Below are positions 1 through 64,000 of a DNA stretch of 64,000 nucleotides, piece after piece. How positions within the stretch are numbered: position 1 is the stretch's first letter; each line of letters begins with the position of its first letter. Below the pieces are notes generated by a model. The model did no database searches, was not told the origin of the DNA, and saw only the letters and a list, made by a program, of their open reading frames with translations. The stretch spans positions 26,535 to 90,534 of IMG/VR virus record IMGVR_UViG_3300020462_000001, one strand, 5' to 3'. This DNA is from a virus. A program made the position numbers and the translations under genes.

Positions 1-48
1 CATGATAAATCAAAACAATATTGGAATGTGAAGATGATCAATCTCCAA

Positions 49-122
49 AGCCTCCGACCCGACTTGAACGGGTGACCTGCTGTTTACAAAACAGCTGCTC
101 TATCCAACTGAGCTACAAAGGC
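49..122 (-). tRNA. trnT: tRNA-Thr(UGU)
   Basis: Minus strand GCCTTTG...CGGAGGC acceptor stem, D-arm TAGCTCAGTTGGATAGAGC, anticodon arm GCTGT-TT-TGT-AA-ACAGC, T-loop GTTCAAGTC; no encoded CCA. Confidence 0.95.
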
Positions 123-124
123 AA

Positions 125-198
125 CGGGTCAGGAGGGACTCGAACCCCCGACCAATTCATTAGAAGTGAATTGCTCTATCCATCTGAGCTACTGACCC
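125..198 (-). tRNA. trnR: tRNA-Arg(UCU)
   Basis: Minus strand GGGTCAG...CTGACCC acceptor stem, anticodon arm ATTCA-CT-TCT-AA-TGAAT, T-loop GTTCGAGTC; no encoded CCA. Confidence 0.95.
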
Positions 199-231
199 AA
201 TAGGTTGAGTGGTTTCCCTCTCAACTCTTAT

Positions 232-259
232 ATTATACACCTTATTGGGAAGGTGTCAA
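232..259 (-). promoter_or_regulatory. host-sigma70-type (early) promoter for the tRNA pair
   Basis: TTGACA-N16-TATAAT on minus strand, followed by a GTTGAG...CTCAAC hairpin before tRNA-Arg. Confidence 0.8.
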
Positions 260-915
260 ACCTGAACCAGACGGTTGATGTACTGGTTGCTGTAGTGGGT
301 TCTGTTTCCGTGGATACCCCAACCCAACCAGTAATAAGCTGAGTCCATATACCTTCCAACAGATAAACCAGATGTCTTAAACACATGCTCAACATCTGTC
401 CATTGACGTTCGTTCACCATATATCTTAATTGAGTTTCAATGTGTGTTGGGTCTCCACCATACTTCTTTGAGAAGTGACCTAAGCCATGATACCTATCAG
501 AAGTTGTCCATTGAATCAAACCAAACCCACCACTATGGCAATGGTGATAAGGAACTCTTGCACCACCCTCACAAATATTTGGGTGGAACTTAGATTCCTG
601 TTTGATATTACCCATTATAACAGATAGAGCAACCTTATCATAGATTCCTCGTTCTTGGAGAAAGTCTAAAACAATTCTCTCATTATCTGAGCAATTCTTA
701 CAAACCCATTTACTTAGTTTGGGTTCTTCTGGGGTTTCTTGTTCAAGTTCCTCTTTTGATTCTTCTACAATATGGATAGTTGTATCGATTTTAGAAGAAG
801 GGGTTTCACTTACAGCTCCAGCGAAGAGAAGAGGTACTGTAACAATTCCTAGAATGTTCTTCATATTTTTGTAATGTTTCATGAGTATCATACCAGTCTC
901 AACTTGATTTGTCAA
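256..915 (-). CDS. lysozyme-fold cell-wall hydrolase (phage tail lysozyme-like) with N-terminal hydrophobic segment
   Basis: IMGNIKQES (catalytic Glu region), GFGLIQWT, QLRYMVNE motifs; true start probably downstream of the track start. Confidence 0.7.
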   Translation of the reverse strand: MTNQVETGMILMKHYKNMKNILGIVTVPLLFAGAVSETPSSKIDTTIHIVEESKEELEQETPEEPKLSKWVCKNCSDNERIVLDFLQERGIYDKVALSVIMGNIKQESKFHPNICEGGARVPYHHCHSGGFGLIQWTTSDRYHGLGHFSKKYGGDPTHIETQLRYMVNERQWTDVEHVFKTSGLSVGRYMDSAYYWLGWGIHGNRTHYSNQYINRLVQV

Positions 916-1340
916 GCACCAAAATAATCTTTTCTAAAATATCGGTTCATTATGTTTGAATTGTAGTATCTAGGAGTTCCATCCCCCATAGATTCCGTAA
1001 GCACATTGTTCTTGAATAGTGCTTCTGTTTCTGCAAAATTAGTCTTACCCTTTGTGAGGTGAAGAGACAGAATCTCTCTACGGAACATCTCCTTCCCTAA
1101 GAGTTTCACATCCTCTTTCAACTCATCACAGGATCCATAATACTTTCTCCAATCAGACTCACCCCTTACCTTGCGTTTCTTACCCTTAGGCGTACGGAAA
1201 GTCCAGAAGTATTTACGTCCGATGTATTGACGCTGGGTGGAAAGGTTGGTAATGAGATAAACAAAGCCAAAGTTGTCCCGAACATCAGCCCCATTAAAAT
1301 GTTGGTTATGATAAGTCCACGGGTTTTCATATTCACACAC
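912..1340 (-). CDS. stand-alone GIY-YIG endonuclease
   Basis: GFVYLITN...QYIGRK, YYGS, REIL, catalytic Glu helix and C-terminal YYN; 142 aa with no DNA-binding tail. Confidence 0.8.
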   Translation of the reverse strand: MCEYENPWTYHNQHFNGADVRDNFGFVYLITNLSTQRQYIGRKYFWTFRTPKGKKRKVRGESDWRKYYGSCDELKEDVKLLGKEMFRREILSLHLTKGKTNFAETEALFKNNVLTESMGDGTPRYYNSNIMNRYFRKDYFGA

Positions 1341-1363
1341 ATATTAATTACAGCTAATTTTAT

Positions 1364-1693
1364 TTAGTGATGCCAATCATCACCACCCTTCCACACATAT
1401 TGTGATGTTTTTGGTAGTTCAATAGGGCAACACTCATAGCCATATTTCATTTTAACATTCTCAACCTGCTCATCAATTGGTAGGTCGAGTAAGTAGATAG
1501 GTCTCTCATAATACCACTCCATAAACATACGAAGTGTCCTATGGGCCAAACTACAAAAAAGTGGCCTGAGACTATCAGACCACTTCTTATACGACAAGAG
1601 ATACCCGTTATAAGGGTATCTACCTCTTATCTCAGAGTTTAAAGTTGCTGAAAGAGTCGCCTTGTACATCCTGTTTGATTCCTCCAACAACAT
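1364..1693 (-). CDS. hypothetical protein (start uncertain, overlaps nrdB end)
   Basis: ORF fills the gap between nrdB and the GIY-YIG gene on the coding strand. Confidence 0.45.
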   Translation of the reverse strand: MLLEESNRMYKATLSATLNSEIRGRYPYNGYLLSYKKWSDSLRPLFCSLAHRTLRMFMEWYYERPIYLLDLPIDEQVENVKMKYGYECCPIELPKTSQYVWKGGDDWHH

Positions 1694-2825
1694 AAGATTC
1701 GACTTCGGTTTCCTGTGGAGCCACTTGAAGACCCTTCGATGAGATCCAATGTTGGGTCCAAGGAAGTGGGTTGTTCTTAGCAGCGATATCGTAGACCGGC
1801 TTCAATCCTATACTCTTCATACGACGATTGGCAATCCACTCAACATATTGTTGCAATAGGGTGTCGTTCAGACCGATCATAGATCCATCTTGGAAGAGGT
1901 AATCAGCCCAAGCCTTCTCCTCATTCACAGCTCTATCGAACATTGCATAGACCCACTCCTCTTCTTCTTTGGCAATCTGTTTCATTACAGGATCATCACC
2001 ACTCTTCCACTTATTCAAGATATTTTGCGTGATTGCAAGATGTTGATTCTCGTCACGGGCAATAAGGGAAATGATCTTCGCCGACCCTTCCATGAGTTTG
2101 AGCTCGCCGAAAGCAAAAGAACAAGCAAAAGAGACATAGAAACGAATGCCTTCCAAGATGTTGACATTGGCAACAGCTCTGTAAAGTTTACGTTTGACTT
2201 CTTTAATCTCATAGGCAGTTGTTGGGGATCCTTTAAAGTCACTGTGCCACATCTCACCAGTTCCCCACAATTGTGCTGTGTTGATGAAGTCATCATATGA
2301 CTCTGTAACACTCCTGGCACGATCTAGGATCTTCTGATCTGTGACAATTTTATCCAACACTTCAGCAGGGTTGGAATAGATGTTCTTGATGATGTAGGTA
2401 TAGGAACGACTATGGATCATCTCCATGAATCCCCATACTTCCATACAGGCTTCTAGTTCAGGTAGGCTGCAGTAAGGAATAAAAGCCATCCCAGGACCAC
2501 GCCCTTGTATGGAGTCAAGCATAATCTGATACTTGAGGTTGCTTGTATAGATATGCCTTTGTTCTGGACGAAGCGAGTGATAATCTCCACGATCTTTCTG
2601 TAACGATACTTCTTCTGGTCTCCAAAAGTATCCTAATTGTTGAGTTGTAAGTTTCTCAAATACAGGATACTTATAGGAATCATACCTCTGGACTCCCAGA
2701 GGCTTTCCAAAAAACATTGGTTGTTTCTTATAATCATGTACTTCAGTATTAAATACTGTCATTCCTTTCACATCATTCATATTATTACCGTTTACTGGTG
2801 AGACTTTAAACTGCACAGCTGTCAC
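1632..2825 (-). CDS. nrdB: ribonucleotide reductase class Ia beta subunit
   Basis: FWRPEEV, DSIQGR, EMIHSRSY (radical Tyr), EGIRFYVSF, RDENQH, VAPQETEVESY. Confidence 0.98.
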   Translation of the reverse strand: MTAVQFKVSPVNGNNMNDVKGMTVFNTEVHDYKKQPMFFGKPLGVQRYDSYKYPVFEKLTTQQLGYFWRPEEVSLQKDRGDYHSLRPEQRHIYTSNLKYQIMLDSIQGRGPGMAFIPYCSLPELEACMEVWGFMEMIHSRSYTYIIKNIYSNPAEVLDKIVTDQKILDRARSVTESYDDFINTAQLWGTGEMWHSDFKGSPTTAYEIKEVKRKLYRAVANVNILEGIRFYVSFACSFAFGELKLMEGSAKIISLIARDENQHLAITQNILNKWKSGDDPVMKQIAKEEEEWVYAMFDRAVNEEKAWADYLFQDGSMIGLNDTLLQQYVEWIANRRMKSIGLKPVYDIAAKNNPLPWTQHWISSKGLQVAPQETEVESYVVGGIKQDVQGDSFSNFKL

Positions 2826-5121
2826 ACTCTCCTTCCTCTATGTTTGATAGTTCTTGTAACAATGATTCTACTTCAGATTTAGTTGAATCTTCAACCTCAT
2901 CAGTCTTATTGTCATAAGTGTTCTGATAATATGAAGTTTTCCAACCATACTTATATGTAGTTAGGAAATCATTTGCCATTACAGATACCGGTACTTCATT
3001 ATCAGGATAGTCTTCTGGATTATAACTCCAGTTACCACTGATAGCCTGATCAAAGAACTTCTGCATCACAGCAACCACATTGATGTATCCTGTATTACCT
3101 TTCATCTCCCAAAGAAGTGTGTAGTTATTCTTGAGAGTGTTGTAGGAAGGTACAACTTGCTTGAGTGGTCCTTTCTTTGACTTCTTAATAGACAAGAAGT
3201 CACGGGGTGGTTCAATGCCATTGGTTGCATTTGATACCACAGAACTACTCTCTGAAGGCATCTGTGCTGATAGAGTACTATGTCTCAATCCATAAGCCTT
3301 AATCTGTTCTCTCAACTCTTCCCAATCATGTTGAAGAGGTTCTGAACTAATCTCATCTACATCTCTCTTATATGTGTCAATTGGAAGGATACCATCAGCA
3401 TACTTCGTTCTACCAAAGTAATCACAATGTCCCTTCTCTTTAGCAATCTGATTAGAAGATCTCAACAGGTAATACTGGAACGACTCTGTGAGTTTATGTA
3501 CAGCATCCCATGCTTCTTGTGAATCGTATCTAACACCAAGTTTGGCAAGGTAGTGAGCCAAACCAATAAAACCTATACCAAGTGATCTACGAGCCTTTGT
3601 GGCCTCTTCTGCGACCCTTACAGGATACTCCTGATAATCAATCAGTTCTTCCAATCCTCTGACCGCAAGATCACATAGGTCTTCCAATTCACTATCATTG
3701 TGGATTTTACCAATGTTGATAGCTGAAAGGATACAAAGAGCAATCTCAGAAGGCATCCCATCATCAATATGTTGAATAGGATCCGTAGGAAGTGTGATCT
3801 CTTGACACAAGTTACTCATATTCACCTTGTCTTTGAAGGAAGAGTGAGAGTTACAATGGTCAATGTTCATGATATAGATTCGACCAGTCTCTGCTCTCTC
3901 TTTCAGTAGGTCGAGGATCAGTTCTTGTGCCTTGACAGTCTTTCTTGGAATAGACTCATTCTGTTCATAACCCACATACAGCTCATCAAATCTATCAGTG
4001 CCAAAAGCATCATAGAGGTTCGGCGTATCGTGCGGTGAGAAGAGGCTAATCTCTCCATTCGTGATGAAACGTTCGTAGAAAAGTTTTGAAATTTGGATTG
4101 AGTAGTCAAGTTTCCTCACTCGATTGTCTTCTGTACCCTTGTTGTTCTTCAGTACGATGATGTCTTGGATTTCTGCGTGCCAGATGGGGAAGTGGACTGT
4201 TGCTGATCCACCACGAATCCCATTCTGCGTGCAACATCGTACAGTTGATTCAAACTTTTTAAGGAAAGGAACAACACCAGTGTGCTGAACTTCTCCGCCT
4301 CTGATCTTACTGTTGATTCCACGGATTCTTCCAGCGTTGATACCGATTCCTGACCTTTGCGCCACATAACGGCCAATGGCCATGTCAGAAGCAAAAATAC
4401 TATCCAAGGAATCGTCAACGTCAACCAAAACACAGGACGCAAATTGACGGAGGGGGGTTCGAACCCCTGCCATGATTGGTGTTGGGATGTTGATTTTGTG
4501 CTTTGAGATTGCGTCGTAGTACCTCTTGACATATGATAATCTTGTTTCCTTAGGATAGTTCTGGAACATGGTCAACGCAATCATCATGTACATGAATTGC
4601 GGGGTCTCATATACCTCACTTGTACTTCTATCTTGCACTAGGTATTTATCCACAACCTGTCGCAATCCAGCATATGTAAACAGGAAATCACGATCATGAT
4701 CAATGAATAACTCTGCTTTCAGAATCTCTTCCAGAGAATACTTATCAAAGATACTCTTATCATACTGATGATCATATGCCAGTTTAGTAATATGATCTAC
4801 CAGTGTAGGGAGTTCTCTTCTTCCACCATACAATGATTTCCTCAAAGAAAAGAGTAAAAGTCTAGCTGCCACAAACTGATAGTTAGGGTGATCCAAATCA
4901 ATCAAATCACTGGCACTTTTGATAAGGATCTCTTGGATTTCAGAGGTACTAATACCATCATAAAACTGAATCCCTGATGTCATCTCCACTTGACTTGCAG
5001 AAACACCTGCTAGTCCATCACACGCCTCTTCTACCATCAGGTGCATCTTATCAAGATCGAGAGATTCAACTCTTCCATCTCTCTTCTGTACCTTTGTGCC
5101 GTTGCTCATATCTTTTTCCAA
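2806..5121 (-). CDS. nrdA: ribonucleotide reductase class Ia alpha subunit
   Basis: ATP cone (KRDGRVE), PTPIMAGVRT, SCVL, SNLCQEI, C-terminal CDSCAV; no intein. Confidence 0.98.
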   Translation of the reverse strand: MEKDMSNGTKVQKRDGRVESLDLDKMHLMVEEACDGLAGVSASQVEMTSGIQFYDGISTSEIQEILIKSASDLIDLDHPNYQFVAARLLLFSLRKSLYGGRRELPTLVDHITKLAYDHQYDKSIFDKYSLEEILKAELFIDHDRDFLFTYAGLRQVVDKYLVQDRSTSEVYETPQFMYMMIALTMFQNYPKETRLSYVKRYYDAISKHKINIPTPIMAGVRTPLRQFASCVLVDVDDSLDSIFASDMAIGRYVAQRSGIGINAGRIRGINSKIRGGEVQHTGVVPFLKKFESTVRCCTQNGIRGGSATVHFPIWHAEIQDIIVLKNNKGTEDNRVRKLDYSIQISKLFYERFITNGEISLFSPHDTPNLYDAFGTDRFDELYVGYEQNESIPRKTVKAQELILDLLKERAETGRIYIMNIDHCNSHSSFKDKVNMSNLCQEITLPTDPIQHIDDGMPSEIALCILSAINIGKIHNDSELEDLCDLAVRGLEELIDYQEYPVRVAEEATKARRSLGIGFIGLAHYLAKLGVRYDSQEAWDAVHKLTESFQYYLLRSSNQIAKEKGHCDYFGRTKYADGILPIDTYKRDVDEISSEPLQHDWEELREQIKAYGLRHSTLSAQMPSESSSVVSNATNGIEPPRDFLSIKKSKKGPLKQVVPSYNTLKNNYTLLWEMKGNTGYINVVAVMQKFFDQAISGNWSYNPEDYPDNEVPVSVMANDFLTTYKYGWKTSYYQNTYDNKTDEVEDSTKSEVESLLQELSNIEEGECDSCAV

Positions 5122-6098
5122 GTAGTGAATTTTAGTTTTGCTTGTAGTCCTTGATAAGTATTCGATTTTATGATAACTTCAACATCATGTCCACCCAAAA
5201 CCATATCATTGATATCTTTCTGAGTAACATTAGAAGGCCAGATAACTATTTTATCTCCTCTCTCAATAGTATTTGAGATACGGGATACGATTTCTGAATT
5301 TCTTGGTTCATTATCATATACCCAAACTGGATTAGTTATTTTCAATCCATCAGTATCAACATCAGCTCCACACATAGCAATTGAGTTATCAACGAATGTG
5401 GAATCAAATGGACCTTCAATGATATAAACGTTCTGTTCTCTATCAATTGTATCCAATCCATAAATCTTAGGAGCTTCCTCATCAATCATTATGGTTAAGT
5501 ATTTAACAGGGTTTGAAGAGAGGGCTCTGCCCTGAACTCCTATCAATTCTTCATCCTTAATAAGAGGAATTACAATCCTCTGTTCACCATATTTTGTGTT
5601 CTCAAATGATCCTGGTTTAATCTCATTAACAAACTCTTGGAAGTTCTCTGCATAATAAAACTTCCCATCAATGATGGCTCTTGATTCCAAGTAGTGCTTG
5701 GATTTATCTACACTGAAAGCAGAAGGGAGATTCAATTCAATCTTCTTTTTGAATTCAGGTTTAGATGTTTTCAAAGTAGAGAATATATCTTTTGGCGATT
5801 CAGCAGTAAAGTTCTTACCACTCTTACCTTGTTTGAACTTCTCAAAGATATATTGTTTATGAGTTTGAGGGTCAATATCTTTTAAAAAATTATTTAAAGA
5901 TATATTTACTCCACAGTTATGGCATTTATAATTGGTATTATTTTTAATTTGATAAAAATATCCACGAGCCTTACTTTTGTTCTTCTGAGAATCACCACAG
6001 ATTGGACAACGGCAGTTATACAAATTGGGCTTTACTTTCTTGAACCTTTGAAGTCTGGATGATATCAAATTGATGTACTTAACATCAATAAAATCCAT
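5106..6098 (-). CDS. gp61: DNA primase (T4 gp61)
   Basis: CPICGD...CHNC zinc finger, EGPFDS TOPRIM, DNEPRN, KDINDM. Confidence 0.95.
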   Translation of the reverse strand: MDFIDVKYINLISSRLQRFKKVKPNLYNCRCPICGDSQKNKSKARGYFYQIKNNTNYKCHNCGVNISLNNFLKDIDPQTHKQYIFEKFKQGKSGKNFTAESPKDIFSTLKTSKPEFKKKIELNLPSAFSVDKSKHYLESRAIIDGKFYYAENFQEFVNEIKPGSFENTKYGEQRIVIPLIKDEELIGVQGRALSSNPVKYLTIMIDEEAPKIYGLDTIDREQNVYIIEGPFDSTFVDNSIAMCGADVDTDGLKITNPVWVYDNEPRNSEIVSRISNTIERGDKIVIWPSNVTQKDINDMVLGGHDVEVIIKSNTYQGLQAKLKFTTWKKI

Positions 6099-6099
6099 G

Positions 6100-6468
6100 T
6101 TACCTGGAGTAGCTAGTCTTTATTATATCAGTTTCCTGCTGAAAGGTCAACACTGGGGAGTTAAAAATAAAGCTAAGAGCAGCAACAATCCCTATACCAA
6201 CCCAGACCTTTCTCTCAAGACCTTGCAGTCTTGCTACTACTCCTTTGTGGTCTTGATCCATTTTGTCTCGGAGTTGATCGATCTTTGTGAACAACACTAT
6301 ATCAACTTCTTCTTGTTTTGATATGCGTTCTTCATGAACAGCCAACATCCTACTGACTGCTGTATTCACTTCACTCAACTTCTCAATGGTAGCATCAAGT
6401 TTTATTATTATTGGCCTAAGATCTTCTATCTTTTGTTCTAAAATAGCCACTTTAACTTGATCATCCAT
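6100..6468 (-). CDS. coiled-coil protein with C-terminal transmembrane helix
   Basis: Heptad-like N-terminal part, hydrophobic VWVGIGIVAALSFIF. Confidence 0.7.
   Translation of the reverse strand: MDDQVKVAILEQKIEDLRPIIIKLDATIEKLSEVNTAVSRMLAVHEERISKQEEVDIVLFTKIDQLRDKMDQDHKGVVARLQGLERKVWVGIGIVAALSFIFNSPVLTFQQETDIIKTSYSR
6122..6150 (-). promoter_or_regulatory. early sigma70-type promoter for primase-nrdA-nrdB
   Basis: TTGACC-N17-TATAAT with extended TG. Confidence 0.75.
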
Positions 6469-6667
6469 TCTTCGGCTTCCAGTTCTTTCTCAATCCTCGT
6501 TGATAGATATATCTCTTTTTTGGTTTACCCATAAGAGGATCAAATCCTGCTGTTGGACCTTTAGCATCAGCCTTGCCACTGAATCCTGGTTTACTAGCGG
6601 TGCTACCGGTAGTCATCATCTCTTCTCTGATGAAATCAATAATTCTATTAAGCTTACTATTATGCAT
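6461..6667 (-). CDS. small basic hypothetical protein
   Basis: 68 aa, overlaps neighbours; IREE followed by basic tail. Confidence 0.7.
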   Translation of the reverse strand: MHNSKLNRIIDFIREEMMTTGSTASKPGFSGKADAKGPTAGFDPLMGKPKKRYIYQRGLRKNWKPKNG

Positions 6668-7040
6668 CAGAGATTCTCTCCAATTCCTTAATACAGTGTT
6701 CGTCTGATTCTAATTCATGAACATATGACCTTGGATATTCTGGAAGTCTATCCAAAAACTCTACGAATGATTTAACGCAAGGCCAGAGATTACTATCAAT
6801 TTTGAAGAACAACATTGGCGTTGTTGCATCTCCAAAGATATTATAGAGAATAATAAAATGATTGATTAAAAGATGAACCTTTAAATCCCCTCCACTCTTA
6901 TACTTTTTGAGCAGACGTTTAATATACCTGAAGTGGTTAAGATCTTTTTCAAAATCATCGACCGTAACCGCTTCAGGATTTTCATAATTTTTAATAGCGA
7001 ATATCAGAAAGTTATCTGAATTCAATTCATTAATGATCAT
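6660..7040 (-). CDS. conserved T4-like cyanophage hypothetical protein
   Basis: NFLIFAIKNYENP...DLNHFRYIKRLL...HLLINHFIILYNIFG pattern. Confidence 0.8.
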   Translation of the reverse strand: MIINELNSDNFLIFAIKNYENPEAVTVDDFEKDLNHFRYIKRLLKKYKSGGDLKVHLLINHFIILYNIFGDATTPMLFFKIDSNLWPCVKSFVEFLDRLPEYPRSYVHELESDEHCIKELERISDA

Positions 7041-7049
7041 GTTATCTCA

Positions 7050-7556
7050 TCAAGGAGTAGGATAATCAGTACCACCAGTGGTGATTCCTGACATAGCTAC
7101 AAGAGTTTCTTTCTTGACTCTAAGTTCACCTGAACTATCGTTGTATGTGGTAACACCAACCCAACCTTCGTGAGTCACTTCATATGAAGTTGCAACTGCG
7201 GCATTGCCAACACCATACACAAATGAATCACCGGAAGGTGAACCTTTCTCAGAATAAGTAGAATCCAAAATAGATGATTTTGGAAGTTGCGATACACCGA
7301 AAGCAGCTCCAGAAATTGCTGCCCCACTCAATCCAGCGGTAGAACCGATAGTACAAGAAGTGGCACTTGCGATACTTACAATCACAGCGTCACCAAAGTA
7401 AGTACCACTCTTTGCCCCAAAACGAATAACGTCGCCTTCTTGAGCAGATCCAGTTTGTCCGAAAGAAGTGCCTGTTCCAGTAACAACGCCCGTACCATAA
7501 TCGAGGACGACGGTACCCACACTATCTACGTTATCATTGTTTCCCCAAAGTGCCAT
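7050..7556 (-). CDS. probable virion structural protein
   Basis: MALWG start, G/S/T-rich, HEGWVG...RVKKETLVAMS; TATAAATA promoter upstream. Confidence 0.7.
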   Translation of the reverse strand: MALWGNNDNVDSVGTVVLDYGTGVVTGTGTSFGQTGSAQEGDVIRFGAKSGTYFGDAVIVSIASATSCTIGSTAGLSGAAISGAAFGVSQLPKSSILDSTYSEKGSPSGDSFVYGVGNAAVATSYEVTHEGWVGVTTYNDSSGELRVKKETLVAMSGITTGGTDYPTP

Positions 7557-7590
7557 GTCTTTGTCCTAGTAAAATTGTTATGCTAGTAAA

Positions 7591-7598
7591 TATTTATA
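7591..7598 (-). promoter_or_regulatory. gp55-dependent late promoter
   Basis: TATAAATA upstream of 7556. Further (N)ATAAATA boxes precede genes at about 8847, 10118, 13944, 38447, 39655, 39886, 43128, 44100, 46044, 48935, 52194, 52513, 52833, 53799, 54139, 57706 and 61917. Confidence 0.8.
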
Positions 7599-7622
7599 AA
7601 AAAAGGGAGACCTATGTCTCCC
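7598..7622 (-). terminator. rho-independent terminator
   Basis: GGGAGAC-ATAG-GTCTCCC followed by T7. Confidence 0.85.
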
Positions 7623-7627
7623 CACAA

Positions 7628-7828
7628 TCACTCTTCTCTATTTTTGATAGCCTTAGCTACTACCTCAAGAAGTTGATCGTCCATATCGGTCTTAGTCAAC
7701 TTAACTGCCTTAGCAAGAATAACAAGGCAGATCTCAACCATTTTCTCACCGAGTTCTTCGTTTTCTGGAATCTTCGCAACAGCATCACTGACAATTTTCG
7801 ATGCAAGTGGTAAAAGGAATGCAAGCAT
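7628..7828 (-). CDS. small helical hypothetical protein
   Basis: 66 aa amphipathic, TDMDDQLL motif; followed by terminator. Confidence 0.75.
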   Translation of the reverse strand: MLAFLLPLASKIVSDAVAKIPENEELGEKMVEICLVILAKAVKLTKTDMDDQLLEVVAKAIKNREE

Positions 7829-7859
7829 GGTTATAGTGTATAACTACACTATATATGAT

Positions 7860-8048
7860 TTAATCTTTGTTAGAGACCCACTTCTTCTTATTCTTGTCAT
7901 AGGTCTTCACTTCACCTGGTCTCAGAGAGTCTTTTTGGTATTGAGCAAAACTCTTCTTACCATATCTCATTCTGTCATCTTGTTCTTTGTGTCTTCTTTT
8001 CTCATCTTCAAGTCTTTTTTCATACTTGGCATCGTAAGCTTCATACAT
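7860..8048 (-). CDS. small basic hypothetical protein
   Basis: TAATG-coupled to upstream ORF; LRPGEVK...KWVSNKD. Confidence 0.7.
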   Translation of the reverse strand: MYEAYDAKYEKRLEDEKRRHKEQDDRMRYGKKSFAQYQKDSLRPGEVKTYDKNKKKWVSNKD

Positions 8049-8821
8049 TAGTCTGACTCTCCTACTCTTGATTTGTATGGATTTGGTTTCTTGTGCATAG
8101 CAGAGATTTTAGCTCTAGCCTTTGCATGTTTTTCTTTCTCAGATGCCTTTTCGTCAGGTGTCATTGCCTTACGTTTCTTGAAGTATTCTTGAGATACTTT
8201 CATCTGATCCTCAACACTCGTTCCCTCTTTTTTGATAGAAGGAGCCATCACTTTCATATGAGAATCATACTTCACATCAGTTTTCTTGGCTGGTTTGGCA
8301 TCCTTAATAGAAGGTGCACCAGTCATATCAGCCTCATCGAGCTCATACATCTCAACCACAACCGCACCAATCTCTTCAAAGGCTTCAGTTACACCTTGAG
8401 GAGGATTGATTCTGATTTTGTTCTTTATATTCTTCTCTTTAATCTTACCTTTTTGATCTTTCTTATCCTCCGATGAATCATCTGGAGATGAATCGGTTTT
8501 CTCTTCCTTATCCTCAACATCAACAACTTCACGGAGATCCGTTCTCCAATTAGAGTAGTTCTCTTTTACTTTCTTCTTCTCTTTCTTCTTCTCTACTGGA
8601 GAACAAGGAACACCTTCAACCTCACAATGACCTTCGTTTACCTTCTTACTGGGGTTCTGTTTGTTGTATTGTTTGACAGCTCTCTTATGAATGTCATAAC
8701 CAACATCACCCTTGGGCATTGAATCGGAACGTTCCTCTTCTTTCTTTTCCTTCTTCTTATCACAACCTTCACCAATACTCTGGTTGTAGATTGCAGACAG
8801 CTCGTTAAGAGGGATACTCAT
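8048..8821 (-). CDS. highly charged late protein, probable head internal protein
   Basis: Late promoter at 8847-8853; K/E-rich, many hydrophobic-x-E sites, ENYSNWRTDLRE motif. Confidence 0.6.
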   Translation of the reverse strand: MSIPLNELSAIYNQSIGEGCDKKKEKKEEERSDSMPKGDVGYDIHKRAVKQYNKQNPSKKVNEGHCEVEGVPCSPVEKKKEKKKVKENYSNWRTDLREVVDVEDKEEKTDSSPDDSSEDKKDQKGKIKEKNIKNKIRINPPQGVTEAFEEIGAVVVEMYELDEADMTGAPSIKDAKPAKKTDVKYDSHMKVMAPSIKKEGTSVEDQMKVSQEYFKKRKAMTPDEKASEKEKHAKARAKISAMHKKPNPYKSRVGESD

Positions 8822-8829
8822 TTCTCTAA

Positions 8830-10095
8830 CTACTTTTTCTTATTCTTATTTATGAAACTCTTAATATCATAACCCTTATATGGCTTTGCACCATCTTGAA
8901 GGTTAGTAGGTTCACCCTTCTCAAAACCAGGAGTTAGTTTTGCAATTCTCTTGAAGTTACCAGAAGTTCCAACCAAAGTATTTGGATGAGACTTATCTCT
9001 CATCTCACTATCCATCTTAACTTCAGTATATTCTTTAAGATCTTTCACCCAAGACTTGAACATAATATTATCTTCTGTTACACAGATGAGGTAGTTAGTT
9101 CCTCTACGAACAATTTTACCTACTAATCCAGTGTTCAGGTTCTCAACTAAAGTATTCAAGTTGAAAATCTTTTTAGTTACATAGTTCTCACGAAGATTTC
9201 TCCAGTCAAACTTAGGTGCAATCTCCCAGAGACTCCACGATTCTGTCGTAACTTTCATTGCCTTACGAACAGTATTCATGATAGACTTCGCTGTCTTATC
9301 ATCTACAGTGTCTGGAATACCAGTCCTAAACGTCTCAAAATCATTCTCTGATGCTGCCTTTCTCATCTTAGATGCAGACATTCCTTCTACACCTTCACCT
9401 TCTGCATCTCTCTCACCAGCTGAAATGGTTTCAATGTTTCCAAAGTCATACAACTTACCATTGTATTTCTGAGCCAAACTATCAAACTCAGATACTCTAT
9501 CAGATCCAACTACGATCTGAACATCAGAATATCCTTCTGCATCTGCTGACTTGAGAGCATCAAATACAGTAACAATCCCTTCATCATTGATGATATCATC
9601 AGCATGATCAGGGAACATCTGTTTCATCAAAGAAGTCTTTTGATTAGGATCAAGTGGATTCTTCTTAGGATCAAATGATCTGGAAGGATAGATTTTCAAA
9701 TCACCCTTAGCAACAGACCTCGCTTGATCTAATAACTTCTGATGACCAACAGTTGGTGGATTGAACCTACCAAATACTATTGTCAACGTCTCTCCACTTC
9801 TATCTCCACCCGATTCTTCTTCACCACTACCAGCTGGTGTCTCTTCTTCTGAGGATGATCTCTTACTTGCACCCTCATCATCACTTTTAACTACTCTTTG
9901 TATACCACTTTCTTCCTGACCACCAGTTGACTTCCTATCAGTGAACACAAGTTCCCCACCTTGTGTTCTTGCTTTAACATTTCCACCACGATCTACCCAG
10001 TTACCACTACCATCAGAAGTAAGACCCAACTTTCTTGCTTTCTCTGATGCTCTTGTGACTCTCGCTTCTGATAAAAAATTAAAGAAGTCTTTCAT
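8830..10095 (-). CDS. cytidylyltransferase-like (HIGH-family nucleotidyltransferase) protein with N-terminal extension
   Basis: FGRFNPPTVGH, KNPL, VVGSDRV, SAGERD, MSASKMR; late promoter at 10118-10124. Confidence 0.85.
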   Translation of the reverse strand: MKDFFNFLSEARVTRASEKARKLGLTSDGSGNWVDRGGNVKARTQGGELVFTDRKSTGGQEESGIQRVVKSDDEGASKRSSSEEETPAGSGEEESGGDRSGETLTIVFGRFNPPTVGHQKLLDQARSVAKGDLKIYPSRSFDPKKNPLDPNQKTSLMKQMFPDHADDIINDEGIVTVFDALKSADAEGYSDVQIVVGSDRVSEFDSLAQKYNGKLYDFGNIETISAGERDAEGEGVEGMSASKMRKAASENDFETFRTGIPDTVDDKTAKSIMNTVRKAMKVTTESWSLWEIAPKFDWRNLRENYVTKKIFNLNTLVENLNTGLVGKIVRRGTNYLICVTEDNIMFKSWVKDLKEYTEVKMDSEMRDKSHPNTLVGTSGNFKRIAKLTPGFEKGEPTNLQDGAKPYKGYDIKSFINKNKKK

Positions 10096-10123
10096 TTGAC
10101 AATATTATCCATAGAAGTATTTA

Positions 10124-10816
10124 TCAGACAAAATGTTTTCTGAGTTTACCCATAGATTTCTTCTCAATAAGGTGAATCATAGCGTAACTTACACCAAAGA
10201 TCTTACCACATTCTCGTTGTGATTTGGCATAGAAACCATCAAGACCATAACGATGACACATAACACTATACTCACGTTCTGTGAGAACTTCTTTCATTTG
10301 ATCCTTGACAATCTCTAACTCACAATCAAGTTCAGTGTAGTATTCATCAGATACCAAGTCCTCAAGAGTAGAGTTGTCACCAATTGACCTATTGAGAGAC
10401 ATCACAAAAGGAAGAGAGTTCTTGAGTTTAAGATGTTCTTCTGGATTACTCTTCTCCAACTTACGAAGCTTCTCTTTTACATGGGAAGGAATACGAACTT
10501 TACCATGATTATTGGTGTGAAACTTACTCACATAACAATAGATCCAATAGTAGGAATAGGTGGAGAACCTACAACCTTCTTTCGGATCAAACTTACGAAT
10601 TGCTTTCAGTAACCCAATCACACCCTCTTGGAACATATCCTCAAAAGAATATTGTTCATTCCTACAATACATCTTCTTGGTAACTTTACTTACCAGACCA
10701 AGATTATGCGTAACCATCCTCTCCAAAGATCGATCACATCCTTGTTGTGCTTCCTTACACAGTTCAATTTCTTCAACGTGGGAAAGTCGTTTGGTCTTCA
10801 TTAAGGGGATCAACAT
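10124..10816 (-). CDS. phage-encoded sigma70-family RNA polymerase sigma factor
   Basis: Region 2 HNLGLV...DMFQEGVIGLLKAIRKFDP..G.RFSTY; region 3 SLNRSIG; region 4 LTERE..V..RYGL HTH. Confidence 0.9.
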   Translation of the reverse strand: MLIPLMKTKRLSHVEEIELCKEAQQGCDRSLERMVTHNLGLVSKVTKKMYCRNEQYSFEDMFQEGVIGLLKAIRKFDPKEGCRFSTYSYYWIYCYVSKFHTNNHGKVRIPSHVKEKLRKLEKSNPEEHLKLKNSLPFVMSLNRSIGDNSTLEDLVSDEYYTELDCELEIVKDQMKEVLTEREYSVMCHRYGLDGFYAKSQRECGKIFGVSYAMIHLIEKKSMGKLRKHFV

Positions 10817-10831
10817 GTTTACTATACTAAT

Positions 10832-10860
10832 AGTATACCGCGGTTTTACCCCAATGTCAA
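10832..10860 (-). promoter_or_regulatory. early sigma70-type promoter for the phage sigma factor
   Basis: TTGACA-N17-TATACT. Confidence 0.85.
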
Positions 10861-10862
10861 CG

Positions 10863-12836
10863 TCAGATGGACAGATCTCTAAGTGACCTCTTCAACCTCT
10901 CAATCATAAACCTACCAGTTTCCAATGACTCAGAAAGAATCTTCTTGAATTCTTTATTTTTCAAGAATCTGTCAGCAAATCCACCATTCTTTTTGATATG
11001 ATCAATCAACGTTGACTTTGCTGCACCATCATTCTGTTGATCAAATGCAGCCTGACTACCCATCTCTCTTGCATCTCTCCAAACTTGAGAAAGTCTTGCT
11101 CTACCTGCCTCATCTTGATCCATCAATGTGGATACAAATGCAGAATAAACCTTGTCATCTAACTTTCCTTGATTACCTCTGCCAGATTTCTTCTTCATAT
11201 AACCACCAAGATCAAGTTCTTTGATCATCTCATAACCAATTCTATTCTTGACCTTAGGAAGTGACACTCCCTTAGTCTTACCAAACTTACCAATATTGCT
11301 GTTGATAGTCTTTGCAATCTTTCTATCATTCTCTGAATACAGATCAAACAATTCAGAAGTTGCACTCTCTGACAACTTACCATTTTCCATGAACAGAGAA
11401 TTGACAAGTCTGGCCTTATCATTAACAGTATTAGATTCTTCAGTCAGAGCATCTCTCGTTTCATAATCCTCATCAGTAAAGTCCTTAAGTTTATCAACTT
11501 CGGTCTTATACCACTCATCCATACCCTTATCGAGTTTGGTTTGATTGAGGTTCGATGCTGTCAAGATAAAGTTATCAACATTCTCACGTTGATCTTTCAT
11601 CTCCTGTGTTGGAGCTCCATCATCTTTATTGTTAAATCCTCTCACATGTTCCAGATCTGTAGCATTCAAGTCAAGATCTGCACCACTATAACCATCCTTA
11701 CCACCTTGTTGTAAGAATAGTTTTGCAACCATCAAACCACGCAATCTTCCATTTGCAACACCATTTGTCTTACCAGTCAACTTGCCTCTCAGTTGATTGC
11801 CATCTTTATCAATACCTAATGAGTGTCCAGTGTAGCTGTCAGATATCTTACCTGCACCTTGAAAATTGCTCCTCAGTTTTTGTGGAAGTGCATCAAAGAA
11901 TATCTCAGCTTCTTCATCAGTTACTTCAATAGCTCTAGTGGACTCTACAAACTCTTTAATTGTTTCAGGACTACCATCACCATATCCTTCTTGTAGTCTT
12001 TTTCTATTTGATTCTAGAAGTTCATAATCAACTTTACCTAATGCATTTTTACCTGCACCAGAATTAATTCTACCAGTATAACCATAAGCTAAGGACAGGG
12101 CATTAACAAAGGACTTCTTTTTATCAGGATCTTCAATCTTACCGATAGCTTCTTTAATATCGTTAATCCTTTTTTCCTGTTGCTTCGTCACTTCGCCAAG
12201 CTTTTCTTTATATTCACTTGTTACTTTTTCTACTTCATCATCTAGATCAAGGTCAGCATCTTCTTTTTCTTTTTCAGCAACTTTATCCTCAATTGTAGGG
12301 AAGTCTTCTGGTTTCTTTTCTGGTGCCTCTTCAGTTGCCTGAGGTTCTTCAGTAGGTTCCTCTTCTGCAGGAGGCTCTTCTTCAACAGCAGCAGCCGCGG
12401 CAGCCTGTTGATTTGCCATAGCAACCAGTGTGTTAGCTGCTCTCTTTACTTCCTTCTGTCTTTCTGGTGTTACCTTTCTACCACCAGTAAATTCTTTTGC
12501 CTTTTTCTCGGCATACTCTTGATCACTTATACCATCAGGAATCTGAGGAAGTGCAGTAGGTGTTGCCTGTGCACCAGAAGCATCTTGACTAAACTGGTCT
12601 AATGACTTTTTCTCAGCTTCTGTTTCTGCTTGTCCTGCAGGGGAGTTTGCCATTCTGTCTGGGAGATCATAAGGCTCCAGTCTATCACCTACATTCTTAT
12701 ATCTCTTCTGAGTTTTGGGATCGATATAAACACCACGAGCCTGGTGTGAATAACCAAGCTCTGATGCCTTTTCGGCTCCTTTACTTTCTTGGAGAGATCT
12801 TACATGTTTGAAATACTTAAATACATCTCTCGTCAT
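10863..12836 (-). CDS. large late protein with central HNH (His-Me finger) nuclease motif
   Basis: DGYSG...DLEHV...NVDNFILTASNLNQTK; N-terminal domain resembles that of 8830..10095. Confidence 0.65.
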   Translation of the reverse strand: MTRDVFKYFKHVRSLQESKGAEKASELGYSHQARGVYIDPKTQKRYKNVGDRLEPYDLPDRMANSPAGQAETEAEKKSLDQFSQDASGAQATPTALPQIPDGISDQEYAEKKAKEFTGGRKVTPERQKEVKRAANTLVAMANQQAAAAAAVEEEPPAEEEPTEEPQATEEAPEKKPEDFPTIEDKVAEKEKEDADLDLDDEVEKVTSEYKEKLGEVTKQQEKRINDIKEAIGKIEDPDKKKSFVNALSLAYGYTGRINSGAGKNALGKVDYELLESNRKRLQEGYGDGSPETIKEFVESTRAIEVTDEEAEIFFDALPQKLRSNFQGAGKISDSYTGHSLGIDKDGNQLRGKLTGKTNGVANGRLRGLMVAKLFLQQGGKDGYSGADLDLNATDLEHVRGFNNKDDGAPTQEMKDQRENVDNFILTASNLNQTKLDKGMDEWYKTEVDKLKDFTDEDYETRDALTEESNTVNDKARLVNSLFMENGKLSESATSELFDLYSENDRKIAKTINSNIGKFGKTKGVSLPKVKNRIGYEMIKELDLGGYMKKKSGRGNQGKLDDKVYSAFVSTLMDQDEAGRARLSQVWRDAREMGSQAAFDQQNDGAAKSTLIDHIKKNGGFADRFLKNKEFKKILSESLETGRFMIERLKRSLRDLSI

Positions 12837-12839
12837 TGA

Positions 12840-13925
12840 TCAACCTTCCCAGGAATTAACAATCTCTTCGATACGAGCCAGTTCAGCTTCAGAGAATTCT
12901 ACACCCTCTTTCTTCATCTTCTTGCCAAATCTCATGGCTTGTTGACGTTGATACTGCTTTTCAATCTTTTTCTCGTCACGTCCATACTTCTTGGACTTGC
13001 CTTGTTCGATTGATTCTTTGTCAGCAGCACGGCCGATCTGTCTATCGATCTTGGTTTGCTTTTCTTTATTGATAGGAATGAAACCTTCAGTCTCAATTTC
13101 CTCTTTCTTCATGTTCTTGGCAATGGCCTTACGTCTCTTGGCGAGAAACTCATCAGAAGAATCCTTATCACCATCATTATCGATGTCTCCATCTTCCTTA
13201 CCTACGGGATCAAGTTTCTTCTCATAGATGGCTGCGTATGCATCACCCCAACCCTGTCTCAGAGAAGAATCACCTTCCTCCATAGAACCACGAGTTCTCT
13301 CAGCCTTATCATGATCGAAGTTCTTATCCTTCATAGGATCATAAGTCTTTGACTTACCACCAGCATACTTCTTCTTCATTCTATCAGCGTAAGCCTGAGG
13401 TGCTTCACCAGGCTTTCTAGCTTCAATGAGATCAGAGATCATCTCAATCAAACCACGTTTGATATTCTCTCTATCTTCATGAATCAAAGCTGCGTGAAGT
13501 TTCTGATTACCAACTTCATGAGAAACTCTGTTGTTCCACTTCTCAGTCAGAGGCTTATTCTGACGATACTTAAGGAACTCTTCCTCACAGTTTCTTTCAG
13601 CCTTATCGGTTACGGTACCAATTACAGTTTCAAATGCTTCTACAATCTGAGTGATCTTACTATCTCTCAACGAAGAAGAGACACCTTTAGATTCTTCTAA
13701 AACAGATTTAACAACACTACAAGCCTCTTCAAGATCAAGACCATACTGGAAAAGACCTTCTACAATTTCTTCACAAACTTCAACCAAATCAGACTCAAGC
13801 ATTTGGCCCAAGTTCATCCCACTGATTTGATCTCTGGCTTGTGTAAGTTCTTCGCTAATAGTATCATCATGTACAGCAGAGTATGCCTTATACAGATCTC
13901 TCATATCTTGCATGGTTTCGGCCAA
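12840..13925 (-). CDS. acidic/basic late protein, probable head internal protein, with DxDxDG motif
   Basis: TATAAATA at 13944-13951; LDPVGKEDGDIDNDGDKD module; many x-x-E sites. Confidence 0.6.
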   Translation of the reverse strand: MAETMQDMRDLYKAYSAVHDDTISEELTQARDQISGMNLGQMLESDLVEVCEEIVEGLFQYGLDLEEACSVVKSVLEESKGVSSSLRDSKITQIVEAFETVIGTVTDKAERNCEEEFLKYRQNKPLTEKWNNRVSHEVGNQKLHAALIHEDRENIKRGLIEMISDLIEARKPGEAPQAYADRMKKKYAGGKSKTYDPMKDKNFDHDKAERTRGSMEEGDSSLRQGWGDAYAAIYEKKLDPVGKEDGDIDNDGDKDSSDEFLAKRRKAIAKNMKKEEIETEGFIPINKEKQTKIDRQIGRAADKESIEQGKSKKYGRDEKKIEKQYQRQQAMRFGKKMKKEGVEFSEAELARIEEIVNSWEG

Positions 13926-13938
13926 ATAAAATCTATTA

Positions 13939-14145
13939 TTAGTTATTTATATCTTCTAGGATTTCCTTTTCATTTTGATAAGGAACTTCCTTTCCACTAT
14001 AAATGTCCCATCCTTTTTTAAGTTCTGGAACTAACCATACATCCCATTCTTTCATGCACTGCTGTCTGTTGAAATCATTACTATTACACATACCCAACAC
14101 TAAGATGAACATATTAATTATTTTAAGGATAATCGATATGTCCAT
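13939..14145 (-). CDS. hypothetical protein with hydrophobic N-terminus
   Basis: ORF track; in the minus-strand gene chain. Confidence 0.55.
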   Translation of the reverse strand: MDISIILKIINMFILVLGMCNSNDFNRQQCMKEWDVWLVPELKKGWDIYSGKEVPYQNEKEILEDINN

Positions 14146-14302
14146 CTTGATTCCAAACTAACTGATGTGCCATTTGATCTCTCAACTGATTGATTCTTAC
14201 CTCATCATATTTTTGAAAGTTTCCTCTCTTCTCTACTTTCTTATAGTAATGAAGAGCATTAGTGATGATAGTGTAATCATCCATTGAAAGATCAAATTTC
14301 AT
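14123..14302 (-). CDS. 59-aa hypothetical protein (not in ORF track)
   Basis: Manual translation MKFDLSMDDYTIITNALHYYKKVEKRGNFQKYDEVRINQLRDQMAHQLVWNQDGHIDYP; ATGA overlap with upstream stop. Confidence 0.7.
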   Translation of the reverse strand: MKFDLSMDDYTIITNALHYYKKVEKRGNFQKYDEVRINQLRDQMAHQLVWNQDGHIDYP

Positions 14303-14556
14303 AAATCAACTCCAACACTCGAAGTACCAACAACTCTTGTGACACTATCTAGGGTACCTTCTCTAACATGTTTCAGATGAAATCTCATCATTTCAATCAC
14401 ATTATCTCTATGCATCCCTGTGATTCCATGTTGGATATCATAACCTTCGATTGTATATGATGACCACAATCCATATCTGGTTTCCCAAACATGAAATGTC
14501 TCATCAATTAGTGATTCATTCTTCCGTTGATTCTTCATTCTTTTTATTGAATCCAA
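14299..14556 (-). CDS. hypothetical protein
   Basis: ORF track; ends in VG.DL pattern; in the overlapping chain. Confidence 0.65.
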   Translation of the reverse strand: MDSIKRMKNQRKNESLIDETFHVWETRYGLWSSYTIEGYDIQHGITGMHRDNVIEMMRFHLKHVREGTLDSVTRVVGTSSVGVDL

Positions 14557-14734
14557 AGGGGCCTTCTTTTTCTTCTTCTTTCTTGAACTGCATCGCTACA
14601 GCTCCAAGTGATTCCATAACCTTGAGAATATCTTCTGTTTTGGCACCTTCACCAAGTTCTTTGGCAACATACCAATACTTACTCCAGAAGTGTTCTCCAG
14701 CCTTCTGGTAGTCTTCAAGTGTTAATACTTTCAT
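14516..14734 (-). CDS. conserved cyanophage hypothetical protein
   Basis: ATGA-coupled to mazG; FW.KYWYVAKELGE.AK.EDILKVME. Confidence 0.75.
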   Translation of the reverse strand: MKVLTLEDYQKAGEHFWSKYWYVAKELGEGAKTEDILKVMESLGAVAMQFKKEEEKEGPFGFNKKNEESTEE

Positions 14735-15135
14735 AGGTCTCCTTCTTTACGATTTTCAGACTGGTGAACATCAAACTCTCCACCAGGATAACGAGACTTC
14801 AGTTTATCCACATTCATCTCAATGATTTCATCAAGTGATACATTCAATCCCATACAGGCTTGTGCAACATACCACATAACATCACCCAACTCACGCTTCA
14901 GGTGGAACAGATTCTCTTCTGTCACAGGCTTACCTTGGAATACAATCTTCTTCACAACCTCAGTAAACTCACCTGCCTCTGCTGACATTCCTACAGCAGC
15001 AGTCAGAAGTCGATGTGTTTCAAATCCTTCACCCCTCAGTTCTTGAATACGATACTCAAAAGCATCTTCATCTTTACTAGGTTGAGATGTAACGGCATTT
15101 ACAAACTCAAGATATGCATCAGTATTTACAGTCAT
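14731..15135 (-). CDS. mazG: MazG-family nucleotide pyrophosphohydrolase
   Basis: AEAGEFTEVVKK...KRELGDVMWY...NVDKL..RYP. Confidence 0.92.
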   Translation of the reverse strand: MTVNTDAYLEFVNAVTSQPSKDEDAFEYRIQELRGEGFETHRLLTAAVGMSAEAGEFTEVVKKIVFQGKPVTEENLFHLKRELGDVMWYVAQACMGLNVSLDEIIEMNVDKLKSRYPGGEFDVHQSENRKEGDL

Positions 15136-16508
15136 TAGAATTTAAATCCCTCAAATGATTTCTTAGGTTTATCATCGTTATTATACTCTTCGTCTTGTTT
15201 GTTGTCAAGAAGATCATCCTGTGCAGACTGTTCACAATCATACAGTCTCATCTTTGCTCTGTCAATACCAACAACAAACCTCTTACAAAGGTTTGCGTCA
15301 TTGTATCGATTCTTCAATTGCTTCACCAATATCTGTCCCAACTCTTCAAGCTCATCTGTTGAAATAAGGGCAAACATAAGATCAGCAGTAGCAGGGAGAC
15401 CAAAGGACTCAGAAGTATCAGTAAGCTCAACATCAGAGCTACCATAACCAGAACGAGTGGTCTGGGTGGCAGATACGACAGGTACGTTCGCTTCGACAGC
15501 GAGGCCTCGAAGTTCTTCAGCAATAGACTTGACAATTGTATATGAATTGACACTACCTCCACCGCGATACCGCGAGGAAGCACATATATTAAGGTAATCA
15601 ATGAAAATAATATCAGGTCTAAATGACTTCTTAAGTGCAAGCTCATTAAGAAGTGCCGAAAAATGTCCACTATGTGCACTCGCAGTTGGGTATTCTTTAA
15701 TGATAAGTGTGCCTTGAGTCTTCTGTGATAGATTGTTTACCTTTGTTTCAAAGGTTTGTTTAGGAAGTTCACCTATGTCCTGAATATTTACATTCAATAG
15801 ATTGGCATCAATCCTTTCTGCAATCTTCTCTTCTGCCATCTCCAAAGTAATATACAATACATTCTTACCAGAAAGAAGAACAGAAGAAGCCATATGACAC
15901 ATAAACAAAGACTTGCCGACACCAGTCCCAGCAAGGGCAATGTTAAGTGTTTTATTAGGTAACCCACCTTTTGTGATCTTATTGAAGTATTCCAGATCGA
16001 AAGGAATTCTATTCTCTTTCCTATGATAAGATTCGAATCTTTCTTCATAGTCTAAAAGGTAATCGTGTCCAACATGATTATCAAAACTAACTGCAAGTGC
16101 ATCAGAAAGAATGGCTGGAATAGCATCAGGGTTCTTGTCCTTACTCTGTCCATCAGCAATACCAATAGATTCAACCAAAGCCAGATAGATTGCTCTATCT
16201 CTACACCACTTCTCGGTAGTATTACATAACCACTCAAACTCAGCAGGTTCATCGTTTAAGTGACTGATAAGATGTGTAATTGATTTGAATTGTTGTTCAT
16301 TGATATCCTTTCGTTTACCAACTTCAATACTCAGAACTTCTTTTGTGGGTACATTGTTGTACTCATTAACAAAGTTTGAGATCTCATCGAATACAACCTT
16401 CTGGTCATTGTCTTCGAAGAAATCTTCTTGCAAAAAGGGGATAACCTTTCTAAGGTACTCTTCATTGTGAAGTAGATTACGAAGGATAAGAAACTCAATT
16501 TCATTCAT
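15135..16508 (-). CDS. gp41: replicative DNA helicase (T4 gp41)
   Basis: AGTGVGKS Walker A, TLEMAEE, DYLNI, SATQTTR, SESFGLPATAD, QLKNRY. Confidence 0.97.
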   Translation of the reverse strand: MNEIEFLILRNLLHNEEYLRKVIPFLQEDFFEDNDQKVVFDEISNFVNEYNNVPTKEVLSIEVGKRKDINEQQFKSITHLISHLNDEPAEFEWLCNTTEKWCRDRAIYLALVESIGIADGQSKDKNPDAIPAILSDALAVSFDNHVGHDYLLDYEERFESYHRKENRIPFDLEYFNKITKGGLPNKTLNIALAGTGVGKSLFMCHMASSVLLSGKNVLYITLEMAEEKIAERIDANLLNVNIQDIGELPKQTFETKVNNLSQKTQGTLIIKEYPTASAHSGHFSALLNELALKKSFRPDIIFIDYLNICASSRYRGGGSVNSYTIVKSIAEELRGLAVEANVPVVSATQTTRSGYGSSDVELTDTSESFGLPATADLMFALISTDELEELGQILVKQLKNRYNDANLCKRFVVGIDRAKMRLYDCEQSAQDDLLDNKQDEEYNNDDKPKKSFEGFKF

Positions 16509-17043
16509 AATGGACGTATGTACTCATAATATACTTCGTTTTGCTAGGTGCCAATCCAGCGTGAGGGTACTCCCACGTGGGAGGGAACACTAATACTTTA
16601 CCACATCTAGGCCGAATATACAACCCACTTTGAGTGAAGTGTGTATCTCCGTCATTATTATTCAAGTAGAAGAGAAAGGCCAAAGCTCTTCTAGCAGTAT
16701 CATATGATGCAACATCTACATGTTCATCAAACCTTTGTTCTCCACCTGGTTCATATCTTTTAATACGAAATTCTTCCAGAGACCTAAGCCTTGGAAGAAA
16801 CTTATTATTGACATCAGAAGCATACATTCCGTATGCTTTCTGAGTATATTTTATCAACAATTCTATTACTTCTGGTTGATGTTGATTTAAGTTGAGTTGA
16901 GTGAAGCATGGTGTGTAATCATTGTTGATATACTCATGTCCACTCTCTGTATTCTCAAATACATCTATCAGTGTTTCACAGAAATCCTTTGGGATAACAT
17001 CATACACTTGAACCATATGAGAATTGTTCTTTTGCAATTTCAT
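16501..17043 (-). CDS. 2OG-Fe(II) oxygenase
   Basis: HVD...LFYLN...FPP.W.YPH...KY; start likely at MVQVY. Confidence 0.88.
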   Translation of the reverse strand: MKLQKNNSHMVQVYDVIPKDFCETLIDVFENTESGHEYINNDYTPCFTQLNLNQHQPEVIELLIKYTQKAYGMYASDVNNKFLPRLRSLEEFRIKRYEPGGEQRFDEHVDVASYDTARRALAFLFYLNNNDGDTHFTQSGLYIRPRCGKVLVFPPTWEYPHAGLAPSKTKYIMSTYVHYE

Positions 17044-18010
17044 CTAACTTTTCTAATACTTCTTGAGTAAAATACGTTTCTGGATCTTTCAGAATAGCTT
17101 TAGCATAAACCTTCTTACCATCAAACTCATAACGACCGGCAACGTTCTTCCATAGTCCACCAAGTTCTCCTAACTCTAGGAGACCATAATACTTATCAAG
17201 GCCCCTTTCATCATAATAAAGACGAACCGTTACATCTTTGTTCTCTTTACTAAGTCTTGACTTTGCTGTTTTAACTTTGATAAGGTTTCCGACAACTTCT
17301 GTTCCATCCTTTTCCTTTTTCTTGCTGAGATAAAGGATCGTAGAAGCGGCATACTTGAGGCCACTGCCTCCTCCCATTTCCTTAGTAGGGACATAAGATC
17401 CGATGACATCGTAGGTGTGATTAGTAACAATCATTGGAATTTTAGCCTGTCCCAACTTCAGGGTTAACATCCTAAATGCACCTTTAACCAACTGAGATTT
17501 GGTCATGTCACGAACTTGTTTGTCGTTAAGTGCGTCAGAAATCTCTTTCTCTGTGGATAACATACCCAAAGAGTCTAAAACAAACATACAGGGTTTGCGA
17601 TCACTTTCAGGTGTCTTTAGATATATATCGACAGCCTGTAATGCCTTCTGTCGAAACTGCTCAATGGTTACAACATTAATAACAACTAATCTACTCAGGT
17701 CAATTCCACGACTCTCAAGAAGAGATTTGTTAACTGCGGCTTCAGTGTCAAAGTACAGACAGTAACCACCAGGATTACTATCCAGAAAATTCTTAACCAC
17801 AGCGAGACTAAAGAAAGTCTTGCCAGTAGAAGACTCACCAGCAATGGCAGTAATCTTATTCCCAGAACAACCACCAAATATACTACCTGACAGAAGTCCG
17901 TTAAGGATGAACGAACCTGAGTCCACGTAAGTTTCTGTTTCGTCGATATCTGATGCGAGTTGTGTGTATTCATCACCAATCTCTTTTACAATCTCTTTTA
18001 AAAAATCCAT
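17000..18010 (-). CDS. uvsX: RecA-like recombinase UvsX
   Basis: GESSTGKT, FDTE, LDSLGML, NHTY, MGGGSG. Confidence 0.96.
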   Translation of the reverse strand: MDFLKEIVKEIGDEYTQLASDIDETETYVDSGSFILNGLLSGSIFGGCSGNKITAIAGESSTGKTFFSLAVVKNFLDSNPGGYCLYFDTEAAVNKSLLESRGIDLSRLVVINVVTIEQFRQKALQAVDIYLKTPESDRKPCMFVLDSLGMLSTEKEISDALNDKQVRDMTKSQLVKGAFRMLTLKLGQAKIPMIVTNHTYDVIGSYVPTKEMGGGSGLKYAASTILYLSKKKEKDGTEVVGNLIKVKTAKSRLSKENKDVTVRLYYDERGLDKYYGLLELGELGGLWKNVAGRYEFDGKKVYAKAILKDPETYFTQEVLEKLDEIAKEQFSYGSSV

Positions 18011-18011
18011 A

Positions 18012-18149
18012 CTAATCAGTTATTTTTAATTTTTCCCAATAGGGAGTTTGACCTTTTGATGCTTTCATCATAGCAATATAAGTCATTACCTCTTCTATAG
18101 AAGAAAGTATTATGGGGGGTTTAATTGGTGAGTGCCAGAGTTTGTACAT
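18012..18149 (-). CDS. 45-aa hypothetical protein (not in ORF track)
   Basis: Manual translation MYKLWHSPIKPPIILSSIEEVMTYIAMMKASKGQTPYWEKLKITD; TAATG overlap with gp43B stop; fills the gap exactly. Confidence 0.55.
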   Translation of the reverse strand: MYKLWHSPIKPPIILSSIEEVMTYIAMMKASKGQTPYWEKLKITD

Positions 18150-19309
18150 TATCCGAAGAATAGTTCTAAATTTGCAACCTTTTCAACATTCCACCCAATA
18201 GAATCCAATACGACTTTTAAAGGTTCAAGGAAAGCCTTGTTAAATTGTAACTCATAATCAATATACTTGTGAAGACCAGTCTCATATGGAAAATCTGAAA
18301 TAAAACTAATCACATTCTCACGAATAGGATTAGCCTTCTTCAAATACACAAACTTGATCTTATCTCCATTCTGGATGGTAGTATACTTATTATCCAGTCC
18401 TTTCTCTTTCATATAATAATTATAAAGCAAAGCTCCTCTCACATGGATTGGACACCCTTTGCCATATATTGTTGAATGGTTCTTATGTTTATTTACATCA
18501 GAAATAGAACGGGGAAATGAGAGCTCTTCTGGAGAAAGGTTATTGAATTTAGTTCTAGCATTATCAATAAACCTAATCATCTCATCTTCTGTTCCCTTCA
18601 TCATCAACTTAAGGGCATCCTTAATCATAGTTCTACAAGGTGCAGGTGTTGATGACTTAACAGCTTCAATACCCATGATCTTGAGTTTGGGTTCCTCATA
18701 ACGAACACCCTCACTATCCCACACATTGAGGATGTATCTCTTCTTTGCTGTCCAGATTCCACGGTCAGCGATATTCTCTCGCTTCATCTGCATCTTCTGA
18801 TCATATGCGTTTACATAATCAGCCAGTTCCACATAACACTTATCGATGAAGGGTTCTAGTTGATCCTGACACACTTTATCAAGTAGATTTACAACCTTCT
18901 CTTTATCATCCTTCTGTTTAGATAAAAACTTATCTACCAAAGGTCCGAGGTTTAGATATACAGAATCAGTATCAACAGCAATCACATAATCTTTATCTGT
19001 TTTGAGGAGATCATTCAGATACTTATTGAGTTTATTCTCAATCCATCGAATAGAGGTTTGACCAGATAGTGTAATAGCTTCTGCATTTGCCAACTTATAG
19101 TATCGAAACCATTGATTACCAATGGCACCATAAGCTGAGTTCAAACAAATCTTTCTCACCATCTGGAAGTTGTTAAACTTGGCAATATCTTTTACAGTTT
19201 GGTCTCTAAGTTTTAAGAGTTGACTATCACTGAGTTTAGAATAGTCTTTATCAGATTGTATAATCTCCTCTTCTGGTCCCTCTCCAGCACCACCAATCAG
19301 ATAACCCAT
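18149..19309 (-). CDS. gp43B: DNA polymerase gp43, C-terminal subunit (fingers helix, palm motifs B and C, thumb)
   Basis: KICLNSAYGAIGN (motif B), VDTDSVY (motif C), AKKRY, KIMGIEAVKSSTP, C-terminal clamp-binding-like LELFFG; SD AGAGG. Confidence 0.95.
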   Translation of the reverse strand: MGYLIGGAGEGPEEEIIQSDKDYSKLSDSQLLKLRDQTVKDIAKFNNFQMVRKICLNSAYGAIGNQWFRYYKLANAEAITLSGQTSIRWIENKLNKYLNDLLKTDKDYVIAVDTDSVYLNLGPLVDKFLSKQKDDKEKVVNLLDKVCQDQLEPFIDKCYVELADYVNAYDQKMQMKRENIADRGIWTAKKRYILNVWDSEGVRYEEPKLKIMGIEAVKSSTPAPCRTMIKDALKLMMKGTEDEMIRFIDNARTKFNNLSPEELSFPRSISDVNKHKNHSTIYGKGCPIHVRGALLYNYYMKEKGLDNKYTTIQNGDKIKFVYLKKANPIRENVISFISDFPYETGLHKYIDYELQFNKAFLEPLKVVLDSIGWNVEKVANLELFFG

Positions 19310-19455
19310 TACTTACAAACCTCTTTTGAGTAGTTTACACCAATTCTATTTCCATAGTAGATAAAACAGTCAGTGTCCACACTGTCCTCCACCTTACTTG
19401 AACACCCAGCCATTAAAAGAATAACCAATACTATGTAACCTTTCCAATAACCCAT
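19309..19455 (-). CDS. 48-aa putative lipoprotein (not in ORF track)
   Basis: MGYWKGYIVLVILLMAG-CSSKVEDSVDTDCFIYYGNRIGVNYSKEVCK: hydrophobic core and MAGC lipobox-like site; GAGG before ATG; TAATG overlap with gp43B start. Confidence 0.65.
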   Translation of the reverse strand: MGYWKGYIVLVILLMAGCSSKVEDSVDTDCFIYYGNRIGVNYSKEVCK

Positions 19456-20360
19456 GACCTCATACCATGTGGTACATCTGAAATAATTTCTTGAGTCAAT
19501 ATAGCTGCATCTTTTGGAACAACCACACAGAATCCAATACCTAGATTGAATACATTACGCATCTCTTCCTCAGCAATGTCTCCTGCTTCTTGAATCTTAT
19601 TGAAGAGTTCTGGTCTCAACCAAGAGTCATAATCTACATCAACTGTCAAACCCTTAGGAAGACACCTAGGAAGGTTCTCAGGGATACCACCACCTGTGAT
19701 GTGAGACATACCTAAGATAGGAACCACATCTAACAAGTCCTTAACAAGAGGAGCATAGATTGTAGTTGGTACTAACAACTCTGGCATCTCTTTATAGTAA
19801 ATGTAATTTCTCCACAACATATCATTGACCAGTGTATATCCATTACTATGAAGACCACTACTCTCAATACCAATGACTAAATCACCTGCTCTGATACTTC
19901 TACCATCAACAATATCAAACTTCTCTACAATACCAGTACAGAAACCAGCAAGGTCATAGTCAGTTGCTCTAAAATGTTCAGCAGTCTCACCACCTAGGAG
20001 TTGCATATCTGCAATCCTACAACCCTCAGCAACTCCATGGATAATATCACTTACATTAGCATCAAGTGTTTTAGTAGAGATATAGTCTAGAAAATATAAT
20101 GGTTTAGCGCCAGAACATATAACATCATTGACGCACATAGCAACAAGATCTTGACCGATAGTGGTGTAATCATTAGCAATCCTACAGATATTGATCTTAG
20201 TTCCAACACCATCAGCACCAGACACTAGTACAGGTCTTTCATATCCTGACGGTACTTCCATCATTCCATTAAACCCACCAACACTAGGTGATAATGTTTT
20301 GATATACTCTACAAAGGATCGTCCCTTCTGAATGTCAACACCAGATGTCTTATAGTCCAT
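19431..20360 (-). CDS. purM: phosphoribosylformylglycinamidine cyclo-ligase (AIR synthetase)
   Basis: MDYKTSGVDI, DGVGTK, DLVAMCVND, GAKPLYFLDY, LLGGETAE, SSGLHSNGY, HITGGG, VFNLGIG. Confidence 0.97.
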   Translation of the reverse strand: MDYKTSGVDIQKGRSFVEYIKTLSPSVGGFNGMMEVPSGYERPVLVSGADGVGTKINICRIANDYTTIGQDLVAMCVNDVICSGAKPLYFLDYISTKTLDANVSDIIHGVAEGCRIADMQLLGGETAEHFRATDYDLAGFCTGIVEKFDIVDGRSIRAGDLVIGIESSGLHSNGYTLVNDMLWRNYIYYKEMPELLVPTTIYAPLVKDLLDVVPILGMSHITGGGIPENLPRCLPKGLTVDVDYDSWLRPELFNKIQEAGDIAEEEMRNVFNLGIGFCVVVPKDAAILTQEIISDVPHGMRSWVIGKVT

Positions 20361-20613
20361 TTTTAATCTTCTCCAATTGTTCTAGTTTCCATATGATATA
20401 GTCAATCGTTGGAATACACTGAGGATTCCATCCAACAAACCCATATGTTTGTTCACTAGGCATCTTCCAACATTCAGCATCATCATTCTCAAGATCTAAT
20501 GACTTACGATACTCTTCCTCACCAAACATAACAACTGCTCGTTCTGCTTGGTTCAAACTCTTGAAACAATCAAAAGAATTTCTTCTAATGATTTCAGGGA
20601 TTTTGTGTTTCAT
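20350..20613 (-). CDS. hypothetical protein
   Basis: ORF track 87 aa; overlaps purM start and upstream stop. Confidence 0.75.
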   Translation of the reverse strand: MKHKIPEIIRRNSFDCFKSLNQAERAVVMFGEEEYRKSLDLENDDAECWKMPSEQTYGFVGWNPQCIPTIDYIIWKLEQLEKIKNGL

Positions 20614-20786
20614 TTTCCAAATAGTATACTACAAACTACATACAATCCCATTGCAGACCAGTATCCTAAGGTTGTCAATCCAAAAATACCTGGTATTACA
20701 GCATTCCATACTAACATAACAATTAGAGGACTTACAAATAATTTTATCAGTATTTTACATAATGATTCTTTTTGTTTAGGGTTCAT
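20610..20786 (-). CDS. 58-aa two-helix membrane protein (not in ORF track)
   Basis: MNPKQKESLCKILIKLFVSPLIVMLVWNAVIPGIFGLTTLGYWSAMGLYVVCSILFGK; ATGA overlaps at both ends. Confidence 0.75.
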   Translation of the reverse strand: MNPKQKESLCKILIKLFVSPLIVMLVWNAVIPGIFGLTTLGYWSAMGLYVVCSILFGK

Positions 20787-22243
20787 AGTCCTCTCCTCTT
20801 CATCTCACCTTCAATATCAACTAACTTTTGTTTACTCTTCAACATCTCACCTTTGAATGCCTTACGTTCTGCATACATCTTCTCCATCAATTCAGGAAGG
20901 AAACCTTTAACATCCTTACGGAACATAGCTCCGTTAGCACATACTGCATAATCATTATACATCTCAAAGGTGAGTTTCTCATTAAGAATCTTATCGACAG
21001 TAACTGATGGATGTTTCTCTTCCAAAAGAGTTTCAGGTGAGATGTTGTATTGCATCATCAGGTGAGGATACAGAGAGTTAAGGTCAAAAGATACAACCCA
21101 ATCATATACACCAGGAACAGGTTCTTTAACATAAGCTCCAGCAAACTTCTCATCCTTAGCAGATGTTTGTTTCTGAGGAATTACAATATTCCTCTTCTTC
21201 AGATAGTTATAGATGATCGTATCCCACAACTTTACTTGACCCATAGGATCAACAAAGTTCACTTTGGCATCAAATGCCATAGTAATAACCAGTTCAATCA
21301 AACGGAGTTTGTCCTCCATCCTATCAACAAGTTCCACGTCAACGATGTTGTAATCTACAAACTTCTTCCAGTTACCATCATAGAACTCTTTGAAGGTATT
21401 GAACTCTGAGTGGTCCAACTTCTTCTGTCCAAGTTCTACCTCAGCAATAAAGTCCAGTTTATAGCTCTCCCTATTCACATAAGTAAATTTCTTATAAAGT
21501 TCCAGAAAATCCAAAACAGTCACACCAGCCATGGTATAAACATTGTTTGGACGACCATGAATAAACACCTCATCATGAGACACAATGCCCCAAGGAGAGA
21601 ACCTCCTCACATTTCTGTCTCCCATGATACGAGACACACGGCCAAGAAGATAAGGGATATCATAGAAACGACAGTTCCACCCTGTCACAACCTCAGGAGG
21701 ATCTGTAGACCACCAATGGATGAATGCATTCAACATATCAATCTCATCTTCATAATGATGATATGTCACATTCTTTTGAGTAGGTGTATATGGTTTCCTA
21801 CCCCAAGTAATGATGTTTTTGGTTGTGTAATCTTGAATGGAGATGGTCAACATCTCCTCGGCACAAGAATCAGGTGAAGGGAATCCATCTTCTGACTTCA
21901 CCTCAATATCAATAGTGACCAGTTTGATCTTCTTAATATCCCATTTGATTTCATTTTGGGGATACTTTTCAGAGATATATTGGTAGAGATACTTCTCATT
22001 ACCATAGATCTTGAAACCATCTACACCTTCGTACTTCTTATAGAACTCTCTACAATCTCTTACATTTCCAGGTTGAATAGGTTCAACATTCTCACCTTCG
22101 AGTGTTTTCCACTCACTTTCTTTCTTGGATTTCACATACAGAGTAGGGAAAAACTCTTCCTTATACTGAACACGTCGTCCATTCTCATAACCACGAACCA
22201 GGAACTCATTCCTGACCATTTGAATGTTGGTGTAAAAATCCAA
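20783..22243 (-). CDS. gp43A: DNA polymerase gp43, N-terminal subunit (N domain, 3'-5' exonuclease, palm motif A, first fingers helix)
   Basis: ExoI DIEV, ExoII GWNCRFYDIPYL, ExoIII YNIVD, GAYVKEP, motif A SFDLNSLYP; ends EMKRRGL-stop; TTG start after AAGGAG. Confidence 0.95.
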   Translation of the reverse strand: MDFYTNIQMVRNEFLVRGYENGRRVQYKEEFFPTLYVKSKKESEWKTLEGENVEPIQPGNVRDCREFYKKYEGVDGFKIYGNEKYLYQYISEKYPQNEIKWDIKKIKLVTIDIEVKSEDGFPSPDSCAEEMLTISIQDYTTKNIITWGRKPYTPTQKNVTYHHYEDEIDMLNAFIHWWSTDPPEVVTGWNCRFYDIPYLLGRVSRIMGDRNVRRFSPWGIVSHDEVFIHGRPNNVYTMAGVTVLDFLELYKKFTYVNRESYKLDFIAEVELGQKKLDHSEFNTFKEFYDGNWKKFVDYNIVDVELVDRMEDKLRLIELVITMAFDAKVNFVDPMGQVKLWDTIIYNYLKKRNIVIPQKQTSAKDEKFAGAYVKEPVPGVYDWVVSFDLNSLYPHLMMQYNISPETLLEEKHPSVTVDKILNEKLTFEMYNDYAVCANGAMFRKDVKGFLPELMEKMYAERKAFKGEMLKSKQKLVDIEGEMKRRGL

Positions 22244-22245
22244 GA

Positions 22246-22500
22246 TTACTCCTTCACCAGGTCTGTGTACTTGTCTACCAGTGTACCATTAGGTTCCACA
22301 ATAGTCAAGATCTTATCTGAGTGGATCATAAAGGTATTTTGATTGGTAATATTAACCAACCAAGGTGATAAGGTTTGGTTATCATTGACAACAAAGGGTT
22401 CTGTCAGTTTACAATCTGCTTCACCCATATCTCCACCAATCTCTTCAATCTGAGTCAACAGATTCAGGTTGTTCGTCAGTACTAGTAGCTTCGGCTTCAT
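22246..22500 (-). CDS. small beta-rich conserved protein (Sm/SH3-like)
   Basis: KLLVL...L..PF...L.PW...ILTIVEP pattern. Confidence 0.7.
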   Translation of the reverse strand: MKPKLLVLTNNLNLLTQIEEIGGDMGEADCKLTEPFVVNDNQTLSPWLVNITNQNTFMIHSDKILTIVEPNGTLVDKYTDLVKE

Positions 22501-22807
22501 TGATTTCCTCTAATCTCTTATTAAACATATCCCTCACTTCGTCATGAGGGTTCACAATAGTAATAACCCAGTCAGAAGGAATAGGAATAGTCCTATCCTT
22601 ACTTAAAGGGAGCCATGGTATCATCTGAATTCTAGTACGATGTTGAGTGGTACCATCTTTTGGTACATCAGCGACAAGTTTTACCCTATGTGGAACATCA
22701 AGATAGTATCCGAATACCCTCTTCTCCTCTCCATCTGGTACAATCATCTCCTGCACATCCGCTACAACATCTTCTCCAGATTTAAGAAGTAATAGTTTTA
22801 CAGTCAT
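22445..22807 (-). CDS. small beta-rich conserved protein (Sm/SH3-like)
   Basis: KLLLLKSGEDVVADV...PWLPLSKD...DWVITIVNP. Confidence 0.75.
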   Translation of the reverse strand: MTVKLLLLKSGEDVVADVQEMIVPDGEEKRVFGYYLDVPHRVKLVADVPKDGTTQHRTRIQMIPWLPLSKDRTIPIPSDWVITIVNPHDEVRDMFNKRLEEINEAEATSTDEQPESVDSD

Positions 22808-22838
22808 TTTTTCAGTTGTTTATGAATCATTATACCGC

Positions 22839-22871
22839 AAAAAGACCCTTGGTTTTAGCCAAAGGTCTTTT
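22839..22871 (-). terminator. terminator after hsp20
   Basis: AAAAGACC-TTTGG...CCAAG-GGTCTTTTT hairpin. Confidence 0.7.
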
Positions 22872-22900
22872 CTGCGACGATATTTGGGGATTACCCAAAC

Positions 22901-23341
22901 TTATTTATTGTCACTTCCTCCAAGGAAGAAACGTCTTTTTCTTGATTCTGGGATGATACGAGAAAGTGATACGATCAAAAGGCCGTTTTCAAAGGTCACA
23001 TCAGACACTTCAGTGTCTTCTGAGATGGACCAGGACCGAGTGAAGGACCGTTGAGCCAGACCACGATGAAGGTAGGTGTGACCCTCCTCCTTATCCTTAG
23101 AACCCTCCACAACGAGGTTTCCACGTTCCGTATAGACCTTTACCTCATCGTTTGTAAACCCAGCCAGAGCCAGTTCTAGACGGGACTCATCCTCTGAAAC
23201 CTGCACAAGGTTGTATGGGGGATAGTTCTGTGCTTCATAGCTGAAGATACGATCAAAGTAAGTATCCATACCAATCGTATTTCTCTGTAGCCTCTCCATC
23301 AATTGATTGATGTTTGCAGTATTGTACTTAGCGAGTGTCAT
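22901..23341 (-). CDS. hsp20: small heat-shock protein (Hsp20/IbpA-like)
   Basis: NYPPYNL, LELALAGF, YLHRGLAQRSFTRSW, FENGLL. Confidence 0.95.
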   Translation of the reverse strand: MTLAKYNTANINQLMERLQRNTIGMDTYFDRIFSYEAQNYPPYNLVQVSEDESRLELALAGFTNDEVKVYTERGNLVVEGSKDKEEGHTYLHRGLAQRSFTRSWSISEDTEVSDVTFENGLLIVSLSRIIPESRKRRFFLGGSDNK

Positions 23342-23409
23342 TTGTTGCTCCTTATTAAGCGAGTTTGAAGTGTGTAGCCTCTTTCGACGACCACATACTA
23401 ATTATAACA
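23342..23409 (-). promoter_or_regulatory. extended -10 promoter and ROSE-like two-hairpin 5' UTR of hsp20
   Basis: TGTTATAAT; hairpin 1 TGTGGTC-GTCGAAAGA-GGCTACA; hairpin 2 CTC(G)CTT-AAT-AAGGAG covering the SD. Confidence 0.65.
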
Positions 23410-23417
23410 GATGGCAC

Positions 23418-23448
23418 AAAAAAGGGGAGTCGGAACTCCCTACTTTTT
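23418..23448 (-). terminator. terminator after regA
   Basis: GGGAGT-TCCG-ACTCCC followed by CT6. Confidence 0.75.
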
Positions 23449-23890
23449 ATTGGGGGGTTTCACTACCCTGTTGTTTTCTGGATCCAATATTGTACTTCTG
23501 TTCCAAAATCCATTCTTGCTTTTCCCTGTAAGGAAGAACTTTAATTTGATTCAATGGTGCAATGTTCTCAATCGATTCATCATTGACTATAGAAAGTAAT
23601 CCCCAATCAACAAGAAGGCGAGTAATACGATTCCTACGCTGAACATCATTAACAGTAAGATTAGCGTATTTGCCATCGAGAGCAAACAACTCTTTAAAGT
23701 GTACAATGTAATATTTACCCTGTTTATGTAAGATATGACAAGACTGATATAACTTCTTTTCTTTTCTAGAAGCAACACCAATCCTTGTCAGTGTTTCTCT
23801 AACTTTCAAGAAGTCATCAGGTGCATTTAGAACAATTTCAACCATTTCTGATTGAGACCATTCTACCCTAGGCTCAATAGTTTGACTCAT
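23447..23890 (-). CDS. regA: translational repressor RegA
   Basis: PDDFLKVRETLTRIG, LYQSCHILHKQGKYYIVHFKE, RRNRI..LL.DWGL. Confidence 0.97.
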   Translation of the reverse strand: MSQTIEPRVEWSQSEMVEIVLNAPDDFLKVRETLTRIGVASRKEKKLYQSCHILHKQGKYYIVHFKELFALDGKYANLTVNDVQRRNRITRLLVDWGLLSIVNDESIENIAPLNQIKVLPYREKQEWILEQKYNIGSRKQQGSETPQ

Positions 23891-24273
23891 TTCTTTCCAC
23901 CAGTGTCAAGTCTTTGTTTAATGTATTCCAGTTGTTCAGGAGTCAAAATCTTCATAACTTGAGATGCCTTTTCATTACTATAACCATAGTAAGTTTTTAC
24001 ATAATCAAGATCTGATACCTTTTCCTTCCGAAGCCAAGGAGAGAATCTCTTCCTTTTTCTCAATATATTTAGATAAAAATTATATTGCATATCTTTATCA
24101 AGAAAATGGTACTTGTTCATCTCATTGGCTTGAACAATACAATCCATGTGACCTGACAGGCACTTATTAATAATATAGGGTGGATACTCTTTAACGATAT
24201 AGGGTTCTGCTTTAATAAGGTTTTCCTTATTAAAGTTTATAGAGTTCAACCAATCTTTCAATTCAATAGACAT
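23887..24273 (-). CDS. gp62: clamp loader small subunit (T4 gp62)
   Basis: YPPYIINKCLS...ANEMN...YYGYSNEKA; position between gp44 and regA. Confidence 0.92.
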   Translation of the reverse strand: MSIELKDWLNSINFNKENLIKAEPYIVKEYPPYIINKCLSGHMDCIVQANEMNKYHFLDKDMQYNFYLNILRKRKRFSPWLRKEKVSDLDYVKTYYGYSNEKASQVMKILTPEQLEYIKQRLDTGGKK

Positions 24274-24276
24274 AAA

Positions 24277-24561
24277 TCAGAGAATCAACTTCTTACTAGG
24301 GGTTTCAATTGGAGAGAAGATCTTCTTGTAGTTTTCTACAATCTCATCTCTTGCATCAATCACATAAACAATGTAATCTTTAGATACTTTAATAGTATTC
24401 TCATCCTTAGCAAGAGTAGACCAAGGTGCAAAACCAACTTGACCTTGAGCATTGGGAATAGCAACAAGAGGATGCTCTACCTCAATACTATTCTCATCTT
24501 CACTGATTTGAGTATAGATTACCTCTTCACCGGTATTCATTCGTAATACTTTGACTTCCAT
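24277..24561 (-). CDS. small beta-rich conserved protein (Sm/SH3-like)
   Basis: VKVLRMNTGEEVI...GFAPW...Y.KIFS.I.TP.KKLIL. Confidence 0.75.
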   Translation of the reverse strand: MEVKVLRMNTGEEVIYTQISEDENSIEVEHPLVAIPNAQGQVGFAPWSTLAKDENTIKVSKDYIVYVIDARDEIVENYKKIFSPIETPSKKLIL

Positions 24562-24564
24562 CTT

Positions 24565-24954
24565 TTAACCTCCATCAATTTGACAACCGACTAATGCTCC
24601 ACCAATAATTCCAGCTGGAATACTCCAGATCCAGTTTTCTTGAGTGGATAGAGTGCCTCCAGCAGCACCTCCAGCAATTCCACCGATAATACTACCTTCA
24701 ACACAGGAATTATCATCTCCCTGACGGGGAGCAGGTCGAGTGTTTCCACCAGTATTATAGGAGTTTTCACAAGGAACTTCTACTCTTTCATTCCATGTTC
24801 TAACTCTTCCTGGATTTCCTCGTGTTCCAGGAATGTACTCTTCACGATAAACTGTCTCATAACAGTTCGTTTGTTCTGTTCCGCCACCTTGACGATAGTC
24901 AGCCATTACAGGACTACCAAATGCCAGTACCAGAATAGGGATTAGATACTTCAT
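24565..24954 (-). CDS. exported glycine-zipper protein
   Basis: Signal-like N-terminus; GSIIGGIAGGAAGG...GIIGGALVG. Confidence 0.75.
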   Translation of the reverse strand: MKYLIPILVLAFGSPVMADYRQGGGTEQTNCYETVYREEYIPGTRGNPGRVRTWNERVEVPCENSYNTGGNTRPAPRQGDDNSCVEGSIIGGIAGGAAGGTLSTQENWIWSIPAGIIGGALVGCQIDGG

Positions 24955-25208
24955 TGAATCTCCTCAATATTGAATATCTCCCAGTCTTCAATTACTGTGT
25001 TTGCAAGTAATCTATCACTGAGAAGTTTTAATTGTTCGTTCATTGATTCTTCATCATCAGAATCGATATACATCTCAATCAACTTACCCATTCTCAACTT
25101 TTCAATATTCAAATCGGAAAGTCTTCCACAAGCTCCTCTAACAGCATTACCTGCAGAGTCATCAACTTGGGCTCTCAATCTGGTGTATATCGTAGCTTTG
25201 TACTTCAT
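24951..25208 (-). CDS. purS: FGAM synthase PurS subunit
   Basis: V.D..G.AV...LRMGKLIE...LLANTVIEDW. Confidence 0.88.
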   Translation of the reverse strand: MKYKATIYTRLRAQVDDSAGNAVRGACGRLSDLNIEKLRMGKLIEMYIDSDDEESMNEQLKLLSDRLLANTVIEDWEIFNIEEIQ

Positions 25209-26155
25209 TTAAAATCACACTCCACCATTATTTCAGTCAAACAAGCAAGCATATTTATTTCTTGGTCAGCAACGAATGAACTTTGGTACTGATACTTCGC
25301 AATAATAAGTACAGCGGCAGCGATACCAGGACCATCAAGATGGGAGTAGACTGCATCGTATACAGAACGAAGAAGTACAGTGGGGTCGTTATCAAGATTA
25401 TCAACAACCCACTTACGAGTTGCCGCGAAATCTTTGGTTTTGAGTTTTTTGAAGAGGTCATTCGTTTTTACATTTGAAAAACTAGCAAGAATACCTGTAT
25501 CAATCTTACCACTGACAGAGTATCTTTGTAGTTCATTAAGAACCCGTCTCCAGTCAGGGAAGTGTTTCTGAATCAGTTCAACTAGAACTTTTGGATCATA
25601 TTCCACACCTTCTGTCTCAAGTATAGTCCTGAGACGGTTGAAAAAGTTCGCTGCGAGTTCTTGTCGTTCTTTTCCTCTGATGGCAAAGTCGATGACTGCA
25701 CATCTGGAGTGGAGGGGGGAGATGATTTTGTTTTTGTAATTACAGGTGAAGATGAATCTGCAATTGCCAATGAACTCCTCAGTAAACGCCCGTAAGCAGA
25801 GTTGAACATCTGGGGTTGTGTTGTCAGCTTCGTCAATGATGATGACTTTGTGTTTAGCACTTGACGAAAGTGAGACGGTCGAAGCGAAATTCTTCGCATT
25901 GTTTCTGACGGTATCAAGGAATCGTCCTTCATCGGATCCGTTGATGACATAATAGTCTACTCCTAATTCGTTACAGAGGGCTTTAGCGACAGTGGTTTTA
26001 CCACATCCAGGTGGTCCAGATAAAAGTAGATTGGGTACTTCACCCTTCTCTACAAATTGTTTGAACATATTCTTGATCCCATCAGGGAGAATACATTCTT
26101 CAATAGTCTGTGGTCGATAAGATTCAACCCAGACAAATTCATTACGACTCATCAA
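25205..26155 (-). CDS. gp44: clamp loader large subunit (T4 gp44)
   Basis: WVESYRP, GPPGCGKTT, IIDEAD, PLHSRC, FPDWRR. Confidence 0.97.
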   Translation of the reverse strand: MMSRNEFVWVESYRPQTIEECILPDGIKNMFKQFVEKGEVPNLLLSGPPGCGKTTVAKALCNELGVDYYVINGSDEGRFLDTVRNNAKNFASTVSLSSSAKHKVIIIDEADNTTPDVQLCLRAFTEEFIGNCRFIFTCNYKNKIISPLHSRCAVIDFAIRGKERQELAANFFNRLRTILETEGVEYDPKVLVELIQKHFPDWRRVLNELQRYSVSGKIDTGILASFSNVKTNDLFKKLKTKDFAATRKWVVDNLDNDPTVLLRSVYDAVYSHLDGPGIAAAVLIIAKYQYQSSFVADQEINMLACLTEIMVECDFK

Positions 26156-26288
26156 CTAACCTCAAAATAAAAGAATCACCATCAGGAATCCATTCTAACA
26201 GATCACCTTCTTTCCATCCAGTTTCCTGTAGGATTTCTTCAGTGAATGTTAGGATTCCATCATCACTAACTTTCAATATGGTGTTCAT
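26142..26288 (-). CDS. 48-aa AbrB/MazE/SpoVT-like protein (not in ORF track)
   Basis: MNTILKVSDDGILTFTEEILQETGWKEGDLLEWIPDGDSFILRLVDES; ATGA overlap with purC stop. Confidence 0.7.
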   Translation of the reverse strand: MNTILKVSDDGILTFTEEILQETGWKEGDLLEWIPDGDSFILRLVDES

Positions 26289-26983
26289 ACGAACTGCCTT
26301 AACTTAGTTAGTATAATTTTATATGCCTCCACTATATCACCTTCTCCTTTACGGAACAAGTCCTTATCGAACCTTTCTCCTTTCCCTTTACTCCATAACC
26401 TCATGTTATCTGGTGAAAGTTCATCAGCCAGATAGAGATCACCATGAGCATCATATCCAAACTCAAGTTTAAAATCAACCAAATCAATACCACACATCAA
26501 GAAGAGTTGTTGTAATAACACATTGATATCTAATGTTTTTTCAATCAATGGTTGTGTATTGATACCCATCAACCTCACACGATCTGGTGTAAGGAGTGGA
26601 TCATTCTTTGTATCATCCTTGAGAAAGAACTCAACAATAGGTGGTTGGATAACCATACCTTCATTGAGATTGGTGGTCCTTACGATAGAACCAGCTGCGA
26701 TATTCCTACAGATAACTTCTACAGGAACAATCTCAAGTTTCTTGCACTTCATAGTATTCAATGAAGGGCAATCAATGAAGTGAGTTCTGATTGAGTTACT
26801 TTCCAGATACTCAAACAACATTGCTGACATAAGACAACAGATCGTACCCTTTCCTTTTGGGTAATCAATCATCTGTCCGTTTCCAGCAGTCACGCAATCT
26901 TCATACTGAACCAATACCTCTTGAGGTTCATTAGTTGCATAGAGTGTTTTTACTTTTCCTTTTAAAATTTCAGTCATACCCAT
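26285..26983 (-). CDS. purC: SAICAR synthetase
   Basis: GKVKTLY, TAGNG, PVEVICRNIAAGS, KDD.KNDP, VDFKLEFG, ADELSPDNMRLW, DKDLFR. Confidence 0.96.
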   Translation of the reverse strand: MGMTEILKGKVKTLYATNEPQEVLVQYEDCVTAGNGQMIDYPKGKGTICCLMSAMLFEYLESNSIRTHFIDCPSLNTMKCKKLEIVPVEVICRNIAAGSIVRTTNLNEGMVIQPPIVEFFLKDDTKNDPLLTPDRVRLMGINTQPLIEKTLDINVLLQQLFLMCGIDLVDFKLEFGYDAHGDLYLADELSPDNMRLWSKGKGERFDKDLFRKGEGDIVEAYKIILTKLRQFV

Positions 26984-27501
26984 TCAGGTTTACGATTAGG
27001 TAGGCGAAGGTAGTTATCCTTCACCCATGGTTTAGAACCAATGTACATCTTATATGCATCAAAGGTTGTGATACCAGTATCTAGCTTGAACTCATCAGGC
27101 ATTGCCCTGACGAAAGGGGTGGTCACCTTGCCAGACCTTCCTGTAGGGTCTCCAGTGGGGAGAATCTCCTTCGCAGCTAGTAAAGTGTGGTGACACGTAT
27201 GGACCTTGCCATACCTCTGTGTGTACTCCTCACAGAGGGCCAGACCATGGTGAAGGAGCCACTGCCAGTTCATCACGAACTCGTTGGCCCAGAGGGTACA
27301 GGGGTGGTTACGGAAGGCTCCTTTCTCAGTTGAGTAGGGAGTTCCGTCAGCCTTAGGAAGGGTACCAAACCCATGACCCCATTTGTCAGAACATACGATA
27401 GAAAGCATCTGACAGGTCTCTAAAGGCATCTTGACAATGTGCTTATCAGGAAGAACTTGTGCAGACTCTACAGGAGAATCACTAGTGACAAAGATGTTCA
27501 T
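26974..27501 (-). CDS. pyrimidine-dimer DNA glycosylase-like (DenV-related) protein
   Basis: MNIF...DKHIVKMPLETCQMLS...NHPCT.W...EY..RYGK.H...AMPD. Confidence 0.75.
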   Translation of the reverse strand: MNIFVTSDSPVESAQVLPDKHIVKMPLETCQMLSIVCSDKWGHGFGTLPKADGTPYSTEKGAFRNHPCTLWANEFVMNWQWLLHHGLALCEEYTQRYGKVHTCHHTLLAAKEILPTGDPTGRSGKVTTPFVRAMPDEFKLDTGITTFDAYKMYIGSKPWVKDNYLRLPNRKPEWV

Positions 27502-28151
27502 AAGAAATTAGAATTCAACAGTACTCTAACAGGTACATCATAAGCACACATTCCTGTGTGAAGATGATTTCCTTCAAAAATAAACAATCTGTTAGATACT
27601 GAATCAACTCTCATCATTTCAGTAAGACCGTTTACTTGTTTGGATGTTAGGGAGTTTCCATAGGAACCAATGGATCCTTTTCCGAATCCCCGATGAGTTT
27701 CGTAACCCTGTGTTTCATTATAGACCACCGTTGGCGACCCACAGGTGTGGAGATACAGAATTGTTGTAAAATGTTTCAATGGTATATCCACATGAGGGTG
27801 GAACTTAATTTCCTTTCCCCTATGTGTAGTGAGATCTAATCTAGTTCTAACTAGTTTTTTAAATCCAAATTCACTCCCATACCTCATCAGTATCTTGTTA
27901 TTGATACGTTGAACTAAGGGAGTGTTTTTCTTATCCTGATATTTACAACCAGGTTCATCCATATGGATGAAGTTAAAACCAAATCCATATCCAGTTTTAT
28001 CAACTTCTGTATCAGGTAATCCAGAAGAACCACCTGTAATACTTGGTATGTGATAATACTCTTGGTCGTATGTTAGTGAATTTACTATGTCATCAAAGTT
28101 TTCATCATCTATAAAATTATCTACAATTTTATATTTCATAGTAAATGACAC
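27498..28151 (-). CDS. 2OG-Fe(II) oxygenase
   Basis: HPHVD, ILYL, NRLFIFEG..LHTG...RVLLN. Confidence 0.82.
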   Translation of the reverse strand: MSFTMKYKIVDNFIDDENFDDIVNSLTYDQEYYHIPSITGGSSGLPDTEVDKTGYGFGFNFIHMDEPGCKYQDKKNTPLVQRINNKILMRYGSEFGFKKLVRTRLDLTTHRGKEIKFHPHVDIPLKHFTTILYLHTCGSPTVVYNETQGYETHRGFGKGSIGSYGNSLTSKQVNGLTEMMRVDSVSNRLFIFEGNHLHTGMCAYDVPVRVLLNSNFL

Positions 28152-28157
28152 AGTTTA

Positions 28158-28823
28158 TCAACCGAAGGTAGAATCCGGTTCAAGTGCGATGTAATACGTC
28201 ACGTCAATATTCTGATTAGTGAAACGAGAAAGGAGTTTAGATGATACAACTACATCATAGTTACCAGGTACAATCTTAAGGTTCTCTTCTTTGAAGTTGA
28301 ATACAAACTCATCTTCTGTCTCACCAACAATGATAGAGAAGTCATTAGAAGTGTTATTCTTCTTGTCTCGTGCAACCAGTTTGATCACACCGTTCTCACC
28401 AATCACAGATACATCAGGAAGTTGATAGATCGATGATGCCTTCTTGAGTTTCTCAAGTTGTTGTGAGGACAACTCAAAGGACACATCCTCAGAGGGAAGA
28501 GTGATCTCCTTATCGGGGGGTGCAACGATCACAGAAGGATCTGCGAAGAAGTACTTAGACCTCATACGACCTTCTTTGATGACGACATACTCATCATTAG
28601 TGAAGTCCAGTTCAGGACTTGCGTGAAGGGAGAGACCATTAAGGAATTGGTTCAGATCATAGATACCAAAGTCCTTATCAAACTCTTCAGCAACGTTTGC
28701 CTCCACCAGAATGTTCTTCATCACAGAAATGGTACGAAGTTTGGTACCCTCTTTGAAGAGAATAGATTGATTGATAGAAGAGAAGTTCTTCAGAAGATTT
28801 ACAGTGGATTCAGAAAGTTTCAT
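28158..28823 (-). CDS. gp45: sliding clamp (T4 gp45)
   Basis: MKLS..T...LKNFSSINQSI, FGIYDLNQFL, YYIALEPDS. Confidence 0.96.
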   Translation of the reverse strand: MKLSESTVNLLKNFSSINQSILFKEGTKLRTISVMKNILVEANVAEEFDKDFGIYDLNQFLNGLSLHASPELDFTNDEYVVIKEGRMRSKYFFADPSVIVAPPDKEITLPSEDVSFELSSQQLEKLKKASSIYQLPDVSVIGENGVIKLVARDKKNNTSNDFSIIVGETEDEFVFNFKEENLKIVPGNYDVVVSSKLLSRFTNQNIDVTYYIALEPDSTFG

Positions 28824-28844
28824 AATTTGTTGTTTAGAGTTCGA

Positions 28845-29195
28845 TTATTGAGGGTATTGTTCAAGTTTTGCGTTTTTGTCGTTGAAGAACATTAGAAGAA
28901 CAGCATAGTGGAGAATCTTTGTAATGTCACGTCGTGCTGTTCCTTTCTTATCATATCGTGATGCATACTTCAGGATGTTACTCCTACAGAATGCTTCACC
29001 ATCACCACATGCTTCGATGAGATCTAGAGTTTGAATCTTACTCTCACCTGCTGAGTAGTGTTGATTGTATGTTCCTCTGATGTACTCAAGAAGTTCATTT
29101 ACAATCTCCTCCTCATTATACTTAAGTTTCTTGTATACTGGAGCATTAGGGTCTCTGTTCCTCTCAGTATCATAATAGTGTTCAGAGTGTTCCAT
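28845..29195 (-). CDS. DUF3310-like protein
   Basis: HY...IQTLDLI...FCRSNILKYASRYDKKG....DI.K..HY. Confidence 0.7.
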   Translation of the reverse strand: MEHSEHYYDTERNRDPNAPVYKKLKYNEEEIVNELLEYIRGTYNQHYSAGESKIQTLDLIEACGDGEAFCRSNILKYASRYDKKGTARRDITKILHYAVLLMFFNDKNAKLEQYPQ

Positions 29196-29224
29196 AGTAA
29201 AGAAGGGGAGGTTTATCTCCCCAT

Positions 29225-29253
29225 ATTATATCAGAAGTTTACCTTTCCTTCAA
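29225..29253 (-). promoter_or_regulatory. early sigma70-type promoter
   Basis: TTGAAG-N17-TATAAT with extended TG, then GGGGAG...CTCCCC hairpin. Confidence 0.6.
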
Positions 29254-30337
29254 CAGTTTCACCATTGTATTCTACAGTGAATGACTGTGACATCTCAAAG
29301 TCGATATCCACTTTATCATACAACTCAATGAATGACTGTTTGGTTTCATCATCGAAACGATTCAAACAAACTTTGATTGCCTTGGTCTTATCACCAAAGA
29401 TCTCATATGCTTTGACGATATGAACCAACCTACGGGTACTGATAACCTCTTCGATACCTCCATCGTTGAAGGTTTTACGAATGATATCAGCCCAATCAGC
29501 TAGGTGCTTACAGAACTTCTCATCCTTACATAGGATACCAAGGATCTTCTGTTCAGTAGCTGGTGAAGGATACTCTTGTTCAAGAGTGATACAGAACCTT
29601 TCAAGGAAGGCTTCATTCAATACATTGGTACCGATGAACCTACCATCATCAGATCCCTTACCCTTGGTGTTTGCTGTTGCAATTACAGTGAAACCATCTT
29701 TGGGTTTCACAAACTTACCAATCTTCTTGAGGAAGACACCCTTACCTTCAAGGATAGATTGGAGACACAAGATCTTATTGGATGCCAGGTCAACCTCATC
29801 TAGAAGCAACACTGCTCCACGTTCCAGAGCCTCGATGACTGGACCATTATGCCAAACAGTTTCACCATTAACCAAACGGAAGCCACCAATAAGGTCATCC
29901 TCATCAGTCTCGATAGTAATGTTGACACGGATTAGTTCCCTCTTGAGTTGAGCACATGCCTGTTCAACACCAAAGGTTTTACCGTTACCAGACAATCCAG
30001 TAATGAATGTAGGGTAGAATAGACCAGATTTAATAATCTTTTTGATATCATTGAAGTTACCGAATGGAACATATGATTGATCTTTGTCAGGTACTAGGTT
30101 CTCTTCAGTATGATTTTCTACAGCTGGAGTTTGATATGTTTCTTCTAATTCTTCTTTGATTTCTTGAACGGTGAGTTCCCATTTACCACGACCAGATTTA
30201 TACTGATCGATTTTCTTAGTAACTGTTGGGTAAGAAGTACCATGCATCGCACACCAGGCCCGGATATCACCTGTTCGTACAGTCTCACCATAAATGGATT
30301 GGAGAGATGATACAATGTATTCAGTGGAAAGTGTCAT
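29231..30337 (-). CDS. cobS: CobS-like (MoxR-related) AAA+ ATPase
   Basis: GLSGNGKT, DEDDLIGG, LLLDE, ATANTKGKG, NEAFLERF, STRRL. Confidence 0.9.
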   Translation of the reverse strand: MTLSTEYIVSSLQSIYGETVRTGDIRAWCAMHGTSYPTVTKKIDQYKSGRGKWELTVQEIKEELEETYQTPAVENHTEENLVPDKDQSYVPFGNFNDIKKIIKSGLFYPTFITGLSGNGKTFGVEQACAQLKRELIRVNITIETDEDDLIGGFRLVNGETVWHNGPVIEALERGAVLLLDEVDLASNKILCLQSILEGKGVFLKKIGKFVKPKDGFTVIATANTKGKGSDDGRFIGTNVLNEAFLERFCITLEQEYPSPATEQKILGILCKDEKFCKHLADWADIIRKTFNDGGIEEVISTRRLVHIVKAYEIFGDKTKAIKVCLNRFDDETKQSFIELYDKVDIDFEMSQSFTVEYNGETVEGKVNF

Positions 30338-30360
30338 AATAAAGGGGTTCTACAATAATG

Positions 30361-30381
30361 AAGCAGTTTAGGGGTGAGTAA
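30361..30381 (-). promoter_or_regulatory. repeated upstream motif, copy 1 (TTACTCACCCCTAAACTGCTT)
   Basis: 19/21 identical to copy 2; same offset (24) from the cobS ATG. Confidence 0.6.
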
Positions 30382-30502
30382 CTTTAACTAGTTTCAGTTT
30401 AAGAGATTTGAGAGCCTGTTTACGGGCCTTAAGGACACCCTTACAAGTGCCCTTTGTTTTCTTCTCTTTACCTGAATTGTGTACCCAATTGGGTGTTGAC
30501 AT
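30368..30502 (-). CDS. 44-aa basic peptide (not in ORF track)
   Basis: MSTPNWVHNSGKEKKTKGTCKGVLKARKQALKSLKLKLVKVTHP; begins 2 nt after upstream stop. Confidence 0.6.
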   Translation of the reverse strand: MSTPNWVHNSGKEKKTKGTCKGVLKARKQALKSLKLKLVKVTHP

Positions 30503-30504
30503 GA

Positions 30505-32547
30505 CTAACAGACCAGATCCATGAATTGACTGAGAACTTTCTTATTTAGAGTTTTAGCTTTGAGTGACTTCATAAATGATGATTTGATTTTGGATTTTGT
30601 TGCGTTGTTCTCAACTTCAAAGGTCGAATCACTATCGAGTGAATTCTGAATCATAACGAAGTATGCATCGAATCCAGAGTCATTGATCCTATAACTCTTA
30701 TCTTTACGAGCAACCTTAGATTGTTCCTCTGTAATGTATTGATACCTCTTCACAAAGGGAACAAAATCTCTAGATGAGATGAGACGAATACCAATGAAGT
30801 TAGTATCAGGAAAGGTCTGTTTTAGATCCTTCAACATAACATCAGTGAACTTCCAGTATTCATAATCAAGTTGGTAAGTGTGACCAGTTTTACGATTACG
30901 AAGGAAACCATTTGCTACACACGACCGAGGACACATGCTACCATTATAAGTACTATATCCAAAGTGATTTAGTTGGTGAGCTTCACCATCAGTGAGAATA
31001 ACACACTGAACCTTCTGGAGGTTATTCTCTTTCTTAAACTTAGGAATAATCGTGTGAAGGGCCACCATTGATTCATTCAAAGGTGTACCAGACAAGTTAA
31101 CCTGACCAGGAGGAGCATAAGAAACATAGTGACGGAAAGAATATGCAACTCTGAATAGATTCTTCATCTGAGTCTCAAGTGTTTTCTTATTGACTTTGGA
31201 AGTCAACACATTCATGAATGAGAAGTCACTATCAATAGTAAAGTTACCTTCTATAAATTCATTATGAAAACTATCACGTTCGGTTTCTCTTACTCTGATG
31301 TTGTAGGAACTAGTGAAAGCATATACATCAAAGGGAATATTAACCTTACTACAGAACCAAACAAGGTTGTAAAGTTGTTTGATAGTACTCTCCATACAAT
31401 CAGCCATAGAACCAGACCAATCTAAGACGAAGATCAATCCGTGATTCTTACCATCAGGAACGACAGATACCTTCCTGAATAGATCTTCATTATACTTGTA
31501 AGTATGAAGTTTAGTACAATCAAGAACACCAGTTCGTGCTGTGGTTGTTCTAGCGTAAGCGTCAGCTGACTTCTTACACTCAAACTCTTTAACCAGATAA
31601 CTCACTTCACGTTGTGCAGTTTTCTTAAAGTTGTTGTATATGGAATCAACATATTGAAATGTTCCTTCAGGATATGTTTTAAATTGAATCGTTATAGCAT
31701 CATGAATATCTTTATTAGGATTAACAATCTTTTCATACTCTAACTTAGGGACTTCATAATACTCATTACCACGACCTTCTCCAATTAAACCATTCAACTC
31801 AGATACATTCTCATTGAATATCTCATCAGTTGTAACTTCTGGTTCAGATTGTGTAACTTCTTCTCCAGATGAACTAGGATCGATATCAGTTTCTGTACTA
31901 TCACCCTCACCTTCAGAATCACTATCTTCTTGTTCACCTTCTTTCTTTTCTTCTCCCTTCTGGTTACCTTCAGTTGTATCATTAAGTTCTGGTTCTTGAT
32001 TATTCAACTCATCCTTACAGAACTTGTAAATCTTTTCAGCTACATCTAACGCATCTTTGAATGATTCGCTCTCACCTACAAGATCAACAAGTTCTTGTTC
32101 TACTTCTGTAAAAGGAATCTTACTGAAGTTTCCAATCTTGTAGTGTAGATTGATACGATCAGCCAGATTCATCTCACTGATATCAGTATCTTCAAGTTCA
32201 AAGAAATCAGATTCAGATAACTCTTCATATCCACGATAAAAAGATTTACATAATCCAGGAAACCTACGTTTCATAAGTTTCTCAATCCTAGCATCTTCTG
32301 TGATATTCACAAAAGATCTAGGTATTCTTTTTTCCCAATCCCATTCATTAGGAGTATAAAGAGCGTGTCCTACTTCATGACCAACCAACATATCATATAC
32401 AGTGTTAGAAGCTCTCTTCCACATTGGAAGTGTAAGAACTCTCTTCTCAACATCAAATGATGCTGTACTTACATCACGATTCTCTACTACCAAATCTTCT
32501 GTAGCAAGGAGTTTAGCAAGTTGTGATTTGATCTCGTAATTAACCAT
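30505..32547 (-). CDS. metallopeptidase-like plus vWA (CobT-like) protein
   Basis: HEVGH...EDARIE; acidic linker; MIDAS DWSGS, LSGTPL, LTDGE. Confidence 0.85.
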   Translation of the reverse strand: MVNYEIKSQLAKLLATEDLVVENRDVSTASFDVEKRVLTLPMWKRASNTVYDMLVGHEVGHALYTPNEWDWEKRIPRSFVNITEDARIEKLMKRRFPGLCKSFYRGYEELSESDFFELEDTDISEMNLADRINLHYKIGNFSKIPFTEVEQELVDLVGESESFKDALDVAEKIYKFCKDELNNQEPELNDTTEGNQKGEEKKEGEQEDSDSEGEGDSTETDIDPSSSGEEVTQSEPEVTTDEIFNENVSELNGLIGEGRGNEYYEVPKLEYEKIVNPNKDIHDAITIQFKTYPEGTFQYVDSIYNNFKKTAQREVSYLVKEFECKKSADAYARTTTARTGVLDCTKLHTYKYNEDLFRKVSVVPDGKNHGLIFVLDWSGSMADCMESTIKQLYNLVWFCSKVNIPFDVYAFTSSYNIRVRETERDSFHNEFIEGNFTIDSDFSFMNVLTSKVNKKTLETQMKNLFRVAYSFRHYVSYAPPGQVNLSGTPLNESMVALHTIIPKFKKENNLQKVQCVILTDGEAHQLNHFGYSTYNGSMCPRSCVANGFLRNRKTGHTYQLDYEYWKFTDVMLKDLKQTFPDTNFIGIRLISSRDFVPFVKRYQYITEEQSKVARKDKSYRINDSGFDAYFVMIQNSLDSDSTFEVENNATKSKIKSSFMKSLKAKTLNKKVLSQFMDLVC

Positions 32548-32570
32548 GGTGTAAGTGTCTCTCAGATATA

Positions 32571-32591
32571 AAGCATTTTAGAGGTGAGTAA
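32571..32591 (-). promoter_or_regulatory. repeated upstream motif, copy 2 (TTACTCACCTCTAAAATGCTT)
   Basis: 19/21 identical to copy 1; offset 24 from ATG at 32547. Confidence 0.6.
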
Positions 32592-32635
32592 TATTATTTT
32601 TGAGAGGGTTCTATCAGTTTAGTAATTGGCACACC

Positions 32636-32660
32636 AAACCCCGACATTTCTGCCGGGGTT
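32636..32660 (-). terminator. probable terminator hairpin
   Basis: AACCCCG...CGGGGTTT. Confidence 0.5.
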
Positions 32661-32696
32661 CTTAGGTAGGATTCTCCTTTTAAGTTTTTATAGAAA

Positions 32697-32879
32697 TTAT
32701 GTTGTCAGAATGTACCTACAGAATCTTTTTGCTTCGTGATCAGGAATGTCGCACTCGGTAATACATTGAAAGTATTCCGTCACTTGATCATAGCGTTCCT
32801 CCTCTGTGTTTTTCTCATCCCACTCCCAAGTTGCTAGCTCGTTACGTGATATCAAATTTTTCATGTTATAACCTCTCAT
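32697..32879 (-). CDS. small Cys-containing hypothetical protein
   Basis: MKNLISRNEL...YFQCITEC......C; likely start at MKNL after GAGAGG. Confidence 0.65.
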   Translation of the reverse strand: MRGYNMKNLISRNELATWEWDEKNTEEERYDQVTEYFQCITECDIPDHEAKRFCRYILTT

Positions 32880-32933
32880 GAGATTCTCATTATATAGTCA
32901 GGGTATCCTAACTTTATGAAGTTTTAGTATTCT

Positions 32934-34643
32934 TCATACTTTCCTTGAGAACCCTTTACACTTCTCAAACTTGACTACTTCTTGGAACTTATCTTCGAGT
33001 CCAGTTTTGTGAGAGATCACAAATATATTAGCATCTGTAATTTGATATCTAATAATCTTGAGGAACTCATCAGTCCCAAATCCATCCAGTGAAGAATCGA
33101 AAACCTCATCAAGGATTAAGAGGTTAGTATTCACAGAGTTCTTGAACCTAGCAACCTCTCTCCATGTGAATAGAAGTGCCAAATCAATTCTCATCTTCTC
33201 CCCTTCACTGAATGAAGAGTATGAGAAGTCCTCATGAATGGGTGATTCAATTGTCTCATTAAATTCATCATCAAGTTTGAAATTAATGTAGAACTCCATC
33301 ATCTGGAGATACTTATTGACTGACTGATTGATCAGTGGAAGATACTTCTTAATAATTTTTGTCTTAACTCCACCATCCTTCAGAAGGTTATATGTGAAAT
33401 CATAATATGAAATATCTTCTCTCTTCTTTCCTAACTCCTCATATGTGTTTTGTAGCGATTCTCTGAAACCTTCAAGCTTCTGGTGTTCAGAATTTCTGTC
33501 TTCAAGTTGTGAGGTAAGTTTTTGAATTTCAGATTCATGTTGCCTGATCTGTCTTTGACAACTAGAGATCTTAGTGTTGTTAGAAGTAATGTCATTAAGT
33601 AAGTTACTTATGTCTCCTGAAATAGATTTGAAGTGAGACTCTCTGTTTTCTTCCTCTTTGATCACATTTAAGAGTTTCTCGTACTCTTTCTGTAAATCCT
33701 TTGCTTTAAGTTGAGAGTCTTCGATTCTATTTAACCTAAACGATTCTTCAATGTGCTGATCACAGGTAGGACAAACCGCATTATCGTTAAAAAACTTATG
33801 ATCTTTAACTAATGTAGAGATCTTCTGTGAGATCTTACCCTTAAAACTTCCATACTCACGAAGTTTCTTACTGGAATCAGAATATTCTTCAAGTTCTTTC
33901 TGAAGTTGTTCAAGTAATTGATTACTATTTGAAGACTCATGAATCAACTCATTCTCTTCTGATACAAGATCTGTAATCTTACTTTGTCTCTGTTTGATAT
34001 CATCCTGACTTCTGTTTTCCAACTCATCAATAAAGTTCTTCTGCATCTCAACTTTATCACTGAGTGATTCTTTCTTCAGTTCTAGAGTTCTAATATTTTC
34101 TCTCAACCCACGAATCTTATCTTTGATCAACACATTCATAGATGAGAAGATCTTAATGTCCAACAGATCCTCAACCACCTCTCTCCTACTGGATGTAGGG
34201 AGTTGCATAAAGGGAACAAAGGTGGATGAACCTAGGATAACGATCTGTGTGAAACTCTTATAGTTCATCTTCAGAACATTCTGTTCCAACCACTTCTGTT
34301 GATCATTAGCAGATGCCTTTTGATCTAACTCTTCACCATTACGCCAGATCTTAAATGTGTTAGGTTTGATTCCCCTCTCAACCTTCCACTCAACCTTATT
34401 CACATTGAACTCAATCTCAACTACCGTACCCTTATCATTGGTAGTATTGATGAGTTGATTCTTATTGATTTTACGAAATGCCTTTCCGTAGAGTGAAAAG
34501 CATAATGCATCAAGGATAGTGCTTTTCCCTGCCCCATTGGTTCCAATAATAAGAGTAGTTGAATCTTTGTTTAGTTCAACTTCGGTAAAGTGATTGCCGG
34601 TAGAAAGTAGGTTCTTCCAACGAATCTTTTCAAACAAAATCAT
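32934..34643 (-). CDS. gp46: recombination nuclease ATPase subunit (T4 gp46, Rad50-like)
   Basis: GTNGAGKST, CPTC hook, FSEGEK, LDEVFDSSLD, ISHK. Confidence 0.97.
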   Translation of the reverse strand: MILFEKIRWKNLLSTGNHFTEVELNKDSTTLIIGTNGAGKSTILDALCFSLYGKAFRKINKNQLINTTNDKGTVVEIEFNVNKVEWKVERGIKPNTFKIWRNGEELDQKASANDQQKWLEQNVLKMNYKSFTQIVILGSSTFVPFMQLPTSSRREVVEDLLDIKIFSSMNVLIKDKIRGLRENIRTLELKKESLSDKVEMQKNFIDELENRSQDDIKQRQSKITDLVSEENELIHESSNSNQLLEQLQKELEEYSDSSKKLREYGSFKGKISQKISTLVKDHKFFNDNAVCPTCDQHIEESFRLNRIEDSQLKAKDLQKEYEKLLNVIKEEENRESHFKSISGDISNLLNDITSNNTKISSCQRQIRQHESEIQKLTSQLEDRNSEHQKLEGFRESLQNTYEELGKKREDISYYDFTYNLLKDGGVKTKIIKKYLPLINQSVNKYLQMMEFYINFKLDDEFNETIESPIHEDFSYSSFSEGEKMRIDLALLFTWREVARFKNSVNTNLLILDEVFDSSLDGFGTDEFLKIIRYQITDANIFVISHKTGLEDKFQEVVKFEKCKGFSRKV

Positions 34644-34902
34644 GAGCGTTATCAGGGGGAATCACAACATCATTGGGGGTAATAACAGTATACCTATGTT
34701 CATGTAGTTCACATGTTCTTATCATAAGTTCGTCATCTATTTCCAAAACCTTAAGTTTTGGATAGTCGAGTAATTCGAGTTGCATGGCGTATCTAACAGC
34801 ATCATCCTCTTGAGTAAAGATATAAAGAACTTGTTCCCCATCTTCATCAACAACAGAATATGCTCCATCCTTCTCTTTACCTACAACTGTGATAATATAC
34901 AT
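34630..34902 (-). CDS. conserved hypothetical protein
   Basis: F..EDDA.RYA..L pattern; between gp47 and gp46. Confidence 0.75.
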   Translation of the reverse strand: MYIITVVGKEKDGAYSVVDEDGEQVLYIFTQEDDAVRYAMQLELLDYPKLKVLEIDDELMIRTCELHEHRYTVITPNDVVIPPDNAHDFV

Positions 34903-35942
34903 CAGACAAGTTCACATGCTTCTTGGTATATCGATCTCATTACATTCTGAATACGTTCTGTATCCAAATCAGTCTCTGAATCGTTAATATATCTATCTAA
35001 GATAGAAAGTGTATCTTCTGATTCTTCAATCTCAAACTCTTCTGATTCTATCAGTTGGAAGTTCTCGATGATTTTAAGATCATGTACGCCAACAGAATAG
35101 AGTTTATCAATAAACTTTTCAAACTTAGTGATATTAGTTTTCTTCTTGACAATAACCTTGACAATCTTATTCTCATACTTTGTAACATCAAACATCTGAT
35201 GATCCGTGTCTTCATAGTAGATGTTATGGAATAATTCGTATGGGTTATCGACCGGAGTATGATCTAGTGTCTCTGTATCAAAGATATGAAATCCTCTAGT
35301 ATCATTCACATCATTCCAGAACATTTGATAGGGATTACCTAAGTAGAAGATCTTTCCGTCTGACGATCTAGTGTGATAGTGTCCCGAGAAGACTTTCCTG
35401 TACTTCTCAAATAGTTGGCTGTCCATACCATTTTCCATGACGCAGCCACGATGAGCTCTGAATCCTGACAACTCAAGGTGCCCCATCGCACAAATGCAAT
35501 TTGAATCTTTAATAGATTTGACGCTACTCTGATAATTTTGTTCATTAATCCATGGAATAAAGAGAATTTCTAATCCACCCACATTCACTTCTGTTGTGGA
35601 TGAATACACCTTAACATTATTATACTCTTTCAACAATAAGTCAACAGCGTTAATATCATTTGTGTTTTTGTAGTATGCATCATGATTACCTACCATGAGA
35701 TGCATTGTGATTCCTCGTTCTTTAATAGGCTCAAAGACAACTCTCTTTGCCCATTCTAGTGAAGTGAAATCAATACCTTTACGGCTATCAAAGGCATCAC
35801 CCATATGGATAATAGTATCAATGCCTTCACTATCAATAGTGGGGAAAAAGATGTCTCTATAAAACTTTTCAAAATAATCATGAAACAGTCTAGAACTTTT
35901 TCTGGCCCCATAATGAGTGTCCGTTATGATAGCAACTTTCAT
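34902..35942 (-). CDS. gp47: recombination nuclease subunit (T4 gp47, Mre11-like)
   Basis: TDTHYG, GDAFD, GNHD, GHLE, SGHYH. Confidence 0.97.
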   Translation of the reverse strand: MKVAIITDTHYGARKSSRLFHDYFEKFYRDIFFPTIDSEGIDTIIHMGDAFDSRKGIDFTSLEWAKRVVFEPIKERGITMHLMVGNHDAYYKNTNDINAVDLLLKEYNNVKVYSSTTEVNVGGLEILFIPWINEQNYQSSVKSIKDSNCICAMGHLELSGFRAHRGCVMENGMDSQLFEKYRKVFSGHYHTRSSDGKIFYLGNPYQMFWNDVNDTRGFHIFDTETLDHTPVDNPYELFHNIYYEDTDHQMFDVTKYENKIVKVIVKKKTNITKFEKFIDKLYSVGVHDLKIIENFQLIESEEFEIEESEDTLSILDRYINDSETDLDTERIQNVMRSIYQEACELV

Positions 35943-35946
35943 ATAA

Positions 35947-36453
35947 TCAGTATCTCAACTTAGAATGCACTGCATCTTTAATTGAATTATACTCTGAGTA
36001 GTTTGAACTGTCAAGATCATTAGAATCAAAGACCTCATCAAAGTCGGTCTTCTCAAGAATCTTATTCTTAATCTCTAGTTGCTTCTTCTCCATAGAGATT
36101 CTACGAAGGAAGGCAAAGTAGATGATTTGTGTGAAGTATGCAAAGGGATTCTTTGACTTCTCAGGACTGAAGTTATGAATATATCTTACACAATTCTCAA
36201 TACCATCACAGATCATATCATCCTTGAACATGTAGTTCACAAAGTTAGGCTTATATGATAAGTGATTAGCAATCTTAAGGAAACATTCTCCAATGTAACG
36301 AGGAATCTGTGGTTTAGGCTTATCGTTGAGTTTAGCTCTTTCTACTTCTGCAAAGTAGTTTTCAAGAGCATTAAGAAACTCTTTGTTGTTAACGTAATGC
36401 TCTGGTTTAGCTCTTTTTCTTGCCATTGTTCCATAGGGTTTTGCTACATTCAT
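35947..36453 (-). CDS. gp55: late-transcription sigma factor (T4 gp55)
   Basis: HYVNNKEF, IGECFLKIA, DMICDGIENC, NPFAYFTQI..AFLRRI..EKK. Confidence 0.96.
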   Translation of the reverse strand: MNVAKPYGTMARKRAKPEHYVNNKEFLNALENYFAEVERAKLNDKPKPQIPRYIGECFLKIANHLSYKPNFVNYMFKDDMICDGIENCVRYIHNFSPEKSKNPFAYFTQIIYFAFLRRISMEKKQLEIKNKILEKTDFDEVFDSNDLDSSNYSEYNSIKDAVHSKLRY

Positions 36454-36474
36454 GTTCCATAATCAGTTTCAATT

Positions 36475-36503
36475 ATTATACCTCATTATCAGGGACTTAA
36501 CAA
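36475..36503 (-). promoter_or_regulatory. sigma70-type promoter for gp55
   Basis: TTGTTA-N17-TATAAT. Confidence 0.6.
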
Positions 36504-36552
36504 ACTTAGTCCATATGGGTAGAATAGGTTTGTGACCTTTGAAGGGATGGGC

Positions 36553-36942
36553 TTAGCTAGACTTAAAGAGATTCTCTAAAGACTTCTTGGTATCCTCTAC
36601 AGTACCCAAGTATCCCATTTCCCTGTTGAGTTCAGAATAATTACTCTTAAACATCTTACCAACATAGTCTTCATAGAAACAGATCATCTCCATTGAATCT
36701 GATTCAGAAATAGTTAATACATCATCCATATTAAGAATAAACATATCTTGAGAAGAAGTCTTTAACCAAGGCTCCATCTTATAAGCCTGTCTACCTCTTG
36801 TCTTTATAAACTCAACTACAATCGGATTAGAAAGAATCAATACTGTTCTATCTTCCTCTTCTGATGCAGCCACCTTTGTGAATATCTCTTCTCCTGAATA
36901 CTTTAGTTTAATTGTTGCGTAAAATTCCTCTTCTATACCCAT
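36553..36942 (-). CDS. small beta-rich conserved protein (Sm/SH3-like)
   Basis: YATIKL..GEEIF...PW...DVLTISE...MGYLGTV. Confidence 0.75.
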   Translation of the reverse strand: MGIEEEFYATIKLKYSGEEIFTKVAASEEEDRTVLILSNPIVVEFIKTRGRQAYKMEPWLKTSSQDMFILNMDDVLTISESDSMEMICFYEDYVGKMFKSNYSELNREMGYLGTVEDTKKSLENLFKSS

Positions 36943-36953
36943 AGGTTAGTCTC

Positions 36954-38423
36954 CTAGTCTTTGATATTGATTGATGTGATGTCATAATTGAATTGTTCTT
37001 GATTGTATATCTTCACTCGTTCAATGAAGTGATTCAATGTATAGTTCTTACGACTATTGAGAGTGGTATCATCTGCAATGTCATAAAGCTTTGCTTTCAC
37101 TTTGTTCTTGCCTTTTCTAAGGACTCTACCAATAGACTGAAGATTACGAATCCTAGACTTAGATGGAGAGGCAAAGATTACATTATGTAGATTTTTAATA
37201 TTGATTCCAGTACTGAATGTTCCGTAAGAAGCCACGATTATAGCGTTATTCTGTTCCTCAGTAATACGCCTGACCTCTTCTCTATCCTCAGTATCTACAC
37301 CACCATGAATAAAGAAGACCTTTCTGCCTTCCTTTACTTTGTTATTTATCTGGTCATAAAGTATAGCTCCATGAGATTCTACTCTTGCAAATAACACAAG
37401 AGTATTACCTTCCAGGTCTACAGCTAGATTGGATATGAAGTTTGTTCTTTTAGGATGACTAATCAAGAACTGAATCTCATCTTCAAATGTATCAAACTTC
37501 TGTGGTGCATACTTCAATACAATACATTGAATATCCAATGTTGCAAGATGTCCTTCATCAATAAGTTTCTTTGTTTGTGTTACCTTGTATGATGGTCCAA
37601 ACAATCCCTCTAACACCCACTTATGGGTCTGTGTGCCATCTAAAGTACCTGTGAACCCATATCTATACTTTGCATGATGCAACTTGTCCATGATGGTTAC
37701 AAGTGACTTACTCTTAAAGAGATGAGCTTCATCACCTATCACAACATCATAATCTTCAAAGAAGTTTCTATCTAACTGATAGACAGATTGCCAAGTGGTG
37801 ATAGTAACCTCATTTGTATTGACTCTTTCTCTTCCTGCATATATCCTATGACAATGATTTCCAGCATCCCAACCATAGGATTCAAAATCTTTATACATCT
37901 GTTCTACAAGTGATGTGGTGGGAACCACAAGTAAAACCTTTCTCTTTAGACCAACATGAAATCTCACAACAGAGTAAATCATAAATGACTTACCAGATGC
38001 AGTTGGTGAGATGAGAAGTTTTCTATTATATCTTAGTGCATCATATACTGCATCAATCTGATAGTCTCTTGCCTTAATATCAGTTCCAACAATAGATGAC
38101 ATGTAATCTTTGACACCTTCTTTTGAAATCATCTCATTGACTTCAAAAGGTAATCCATAAAACTTATTATTTTTAAACTCGTAACTATATCCTATAGATT
38201 CACAGAAAGCTACAATCTTATCAAGCAGGCCAACATAGATCCTCTTTGTTCTCATATCGAACAAATGAATCTCTCCGTTCCAATGCTTCTTTCTGTACTG
38301 AGGCATGAACTTCATATTTGGCACTTCGAACGTGAACCTGTCTCTAAGTTCATGTTCAATGTGTGGTTCTGTTTCAACTTTAAGGTAAACCTCGTTTACC
38401 TTTTCTATCACCAAATCAGCCAT
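36954..38423 (-). CDS. uvsW: UvsW DNA helicase
   Basis: RDYQ, PTASGKS, DEAH, TGT, FSTGINI, QSIGRVLR. Confidence 0.96.
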   Translation of the reverse strand: MADLVIEKVNEVYLKVETEPHIEHELRDRFTFEVPNMKFMPQYRKKHWNGEIHLFDMRTKRIYVGLLDKIVAFCESIGYSYEFKNNKFYGLPFEVNEMISKEGVKDYMSSIVGTDIKARDYQIDAVYDALRYNRKLLISPTASGKSFMIYSVVRFHVGLKRKVLLVVPTTSLVEQMYKDFESYGWDAGNHCHRIYAGRERVNTNEVTITTWQSVYQLDRNFFEDYDVVIGDEAHLFKSKSLVTIMDKLHHAKYRYGFTGTLDGTQTHKWVLEGLFGPSYKVTQTKKLIDEGHLATLDIQCIVLKYAPQKFDTFEDEIQFLISHPKRTNFISNLAVDLEGNTLVLFARVESHGAILYDQINNKVKEGRKVFFIHGGVDTEDREEVRRITEEQNNAIIVASYGTFSTGINIKNLHNVIFASPSKSRIRNLQSIGRVLRKGKNKVKAKLYDIADDTTLNSRKNYTLNHFIERVKIYNQEQFNYDITSINIKD

Positions 38424-38452
38424 TCATGTAGGATTTCACCTACATGTATTTA

Positions 38453-38632
38453 TTACATACTTTTGAACTTGTCTTCTAGAATAATTCTATAGAAGTTGTT
38501 TCTCATTGCATACAACTCTACCTGTTCCTGTGGATCACCACCTGCCCAGTTATCCAAAGCATGACACAAACATTTGTGTATGAGTTTGACACCCTTTATG
38601 GATGTTTCTATTTGATAGAATTCTTCTTTCAT
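38453..38632 (-). CDS. 59-aa hypothetical protein (not in ORF track)
   Basis: MKEEFYQIETSIKGVKLIHKCLCHALDNWAGGDPQEQVELYAMRNNFYRIILEDKFKSM; TAATG overlap with uvsY stop. Confidence 0.7.
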   Translation of the reverse strand: MKEEFYQIETSIKGVKLIHKCLCHALDNWAGGDPQEQVELYAMRNNFYRIILEDKFKSM

Positions 38633-39066
38633 TAGCCTAATCCAGAACTAAACCTCATAAATTCGATAGCATTCTTGATTTGATATGTCCTATTAGTGAC
38701 TTGTTTTAATATCTCTTCAAGATATCTCATCATTGTTTCGTAGTATTCAATCTTCAACGAAAGTCCTGAGAGTTTCTCATCTGCATCCAGATACTTTTGC
38801 ATAGTGTCTTTATCTCTAATCTTTTTAGGAAACGGATTATCGACATAGACTTGTGGATCTGATTTGCCTGAATAGTACTCATAACGTTCGTGGCGAATGT
38901 TCTTCCTCTGTTGCTCCGCCTTCTTTCTCAGAAGGTTTAGATTGTTGTATAAATCAAAATATTTTGCATGAAGAACAGGAATATTTAAAGATTCTGTATG
39001 CAAATTATCAGGATCGATTTTAGAATCTTCACTCCACATCTTCTGGATTGTTTCCAGATCTATCAT
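38632..39066 (-). CDS. uvsY: recombination mediator UvsY
   Basis: DS.ID...L..ES..IP.LH.KY...YYSGK...R.YQIKNAIE. Confidence 0.93.
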   Translation of the reverse strand: MIDLETIQKMWSEDSKIDPDNLHTESLNIPVLHAKYFDLYNNLNLLRKKAEQQRKNIRHERYEYYSGKSDPQVYVDNPFPKKIRDKDTMQKYLDADEKLSGLSLKIEYYETMMRYLEEILKQVTNRTYQIKNAIEFMRFSSGLG

Positions 39067-39067
39067 A

Positions 39068-39643
39068 TTAACAACAGTCGATTTCCCTTATATTATATAC
39101 AGTATATTTGAAAGTGGCAGATGCTGATATAGCTGTTTCATCAGTAGTTTGAGCATCAAACTGAAGAAGTGTTAGATTCACTGGAAACATATTCTCAAAT
39201 ATAACTTTAAACGCTGGTTGTTGTGCTGAGTTATAGATGGTAAGAGTTCCATCTGAATATAAGTTCAGCTCACCTTCTCGTTGATAGTTACTACTAGGAT
39301 AATCATATGACTCAGTTTGTCTCTGCCACTCATATATTTCATCAAGAGATTCGGGAAAACCCAAACCTCTCATCCACTTCTGGATTTCCATATAGTTCTC
39401 AAGATTTTCATCTACAAGAAACTCAAGAGTCAGATCACCAAAATCCATCTTCTCCCCTGCTCTTGGGATATCGTTTAGATAGTTTGGTTGAACTGCTACA
39501 CCAAGATCAATAGTAGGAACATTAACTTTGGTACCAAAGAATGAAACCTTAGGTGCCCTGACAACATTAAAGTGCCAACCAGTTGGCATCAGAAAGTTTC
39601 TGTTTTCAATCTGATTTAATGTTGGCCTGCCCAGTACTGACAT
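39068..39643 (-). CDS. gp3: tail tube terminator / tail completion protein (T4 gp3)
   Basis: NFL.PTG..F, FGDL...FLVDENLENY.EI..W; FP..L..L.FD. Confidence 0.88.
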   Translation of the reverse strand: MSVLGRPTLNQIENRNFLMPTGWHFNVVRAPKVSFFGTKVNVPTIDLGVAVQPNYLNDIPRAGEKMDFGDLTLEFLVDENLENYMEIQKWMRGLGFPESLDEIYEWQRQTESYDYPSSNYQREGELNLYSDGTLTIYNSAQQPAFKVIFENMFPVNLTLLQFDAQTTDETAISASATFKYTVYNIREIDCC

Positions 39644-39657
39644 TGGTTTTTAGTTAT

Positions 39658-39867
39658 TTATTCGGTAACGATGGTTGAATCAGCAAGTTTTGTAGGAACA
39701 TATGTGTAATCATTAATGGTTACTGTTTTGGACTTTGCTTCTAACGCATCAGCTTCAGTAGAAAATACCTTTCTATCGTCATATGTTTCTGTCCAATGAT
39801 ATTCATCAACATAATAAACATCTTCTGGATTTATCACTGAACTGATTGTTTTAATGTGATATGGCAT
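39658..39867 (-). CDS. small late hypothetical protein
   Basis: Late promoter at 39886; MPYHIK...VYY....WT..YDDRK. Confidence 0.7.
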   Translation of the reverse strand: MPYHIKTISSVINPEDVYYVDEYHWTETYDDRKVFSTEADALEAKSKTVTINDYTYVPTKLADSTIVTE

Positions 39868-39892
39868 TTTATTATTCTTTATAGGTATTTAT

Positions 39893-40447
39893 TTAACACC
39901 CACTTATAGTGTTGGCTATTTCTCCACCAACCCTAGAACCCATATCTTGTCCTAACATAACACCCCAACCAGCAGCCAACCATCCAACATAAGGAATGCC
40001 ACTCAAAAATGGTGCGGCAGCTGTTCCAATACTAGCTCCCACCAGGGCACCATTTGATTCTCCTCCACCTTCCGCCTTTACGCACTCTTCTGATCTCACA
40101 GGCTTTCCCTCGCCATCTACTCCTGTCTGAGTCTCAGATTGAGTACCAGGAACATACTGTCTATTTCTTGTGGTTGTTGTTCTGCCACCAATACCAAATG
40201 CACCATTAGATGAATCAGTATATGTTTCGGAATCTAATACTCTAGGATCGTGACTCCTATAATCAATAGTGTAACTACCATCAGGATTGACTGTCACATT
40301 GTAGGATGTATACTCATTTGTAGGTGGATATACAATCTGCACAGGTTGTCTTTCTGGAACATCCTTCATTAAATGTCCAAGTACACCTATATGTGCTACT
40401 GCTACTACGATTCCTACTCCTCCTACAACCCATTTAAAAGCTTTCAT
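39893..40447 (-). CDS. membrane-anchored glycine-zipper hypothetical protein
   Basis: N-terminal hydrophobic helix; GALVGASIG...IPYVGWLAAGW. Confidence 0.75.
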   Translation of the reverse strand: MKAFKWVVGGVGIVVAVAHIGVLGHLMKDVPERQPVQIVYPPTNEYTSYNVTVNPDGSYTIDYRSHDPRVLDSETYTDSSNGAFGIGGRTTTTRNRQYVPGTQSETQTGVDGEGKPVRSEECVKAEGGGESNGALVGASIGTAAAPFLSGIPYVGWLAAGWGVMLGQDMGSRVGGEIANTISGC

Positions 40448-40485
40448 GGTATCGTCACAGTGGTGTTTTATTTAGAAAAATGCAT

Positions 40486-40511
40486 AAAAAAAGACCTCCC
40501 GAAGGAGGTCT
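40486..40511 (-). terminator. UUCG terminator after gp23
   Basis: AGACCTCC-TTCG-GGAGGTCT-T6. Confidence 0.92.
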
Positions 40512-40551
40512 GAAAGGACATGTGGGACAACCTGCCCCACAACAACCAGAA

Positions 40552-41982
40552 TCACATAAGATTCTTGACTGCCACACGACGGTAGTAGCGGTTGCTGTTG
40601 ATAGCCAAACGGCCAAGTCCTTGAGTAGCGCCTTCAGCGAAAGGATTAGCAACAAGACCATAACGAGTCTTGAAGCCAATTTTGGGCTGGAAGCTGTTCT
40701 CACCAACGGCACGAACCATTTGGAGAGGAACATAAGGACAATAGAAGAGACCAGCGTCATAAGGTGAAGAACCCTTATAACCAACCACGTAGTACTGGTT
40801 ACCGTTAGCACCGTTACCGGCGGTCAGGTTAGCAGAATAGGGGTCGATGTAGACACGGAACTTACCATTGATGGTACCAGCGAAGGTGTTACCGGTGTCG
40901 TCAACGTTAAGGTTGCTGTTAAGTGCTGGAGTATAATCCAGGATACCAGCCATGGTCAGAGCGGAAGCAACGTCTGCGGAACACAGAACCATGTTGCCCT
41001 TTCCACGACGAGTTCTTTGTGCGATCGCGTTAGCGTCTCTCTCGATTTGGAAAAGAAGTCCTTTGAACTTCTCAACTGACCAACGACCATTGGAGTCGAT
41101 GTCCAGGTCGAAGATACCAGCAGTAGCGGTGTTCTGAGCTGCACCCTGTTCAGCCGTCATGTAGATGGTACGGATGACTTCTCTGTTGATTTCAGCGAGG
41201 ATCTCAGTAGAGAGGATGTTAGCCAGTTCGGCTTCTGCGTTAAGGCCGTGAATAGCCTTAAGGTCTTGTGCCAGTTCCAAGGAGTACTCAGCTTTGAGTG
41301 CTCTGGACTTAGCGGTAACGGTGACTTTCTCGATCGAGAATGCCATCTGGTTGAAGGCGTCATTGCCGGTGCCATCAAGGCTCTCAGCGTCGCCAGTAAC
41401 CATACCACCACCAGCGTTATACGCGGAAGTGTTGGTGGAAGCGGTACCAACAGGGTTAAGAACGGAAGGATTATCACCTGCCTGAACTCCGGTACCCAAA
41501 CCAACTGCGCCATCGGCGAAACCAGCGGTAAGGTCACCACCTGCATCCTGACCGGAGAATGCGGTATTTGCTTCGTTGAACAGAGCCTCAGTACCAGACT
41601 GATTCTCGTAACGTGAACGCATCGCGAAGATGAGTCCTGTAGGTCCGTTCATTGGTTGAACGCCAGCCAGGTCATATGCGACCAGGTTAGGCATTGCGCG
41701 TCTGATCAAGGAGATCAGAACGGGGTCGAAACCAGCAACAGGGCCGGTTGCGTCAGCGGAACCAGAGAAACCACCTGAAGCACCAGCTGCGTTAGCAGCG
41801 TTGGTGGGGGATTCCATCAGGTTGATACCCTGACTAAATGCTTGCTCCTCACGGAGGAACTTTTCTTGGTTTTCGAGCAGGACAGCGGTTACGCTTCTAC
41901 GATGTGAATCCTTGATTGGATCAAGACCTTCATAGTCGAGGAGAGGACTCCACTTTTCCTGCAGATGCTCGGATTGAAACAC
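40552..41982 (-). CDS. gp23: major capsid protein (T4 gp23)
   Basis: EKWSPLL, LLENQE, LIRRAMPNL, GVQPM.GPTG, AKSRALKAEYS.ELAQDL, YCPYVPL, FKTRYG; GTG start. Confidence 0.98.
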   Translation of the reverse strand: MFQSEHLQEKWSPLLDYEGLDPIKDSHRRSVTAVLLENQEKFLREEQAFSQGINLMESPTNAANAAGASGGFSGSADATGPVAGFDPVLISLIRRAMPNLVAYDLAGVQPMNGPTGLIFAMRSRYENQSGTEALFNEANTAFSGQDAGGDLTAGFADGAVGLGTGVQAGDNPSVLNPVGTASTNTSAYNAGGGMVTGDAESLDGTGNDAFNQMAFSIEKVTVTAKSRALKAEYSLELAQDLKAIHGLNAEAELANILSTEILAEINREVIRTIYMTAEQGAAQNTATAGIFDLDIDSNGRWSVEKFKGLLFQIERDANAIAQRTRRGKGNMVLCSADVASALTMAGILDYTPALNSNLNVDDTGNTFAGTINGKFRVYIDPYSANLTAGNGANGNQYYVVGYKGSSPYDAGLFYCPYVPLQMVRAVGENSFQPKIGFKTRYGLVANPFAEGATQGLGRLAINSNRYYRRVAVKNLM

Positions 41983-42029
41983 TTGCTTTTACCTTTGTGT
42001 TATGTTTACTGTTTGAATTAATGTTAAAT

Positions 42030-43088
42030 TCAGTTCTGTCTGAAAGCACCCATGGCTTTCAAATACTGGCTCATGCCACCTGAAACAGGGGCTTCAGTAC
42101 TATCGACGCCTTCAGATAAAGTCTGAGGGGCTTCCGACTTAGTAGCGGGAGTTCTAGAGAAGTAAGACTCCTTCAGAGTTTCCAGCTTTTCACGATATTC
42201 TTCTTCACTTTCAAACTCAACACTTTCAGCAAGTGAAGCGAGCTTTTCTTTCTGAGTGGAAGCGAGTCCTTCAGAAATTTGATCGAGAATGACATCCTGT
42301 GTAGACTCAGCGAGTCTCTTATTCAGAACAACATTAGCGTCAATTTGCTCATTGAGCTTGGTCTCCATATCATCAAGTTTTTCTACCATACTCTCAAGTA
42401 CATCATATTTGTCTTCAGGGATTGTTACATAATGTTCTTCAAAAAGACCCTTCATACCAGTGAGGAAGGATTCTGTCATTTCGGTCTTGAGACCATGTTC
42501 GATAGCCAACTCATTCTCGGTCAGCCATTCTTGGGAAACATACTCAAGGTATGAATCCACACGCTCGGTCAGTTCACCTTTCAGTTCCTGACGAGCTTCA
42601 GAAAGAGACTCTTCATACTTGACTTCGAGTGCTTCCTGAATTTCTTTTACTTTTGAATTCAGAGCTGCTTCAAAAACAACTTTAGCCTTTGCTCTGAACT
42701 CTTCGGAGAGTTCTTCACCGCCGAGGAGAGCGTTAACATCTTCTTCGATGTCAATCTCTTCTTCGACAACTTCTTCTGTTGAAACTTCTTCTTCTTCCAG
42801 AACTTCCTCTTCGGTCTCGGCCTCTTCTTTGGCCATAGACTTCATAGGCTCAGCAGCCTTAGCTCCTTTATTTACTACATCACGAACCTGTTTAATGGTT
42901 CCACCGGGAGTCTTCAGCTTTGCTGATTCATCGTCGGACTTGTAGTTTTCTGGGGTAGGGCCACCTAAGTCTTCTACATTAGTGGGGATACCACCAGTAG
43001 TAAGCTTCTGCATTGATTCGGCGGGCTTAGCGTTCGCATTCACAGCAGTTTTGGATTGCTCCATTTCTTGTAGATCTCCACGAGACAT
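42030..43088 (-). CDS. gp22: prohead scaffold (T4 gp22)
   Basis: Acidic coiled coil, FEAA, VDSYLEYV..EW..EN, LKESYF. Confidence 0.95.
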   Translation of the reverse strand: MSRGDLQEMEQSKTAVNANAKPAESMQKLTTGGIPTNVEDLGGPTPENYKSDDESAKLKTPGGTIKQVRDVVNKGAKAAEPMKSMAKEEAETEEEVLEEEEVSTEEVVEEEIDIEEDVNALLGGEELSEEFRAKAKVVFEAALNSKVKEIQEALEVKYEESLSEARQELKGELTERVDSYLEYVSQEWLTENELAIEHGLKTEMTESFLTGMKGLFEEHYVTIPEDKYDVLESMVEKLDDMETKLNEQIDANVVLNKRLAESTQDVILDQISEGLASTQKEKLASLAESVEFESEEEYREKLETLKESYFSRTPATKSEAPQTLSEGVDSTEAPVSGGMSQYLKAMGAFRQN

Positions 43089-43159
43089 TTGAACTTTCTC
43101 CGATTAATACCTTATTTAATCTATATTTATTTATAAATTTAATACTTCTGTATTACAAC

Positions 43160-43810
43160 CTACAGGTTGTTCAAGAAGTCGTTGAAAAGATCGATTTTCT
43201 TTTCATCCAACTGTCTCTGTGTAACAAGAGTGTTGATTTGTTTGTATGTCTTTTCGACATATCTTTCACGAAGGATTCCACCATCCCAGATCCAATCTTT
43301 TCCTTCCATGATACCTTCAACGAAAGCATCAGGAGCAGAAGGATCAGAAACAATGTCAGCAGCTGTTGATAACATAAAGTCATCACCAACAACATTTACA
43401 CCTTCTCTTGTCTGTTTGATTGATCCAATTCCTCTAGAGGAAACACCCAGTTTTACACCTTCAGAGATCAGTGATTCTGCAATCTTACCCATTGGGGTAG
43501 AAAGAATCTTTGCTTTACCGATGAAATTGTTTCCGTTCTCTTTGAGTGAAACAATTTTGTGACTAACACGATCCAGATTAACTGTCGGGCCGTCAGGGTG
43601 TCCAAGTTCACCAAGTGCTCTACCTGATTGAACATGGTTCTCACTATATCTTTGGACTTCCCTTCTCAGGGTTTCCATAGGATACATTCTTCCATTTCTG
43701 TTCTTGAGGTTTCCTTGAAGGAAGATACCCTCAATGAACATGCTCTTTTTACCGTTCTTCTCTTCAACGATAAAATCAACTGTTTCGATTTCTTCTCTAA
43801 TTAGTTTCAT
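43160..43810 (-). CDS. gp21: prohead protease (T4 gp21)
   Basis: IEGIFLQ, NRNGRMY, GELGHP, GVSSRG.GS, DPSAPDA. Confidence 0.97.
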   Translation of the reverse strand: MKLIREEIETVDFIVEEKNGKKSMFIEGIFLQGNLKNRNGRMYPMETLRREVQRYSENHVQSGRALGELGHPDGPTVNLDRVSHKIVSLKENGNNFIGKAKILSTPMGKIAESLISEGVKLGVSSRGIGSIKQTREGVNVVGDDFMLSTAADIVSDPSAPDAFVEGIMEGKDWIWDGGILRERYVEKTYKQINTLVTQRQLDEKKIDLFNDFLNNL

Positions 43811-43814
43811 TGTT

Positions 43815-44078
43815 TTACGCGGTAAATCCTACTTTTGAGCCTCTAATTGTTCCACTTGCGTAGACAACTTCATTGGGCTTTTTCTCGATGTACTCAACTT
43901 TTCCATCGGGAACGGTAATCAATTTGCCAGTCGCACCAACTAGAGTTGAAACTCCAACAGTTGCAGAAGCTCCAGAAACATTAACTACTCTAACAACAGT
44001 TGCCTGTTCTAAAGAAGTGGCTGTACCAGCCGAAGTTGGAATGGCAATCTCATCACCTATAATTAATGTTCTAGCCAT
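43815..44078 (-). CDS. small late protein, probably structural
   Basis: ATAAATA upstream; between gp20 and gp21. Confidence 0.7.
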   Translation of the reverse strand: MARTLIIGDEIAIPTSAGTATSLEQATVVRVVNVSGASATVGVSTLVGATGKLITVPDGKVEYIEKKPNEVVYASGTIRGSKVGFTA

Positions 44079-44111
44079 GGGAGGTAATAATACTGATATT
44101 ATTTATTTATA

Positions 44112-44321
44112 TTATTCGGCATCAAGATTCACATCAGAATCAAATTCAGATGTGGAAGGATCTGTATCAAAGTCAATACCATCATCGAAAAGTGATGCGG
44201 CTACTTGGGGTTTGATATTTTGAATCTTTTCTGCACTCTTTGAAAAAAGAATGTCTTTGATGCTGTCACTAATTTGTGAAGGTGACTCATCCTTCACAAG
44301 CAAATCCATAAGTTCGTCCAT
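44112..44321 (-). CDS. acidic prohead core-like protein (gp67-like position)
   Basis: SD.IKD.LF.KSAE.I....P.VA.SLF; directly after portal. Confidence 0.65.
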   Translation of the reverse strand: MDELMDLLVKDESPSQISDSIKDILFSKSAEKIQNIKPQVAASLFDDGIDFDTDPSTSEFDSDVNLDAE

Positions 44322-44347
44322 ATTAAATAAGAATGAATTTTTACTAT

Positions 44348-46015
44348 TTAGATCTCACCACCAGTGGGTTCTGGATCTTTTGGTGATTTGATATCTGCGG
44401 CTGGGATTCCTGGAGAAGGTGGAGCTCCACCAGCTGCAGGATCTTCACCACCCATAGCCATAGGATCAATTGCTACCATTGCAGGATCTGGAATAGCTCC
44501 AGATTGAATCTCCTCTTCAATCAATTCGTCCTGTTCCTTAATTTCACTATCAGTCTGACGAAGGATTGTCCTTCTCACATAATCCTGTGAGTAATACTTA
44601 CCAACATAAGGTTCAATCATGGCAACTTGATTGAGTCTAGATTCCATCAACTCAGCATGCTTGAGCTCTGCGAAATGGTTATCATAGATGAAATCATATT
44701 GAATATGATCATTCATTTGTTCCCAATCTTCAGGAACAATGATGTTCTTAAGAATCAATTGAGTCTTCAACATATCACTGAACATTGAAGAGAATCTCTT
44801 TCTCATTCTTCCTACAAACTTGGAGAACTTAATCTCGTCTCTCAAGATTTCAGAAGAACGACCCATAGAGAAACCAGTGTCCCCTTGCATTCTGGACTCA
44901 GGAACATTCAATGCTCTATAAAGTTTCTTCTGGAAGTAATTGATATCAGTAATTTCACCAAGATTCTGGCCACCAGGAAGTGTAGTAATTTCTGTACCTC
45001 TGCCACCTTCTCTTCTAGGCAACCAGAAGTCTTCCATCATAGACATAAACTTCTTGTCATCTCTAATCTCACCAGTATTGGCATCATAGACAAGCTTGTT
45101 TCTATAACGACTCATCACATCACGAAGGTATTGTTCTGCCTTTTGCTTAGGCAGATTACCAACGTCAATGTAGAAGATTCTACGTTCTGGTGCTCTTGAT
45201 AGACGATAGATAACCAAACTATCCTCAATCATCATCAACTGATTGAGTGGTTTGATTGATTTGTGTAACCAAGAAAGGGTTGATCCCTTGTTTCTATCTA
45301 CCAATCCAGAAGTACAATAGGTAATAGAATCACGAGTCATCTTAATACCTTTTGTTGCACCTCCTGTAAATGAGTTAGCAACACCACCTGTATCTCTGTT
45401 GCCAGGAGTATAAACAAAATACTCTTCGATATCGGGGAAATCGTAGTTTTTGGGATTATCCTTATCTCTCTGATTACCTGTATCGAGACCATTCTTGGTG
45501 TTCTTTTTCAACTGACGGATATACCGCATCTTGGCAGCATCAATATATCTCAGTTCTTGAATACCATCTTGTGGTCTTTTCTGATCAATAACTTTGTTAT
45601 AATAAAGTCTCCCATCAATATACCAATTACGGAAGATCTCATGAGCCTTCTTATCAAAATCAAGAAGTTCTAAAATATGTTTAAACTCTTCTCTTACTTT
45701 CTTCTTAATACCATCACTGGCATTCAAATTTGAGAGGTCAATTGATACAGGACTATCATTAGTATCAGTAACAATTGCTTCATGAACAATATCTTCAATA
45801 GCACTATCACATTCTGGATAAAGTGACATTGAACGATATCTACGAATTAAGTCGTTCTCTGTTTTATATACTCCTTCAATATCAACATAAGAACCGAAAA
45901 ACCCCGAACTCACATAGTGCTCTGATCCGTCCTGATTATTAGGAGGGACCGGAGACACTACGCCGTTCGAGGCTTTCTCGGTATCTTCAATTGAGAATCC
46001 AAATAGTCTCGACAT
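44348..46015 (-). CDS. gp20: portal protein (T4 gp20)
   Basis: WYIDGR, EDSLVIYRLSRAPERRIFYIDVGN, EDFWLPRREGGRGTE. Confidence 0.98.
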   Translation of the reverse strand: MSRLFGFSIEDTEKASNGVVSPVPPNNQDGSEHYVSSGFFGSYVDIEGVYKTENDLIRRYRSMSLYPECDSAIEDIVHEAIVTDTNDSPVSIDLSNLNASDGIKKKVREEFKHILELLDFDKKAHEIFRNWYIDGRLYYNKVIDQKRPQDGIQELRYIDAAKMRYIRQLKKNTKNGLDTGNQRDKDNPKNYDFPDIEEYFVYTPGNRDTGGVANSFTGGATKGIKMTRDSITYCTSGLVDRNKGSTLSWLHKSIKPLNQLMMIEDSLVIYRLSRAPERRIFYIDVGNLPKQKAEQYLRDVMSRYRNKLVYDANTGEIRDDKKFMSMMEDFWLPRREGGRGTEITTLPGGQNLGEITDINYFQKKLYRALNVPESRMQGDTGFSMGRSSEILRDEIKFSKFVGRMRKRFSSMFSDMLKTQLILKNIIVPEDWEQMNDHIQYDFIYDNHFAELKHAELMESRLNQVAMIEPYVGKYYSQDYVRRTILRQTDSEIKEQDELIEEEIQSGAIPDPAMVAIDPMAMGGEDPAAGGAPPSPGIPAADIKSPKDPEPTGGEI

Positions 46016-46052
46016 TATAAGTTAAACTAGACATCGGTCTAGTTATTTATGA

Positions 46053-46685
46053 TCAACTGATTGCTACCTGATTGTTGTCACTGGTGTTGGATTCCATGGA
46101 ATCACCAATAGTGAAGTACTGAACCTGGAAGGTAACAGTGAATTCTTCAATTTGGTCACCATTATCATAAGAAAGTTCAATTGAACTGATCTCAGATGGG
46201 AAGATGTCATAGAACTTATAGGTTCTAAGAACAGATGATTGACCACCATCATTGGTTTGAGCAAAGGCTTGTGCACCTCTACCCAGTTGTCTTACATATG
46301 CATCAGCCATGTATGAAGTTGGGTTAGTAACACCAGTAGCATCATCCAACTTAGACATAACGTTAGCCCATCTTTCGAAGGCCGTTCTCATTCTGAAGTC
46401 TTCATCATTGATGATGGAAACTGTCCATTCTGCGAAGGTTCTGTCTCCAGCAACCTTGAGAATTCTTCCTCTAAAAGGAACTGGAACTGATGCTACCGAA
46501 GATGCTGGAAGTTGAGCTGCCTTGCAAAGGAAGTTGAAGATTCCAGATTCTTGACCATCACCAGAACCCCAAGCTTCATTGATAGCTGAGGGGAATGATG
46601 GAATAGAAACTTCAAATAGATTGGGGCGGGCCCCACCGCCCGCTAGTTTTGATTTAAATTGTGAGAGTGACTTGGTGTCTGCCAT
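46053..46685 (-). CDS. gp19: tail tube protein (T4 gp19)
   Basis: GARPNLFEV, CKAAQLP, GDRTF..W, IEEFTVTF. Confidence 0.96.
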   Translation of the reverse strand: MADTKSLSQFKSKLAGGGARPNLFEVSIPSFPSAINEAWGSGDGQESGIFNFLCKAAQLPASSVASVPVPFRGRILKVAGDRTFAEWTVSIINDEDFRMRTAFERWANVMSKLDDATGVTNPTSYMADAYVRQLGRGAQAFAQTNDGGQSSVLRTYKFYDIFPSEISSIELSYDNGDQIEEFTVTFQVQYFTIGDSMESNTSDNNQVAIS

Positions 46686-46717
46686 TGATTTTTCCTCCTG
46701 GTTTATTAATTAAATGA

Positions 46718-48898
46718 TCAAACAGTACCAACAACTTCTTCAAACGCCACACCAGTTCTGGTAGCAACGAATGTAAGAGTAATGTAGTTAATAGACTTGG
46801 TTGGCTTCAGATAAATGTCAGCTCTGAATTCATTGTTATCAATGATATCTGGAGTGTTGTTTGTAGTGTCACAAACAACCAAGAAGTCATAAACACCTCT
46901 CTTAGCTTGAACATCTCTCAAATAAGGTTCAACGATGTTAACGAAGTTCGCTCTTGTGATCTCATCATTGAGTTCGAACAACTGAGCGTTAGCGGCTCCT
47001 TCCAAAGCCTGTTCAACTGTAAGGAATAATCTTCTGACGTTGATTCTATCAAACGCTGAAGAGTAAGCAAGTGCGGTCTTATCACCGAATAGGATAATAC
47101 CAGATCCTCTCTGATTAATGATGGAGTTAACTCTAGCACCATAGAGAACATCTCTTTGTGCTTTAGTTGGGTTGTATGCCATCTTCACCGCGTTATTCAG
47201 AGCTCCTCTCTGAAGACCTGCGGGAGAGAACCAAGGATAAGCTTCAATAGAAGTTCTAACCATCAAACCTGCGATATCTGCGTTAGTAGCCAGATAACGG
47301 AACTCATTATTGAAACGATCATAAGTGTACTTATAACCAGTATCAAATACTGCGTAAGAGGAAGAACTCAATGCTGAGTAGTATCTCAGAAGGTTTTCAG
47401 TTTGTGTGTTGGAGTTAGTAACATTCACCAAGTTTGCTCTGTGTGGTGAAATAGTAGCCACACAATCCTTTCTACCTTCAGCGATTGAAATCAGGAGGTT
47501 AGCTTTAGCTTGTGATTCCGATTCGTTCAGAAGTCCTGGACCACCAATCAGATAGTCAACTTCAACTTCATCTCTGTTGGAGAATAGATTGTAGGATACA
47601 TTCAAAGAACCCAAATCAGCGGCCATACCACCACCGGTTTGATAATCAACACCACCACTGAAATTATAAGAAACATTACCCAATGAGGAGAATGTAATAT
47701 CTTGAGCTTCTTGTCCCCAGAGACCTTCACCAATAGTATTGGCCACATAATTGGTCGAGAAACCAACAGCCAAAGGTTTGGTGTTGTGATAACCGTCAAC
47801 TGCCTGTGAAGGGTTATAACCAGCGTAAATATACTCTGAGTTATAGTGGAGATAATCCTTATAATATGTTCTGGTTGGTGAATCACCATCAGCTGTTGCA
47901 TCAGCTGCCTTAGAAAGTGAAAGATGCTTCTCAAGGATTGAACCCTGAACACCAGTTACAGTACCTTTGTCGTCAACAACAACTACGTGAATAGTATCAT
48001 TCTCACCCCTTCTGGATGATGTGAAGTTCGATGTAACGGGTCTAGCAGCAATGGACTTCCAATATACTGTAGAGTTAGTGAGACCAAGTGTCTGATTGTC
48101 ATACCAATCTTCGACAGTTGATGCACTCGTAGTGGATTGGTTAACACCAGCACTAGAGACGATTGAAATGTTGTCGTTAATCTCAATCGAGTTTGCTGGA
48201 TTGCTCTGCTGGTAATCGATCTTATATTCGGTTCCACCAGTAGATACTCTAGATACAATCTTAACATCGATTGTACTATTAGATCCAACTGAATCTGTTT
48301 TAATACCAGTAATGATTCCTTTCAGGTAACCATTGAATTCTGTGGTTGTTCCTGCACCAGGAATAACAACACTAGAAAGAGGTGAAGTAACACCAAGTCC
48401 AACTTCTACACCAAGACCAGCAAGGTTAGAAGTGCTAATACCAATAGTTTGGTCAGCGGCATTGTCGATCGTACAAACCCTCAGGTTGTTTGACCAACTA
48501 CCAGGGTTTTTTGCTGCATAAGTGAAGTTTGGATCACTCTTGTGATTCTCTTCGTAATCATCCTGATTGGTGATCTTAACAGCTGTTGATGCAATACTAA
48601 CACCAGCGTTAGCATTGACAAGCTGGTCTCCATTGGTCCTGACAACCTTCAAGATTCCACCATAAGAGAGGAAAGCATCGGCGGCCATCCAGTACTCATA
48701 TTGTGAATCGGTAGAAAGTGGTCTACCAAAGGTATTGATGAGTTGTTGTTCCGTCGTAATAGTAATTGGCTCATCAACAGGTCCAACAGAAAATGGACCA
48801 GCAATAGCACCAATATTATCAAGAACGTTCTCAGCTCTCCCAACAGTAAGGTCAACTTCCCTGACCAATACGCCTGGAGATAATTGAGGAGTCGCCAT
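46718..48898 (-). CDS. gp18: tail sheath protein (T4 gp18)
   Basis: SPGVLVREVDLT, PWFSPAG..RG, FGDKT, FDRINVRRLF, KSINYITL.FVATRTG. Confidence 0.97.
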   Translation of the reverse strand: MATPQLSPGVLVREVDLTVGRAENVLDNIGAIAGPFSVGPVDEPITITTEQQLINTFGRPLSTDSQYEYWMAADAFLSYGGILKVVRTNGDQLVNANAGVSIASTAVKITNQDDYEENHKSDPNFTYAAKNPGSWSNNLRVCTIDNAADQTIGISTSNLAGLGVEVGLGVTSPLSSVVIPGAGTTTEFNGYLKGIITGIKTDSVGSNSTIDVKIVSRVSTGGTEYKIDYQQSNPANSIEINDNISIVSSAGVNQSTTSASTVEDWYDNQTLGLTNSTVYWKSIAARPVTSNFTSSRRGENDTIHVVVVDDKGTVTGVQGSILEKHLSLSKAADATADGDSPTRTYYKDYLHYNSEYIYAGYNPSQAVDGYHNTKPLAVGFSTNYVANTIGEGLWGQEAQDITFSSLGNVSYNFSGGVDYQTGGGMAADLGSLNVSYNLFSNRDEVEVDYLIGGPGLLNESESQAKANLLISIAEGRKDCVATISPHRANLVNVTNSNTQTENLLRYYSALSSSSYAVFDTGYKYTYDRFNNEFRYLATNADIAGLMVRTSIEAYPWFSPAGLQRGALNNAVKMAYNPTKAQRDVLYGARVNSIINQRGSGIILFGDKTALAYSSAFDRINVRRLFLTVEQALEGAANAQLFELNDEITRANFVNIVEPYLRDVQAKRGVYDFLVVCDTTNNTPDIIDNNEFRADIYLKPTKSINYITLTFVATRTGVAFEEVVGTV

Positions 48899-48980
48899 GT
48901 TTTTCTCCTAAAAATGTCTCAGTTTATCTGAAAATATTTATGGAAATACACATTTAGAGGGGGGAAACAGTGGGTGAACA

Positions 48981-49226
48981 CTACCAATCAGGATAATTCC
49001 AATCTACAAATGGGTTCTTTTGTTTCCTTGTCTCTACAATTCTCTTTATCGTACAAATCTTACACTCATATGAATATGCAGATGCCGTAGATCCTTTTCT
49101 AGTTTTGTAAAACCCATCAATAAGATTCTTCACTTCACCACAAGTTCTACACTTCCTATCATTTAGAAGAAGGTGTCCTAACCTTATCTGACCATCTAAG
49201 TCCATCAGTACCCCCAGAGATCCCAA
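48981..49226 (-). CDS. small zinc-finger protein (likely start 49205)
   Basis: CRTCG...FY...CKIC; between gp17 and gp18. Confidence 0.7.
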   Translation of the reverse strand: MGSLGVLMDLDGQIRLGHLLLNDRKCRTCGEVKNLIDGFYKTRKGSTASAYSYECKICTIKRIVETRKQKNPFVDWNYPDW

Positions 49227-50866
49227 CCACCTGCAACATTCCCATACTCATCATATTTTACAGTTGACCACCTATCACCATCTTCAACAAAGGTCTCATC
49301 ACCTAAACCATCATCCATAAAACCAAATGGTGCCATATCCTGTTCAATCTGGTTCTTCTGCTCCTCATATAATCTCTTTCTAATATCATTATCAGTTAGT
49401 TCTTTAAAGTAGTCTTGTGCAACCAACCATGCATAAATGACAAGACACATTGCCAAGTCATCATTACAACCCTCTTCTGCTTCAAATGAGTTTGCCTTAG
49501 AGATGAATGTTGTGAGTTCTGAGATGATGTCATAATCACAGAACATCAACTTATCTTCCTCAATCATTGTCTTGAGGTTCAGTGATCCAACCTTCTTGAC
49601 AGTTTTGGACATCTTGACACCTAATTGTGTCTTGTTTCCAGAGAAACCCTGTCCAACAATTTGGCCTGCTCTACCTCTCATAGAACACATCAATAGGTTT
49701 TGATACTCTAGATCATATTGAAGAATGGCCGCAACTTGATCACCAACATCATTCACCTCACAAAGAATGAATGCTTGATTGTAATTCCTAGCTACTTCAT
49801 AAATGACACTTGGAAACAACATCGGTTTGATTGTGTTGTCTCTATACTTAGCTACGACCCTGTGTGGGAAGGTTGTAATGTCTACAACAACAAAGGCACT
49901 ATAATCTCCTCCAACACCCCTTGCAACGTCTACTGTGATCGCATAGTCGTGTTTGTCCTCTGGCCTCACATATACATCCAAACCAGCATTAGTTTGAATG
50001 GCTTTATCGAACACCAAGGCTTTTAGTTTACTTGGTGCAATCAGTGTATCAACAGAACCAAGGAACTCACACTCAAACTCAATCTTGAACTGTTGTTCAG
50101 AAGTGTTCTTGATTGTCTGTTCTTTCCAGACCTCATCCCTACCAGGAACTTCAGACCAGTGAACATCTGTTGGAATATATTCGTTTCGTTTCTTCTCTGC
50201 ATCCACCCACAATCTATAAAAGTGGTTCATCCCGTGAGGGGTAGAAACAATAATAACCTTTGTTGATTTACCTGAAGTAATCGTAGGATAAACAGATGCA
50301 AAGAATGCGTCAGCAACATGATTTGGAACGAACGCAAATTCGTCCAAGAAGAGGATGTTGAAAGACATACCTCGAACAGCTGATGCTGAAGTAGAAGCTG
50401 CAAGTATCTTACTACCGTTCTCTAATTCAATATTACCTTTGTTCCATACAAGAATACCCTGCTGCATCCACTTGGGTAAGTTCTCATATGCAGTAGCCAG
50501 TCTTGCTAATAGTTCTCTAGCAGTTGAAGCTTTGTTTGCCAGAATACCAATGTTGACACTATCATTGAAGATAGCATAATGAAGTAGATAAGACACACAG
50601 GTGGTAGACTTACCAGTCTGTCTTGGCATCTTACAGATATTAAATCGATTTTCATGGAAGTTAGTAATCAACTTCTCTTGAAAGTCGTAAGTTCTAAAAG
50701 GTTGAAGACCATGATCCAAGGTCACGATCTTCACATAGTTATTTGCAAAGTATACCGGATCACTCTTACACTTGATATACTCTTCAATTTGTTCTTGAGT
50801 GAACTCAATGGGGGTATTTGCTCTCTTGAGCAAAGGATTCCCCAAATAAACATCATTACTAGACAT
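49205..50866 (-). CDS. gp17: terminase large subunit (T4 gp17)
   Basis: PRQTGKST, LDEFAF, STPHG.NHF, VDVARG..DYS, NDDLAM; no intein. Confidence 0.98.
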   Translation of the reverse strand: MSSNDVYLGNPLLKRANTPIEFTQEQIEEYIKCKSDPVYFANNYVKIVTLDHGLQPFRTYDFQEKLITNFHENRFNICKMPRQTGKSTTCVSYLLHYAIFNDSVNIGILANKASTARELLARLATAYENLPKWMQQGILVWNKGNIELENGSKILAASTSASAVRGMSFNILFLDEFAFVPNHVADAFFASVYPTITSGKSTKVIIVSTPHGMNHFYRLWVDAEKKRNEYIPTDVHWSEVPGRDEVWKEQTIKNTSEQQFKIEFECEFLGSVDTLIAPSKLKALVFDKAIQTNAGLDVYVRPEDKHDYAITVDVARGVGGDYSAFVVVDITTFPHRVVAKYRDNTIKPMLFPSVIYEVARNYNQAFILCEVNDVGDQVAAILQYDLEYQNLLMCSMRGRAGQIVGQGFSGNKTQLGVKMSKTVKKVGSLNLKTMIEEDKLMFCDYDIISELTTFISKANSFEAEEGCNDDLAMCLVIYAWLVAQDYFKELTDNDIRKRLYEEQKNQIEQDMAPFGFMDDGLGDETFVEDGDRWSTVKYDEYGNVAGGWDLWGY

Positions 50867-50875
50867 AGATAATTA

Positions 50876-52171
50876 CTAACAATTCCAACGACGACGGGCA
50901 GCCTTACCTCTTTCACCAGTCCAACTTTTAGATCTTGCACAGAAGCTCTTACGACGACCAGCTGCTTTAGAACCAGGCTTCAGTTTAGAGGGAGGAGTAG
51001 TAACAGCAGTTTTCAGGTTTCCACCTGTTCTTCTGTTATACTTAGCAACTCCCTTAGCTGTCATTCCAGCACCACTCTCAGTGCTTCTTTTGTCACCAGA
51101 TTTCTGAGACATACCAGTCATGTCTTCCTGAATCTCTTCTCTCCAGTTATAGTGCTCACTCTGATTAGTTGGAAGATTTTCTTTCTGGTTCATACGAGAA
51201 GATTTATGCTTACTTCTCTGTAGAGATCTCCTTCTGTTCCTATCACTCTCCATTCTACTTTCAACATCTTTATTGTGATCATCAGCTTCTAATGATTCTG
51301 AAGTAATACCCGAATCAGCTGCAGCTGATTTCTTCACTCGATCACTGAGGTTTGAGATAGTATACTTATCCCACATTTTGGGTCCATATGCACACTTAGA
51401 ACGAGTTTCTTTCTTCTCACAGAGCTTACAATATCTCTCTTCTTCTTTCTTTTCATGAAGAGTTGATTCACCTACATTGATATATGGATCATCATAATCC
51501 ACAACAGAATGAGAGTATGATCTCAGTTGAGCACCAGGATACATCTTATCCAATGCGGCTGCAACTTTCTGTCTACCAGGAATAGCAGTATCAGGGAAGA
51601 ACAACTTCACCATCATCATCTTTCCTCTCCAACCAAAGATGACCTGATACATATTACCAGTTTGGATCTTGGTTCTTTCTAGTTCTTGAAGTTGTTGAAC
51701 TTCTTCTCCAATACCCATAATCTTTTTCATATTAGGGATGTCTTTCTTAGCACCAGGGCCCCAAGTCGCTTTATCTTCTTTGCCAATCTTACCAGAGGCA
51801 CGAAGTGCTTTTAGTTTACCCATGGCAAATCTGTCACCACGAGATGCCTTCTTTTGGAGTTCAGTCTTTTCATCTTCAGGAATAAACTCTTCTTTCTTGC
51901 AATCAGGAACTTCTTTACCACCCTTCTTCTTGGTTCCTTTAGCCTTATATCCATCCCAACACTTATCAGCTCCTACATTCTTACGAGCAGTTTCCATTCC
52001 CTCAACATTCAAGGTTTTTGGATAATCCTTATCACCTTTCTTAGCCGGAGCTTCTCCACGCTTACGTTTAGCATGAATGTTGTCCCACAGACCTTTCTTC
52101 TTCTCGGAAAGGTCTATGCCAGCAGCCTCCATGGCTCGGAGTTGGATAGGACTGAAGTTATTCCCTTGCAT
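50876..52171 (-). CDS. modular basic late protein, probable head internal (poly)protein
   Basis: Late promoter at 52194; basic modules GLWDNIHAKRKRG, KCWDGYK...VPDC, RRKSFCARS...RRWNC separated by x-x-E sites. Confidence 0.65.
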   Translation of the reverse strand: MQGNNFSPIQLRAMEAAGIDLSEKKKGLWDNIHAKRKRGEAPAKKGDKDYPKTLNVEGMETARKNVGADKCWDGYKAKGTKKKGGKEVPDCKKEEFIPEDEKTELQKKASRGDRFAMGKLKALRASGKIGKEDKATWGPGAKKDIPNMKKIMGIGEEVQQLQELERTKIQTGNMYQVIFGWRGKMMMVKLFFPDTAIPGRQKVAAALDKMYPGAQLRSYSHSVVDYDDPYINVGESTLHEKKEEERYCKLCEKKETRSKCAYGPKMWDKYTISNLSDRVKKSAAADSGITSESLEADDHNKDVESRMESDRNRRRSLQRSKHKSSRMNQKENLPTNQSEHYNWREEIQEDMTGMSQKSGDKRSTESGAGMTAKGVAKYNRRTGGNLKTAVTTPPSKLKPGSKAAGRRKSFCARSKSWTGERGKAARRRWNC

Positions 52172-52196
52172 GGATATAAAGAGTTCTTTTACTTAT

Positions 52197-52490
52197 TTAT
52201 GAAGCTGGATCATGTCCTTCTGAAATTGTATCAGGATCAACAAAGGAAATTATTCCAACAGCTAATTTGTTATTTACTCCTTTTAGCTGACTTTTTAAAA
52301 TTGCTTGGTATGTCTCCTCATCAACAGAACCACTTTCCAATCTAGGAATATTTACACTTCTCTTATAGACAAAGCCATTGTCATCAGAGTATGTCACATC
52401 TACAGTTTTATCTCCATCAGAGATTTCCGCAGTAGTGTATGTTGTAATTGCCATACCCACCTCTTCAGTAGTACTTGTTGTGATTGGCAT
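52197..52490 (-). CDS. small acidic hypothetical protein (possible fibre-assembly partner)
   Basis: TATAAATA at 52513; V.V.Y......R.VN.P pattern. Confidence 0.65.
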   Translation of the reverse strand: MPITTSTTEEVGMAITTYTTAEISDGDKTVDVTYSDDNGFVYKRSVNIPRLESGSVDEETYQAILKSQLKGVNNKLAVGIISFVDPDTISEGHDPAS

Positions 52491-52522
52491 ATCTATCTCG
52501 ATTATTTGAAATTATTTATAGT

Positions 52523-52819
52523 CTAAGAATTGGTGGAATCTATAATTATCTTTACTCTCTCAATGTGCTCATCTATCATTCCTACAATATTGCCATGATC
52601 AATCGCCCACTGTTTGATTTGTTCTAATGATAAATCATCAAATGGTACAAACTCTCCACTTTCGGGTTGTTCTAATTCTACTGTAGTTGTCATCGTTAAT
52701 ATATCTGGACCAACTCCTAATGTATTAGGGAAAGTGACATACACGTCAACTCTAGTAAGAAGACCATTCCTGTCACCAATAACTAGTTGAGTAACGTCAC
52801 ACGTATATGATGTTGTCAT
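52523..52819 (-). CDS. small acidic hypothetical protein (possible fibre-assembly partner)
   Basis: FVPFDDLSLEQIKQW motif; late promoter at 52833. Confidence 0.7.
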   Translation of the reverse strand: MTTSYTCDVTQLVIGDRNGLLTRVDVYVTFPNTLGVGPDILTMTTTVELEQPESGEFVPFDDLSLEQIKQWAIDHGNIVGMIDEHIERVKIIIDSTNS

Positions 52820-52835
52820 AATTTTTTTCTTTTAT

Positions 52836-53774
52836 TTATCTCATACCTAACCAAAATGATGCGGCAGTAAAGTTGCCACTCAATCCATTTGGAGAACAAG
52901 TAACAGATGGAATGGTGTTAATACTGCTCCTCATATCAACTCTACCCATTCCCATTATTGGAGTATTTGATCCACCAAAATATGTAGTGAACTGGTGCCC
53001 AGCTGGAAAATTATTATTAATTGATGAAATGGAATTTCCTGTATAACCAGCAGCAAAATAAATAGATGAATAAGCCCAATCAAATCCACCAACACTAGAT
53101 GTTGGAGCACTCAAAGTATTATTAGGTGATGAAGAAGTATATTGACCTGCTGATGCTTGCACAAATTGATACTCATGAATACCATGACGACCTGCAGCAG
53201 TATTGATCGGATAGTAAAGTCTAATATTTACTACAGCCAGCGAAAACCCTGTATTTGCACCATTAAAGTAAATGTATAATGGATGTTGAGTTCCACTTGT
53301 ATTCAACCCTGCTCTTCCATAGACATAACAAGAAGGGTAACCACCGCTCGTTGATGAATTTACTATTGAAGTCCAACTACTTGTAGTAGTTCTAGCGGAA
53401 CTAGTGAAATGACTTTGAGTGGTTGGAGTGTTAGTACTACAAAAAACTAATTGAAGATCGTCATCAGTTTGGGGCCAAAGTCCTATACCAGTTCCTGTAT
53501 TGTTTGAACCAAGTTCATAATCATACGAATTGAGAACTGCATTAGCATCTCCCCATAAACTCTGACCTCTACAATCTCCAAGGTTAGATGGTCTAGTAGG
53601 ATCCCAAACACCAGTAGAAGGATTTCTATACTTGGAATGATTTGCCAATCTCAAGTAATCATTCCAAACTAAAGGTGAATCAGAAAACGTATCAAGTATG
53701 CCATTGAAACTTGCGGCATCGATGGGCGATGAATTGGGAACATCGACTGCATTGTATTTTGGCCCTTGTGCCAT
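52836..53774 (-). CDS. S/T/N/G-rich beta protein, possible adhesin or virion appendage
   Basis: Late promoter at 53799; composition typical of phage receptor-binding domains. Confidence 0.55.
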   Translation of the reverse strand: MAQGPKYNAVDVPNSSPIDAASFNGILDTFSDSPLVWNDYLRLANHSKYRNPSTGVWDPTRPSNLGDCRGQSLWGDANAVLNSYDYELGSNNTGTGIGLWPQTDDDLQLVFCSTNTPTTQSHFTSSARTTTSSWTSIVNSSTSGGYPSCYVYGRAGLNTSGTQHPLYIYFNGANTGFSLAVVNIRLYYPINTAAGRHGIHEYQFVQASAGQYTSSSPNNTLSAPTSSVGGFDWAYSSIYFAAGYTGNSISSINNNFPAGHQFTTYFGGSNTPIMGMGRVDMRSSINTIPSVTCSPNGLSGNFTAASFWLGMR

Positions 53775-53804
53775 ATTATATAATATCCACTTTTCTTCTA
53801 TTTA

Positions 53805-54101
53805 TTATTCAGTTGGTAATGGTTGCTTGTTTGCAATCAGGAATGCCTTATAAGCATCTTTAACTGCTTGTGTCCATGCAGCATTACAGATGGCTTGAAC
53901 ATCAGCATCTTCACCACTGATATCAGTATCAACAAAGTTGTCACTGTCATCAATTGAACCACATACACATACATGACGATTGAAAGAACGTGCAATTTCT
54001 ACACCATCTTTCTCAACGATATCTGCTCTACGAACTTGAACGTGTTTATATGGTCCAACGACTTCAATCTTGTCGTTTTCAAATCTTTCAGTAAGTGCCA
54101 T
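53805..54101 (-). CDS. small protein following fibre gene (probable tail-fibre assembly factor)
   Basis: DKIEVV...VQVR.A....DG.EI.RSF.RH...VQAICNAAWT..VKDAY. Confidence 0.7.
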   Translation of the reverse strand: MALTERFENDKIEVVGPYKHVQVRRADIVEKDGVEIARSFNRHVCVCGSIDDSDNFVDTDISGEDADVQAICNAAWTQAVKDAYKAFLIANKQPLPTE

Positions 54102-54144
54102 TAGGATCGTCCTCCGAACTAAACAGGTTTAGGCGTATTATTTA

Positions 54145-57100
54145 TTAAACTGAGATGTATATGTATTGTCCAATAAGATATTTTCCAGAAACAGATCCAC
54201 TAACTGTCCATGAAAAATGACCATCCTTATATGTATAGAATGATGTAGTGTTGTTCTGACCATAGAAATTGATAAGTCCATCACTTGTATTGACATCTTG
54301 ATAAGAGGTAGTTCCACCACCTCTCGTAAGAGCTCCAGAACTATAAGGAGATCCATAAGTATCATTACTCTGAGTAAATGGTAAATTTCCTATTTGGATA
54401 TGATTACCATTACCAGCTGTTGATCCAGCAAATAGGATATAGAAATCAACAGTTACCATCTTACCAATCTTAATGTATCGTCCAGCACCGTAAGTGTAAG
54501 ATACATTATTGAAACCAGCAGCTGCTGTAGGATTGAAAAATCCTTCTTCATAATCATCAAGTGCATTTGCCTCAGCGGTGTCGCCGTTGAAAGTAATGCC
54601 ATCCTGAGTTACACGAATAATTTCAGTGTTACTACTATTTCTAAACTTTGTGAATCCAGAGGGACCATGGGAAATATAATTATCTTCATTGGTGCCATAT
54701 CTAAAGAGAGTTGCATATCCACTACCCCCCGTTCTCACAGCAAGACCATCTGCACCAACTCCATCAATATCTACTATATTATTTGGATTATTATTCCGAA
54801 TGCCAACATAACCAGTATGTGTACAACGAATCATTTCTCGACTATTATATTCATCTTTGATGATAAAGCTGGCATTAGCAGCACCCCCATCGATACTCCA
54901 AGCATCGGTAGCATTTTCCATCAACACAACAATACCAGCATCACCAGCGCCACCTTTTACATTTAATCTACCACCAGTTGTAACGTTTCCAGTAAATTCT
55001 GCTGTACCATTATTATTGAGGCTTATCTTGGCTGACCCTGATGATTCGTATGCCTGGAAAGCAGTTACTGTATTTGGTTGTAGGTAAGCAATACCAGTAT
55101 TGGTTGATTTTACCTGACCCGTAACTTCTATTCCAGTTGATACTACCTTAAGTTTCTCTGTGGCATTGGTACCAAGTGATAAGAAACTATTTTCTTTATT
55201 CCAGATATAAGTATCGTTTCCATCCTGTTGAATAAGTAAACCATTATTATCTGTTGCACCAGTTGTGTTATTAGTAATAACAAGGTTTGTAGCAGCATTT
55301 CCACTATGAATTTGGAGGTCTCTCACAGGTTCGCAATTTATACCAACCTTACCAGCAGAAGTTATACGAAGTATATTTGTAAATGTAATAGCATTGCCTG
55401 CAGTTCCTGCTGCTGCAGTCTGGAACCACCAACTTCCTCCCTGCATCATTATTCTTTGTGCTTCATCATTTCTGATGTAAGTATTACCACCACTAGATGC
55501 ATTATAGAAAGTATTATTTCCAAGAATCACATAATTGTCAGTTCCACTAGTATAAGAGTCTTCATATAAAACTCCTGCATATCCTACTGTAAGAGCATCT
55601 ACTGTACTTGACCAGTTAGGATTTGATTTTCCTCCTATGGAAACATTACCATCAGAATTTATACGAAGTCTTTCTGTATAAGTACCACCAGTGGGTTGCG
55701 TAAAAAATGCAAGATATGCATCATCCAGTGCAGACTCACGATATGCACCCATACCTGCAACACTATCAGTCCCTATTCTATAGTATAGTTCTCCAATAGT
55801 AGCATTATTACCAGGAGTACCATGACGAGTAAAAGTTATTCTGGCATCATTTGTACCACCAACACCTTGAATTTCTAATGGTGCAGATGGTGTAGATGTA
55901 TTGATACCAATATTACCACCAGAAGTTATACGCATTCTTTCTGTTGCGCTATTATTTCCAGTAGCAAATGCAAGGAAACCTAACCCACTAGAATTATTTT
56001 CTACACCAAATCTTACTTCACTTCTAGTGTACTCATTAGATCTATTATACTTACCACGAATTGTTGCATATGTTCCATCAGTTGAACCAACATACATCTC
56101 AACCAGGTTAGCAGCACTGGTTGTCTCACTTCCTGAACCAATATTAAGAGCACCAGCAGAAGTTATACGAACTCTTTCTGTGTCATTTGTAGAGAAGTTG
56201 AGATAACCAGTGTTTCTACCATCTCCTCCCATATAGGAGAACATACTTCCTACAGTTGTATTACCACTATATTGAGCAAATCCAATGTAACTTATGTGAC
56301 TAGAAGAATTTTGACTTCTTATCGTGCTGTTAGCAACAAAAGTTCCATCAGTTGGAACCAGACCTTTAGTTCCAATTGAACCAGCAGAAGTTATATGAAG
56401 ATTTTCTGATAATGTAGCGTTAGCATCAGCACTTCCAGTACCTAAAGACCAGAATCTAATACTACCATCAGATTTTGAGAAGGTTATTCTCTCTGCATAA
56501 CCAGTAGCTGTAAATTTATAATTACTACCATCGTAATAATAGTTGTGTCCTACATCAAATTGTGCCGAACTGTAATCAAAAAGAACACCACTTCCAACCT
56601 GTATTACATTACTAGACGATGAAGAATGCCAATTAGCGGCAGGAGCACCACCTACACCTATTTTACCAGTAGAAGTTATACGAAGTCTTTCTGTACCAGC
56701 AGTGGAGAATACTGTATCGCTACTTTCTTGGTTTTCAATATAAAGAATCCCACTAGTAGATTGTGTAATTCTTGAACCATCACCAGATCCAGACCCAATT
56801 GTGGCGTTTGTTAATTGTAAAGTACAAGAACCCGCAGTGTCATTAAATTGTGCTGTATATCCGTTACCTGTTCCTACATTAAATCCAAAATGTCCACTTG
56901 AATCTATACGAAGTCTTTCTGTATCATTGTTAGTGTATGCAATGATACTACCATTTGTACTTGCTGCGTGAATACCAATATCATTGATTTCACTACCACC
57001 AGGATTAGAACTAATTCTTGGATTAGCAGTAGCAGTTGTATTATTATAAAGAGAAATAACAGCACCAGTTGTTCCATTAGCAACTGTCAATGCTTTACGA

Positions 57101-57684
57101 CTACCAAATGTTACATTATTAGTGGTTCCAATTTTTACATCGCCACCAGAAACATTGATACCACTACGAGCAGTTATGAGACCAACTGAATCTATATTAG
57201 TAACATCTTCATACGTTAAAGTACCACCAATAGACACAGCACCACTAACACTAAAGTCACCAGTTACAGTGTCAGTAATGAAACCAGCACCATTAGTCAG
57301 TTGATTGGTATTGGTAAAGGATGTGGTAATAAACCCAGCACCATTAGTCAGTTGATTGGTATTGGTAAAGGATGTGGTAATAAATCCAGGACCATTGGTG
57401 AAGTCACTGAGGTTAGTGGGTGTATTAGTAAAGTTGTTATAATTGAGAAGGGAGGTTGATGATACACCACCCACTAAAGTTGAACTTCCTGTTAAAGGGC
57501 CAACGAAGGATGTTGCATTAACAGTTGCAAGTGTTGATACACCAGTAACTGTAATGCCTGGAAAAGTATTACTAATTATTGCTGATAAAGAAGAGTCCCA
57601 CTTCTCACCATCCCAAGTGTATTGTGTATTATTAAATGTGTAGGTGTCCCCATTGGATGGACTATTTGGAAAATTTATAGACAT
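54145..57684 (-). CDS. tail fibre protein
   Basis: INFP.SP..G..Y....Y.WDG.KW N-domain, 17-aa repeats, LTYEDVTNIDSVG, ERLRITS.G modules, C-terminal ANALDDYEEG...Y.KIG..V. Confidence 0.85.
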   Translation of the reverse strand: MSINFPNSPSNGDTYTFNNTQYTWDGEKWDSSLSAIISNTFPGITVTGVSTLATVNATSFVGPLTGSSTLVGGVSSTSLLNYNNFTNTPTNLSDFTNGPGFITTSFTNTNQLTNGAGFITTSFTNTNQLTNGAGFITDTVTGDFSVSGAVSIGGTLTYEDVTNIDSVGLITARSGINVSGGDVKIGTTNNVTFGSRKALTVANGTTGAVISLYNNTTATANPRISSNPGGSEINDIGIHAASTNGSIIAYTNNDTERLRIDSSGHFGFNVGTGNGYTAQFNDTAGSCTLQLTNATIGSGSGDGSRITQSTSGILYIENQESSDTVFSTAGTERLRITSTGKIGVGGAPAANWHSSSSSNVIQVGSGVLFDYSSAQFDVGHNYYYDGSNYKFTATGYAERITFSKSDGSIRFWSLGTGSADANATLSENLHITSAGSIGTKGLVPTDGTFVANSTIRSQNSSSHISYIGFAQYSGNTTVGSMFSYMGGDGRNTGYLNFSTNDTERVRITSAGALNIGSGSETTSAANLVEMYVGSTDGTYATIRGKYNRSNEYTRSEVRFGVENNSSGLGFLAFATGNNSATERMRITSGGNIGINTSTPSAPLEIQGVGGTNDARITFTRHGTPGNNATIGELYYRIGTDSVAGMGAYRESALDDAYLAFFTQPTGGTYTERLRINSDGNVSIGGKSNPNWSSTVDALTVGYAGVLYEDSYTSGTDNYVILGNNTFYNASSGGNTYIRNDEAQRIMMQGGSWWFQTAAAGTAGNAITFTNILRITSAGKVGINCEPVRDLQIHSGNAATNLVITNNTTGATDNNGLLIQQDGNDTYIWNKENSFLSLGTNATEKLKVVSTGIEVTGQVKSTNTGIAYLQPNTVTAFQAYESSGSAKISLNNNGTAEFTGNVTTGGRLNVKGGAGDAGIVVLMENATDAWSIDGGAANASFIIKDEYNSREMIRCTHTGYVGIRNNNPNNIVDIDGVGADGLAVRTGGSGYATLFRYGTNEDNYISHGPSGFTKFRNSSNTEIIRVTQDGITFNGDTAEANALDDYEEGFFNPTAAAGFNNVSYTYGAGRYIKIGKMVTVDFYILFAGSTAGNGNHIQIGNLPFTQSNDTYGSPYSSGALTRGGGTTSYQDVNTSDGLINFYGQNNTTSFYTYKDGHFSWTVSGSVSGKYLIGQYIYISV
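57275..57400. repeat. 51-bp tandem repeat (TNGAGFITTSFTNTNQL)
   Basis: Units start at 57284 and 57335 (near-identical), partial unit at 57386. Confidence 0.9.
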
Positions 57685-57728
57685 CTACTTGATGTTACTT
57701 TTTTTTATTTATCTGTATTATCAATTGA

Positions 57729-58778
57729 TTAGATAGTAAATGAACCAGTTACATTTGAAGATCCAGCAGTGAGTGCAATGAGATAAGGCCCACTACCCGT
57801 GATAGTGACACCTGAAGATGAGGACGGGTTTACAGACGAAGAGATATAAACGCAACCTCCGCCTCCTCTTCCACCCTCTTCCCACGAGCCCGTCGTTCTT
57901 GCACCAGCTCCACCACCGCCACCGCCTAGCCCATCGGTGCCTTGAGTCGGTGCAGTCGACGTACTGCCTCCCGTGCCTCCACCACCAGAACCACCGGATA
58001 CCGTGGTGGCGTTTGCAGAACCACCACCACCTCCTCCGCCATAGACGACACTGCTGCCAGTGATGCTGCTCGTGGAACCTGCGCCCCCTGCACCACCACT
58101 GGTATTAGAAGCGTTACTTCCAGAAGAATAACCAGCACCACCGCCGGATCCTTTGTTCGGTACTCCTGCCGCATTTCCACCAGAGACTGCGGAATAGATG
58201 GAGTTACGGCTTGCCCCTGAGGTTCTACCGGATCCGTAATCACTGGCACCGCCAGCGCCTTCGAAGGCGTTGTTGCCACCACCTTGACCACCGCCGCCCT
58301 GTGCCCAAATAGTGGTGTCCAAGCCTTCTTCATCGTCTGCGACAAAACTTCTCCAACCACCACTTTGAGTGAACTCTCCGCTGTAAACGTTCCACGTTAA
58401 TCTTGATGTTCCGCCAAGCGAAGATGAGCCTTGAGCTCTGCCACGGCCAGCGGTAATGCTGAACGTGACACCAGAAGCATCGCTAGGGCTTGCAGTAAGA
58501 GTAAAGGGAAGTACTTGCCCACCAGCTCCTCCACCGCCGGTATACAACTCCCCTTCTTCGTCTTCATTTAGGCCTCTACCGCCTGCGCCACCTCCACCAA
58601 CTAATAGCACCTGTAATGTGACAGTGTTAGAAGTACCATAGAAATCACTAATACTAAGAGCCCCCGATGAAGGTACTCCTCCATCTCCATAATACTCACT
58701 TAGTGAGTGGGGAGTTGATCCTCCAAACTCACTAGCAATTTGTGAAATTGAAATAGAACCAGAAGATTGTAATGCCAT
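57729..58778 (-). CDS. glycine-rich probable fibre-tip adhesin
   Basis: N-terminal SISISQIASEFGG..PHSLSEYY...ISDFYG, many polyglycine runs; TAATG-coupled to upstream fibre. Confidence 0.7.
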   Translation of the reverse strand: MALQSSGSISISQIASEFGGSTPHSLSEYYGDGGVPSSGALSISDFYGTSNTVTLQVLLVGGGGAGGRGLNEDEEGELYTGGGGAGGQVLPFTLTASPSDASGVTFSITAGRGRAQGSSSLGGTSRLTWNVYSGEFTQSGGWRSFVADDEEGLDTTIWAQGGGGQGGGNNAFEGAGGASDYGSGRTSGASRNSIYSAVSGGNAAGVPNKGSGGGAGYSSGSNASNTSGGAGGAGSTSSITGSSVVYGGGGGGGSANATTVSGGSGGGGTGGSTSTAPTQGTDGLGGGGGGAGARTTGSWEEGGRGGGGCVYISSSVNPSSSSGVTITGSGPYLIALTAGSSNVTGSFTI

Positions 58779-61700
58779 TACTTAACCTCCAACTTTGCTT
58801 TGAGTTCATCTATTTGAACTTGTTGTTCCTTGATTGCTTCAATCAGAACACCAACAATGTTTCCATAAGAAACTGTTTTGATATCTGGCAAAGCATCGGT
58901 ATTTTCTTCTGACCTTGCATCTGATGTTTTTACGACTTGGGGTAGGATTTCTTCCATCTCTTGTGCAATGACACCAACGCTAGACTTACCAGTATCTTTT
59001 CGATCAAAATAAACACCACGCATAGATTTCACCATATTCAATGCGTTATCAACTGTACGAATATTCTCTTTGAGACGAATATCAGAATAAGCGGTTACGT
59101 CTCCAGTAGCGGTGCAGTTACCGCTAGAATCCATCTTAAATCCCCAACTACCGGCGTTATTTAATATTCCAATGGCATTGGATTGATCAGCATAAAAATA
59201 CCCTCTAGTTGTGCTGGTATTAGTGACGACTTTAATCCCGTTAGAAGTGCTATTGTTTCTTATCTGGAGATACTGGTTATCCAAATATAAGTGATAAGAA
59301 TAGTTACTCGGCCAATAAAGTCCATGGCTACCATTCAAACTTATCCAGGTATTGGCGTTCCAGTAAGTGCTTGCAGTTTTGCCCATATAGCTAGTGCTTT
59401 CTACGCCATCAAGAGTGTCAGCATCTAGTCCAGAACCTGCGCCGTCGTTTCCTGAGTGCCAAAGAGTTCGATAAGCAGTACCATCATACCATTTTGGATT
59501 ACTAGCAAGTCTAAGTCCTTTACCAGAATTCTGGTTCCAAATGTAAATATTACCACTAGCTCCATCATACTGAAAATATGCCTTGTCTGATGTACCATCT
59601 CTCAATTGAAGATAAGGACTAGTACATCCCTCAAGAATCAATTTTTGATTACTAGGACTGTTTATTTTAGTTACTCCATTATTTTCTATGAATATTTTAC
59701 CAGCACCAGCATAACCAAATTCCAATTGAGAGTTATTGTTTGCCGCCATATGGAAGTAATCACCACCACTGAAATCACCATCAGCACCATCAAGGAAAAT
59801 ATATGCACCATTGCTGACCTCTTGGAACAACATTCCAGAAGATCCTTCTTTGGCATATATTCTGCCACCAACATTAAGTAATCCAGTGGTATTGGTACTA
59901 GCAATTTGAACTTTACCAGCAGAAGTTATATTCATGCGCTCGCTAACACCTGAAGCAAATTTTAAGGTGTCAGTATTATGGTCATACGCTATGTAACCCC
60001 TATATCTTTCATTACCACTAGTGCCATCGGCAAAGGCTAGATAACTTTGACCAGTCGTTGGTCCGTTAATGGTGATGCCACCCTCTGCGCTGCCAGATAC
60101 CACCAAATCATTGGCGTAGTAACTACTAGCAGACTGCGTTCCGATACCAAACTTGCCCGAGCTATCAACACGAAATCTCTCTACATTTACAGTACAGAAA
60201 GACATGAAGTCATCACCGTGACTGTATAATATTCTTCCTGCTCTTTTCTCACTGTTATCAGTTACTCCATCCGCAAAATGAATAGCACCAAATGCTCCAG
60301 AACCACCACTTCTAATGGTCATTCCAGCATGACTTGATTCGTCCGCTATCAGAAAGTTTTGAGCAATAGAGTCGTATGATGTGTTATTAAAAGCACCCAG
60401 ACCCATATGACCATCAGAAGTTATACGAAGTCTTTCTTTTGGTGAGTGAGTATTACCATCATCACCAGCAACACCCGATTTAGATGTTTTGAAAATTAAA
60501 TCATTAGATCCGTCATCATCACTATTTCTTACTCCACTAATAGTAGCAAGATATAAACCATTATTTGATGCTACACTTGTTGCGGATGTATCGAATGAAA
60601 TACCTCCACCGCCACCAACAGTGTTAGATCCAGTTACCTCCATATGAATAAATGAAGGACTGGAAGACATTGCATTTTTGAAATGCATTGCATGCAGTGG
60701 AGCATTATTGTTTATACCAATCTTACCATCATTAAGCAAAGAGAAGTTAGCAGAAGCACCATTGTTAGTACTTATTCTGAAATTTCCATTAACTGATAAT
60801 GTTCCATCACCAGCACTAGAACCAATAATATTTCCACCACCAGATGTTCCTTCAACACCAAGGAATAAACTTTGACTTGAGTTTGTGATTCTAAGTGTTC
60901 TTGTTTCTGTAGATGAAGGTTCAAAGATTCTTACGTTTCCTACTACATCCAGTTTTCCTACAGGAACAAGACTTCCGATACCAACCTTACTATCAGAAAT
61001 TAATGTTCCAGTGACTGTGACACCATTGTTTGTGGTTTGTAATTTCTTGACATTATCGTAATAAAGTTCTACTGAACCATTTGCTTCAGCAACAACACTA
61101 TCTTCACCAGATGGTGATTGTAATTTTATATGGTTACCATTAGCACCACGAATGTATAATATACCGGTTGCATTATCAATATAGCTGTTACCACTAGCAT
61201 GGTAAAGTTGTAAGTCATCACCAGTACCAGCAATATACTTACTGTTATCAGGAACACTAACACCAGATCGAGCAGTAATAATACCGACTGAATCGATATT
61301 AGTAACATCTTCATATGTTAATGTACCACCAACAGATACACTGCCAGTAACAGTAAAATCACCAGTTACAGTGTTAGTAATAAACTCAGCACCATTTGTG
61401 AGTTCATTGGTATTAGTAAATGATGTTGTAATGAATCCAGCACCATTTGTTAATTGGTTAGTGTTAGTGAAGGATGTTGTAATGAATCCAGCACCATTTG
61501 TGAGTTGATTGTTATTGGTGGGTATTGTTGGTTTATTACTGAGATCATCATAATCAACACCAGAGAATGATGATGCTGTAATGATACCACTGGCATTGAT
61601 ATTATTAACAGCAAACCCCTGAGCATTTAAAGATTGGGTATGATATTGCAATCCTACACTGTTTCCTAATGTAAGAGCACTACCAACATTGACTACATCA

Positions 61701-61894
61701 GTGTCACCATCCAACGTTAATGATGATGTACCAACAGTTAATATTCCAGTAATCCTAGCATCACCACTTACCGATAAAGTTTCAAAGCCGGTTCTTGATA
61801 CACTATCCCACTTCTCCCCGTCCCACAAATATTCTACACCAGCATAAGTATATCCAGTTCCAACAGAAGGACTACTTGGAAAATTAATGGCCAT
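58778..61894 (-). CDS. tail fibre protein with C-terminal intramolecular chaperone (peptidase S74)
   Basis: Same N-domain as 54145..57684; WHSGNDGAGSGLDADTLDG; TAYSDIRLKENI...GVIAQE....P..V...LIEAIKEQ. Confidence 0.9.
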   Translation of the reverse strand: MAINFPSSPSVGTGYTYAGVEYLWDGEKWDSVSRTGFETLSVSGDARITGILTVGTSSLTLDGDTDVVNVGSALTLGNSVGLQYHTQSLNAQGFAVNNINASGIITASSFSGVDYDDLSNKPTIPTNNNQLTNGAGFITTSFTNTNQLTNGAGFITTSFTNTNELTNGAEFITNTVTGDFTVTGSVSVGGTLTYEDVTNIDSVGIITARSGVSVPDNSKYIAGTGDDLQLYHASGNSYIDNATGILYIRGANGNHIKLQSPSGEDSVVAEANGSVELYYDNVKKLQTTNNGVTVTGTLISDSKVGIGSLVPVGKLDVVGNVRIFEPSSTETRTLRITNSSQSLFLGVEGTSGGGNIIGSSAGDGTLSVNGNFRISTNNGASANFSLLNDGKIGINNNAPLHAMHFKNAMSSSPSFIHMEVTGSNTVGGGGGISFDTSATSVASNNGLYLATISGVRNSDDDGSNDLIFKTSKSGVAGDDGNTHSPKERLRITSDGHMGLGAFNNTSYDSIAQNFLIADESSHAGMTIRSGGSGAFGAIHFADGVTDNSEKRAGRILYSHGDDFMSFCTVNVERFRVDSSGKFGIGTQSASSYYANDLVVSGSAEGGITINGPTTGQSYLAFADGTSGNERYRGYIAYDHNTDTLKFASGVSERMNITSAGKVQIASTNTTGLLNVGGRIYAKEGSSGMLFQEVSNGAYIFLDGADGDFSGGDYFHMAANNNSQLEFGYAGAGKIFIENNGVTKINSPSNQKLILEGCTSPYLQLRDGTSDKAYFQYDGASGNIYIWNQNSGKGLRLASNPKWYDGTAYRTLWHSGNDGAGSGLDADTLDGVESTSYMGKTASTYWNANTWISLNGSHGLYWPSNYSYHLYLDNQYLQIRNNSTSNGIKVVTNTSTTRGYFYADQSNAIGILNNAGSWGFKMDSSGNCTATGDVTAYSDIRLKENIRTVDNALNMVKSMRGVYFDRKDTGKSSVGVIAQEMEEILPQVVKTSDARSEENTDALPDIKTVSYGNIVGVLIEAIKEQQVQIDELKAKLEVK
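61377..61520. repeat. 51-bp degenerate tandem repeat (LTNGAGFITTSFTNTNQ x3)
   Basis: Three ccagcaccatttgt-type anchors at 51-bp spacing. Confidence 0.85.
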
Positions 61895-61935
61895 TTTATT
61901 TGGACTACTTTTTTAGTATTTATTGGAATACTAAA

Positions 61936-63999
61936 TCAACATGCCATCAGAACACAAGGAACACAATAACTACCGTCTGAATATGTTTTGCTGACGTTTG
62001 TAGAAGTAACTTTGGCGACAGTTTTAGATCTTATGATATCATCATCCTGTGGTTTAGCAGTACCATCACCAGCAGATATCAGTAAATCACCTCGTGTAAC
62101 TGTTACTCCTTGAGCAATACGGATAACAAAGTCACCAGTCATTGCACAGTGGAAATCGTTGGTGTAAGTTTCATCGTCATCGTCCCAATCTTGGAATACA
62201 CCTGCAACATTTCGGTCACCTTCAACATCACTGACCTTCATTCGGTTTAGTTGTATATTTTCTTCATCAGTCCATTCACACATCTCATCAAGGTTACTCA
62301 GAACAGTACCCATTAGGATTTCAGTACGTTCAGCATTACCAGGTAGTTGTGTCCAGCGTGAAAGGTGAGCACCCGTTAATGAAACTGTTCCACTAGATAC
62401 CGTGATATTTCCTACACTCGTACCATCTCTCCAAAAATCAATAAGAGTTCCATCGCTAGTGTTTCTTCTTATCGCAACAACATTACCATCATTTCTGGTA
62501 AAATGAGCATCAGATGATGGATGTAATCTTACACCTTGGTTGGCATAAGTATCTGAGGTTTTTCCGACTAGGAATACCCCAGCAGAATCAATACGTGCTC
62601 TTTCTACTTCCTGAGTGGCAAATCTAAGGAAGTTTCCGTCATTTTTGTATTCTACGTATCCAGAATATCTGGCAGTACCGCTATTGGTATCACCAAAGTA
62701 AATGCCACCATATCCTGTTGTTGAACAATACAACTGGATGCCATTACTACCACTACCTGTGCCTAATATTAGATTTCTGTCATTCGTGCCTGTATATAAT
62801 CCAAAAGATCCATCATTTCCGATTCCAATACTACCAGCAGAAGTTATACGAAGTCTTTCTGAGTTGCCGGTGGCAAATTGAATTGTCCCTAATGAAGAAC
62901 TGCCACGAATCCATTGGTTGCCATTATCCGACAATGTAAGATATGGAGCATCACTAGATAGTGTTACATTGCCCGAGCTATCAATTATCATCTTTGTTGA
63001 GACATTACCTCCTACAACAAAATTCAAATTCCGGTTGTTAGTATTACCAATATAAGTGGCTGCAGTAGAGCCGGGAGTGTTAGTTATATAAACGTTGGTT
63101 CCAGAGTTGACACCAGTAATTTGAATACCAGCATCCCCAGTGCTAGCTGACATAGTTATGTTTCTACTTGTGGCGGCAGTGGTTGTTCCAAACGTTGCAC
63201 TGCCGTCAAATGCAATAGACCAATTACTACCTCTTACTTGTAACGGCTCCAGATTATTATTGTCACGATCAAATGCCTGAATTACTCCACCATTGGTTGT
63301 GTAGAAATTCTCTATACTTGTTCCCGATGTAGGAGTAAGGTTTGCATTTACGTTTACTCCTCCAAAAACTGCACGGCCATCCGCAAAGATGGCAACCTTT
63401 TCTACTTTCGTTCCACCAATATCAGAGAATGTTTGAATGGTCTTCGAAGCTGCATTCGTGGTTTGGGAGTAAACATCAACCGTACTATCAGTTAAATCAA
63501 TATCACTAGCAAACGTGGCTGAACCGGTGCCGTTAAATCTTATTTTTTCAGTGCCTCCAACCTTAACTGAAAAGACTTCCCCCGTTGTACCAGCTACAGT
63601 ATCTAGGATGATGTTTGAAGCAAACGTTGCACTGCCGTCCGCTGCTACTATTTCAACGGTAGGAGTTGTAGTGTTTCCATCGTTTTGGAAAAGACGTACT
63701 CCTCCTCTATAGGCATTAATCCATCCATTCGTACTATTTGCAAAAGCATTAAGTATTACCCCTGCATTGCTGTTTGAAGTTGATGGGTCTCCAAACGTTC
63801 CTGTCGTAGCAAACGTTGCAGATCCTTCAGAAGTGATACTTCCGTCATTTTTGATTGATGACGTAGGTGTTCCTGTACCATTAACATATCCTCTGAAAAC
63901 AGGAACACTTCCACTTGTTGTCGCAAGGACACCGTTTGTAGCGGCAAGATAACTACCTACACCATTACCAGGATTAACTCTTGATGCACCTGAGAATAC
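61936..63999 (-). CDS. tail fibre protein, 5'-truncated by the window edge
   Basis: I translated the frame open from 63999 to 61936 (the track shows only the part from 63153); repeated GSATF and ERLRIT modules; C-terminal GAHLSRW...GDLLISAGDGTAKPQ...YCVPCVLMAC chaperone-like domain. Confidence 0.85.
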   Translation of the reverse strand, partial: VFSGASRVNPGNGVGSYLAATNGVLATTSGSVPVFRGYVNGTGTPTSSIKNDGSITSEGSATFATTGTFGDPSTSNSNAGVILNAFANSTNGWINAYRGGVRLFQNDGNTTTPTVEIVAADGSATFASNIILDTVAGTTGEVFSVKVGGTEKIRFNGTGSATFASDIDLTDSTVDVYSQTTNAASKTIQTFSDIGGTKVEKVAIFADGRAVFGGVNVNANLTPTSGTSIENFYTTNGGVIQAFDRDNNNLEPLQVRGSNWSIAFDGSATFGTTTAATSRNITMSASTGDAGIQITGVNSGTNVYITNTPGSTAATYIGNTNNRNLNFVVGGNVSTKMIIDSSGNVTLSSDAPYLTLSDNGNQWIRGSSSLGTIQFATGNSERLRITSAGSIGIGNDGSFGLYTGTNDRNLILGTGSGSNGIQLYCSTTGYGGIYFGDTNSGTARYSGYVEYKNDGNFLRFATQEVERARIDSAGVFLVGKTSDTYANQGVRLHPSSDAHFTRNDGNVVAIRRNTSDGTLIDFWRDGTSVGNITVSSGTVSLTGAHLSRWTQLPGNAERTEILMGTVLSNLDEMCEWTDEENIQLNRMKVSDVEGDRNVAGVFQDWDDDDETYTNDFHCAMTGDFVIRIAQGVTVTRGDLLISAGDGTAKPQDDDIIRSKTVAKVTSTNVSKTYSDGSYCVPCVLMAC

Positions 64000-64000
64000 G

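Follow-up and report, generated by a model that had tools for sequence, protein, structure and literature searches.

In phages of Aeromonas, the gp43 DNA polymerase was described as "broken into two genes" (PMC2677866), and broken gp43 in T4-like phages was the subject of work by Petrov, Karam and co-workers, which is summarised in the same article. The record of phage 44RR2.8t annotates 43A and 43B as a "split gene". Petrov et al. are said to have described, in 2010, that Aeromonas phage 25 has, in addition, a gene for a GIY-YIG homing endonuclease as well as a group I intron, the latter lying in 43B. In Aeromonas phage Aeh1, the arrangement nrdA-a/mobE/nrdA-b represents an essential enzyme gene which is in two pieces and still working (Dassa et al. 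2009, PMC2677866). Among archaea, a split PolB has been reported for Methanothermobacter thermautotrophicus (Kelman et al. 1999) and, with a split intein and halves rejoined by trans-splicing, for Nanoarchaeum equitans (Choi et al. 2006), both as cited in PMC2677866.

Here, we analysed 64,000 nucleotides of viral DNA (positions 26,535 to 90,534 of IMG/VR record IMGVR_UViG_3300020462_000001; the window). It is highly probable that this DNA belongs to an uncultured marine T4-like cyanophage (Kyanoviridae-like) that makes its PolB as two chains, which would assemble with each other, and that the gap between the two genes is a landing site for other genes.

Organization of the gp43 locus

The features of the locus, in the order of the minus strand, are:

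20783..22243, minus strand: gp43A, 486 aa, with the N-terminal domain, the 3'-5' exonuclease (Exo I-III), palm motif A and the first fingers helix
20610..20786, minus strand: o58, a hydrophobic protein of 58 aa (PHROG 705, with a weaker match to a "membrane protein" PHROG), which opens the o58-o87-purM cassette
20350..20613, minus strand: o87, a protein of 87 aa without assigned function (PHROG 1132), upstream of purM
19431..20360, minus strand: purM, AIR synthase of 309 aa, an auxiliary purine-synthesis gene
19309..19455, minus strand: o48, an ORF of 48 aa with a signal-peptide/lipobox-like start (LLMAGC)
18149..19309, minus strand: gp43B, 386 aa, with the MGYLIGG head, the second fingers helix with motif B, palm motif C and the thumb
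17000..18149, minus strand: o45 (PHROG 3371) and uvsX, downstream of gp43B

Both gp43 ORFs are intact and lie on the same strand within the replication gene cluster, gp43A being upstream of gp43B at a distance of 1473 nt. The exonuclease and motif A (SFDLNSLYP) are found on gp43A, which ends with ...GEMKRRGL, and motif B (KICLNSAYG), motif C (DTDS) and the thumb on gp43B, which begins with MGYLIGGAGEG. PF00136 was matched over its positions 16-144 on gp43A and 144-452 on gp43B, so that the two matches are exactly complementary, and PF03104 was matched on gp43A as well. Each half matched the T4/RB69 gp43 structures with E-values of 1e-64 to 1e-72, gp43A reaching about residue 490 of T4 gp43 and gp43B beginning at about residue 527. 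For gp43B, more than 100 near-identical proteins of 386 aa were also found. ORF reading and Pfam thus returned the coordinates, ORFs, motif assignment and gap length of an initial annotation made from the DNA alone, which had also described the two ORFs as intact and equipped with Shine-Dalgarno sequences: AAGGAG stands ahead of the TTG start codon of gp43A, and GAGG, provided by the 3' end of o48, ahead of the ATG of gp43B, in the latter case with a 10-nt spacer, which is longer than optimal.

The gap is filled by an unbroken run of overlapping cistrons (o58, o87, purM and o48). The TGA of gp43A overlaps the ATG of o58 (ATGA), purM shares 11 nt with o87 and 25 nt with o48, and the TAA of o48 overlaps the ATG of gp43B (TAATG). 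The full-length purM ORF scored above the Pfam cut-offs for PF00586 (AIRS, 77.6 bits) and PF02769 (AIRS_C, 82.1 bits), has the length of its cyanophage homologues and shares 80-90% amino acid identity with purM of other cyanophage contigs. Three small genes had initially been noted beside it, and three ORFs of 58, 87 and 48 aa are indeed present, but they are not a random set: o87 lies directly upstream of purM in most of the cyanomyovirus purM loci retrieved, and the order o58-o87-purM is kept beside purM in other contigs, so that the three genes form a conserved cassette, which in other cyanomyoviruses is located at other places. For o48, no family match was obtained in Pfam or PHROG; ORFs resembling it stand immediately upstream of gp43B in four further loci (L054, L169, L171 and L172).

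The order on the minus strand is hsp20, two small ORFs, gp43A, the cassette, gp43B, o45, uvsX, an ORF of 180 aa annotated as 2OG-Fe(II) oxygenase in Synechococcus phage ACG-2014f, and the gp41 helicase gene, and the succession gp43-uvsX-gp41 is the usual one of T4-like cyanophages. Matches to sigma-70-like promoters at the locus did not exceed the shuffled expectation, the T4-type late promoter TATAAATA was absent from 18000-22400, and terminator-like hairpins at the locus were weak ones only. Almost none of the sequence words of the locus were present in metatranscriptomes of the same samples.

Verification of the assembly

A chimera, in which the assembler had joined purM and its neighbours into gp43, might be suspected, as purM is conserved among cyanophages and was covered in its interior by short unitigs in Logan. 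However, Logan contigs from an independent study bridge positions 18000-19515, covering gp43B, o48 and the 3' end of purM, and 20305-22400, covering the 5' end of purM, o87, o58 and gp43A, with 0-1 mismatches and at least 99% identity, and no alternative joints at the locus were seen in the Logan contigs. Moreover, diverged independent contigs also have purM between the halves, with the layout A-o87-purM...B in L166, L054 and L173 and A-purM-B in L010 and L181. The initial annotation had proposed to confirm the assembly with reads, and since both gp43 junctions are bridged in a different study, the arrangement is not a misassembly; the chance that it is a chimera is, in our judgement, virtually negligible.

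Inteins, introns and frameshifting

Group I introns, inteins and homing endonucleases occur in phage replication genes, and a split intein consists of an N-intein of about 100 aa and a C-intein of about 35 aa ending with HN followed by C, S or T. The halves might therefore be rejoined by RNA splicing, by protein splicing, or by ribosomal frameshifting or bypassing. No RNA family was matched in 17900-22500 (cmscan, Rfam, E<=1), no introns were found in seven related loci (Rfam), and neither gp43A nor gp43B contains a Pfam intein domain, in accordance with the two-cistron PolB without an intein that had been proposed. The single-chain gp43 of RN05-S aligns with gp43A up to about residue 484 of 486 and with gp43B from residue 28 onwards, which leaves no spare length for an intein at either end, gp43A being aligned nearly to its last residue and gp43B having only about 27 extra residues; these extra N-terminal residues do not contain the HN + C/S/T end of an intein. 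Furthermore, the gap is taken up by a chain of four conserved protein-coding genes, and we know of no precedent for the bypassing of 1473 nt. None of o58, o87 and o48 matched a nuclease family, so the gene cannot be counted among those fractured by a homing endonuclease.

What speaks for a rejoining is that, in insert-free relatives, gp43B lies in the -1 frame of gp43A; yet in these relatives gp43A has its own stop and gp43B its own start codon and ribosome-binding site, and frameshifting was rejected for them on these grounds. At the junction of locus L005, the -1 frame is stopped two codons ahead of the ATG of gp43B. Taken together, we consider a rejoining of the halves extremely unlikely.

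Function of the two halves

Both gp43 halves are under strong purifying selection. Compared with relatives, dN/dS was 0.08-0.09 for gp43A and 0.03-0.06 for gp43B, with dS saturated in both, and it was low across the first 40 codons of gp43B; residues 1-7 of the gp43B head were identical in 28 diverged sequences. These values bear on the possibility that the halves are decaying remnants of a disrupted gp43, replication being carried out by an intact gp43 elsewhere or by a host enzyme. At first sight, an insertion of 1.47 kb in an essential gene does look disruptive, and the 90.5-kb contig, in which no second PolB was found, is only about 44% complete. Against decay, besides the low dN/dS, every catalytic motif is intact, the split is maintained in dozens of diverged lineages, and the complete 223-kb genome of ACG-2014f, which has the same split, contains no PolB other than the two halves. 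That these are remnants is, therefore, hardly to be believed.

The PolB active site is built from the catalytic aspartates of motif A and motif C, and since the former motif is on gp43A and the latter on gp43B, neither half can polymerise alone. The two proteins might nevertheless be functional as separate enzymes, gp43A, for example, as a stand-alone proofreading exonuclease and gp43B with another partner. In line with this, gp43B alone was predicted to fold poorly (low confidence, mean pLDDT 57), its invariant head (residues 1-27) being without helix and a helix beginning at residue 28 only; the initial annotation had proposed that helical extensions at the break might pair up and so rebuild the fingers. 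In every split locus with a contig of sufficient length, however, the two halves occur together and are adjacent or nearly so, which makes separate enzymes a very unlikely explanation.

Distribution among marine relatives

Among 148 related marine loci, gp43 was split in 53. About half of these (28/53) have an overlapping A/B junction, nearly always TAATG, and in the split loci without such a bare overlap the gap measures 77-1942 nt with varied cargo. The break point had been taken for an insertion site, and this view is borne out by close relatives, whose gap holds purM, purM together with purS, a thioredoxin-like gene, an HNH-family nuclease gene (L006 and L035; PHROG 374, E 1e-56), small ORFs or nothing.

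The split gp43 is thus of a type already familiar from phages of Aeromonas, and ocean cyanophages commonly have it. The novelty initially attached to it was overstated, because it is frequent in marine cyanomyovirus contigs and already annotated in ACG-2014f, for which 45 GenBank/RefSeq records list two "gp43 DNA polymerase" CDS. In the literature search, no description was found of a split gp43 in Kyanoviridae or of purM between gp43 halves.

In the gp43 backbone tree, split and single-chain forms were interleaved, at least eight changes being needed, and a single split clade was rejected by the AU test (p 2e-46). Trees of gp43 may themselves be distorted by the intragenic recombination proposed below.

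Proposed model

In the reading we prefer, the only replicative PolB detected would be made as two polypeptides, divided at the fingers tip, and gp43A and gp43B would assemble non-covalently into one active enzyme, held together by the palm that they share and by the fingers helices, which run antiparallel. The MGYLIGG head of gp43B and the ...KRRGL tail of gp43A would be additions specific to the split. In many relatives the cistrons abut by TAATG, and gp43B has its ribosome-binding site within the purine-rich codons that also encode the A tail (AAG AGG GG.). This intercistronic point has become a landing site for other genes, here for the o58-o87-purM cassette and o48. Because stop and start codons overlap all along the chain, purM probably shares a transcript with the replication genes and is coupled to them in translation. 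Many gp43 backbones share the split allele, most likely because co-infecting cyanophages exchange the fingers-tip module by homologous recombination, and the HNH-family nuclease genes found in the gap of some lineages possibly help in this exchange.

A further-reaching idea, to which we hold only tentatively and which we think doubtful, is that the fingers tip is a target of mobile DNA, the split allele spreading laterally among unrelated gp43 backbones and the gap recruiting purM and purS into the replication operon. The allele would in this case comprise the A tail, stop, ribosome-binding site, start and MGYLIGG head, and would spread by endonuclease-assisted or plain homologous exchange. 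If so, the interior of an essential gene would be a hot spot for the acquisition of host genes.

Implications

For T4-like phages, g43 is in standard use as a marker, both in phylogenies and for PCR; a split that occurs frequently and brings cargo of up to 2 kb, together with a recombining fingers-tip module, could lead to broken amplicons and confused g43 trees. Pipelines are already annotating the second half wrongly: in RefSeq, gp43B of ACG-2014f starts 50 codons late and is short by this length, apparently because its real start is ATT. The presence of purM, or in relatives purS, within the polymerase operon would link purine supply to the expression of replication genes and exemplifies how auxiliary metabolic genes are positioned. 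Finally, the break found in nature, with the invariant MGYLIGG head, shows where a well-studied PolB tolerates being divided and could serve enzyme engineering.

Comparison with known systems

With the archaeal split PolBs of M. thermautotrophicus and N. equitans, the locus shares a family-B polymerase derived from two genes; in contrast, the archaeal enzymes have other break points and unlinked genes, and N. equitans has an intein, which is lacking in the window. The nrdA/mobE arrangement of Aeh1 is likewise a broken essential phage gene with foreign DNA in the gap, but the gap described here contains neither an endonuclease gene nor a split intein, its cargo being a metabolic cassette.

The Aeromonas salmonicida phage 44RR2.8t, as well as phages 25 and 31, resembles the window in having a T4-type PolB on two cistrons of the same strand without an intein, and the principle that a T4-type gp43 can work as two chains remains unchanged. 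In a MAFFT alignment of the joined halves, the breaks of the window and 44RR2.8t fall in columns 504 and 506, respectively; a break at the fingers tip as in the Aeromonas 43A/43B had been suggested, and it is now placed within two alignment columns. The A tails (...SRGVKLDH in 44RR2.8t, ...KRRGL in the window) and the B heads (MELELF... and MGYLIGG...) are different, however, and 44RR2.8t has an untranslated spacer of 49 nt where the window has o58-o87-purM-o48 chained by overlapping stops and starts. The host groups differ as well, 44RR2.8t belonging to the Straboviridae of Aeromonas and the window to marine cyanomyoviruses. The cyanomyovirus ACG-2014f (Atlauavirus, Kyanoviridae) displays the same split with the GYLIGG head and the ...MKRRG tail, but its halves are only 63-71% identical to the proteins of the window, and its gap, unlike that of the window, measures 377 nt and holds two small ORFs and no purM.

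Structure of the Split gp43 Locus

Every gene between 15 and 24.5 kb of the window lies on the minus strand, and the family-B DNA polymerase (PolB) gp43 is encoded there by two ORFs:

22243..20783, minus strand: gp43A, 486 aa, ending ...GEMKRRGL
19309..18149, minus strand: gp43B, 386 aa, starting MGYLIGGAGEG

gp43A carries Exo I (TIDIEV), Exo II (NCRFYD), Exo III (YNIVD) and motif A (SFDLNSLYP), while motif B (KICLNSAYG), motif C (DTDS) and the thumb are found on gp43B. The Pfam profile PF00136 is matched at positions 16-144 in gp43A and 144-452 in gp43B, and both match the T4/RB69 gp43 structures (E 1e-64 to 1e-72), gp43A extending to about T4 residue 490 and gp43B starting from about 527, placing the break at the fingers tip. 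The 1473-nt gap contains o58, o87, purM and o48 in this order (small ORFs named by aa length), both AIRS domains of purM scoring above the Pfam cut-off. These ORFs, motifs and matches confirm the observation of the initial annotation, a gp43 divided by purM and three small genes. All adjacent gene pairs from gp43A to gp43B overlap (A/o58, ATGA; o58/o87, 4 nt; o87/purM, 11 nt; purM/o48, 25 nt; o48/B, TAATG). gp43A starts with TTG preceded by AAGGAG, gp43B with ATG located 10 nt downstream of GAGG.

The split was also claimed to lack an intein, and this holds: alignment with the gp43 of Synechococcus phage RN05-S, a single chain of 845 aa, takes in gp43A as far as about residue 484 of 486 and gp43B from its residue 28 onwards, leaving no space for one, and Pfam revealed no intein domain. 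Rfam gave no RNA family match in the gap at E<=1.

The window derives from a 90.5-kb IMG/VR virus contig, estimated to be 44% complete, in which no second PolB was found. The whole or part of the stretch occurs in 20 public marine sequencing runs, and the junctions were checked in four runs, none belonging to the probable source study. One contig spans 18000-19515 (o45, downstream of gp43B, then gp43B, o48 and the purM 3' end) and another 20305-22400 (purM 5' end, o87, o58, gp43A and beyond), each with 0-1 mismatches. Across the purM interior there are short unitigs that overlap one another, and these runs showed no other joint. The layout A-o87-purM...B recurs in diverged contigs (L166, L054, L173), as does A-purM-B (L010, L181). 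With both junctions bridged in other studies and the layout repeated, an assembly chimera is very unlikely.

Against four relatives, dN/dS was 0.08-0.09 for gp43A and 0.03-0.06 for gp43B, with dS saturated; constraint extends to the first 40 codons of gp43B. Among 28 diverged split forms, M1-G7 of gp43B and K482 and R484 of gp43A are invariant, G485 nearly so. ACG-2014f_Syn7803C8 shares the split, and in its complete 223-kb genome there is no PolB besides the two halves. Polymerisation by one half alone is not possible, as the two catalytic aspartates of the single PolB active site come from motif A and motif C. Fold prediction of gp43B alone was poor, with an unstructured head.

Several features were noted around uvsX and in related replication regions. 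A 180-aa ORF (window 16501-17043) lies between uvsX and the gp41 helicase, overlapping uvsX by 44 nt; its positional counterpart in ACG-2014f is annotated as 2OG-Fe(II) oxygenase, and the arrangement matches that beside cyanophage gp41 in PMC2677866. On a 92-kb IMG/VR contig, uvsX is broken by about 925 nt (L055:8417-9343; tblastn pieces, residues 1-215 and 172-336), which could be an intron, intein or endonuclease insertion. The replication region of ACG-2014f contains a manA RNA motif (RF01745, 90 bits; L085:11673-12031) downstream of mazG, with a tRNA gene on either side.

Cargo at the Break Point

According to the initial annotation, helical extensions at the break pair to rebuild the fingers of a heterodimeric PolB, and the break serves as an insertion site. 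The mechanism is plausible, and its insertion-site part is well supported by varied cargo, the gap ORFs of split loci grouping into recurring families.

Gene families found in the gap of split loci
purM: window, L010, L181, L054, L166
PurS, immediately after purM: L054, L166 (PF02700, E 2.5e-17)
Thioredoxin-like protein: L014
HNH-endonuclease-family protein, 153 aa: L006, L035 (PHROG 374, E 1e-56)
Small ORFs: PHROGs 2067, 3538, 1286, 3571
o48-like ORFs: recurring family

Content varies even within the immediate clade of the window (SH-aLRT 99), from o58-o87-purM-o48 in the window to o87-purM-purS in L166 and just an o48-like ORF in L169. In the best 80 purM loci of IMG/VR, o87-purM, often with o58 ahead, is either at a distance from gp43 or precedes a single-chain gp43 by a few hundred bases (likewise L059, L063, L068, L074); judged from this occurrence elsewhere, the cargo is a pre-existing module. 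The last o48 codons and the gp43B start (window 19309-19330, AAAGAGGTTTGTAAGTAATG) are similar to the gp43A 3' end of insert-free relatives (AAGAGGGGTTTGTAATG, L011:4905-4924). This suggests cargo entry upstream of a retained ribosome-binding site, and downstream of the cargo a copy of the A tail with that site seems to have been kept.

Distribution and Variants

In a protein search limited to 212-676 aa, the 386-aa proteins formed over 100 clusters with 84-96% identity (ENA, JGI, NCBI, Tara, Logan). Among the best 80 loci from IMG/VR and the best 80 from JGI/ENA metagenomes, a set biased towards relatives of the window gp43B and including some duplicates, both halves were readable in 148, comprising 53 split and 95 single-chain loci. 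No insert is present in 28 split loci, in which the A stop overlaps the B start (...AAG TAATGGGT) and gp43B takes its Shine-Dalgarno from the A-tail codons (AAG AGG GG.), a role that may lie behind the conservation of ...K(R/K)RG; the remaining gaps measure 77-1942 nt. In 50,697 phage records, the GYLIGG head occurs only in 45 of ACG-2014f (Atlauavirus), annotated with two 'gp43 DNA polymerase' CDS. Split gp43 is frequent in nature and already in public annotation; our literature search found no paper on it in Kyanoviridae.

Five lineages have ATT as the first codon of gp43B (L085:6001, ACG-2014f; L006:4734; L035:2361; L166:5001; L178:5001), 5-6 nt after GGAGG or GAGG and with no usable ATG/GTG/TTG upstream, which suggests AUU initiation. 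The RefSeq start of ACG-2014f gp43B (YP_009778610.1) would therefore be placed 50 codons too late, and the GYLIGG head is left unannotated in many ACG-2014f records. Variant splits were also seen. L021:2064-2228 and L187 have no MGYLIGG head, gp43B starting with MTKDLSNLSD; in L071:3023-3725 and L082 the A tail reads ...KKRKIDLNTL, no clear same-strand ORF fills the 638-nt gap, and gp43B starts with M(G/E)(L/I)DYSKIS. A second, different cyanophage split (L049:5086-5659, L050, L053, L222, and L043 with a shorter gap) has a first ORF stopping just past motif A (...SISPETLVEKHELNNRIAELEKML*), then a 188-aa ORF that bears an HNH motif (HEVDHIIP...N), and a second gp43 ORF with a novel head of about 75 aa that picks up before the fingers; Rfam gave no intron match in these loci.

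Evolution of the Split

Three fingers-tip alleles were distinguished: a short (...KQEYEKTPTK.LEKEIARCNNIQ) and a medium (...KLVDIESKLKTNKDPV...) single-chain tip, and the long split tip. Maximum-likelihood analysis of 52 backbones, with junction columns left out, gave a tree on which 10 changes between split and single-chain forms are needed, at least 8 forced by well-supported branches. The AU test rejected a single split clade (delta lnL 953, p 2e-46); the group was defined after the tree was known, yet the margin is very wide. Repeated independent splitting is unlikely because head and tail are homologous across all split forms; the data agree better with a tip module exchanged through recombination, or with fusion having occurred repeatedly. 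Among three nearly identical backbones, L006 has an HNH-family gene in the gap, L178 a 77-nt remnant and the ATT start found in L006, and L007 no insert. An endonuclease gene thus seems to have been gained and lost, and we infer that homing may have been the driver.

Comparison with Known Split Polymerases

A fingers-tip split of gp43 in T4-related phages was described by Petrov, Karam and co-workers, as summarised in PMC2677866. In the record of Aeromonas phage 44RR2.8t, 43 and 43B are labelled 'split gene'; we joined these halves and aligned them with those of the window. The junctions differ (...ASRGVKLDH / MELELF... versus ...MKRRGL / MGYLIGG...), but the breaks lie at most two alignment columns apart, and by this alignment the window split is the same fingers-tip split. 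The arrangement thus belongs to a known class, the bipartite T4-type gp43.

What the first reader, a model, noticed from the sequence alone, without database searches (positions are those of the whole stretch)
55352..62861. Codon-level conserved, loxP-half-site-like repeat at tail-fibre module boundaries
Seen: ten copies of CCAGCAGAAGTTATACGAAGTCTTTCTG in three fibre genes, with unrelated sequence between them. Synonymous positions are nearly fixed (GAA AGA CTT CGT ATA ACT TCT, with ATA for Ile in all ten), more than the peptide ERLRITS requires. The core has GAAGT twice at 10-bp spacing, and TATACGAAGTCTT matches the loxP arm TATACGAAGTTAT at 11/13. Two smaller families also recur: TTGCCCGAGCTATCAA (60153, 62969) and CAAACGTTGCACTGCCGTC (about 63189, 63621). 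Inference: in-frame crossover points for swapping fibre modules, either by UvsX microhomology or by a tyrosine recombinase outside this window, forming a host-range diversification system.
Basis: partly seen in the sequence, partly recalled or inferred. Interest (0 to 1): 0.7.

Follow-up and report, generated by a model that had tools for sequence, protein, structure and literature searches.

The report
Codon-locked joints shuffle phage fibre modules
Three tail-fibre genes of a marine Synechococcus-type cyanophage are strings of old, diverged shaft modules joined by one 27-base motif that is always spelt in the same codons, and related phages have swapped single modules exactly at this motif; this is a sharp new example of a way of rebuilding host-recognition fibres that is already known in outline from T4-type phages.

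Summary
Twelve in-frame copies of a 27-nt island, (T)ERLRITS(A), lie in three fibre genes on the minus strand. Among copies, 82% of same-residue pairs use the same codon, against 36% expected from codon usage. The flanks and the equally conserved GxxGIG tail sit at expectation. Codon bias, codon-pair bias, recent duplication and RNA structure do not explain this.

The units between copies are old paralogues (19-29% identity) of the triple-beta-helix shaft repeat solved in Bdellovibrio MAT fibres.

In metagenomes and isolates, relatives share single units at 76-93% nucleotide identity. 38 of 43 informative homology ends fall in the motif zones (21% of the region), and unit order is not collinear.

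The motif has three discrete spellings, mostly one per genome:
- A: Synechococcus phages, including the non-T4-like S-TIM5.
- B: Prochlorococcus-type phages.
- C: higher-GC contigs.

Best reading: an in-frame homologous-recombination joint, kept uniform by repeated exchange.

The loxP/tyrosine-recombinase idea fails. No copy has an inverted arm. The contig and three complete motif-rich genomes lack an integrase. Spellings B and C lack the lox-like bases.

This scan reported the same phenomenon earlier on at least three other cyanophage genomes.

The parts
54145..57684 (-). Fibre gene F1 (1179 aa). It has a conserved N-terminal anchor, seven motif-headed shaft units and a C-terminal domain.
   Evidence: ORF; PHROG tail fiber phrog_18345 and phrog_9942; unit alignment.
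58778..61894 (-). Fibre gene F2 (1038 aa), with a C-terminal S74 intramolecular chaperone domain. It has three clear motif copies plus degenerate ones near 60714-60738 and 60978-61002.
   Evidence: PF13884 at residues 937-989; PDB 6F45 and 8I4M; D4 repeat family; the L198 HSP 60714-61002 at 93% is bounded by the degenerate copies.
61936..63999 (-). Fibre gene F3. Its 5' end lies beyond the window; 687 aa are visible. It has two motif copies and a tip domain shared with other shafts.
   Evidence: ORF; the C-terminal 61935-62378 is 72-76% identical to many loci that carry spelling C.
56896..56922 (-). Island copy 1 (TERLRIDSS). It is the boundary between the F1 N-terminal anchor and the shaft.
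   Evidence: many HSPs at 88-95% start here and run towards the N-terminus.
56668..56694 (-). Island copy 2 (TERLRITST), canonical spelling A.
   Evidence: boundary of about 15 loci; end of X7 record 17.
56383..56409 (-). Island copy 3 (SENLHITSA). The 5' half has decayed; the 3' half is exact.
   Evidence: boundary of two unit families.
56155..56181 (-). Island copy 4 (TERVRITSA).
   Evidence: boundary of the unit shared with L012 and L191.
55918..55944 (-). Island copy 5 (TERMRITSG).
55651..55677 (-). Island copy 6 (TERLRINSD).
55354..55380 (-). Island copy 7 (TNILRITSA). The 5' part has decayed.
60413..60439 (-). Island copy in F2 (KERLRITSD), spelling A.
60158..60184 (-). Diverged copy in F2 (VERFRVDSS). 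Its tail is the small family at 60153-60168, spelt GAT AGC TCG GGC, which resembles spelling C.
   Evidence: X6 loose end at 60129.
59918..59944 (-). Diverged copy in F2 (SERMNITSA). The 3' half is exact.
   Evidence: contig pieces end or start at 59932-59942.
62836..62862 (-).
   Evidence: L191 junction; X7 record 23.
62581..62607 (-). Diverged copy in F3 (VERARIDSA). Ile is ATT here.
62969..62984 (-). Second copy of the small family, encoding IDSSGN. It is 16 nt exact with 60153-60168 and uses the rare codons AGC, TCG and GGC.
   Evidence: not seen in the 187 loci held at that point.
63189..63207 (-). Small family DGSATF, 19 nt exact with 63621-63639, using the rare codons GGC and ACG. Both copies are in the N-terminal repeats of F3.
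63621..63639 (-). Second copy of the DGSATF island.
17207..18001 (-). RecA/UvsX-family recombinase gene of the same phage, a candidate catalyst of the exchanges.
   Evidence: PF00154 match, E 3.8e-22, 74 bits, at G000:C1:43741-44535.

Best explanation
The repeat is a 27-nt in-frame island, (T)ERLRITS(A). It heads each beta-helical shaft unit of trimeric fibres of the S74/MAT type. It serves as a short patch of DNA identity between units that are otherwise unalignable.

General homologous recombination uses this patch. The exchange can be between co-infecting phages or between copies in one genome. Each exchange swaps, adds or removes whole units without breaking the reading frame or the fold.

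Repeated exchange among copies homogenises the island. This is concerted evolution, possibly reinforced because only well-spelt copies keep taking part. The result is one spelling per gene pool: A, B or C. No site-specific recombinase is involved.

Shown here:
- codon locking beyond what the peptide needs;
- old, saturated flanks;
- single-unit sharing with ends at the island;
- non-collinear unit order;
- discrete spellings, mostly one per genome.

Inferred:
- that crossovers physically occur inside the island;
- which enzyme acts;
- that homogeneity comes from exchange rather than from direct selection.
For: 1. Codon locking is confined to about 9 codons. Same-codon pairs are 82% against 36% expected. 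The flanks are 35% against 39%, and the conserved GxxGIG tail is at expectation. The result repeats in three other genomes: G001 0.80 against 0.46, S-TIM5 0.88 against 0.36, P-TIM68 0.70 against 0.47.

2. Breakpoints map to the island. All 23 distinct blastn HSPs (150 nt or more, 75% or more) to F1 residues 230-800 span exactly one unit. 38 of 43 informative ends lie in motif zones that cover 21% of the region (binomial 9e-21; the ends are not all independent, but five different units show it).

3. The edges are sharp. The mean identity profile jumps from about 0.3 to 0.83 at the first base of the Glu codon. It falls from 0.75 to 0.46 and then to about 0.3 after base +27 of the next motif.

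4. Unit order is not collinear. The same units sit at very different positions in other proteins. In L191, F1 unit 4 is followed directly by F3 unit 11, and the crossover interval is the island. L188 combines F1 units with the F3 tip.

5. Independent runs show the same ends. Contig pieces from other metagenome runs end at island copies and then run on unlike: X7 record 17 (55906-56703, 97.5%), X7 record 23 (from 62854, 99.5%) and X9 record 26 (56380-56691).

6. Isolate genomes also show ends at the motif, for example S-TIM5 against the T4-like contig L056.

7. The pattern is that of concerted evolution. Between orthologous units, third-position identity in the motif (0.79) is no higher than in the interior (0.83). 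The unit shared with L012 carries spelling A at both ends here and spelling B at both ends there.

8. The spellings are discrete and genome-specific. Third positions are linked (odds ratio 24, p 1e-31). Only 6 of 59 loci are mixed, against about 40 expected. Background codon usage is alike in A and B loci.

9. A RecA/UvsX gene is on the contig.

10. There is precedent. [quoted passage not shown]
Against: - No recombination event was observed directly.
- In the two near-identical runs (X4, X6), no listed joint links two island copies. Contigs cannot show rare variants.
- Most relatives are metagenome contigs, so chimeric assembly at shared repeats cannot be fully excluded. The exact shared stretch here is 23 nt or less, and isolates show the same pattern.
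- An island of 21-27 nt is short for RecA-type homologous recombination (own knowledge of T4 genetics).
- S-TIM5 has the strongest locking but no RecA-family match.
- Ends at the motif would also arise if crossovers were random and selection kept only chimeras joined at structurally neutral points.
- Both AT-rich spellings avoid the preferred codons (AGA for the second Arg, ATT for Ile). This hints at some constraint other than drift.
Confidence: 0.68

Rival explanations
1. Protein constraint only. The repeat is the DNA image of a conserved structural peptide. The codon identity comes from codon bias, codon-pair bias or recent duplication.
For: The peptide is a widespread fibre motif: PDB 8OND and 8OML and many marine phages. 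Five of the seven codons are the genome's commonest for their residue.
Against: - Same-codon pairs are 82% against 36% expected, while the adjacent and equally conserved Gly/Ile residues are at expectation.
- ATA (13% of Ile codons) and CGT (25% of Arg codons) are nearly fixed.
- CGT-ATA is not among the eight commonest of 68 Arg-Ile codon pairs outside the fibres.
- Flank synonymous sites are saturated and units are 19-29% identical.
- Some other phages encode the same peptide with scattered codons: L098, L100, L103, L110.
Confidence: 0.03
2. Selection filter without a homology role. Crossovers occur anywhere by illegitimate recombination, and only chimeras joined at the unit edge fold. The codon identity is a separate by-product of short-patch gene conversion.
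For: The island directly precedes the capping-loop consensus V-G-G/N-x-x-x-P-x-x-x-L of solved beta-helix fibres (PMC10769870), so the site is a plausible structural seam. Degenerate copies also act as boundaries (56383-56409; F2 60714 and 61002).
Against: The identity profile changes within a few bases of the island edges, not over the whole conserved peptide block of about 16 residues. Gene conversion among copies itself requires that the copies pair, which is the homology role. Partners that share units with this spelling-A genome are mostly spelling A, although shared ancestry confounds this.
Confidence: 0.13
3. A nucleotide-level function unrelated to recombination. Examples are a programmed translational slow-down at non-preferred codons (second Arg not AGA, Ile not ATT) that helps the trimeric beta-helix fold during translation, or an RNA element.
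For: Spellings A and B both avoid the preferred codons at the same two positions.
Against: - There is no RNA structure signal: mean z is +0.25 over 9 copies.
- Four synonymous positions co-vary as discrete alleles, which a pause does not need.
- The first Arg, Thr and Ser use common codons.
- Orthologous copies are no more conserved at third positions than unit interiors, which argues against a strict sequence requirement.
- It does not explain breakpoints at the island.
Confidence: 0.1
4. A site-specific system. The island is the target of a tyrosine recombinase (loxP-like half site), an invertase, or a dedicated spelling-specific nuclease.
For: ACTTCGTATA is shared with a loxP arm, an 11/13 match. 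Discrete spellings could in principle be specificity classes.
Against: - No inverted arm lies within 40 nt of any copy.
- All copies are direct, on one strand.
- PF00589, PF00239, GIY-YIG and HNH_3 are absent from the contig.
- PF00589 is absent from three complete genomes with 6-23 copies.
- The lox-like bases are missing in spellings B and C.
- About 1.9 chance hits per window are expected for such a 13-mer.
- The contig is only 44% complete, so an unknown factor elsewhere is not excluded.
Confidence: 0.04

Closest known systems
Recombination between conserved motifs in T-even distal tail-fibre and adhesin genes (gp37 conserved motifs; glycine-rich motifs of gp38). Tetart et al. 1996 and 1998, as cited and extended in Trojet et al. 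2011, PMC3157838.
   Same: Conserved motifs flank variable segments of host-recognition genes of T4-superfamily phages. Natural and laboratory chimeras have their junctions in or near the motifs. The outcome is modular change of fibres.
   Different: - The motif is unrelated: ERLRITSxG, with no His or Gly-rich box.
- It lies in the shaft repeats, not the adhesin tip.
- Synonymous sites are locked over 27 nt.
- There are three discrete spellings, mostly one per genome.
- Exchange crosses phage families (S-TIM5 against T4-like).
- I found no report of codon-level locking for the T-even motifs in the papers read.
Botstein's modular theory of phage evolution (1980), as cited in PMC3157838.
   Same: Interchangeable modules are recombined among co-infecting phages.
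   Different: Here the modules are parts of a gene: single units of 76-99 residues inside one protein.
Triple-beta-helix shaft repeats of S74-type and Bdellovibrio MAT fibres (PDB 8OND Bd2133, 8OML; Caulton et al. 2024, PMC10769870).
   Same: The same peptide motif, (S/T)ERMRI(D/T)xSGN(L/V)G(I/L)G, followed by the capping-loop consensus. Matches: profile E 1.3e-5 and 5.4e-5; single sequence 2.8e-4. The paper also infers exchange of fibre tips.
   Different: That work is at protein level in a bacterium. It gives no analysis of DNA spelling or of unit shuffling.
loxP/Cre and other tyrosine-recombinase sites.
   Same: Ten contiguous bases (ACTTCGTATA) of one arm.
   Different: There is no second inverted arm, no spacer architecture and no recombinase, and the bases are not conserved in the other spellings.
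GRINS, skewed repeats inside polyketide synthase genes that are associated with gene conversion (Nivina et al. 2021, PMC8256042; only the search listing was read).
   Same: A DNA-level repeat inside coding sequence, linked to gene conversion and module diversification.
   Different: The island is only 27 nt and has no marked base skew (A9 C6 G4 T8 by inspection). GRINS membership was not formally tested.
Invertible fibre segments and shufflons (Cin/Min, Rci). Own knowledge.
   Same: Fibre C-termini are changed by recombination at short repeats.
   Different: Those systems use inverted repeats and a dedicated recombinase. Here all copies are direct, and no invertase or integrase is found.

Membership tests
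lox-type tyrosine-recombinase site | Two inverted arms of about 13 bp around a spacer of 6-8 bp. | tested here: not met
   The pattern ACTTCGTATA N8 TATACGAAGT has 0 matches at up to 3 mismatches. No inverted repeat lies within 40 nt of any copy.
lox-type tyrosine-recombinase site | A cognate tyrosine recombinase encoded by the element. | tested here: not met
   PF00589 is absent from the 90.5-kb contig (the contig is 44% complete). It is also absent from S-TIM5, P-TIM68 and the complete 210-kb G001, which carry 12, 6 and 23 copies.
lox-type tyrosine-recombinase site | Arm sequence conserved wherever the site is used. | tested here: not met
   Spelling B (CGC ATC ACA TCA) and spelling C (CGA ATC GAC AGC) lack the lox-like bases.
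Conserved-motif recombination in T4-superfamily fibre and adhesin genes | Conserved motifs flank variable segments in host-recognition genes. | tested here: met
   12 copies separate units that are 19-29% identical.
Conserved-motif recombination in T4-superfamily fibre and adhesin genes | Junctions of natural chimeras fall in or beside the motifs. | tested here: met
   38 of 43 HSP ends lie in motif zones. The identity profile is sharp at the island edges. L191 carries an explicit junction.
Conserved-motif recombination in T4-superfamily fibre and adhesin genes | Recombinants with junctions at the motifs are recovered in crosses. | not testable with these tools
   This needs co-infection experiments.
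Conserved-motif recombination in T4-superfamily fibre and adhesin genes | Sequence homology to the T-even gp37 or gp38 motifs. | not tested
   The peptide ERLRITSxG contains no His or Gly-rich box by inspection. No alignment to gp37 or gp38 was made.
S74/MAT-type trimeric beta-helix fibre shaft | Sequence match of the repeat unit to solved beta-helix fibre segments. | tested here: met
   The profile of 12 units matches 8OML (E 1.3e-5) and 8OND (E 5.4e-5).
S74/MAT-type trimeric beta-helix fibre shaft | C-terminal S74 intramolecular chaperone. | tested here: met
   PF13884 is found in F2 only, at residues 937-989, E 5.4e-14. F1 and F3 end in other domains, like the non-S74 MAT fibres (PMC10769870).
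S74/MAT-type trimeric beta-helix fibre shaft | Trimeric beta-helix fold of the units. | tested here: inconclusive
   The AF2 monomer model of F1 residues 326-680 has mean pLDDT 51. It is all-beta, and the motif segments are locally its best parts. It is too weak for a fold search.
Invertase or shufflon fibre switches | Inverted crossover sites plus a serine or tyrosine invertase. | tested here: not met
   All copies are direct, on one strand. PF00239 and PF00589 are absent.
GRINS | Long repeats with intense nucleotide skew. | not tested
   By inspection only: the island is 27 nt and has no marked skew.

The most novel reading that the evidence does not exclude
The three spellings may be selected recombination 'barcodes'. 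On this reading each spelling defines a host-linked exchange pool: A in Synechococcus phages, including the non-T4-like S-TIM5; B in Prochlorococcus-type phages; C in higher-GC contigs. Shaft and tip cassettes would then pass freely among unrelated phage families within a pool but rarely between pools. This would be an evolved, genome-encoded device for fibre evolvability, rather than a passive by-product of exchange. A stronger form, with a spelling-specific factor that cuts or pairs the island, is much less likely.
Probability: 0.22. Interest if true: 0.8.

Novelty: new variant of a known kind. Interest (0 to 1): 0.6.

Why it matters
Tail fibres set phage host range, and marine cyanophages control the most abundant photosynthetic cells in the sea. 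This case shows, at single-base resolution and in natural populations, where fibre genes are cut and rejoined.

- The unit of exchange is one beta-helix segment.
- The joint is kept identical at the DNA level.
- The joint exists in a few discrete spellings that may delimit which phages can trade parts.

This gives three practical gains:
- a marker for finding and parsing fibre cassettes in metagenomes;
- a testable model for how short homologies channel modular evolution inside genes;
- natural, fold-compatible seams for studying fibre modules in laboratory phage-host pairs.

Tried and rejected
DNA for the best protein relatives (P0001, P0020, P0060 and others) could not be fetched. The search for related loci on metagenome contigs was used instead.
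- The AF2 monomer model of F1 residues 326-680 had mean pLDDT 51. It was not used for a fold search.
- The short 'joints' between island copies in read laying (sides of 21-32 nt, runs X7 and X9) are contigs of other phages that carry the same motif. They are not deletions in this phage. The near-identical runs X4 and X6 list no joint between island copies, and contigs cannot show rare variants.
- RNA structure around the island: mean z +0.25. Rejected.
- General Arg-Ile codon-pair preference for CGT-ATA: not seen outside the fibres. Rejected.
- Spelling explained by genome codon usage or GC: background usage is alike in A and B loci. Rejected for A against B. Spelling C does sit in higher-GC contigs.
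- Extra conservation of the island between orthologous units: not found, 0.79 against 0.83. The locking is therefore a property of paralogues and gene pools, not a strict site constraint.
- The GAAGT x2 motif at 10-bp spacing is present only in spelling A, so it is not a conserved feature.
- The search of earlier findings by sequence found nothing. Megablast of the spelling-B contig L078 against isolate phages found nothing.
- The link between spelling B and Prochlorococcus phages rests on P-TIM68, a weak P-RSM6 hit, and G001's psbA region being closest to Prochlorococcus phages. It is only suggestive.

Full report
**What the window is.** The window is part of a 90.5-kb viral contig (39% GC, 44% complete). 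Its core structural genes are about 80% identical in DNA to Synechococcus T4-like cyanomyoviruses such as RB11-B, S-B05 and S-B43. The finding lies in three large genes on the minus strand:
- F1, 54145-57684, 1179 aa.
- F2, 58778-61894, 1038 aa.
- F3, 61936 to beyond the window end.

A glycine-rich protein gene (57729-58778, PF21722) lies between F1 and F2. PHROGs call F1 and F2 tail fibres. F2 ends in an S74 intramolecular chaperone domain.

**The observation.**
- At peptide level there are 12 in-frame copies of (T)ERLRITSxG: seven in F1 (spaced 228-297 nt, all multiples of three), three in F2 and two in F3.
- Genome codon usage gives ATA 13% of Ile and CGT 25% of Arg.
- Yet Ile is ATA in 10 of 11 copies, and the second Arg is CGT in 10 of 10. 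The first Arg is AGA in 9 of 10.

**The codon test.** I anchored the 12 copies on the motif. At each position I counted pairs that have the same residue and asked how many also use the same codon.
- In ERLRITS, 260 of 318 pairs share the codon. Codon usage predicts 114.
- In the flanks, 159 of 449 do, against 175 predicted. Their synonymous sites are saturated.
- The Gly and Ile residues of the GxxGIG tail just downstream are equally conserved as protein, but their codons are at expectation.

The locking is therefore confined to about nine codons (27 nt) and is not a consequence of the peptide.

**Further controls.**
- Synonymous shuffles of the three genes give 3.9 +/- 4.3 repeated 16-mers, against 107 observed.
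- Outside the N-terminal anchor, every exact repeat of 14 nt or more belongs to one of three in-frame motifs.
- CGT-ATA is not among the common Arg-Ile codon pairs outside the fibres, and the region has no RNA-structure signal.

**The two small families.** They are exact islands of 16 and 19 nt inside (I/V)DSSG(K/N) and DGSATF, spelt with rare codons, with unalignable flanks. They were not seen in the other loci held at that point.

**What the units are.**
- The stretches between copies are not unrelated. They are distant paralogues, 19-29% identical, with a shared pattern.
- A profile of the 12 units matches the solved Bdellovibrio MAT fibres 8OML and 8OND at E about 1e-5 (single sequence).
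- In those trimeric beta-helix fibres the same peptide, SERMRIDTSGNLGLGTAAP, directly precedes the 'capping loop' consensus V-G-G/N-x-x-x-P-x-x-x-L (PMC10769870).
- My monomer model was too weak to add anything.

The island thus heads each beta-helical shaft segment. That this is a structural seam is an inference.

**Breakpoints.** Protein relatives from metagenomes match F1 at 65-84% identity over single units, and the ends sit at the motif. Examples in F1 residues are P0020 580-683, P0060 425-516 and P0077 255-344. These units lie at quite different positions in the other proteins.

- In F1 residues 230-800, all 23 distinct nucleotide matches (150 nt or more, 75% or more) span exactly one unit.
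- 38 of 43 informative ends lie in motif zones that make up 21% of the region.
- The averaged identity profile rises from about 0.3 to 0.83 at the first base of the Glu codon. It falls to background just after base +27 of the next motif.

L191 shows a textbook junction. It follows F1 unit 4 up to the island and F3 unit 11 from the island onward. L188 joins F1 units to the F3 tip.

Contigs from independent marine runs also match long stretches at 88-99.5% and then diverge at island copies (table 8). The short 'joints' in that output are only other phages' motifs. Isolate genomes show ends at the motif too, including S-TIM5 against the T4-like contig L056.

**Spellings.** A degenerate scan of IMG/VR returned the peptide in many phages. 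In AT-rich contigs it occurs as two discrete 21-mers with four linked synonymous differences:
- A: GAAAGACTTCGTATAACTTCT.
- B: GAAAGACTTCGCATCACATCA.

A third spelling, C (GAG CGN CTA/ATG CGA ATC GAC AGC), occurs in contigs of 42-50% GC.

- Third positions are tightly linked (odds ratio 24).
- Only 6 of 59 loci hold both A and B, against about 40 expected.
- Background codon usage is alike in A and B loci.
- Spelling A is found in Synechococcus phage isolates: S-TIM5 with 12 copies, then S-TIM61, S-TIM66, S-SM2, S-SKS1 and S-TIM54.
- Spelling B is found in P-TIM68, and in a complete 210-kb genome (G001, 23 copies) whose psbA region is closest to Prochlorococcus phages.
- The codon-locking test repeats in G001, S-TIM5 and P-TIM68.

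**Orthologues against paralogues.** Between orthologous units in different phages, the island's third positions are no better conserved than the unit interior (0.79 against 0.83). The unit shared with the B-type contig L012 is 83% identical overall (65 of 82 interior third positions match). It carries spelling A at both ends here and spelling B at both ends there. Copies resemble the other copies of their own gene pool rather than their orthologues. That is the signature of concerted evolution, and it speaks against a strict binding-site constraint.

**Mechanism.** The best reading is an in-frame homologous-recombination joint.
- Short identity at the head of each unit lets general recombination exchange whole units within and between phages.
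- Repeated exchange keeps the joint uniform within a pool.
- A RecA/UvsX gene is on the contig at window 17207-18001. However, S-TIM5 has no RecA-family match, so the enzyme is open.

**The lox idea fails.**
- No copy has an inverted arm.
- No integrase, invertase, GIY-YIG or HNH_3 gene is on the contig.
- No integrase is present in three complete genomes rich in the motif.
- The lox-like bases are absent from spellings B and C.
- About 1.9 chance hits per window are expected for such a 13-mer.

**Comparison with what is known.** Exchange at conserved motifs of fibre and adhesin genes is established for T4-type coliphages (PMC3157838, citing Tetart 1996 and 1998). Mosaic fibres with complex repeats were noted in cyanomyoviruses (PMC1079782). 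My literature searches found no description of this motif's codon locking or of its discrete spellings.

Earlier agents of this scan reported the same kind of joint in at least three other cyanophage genomes. A word search of their notes for discrete spellings or a host link returned nothing.

**Verdict.** The feature is real and statistically strong, and it is a new variant of a known kind. The recombinase inference is not.

Noticed in passing
window 57284-57418 and 61386-61520: Three tandem 51-nt units encode NQLTNGAGFITTSFTNT in the N-terminal parts of both F1 and F2. Two F1 copies are 100% identical (57284-57316 and 57335-57367).
   Followed up: no
window 57147-57421 and 61249-61523: A 275-nt block is 80% identical between the N-terminal regions of F1 and F2, and 75-87% identical to many other loci. 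It looks like a conserved anchor domain. The F2 part (residues 212-307) matches the fibre gp28 of cyanophage P-SCSP1u (PDB 8I4M, E 6e-11).
   Followed up: partly
window 53805-54147: The small ORF 53805-54101 (98 aa, phrog_6228, unknown function) and the 3' end of F1 are 86-91% identical in DNA to at least 8 loci whose fibre genes are otherwise different. This gene sits downstream of many different fibres and is a candidate fibre assembly factor.
   Followed up: no
window 61935-62378: The C-terminal part of F3 is shared at 72-76% nucleotide identity with many contigs that carry spelling C and different shafts (L221, L230, L231, L233, L203, L188). This suggests tips are exchanged as well as shaft units.
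   Followed up: partly
window 57729-58778: A glycine-rich protein (PF21722 Gly_rich_2, E 2.4e-7) is encoded between two fibre genes. GGN-rich DNA repeats run through it (families D7 and D8).
   Followed up: no
window 59400-59470: Run X9 shows a depth of about 2,600 at 59430-59432, with loose ends on both sides. The stretch encodes SGLDADTLDG. Very abundant other organisms or phages in that sample apparently share this short fibre motif.
   Followed up: partly
S-TIM5 (NC_019516.2), locus L249: S-TIM5, a non-T4-like Synechococcus myovirus, has 12 copies with the strongest codon locking (0.88 against 0.36 expected). It has no RecA-family match and shares motif-bounded units with a T4-like contig (L056).
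   Followed up: partly
loci L205, L209, L120 and W01:68111; G001 copies: Hybrid spellings occur (CGC-ATA, 21 copies; CGT-ATC, 30 copies). They could be crossovers inside the island between pools, or stepwise mutation.
   Followed up: no
window 50876-52171: A 431-aa protein matches several PHROGs of unknown function only at its two ends (residues 17-147 and 338-431). It may be another mosaic structural gene, next to the large terminase gene (49205-50866).
   Followed up: no
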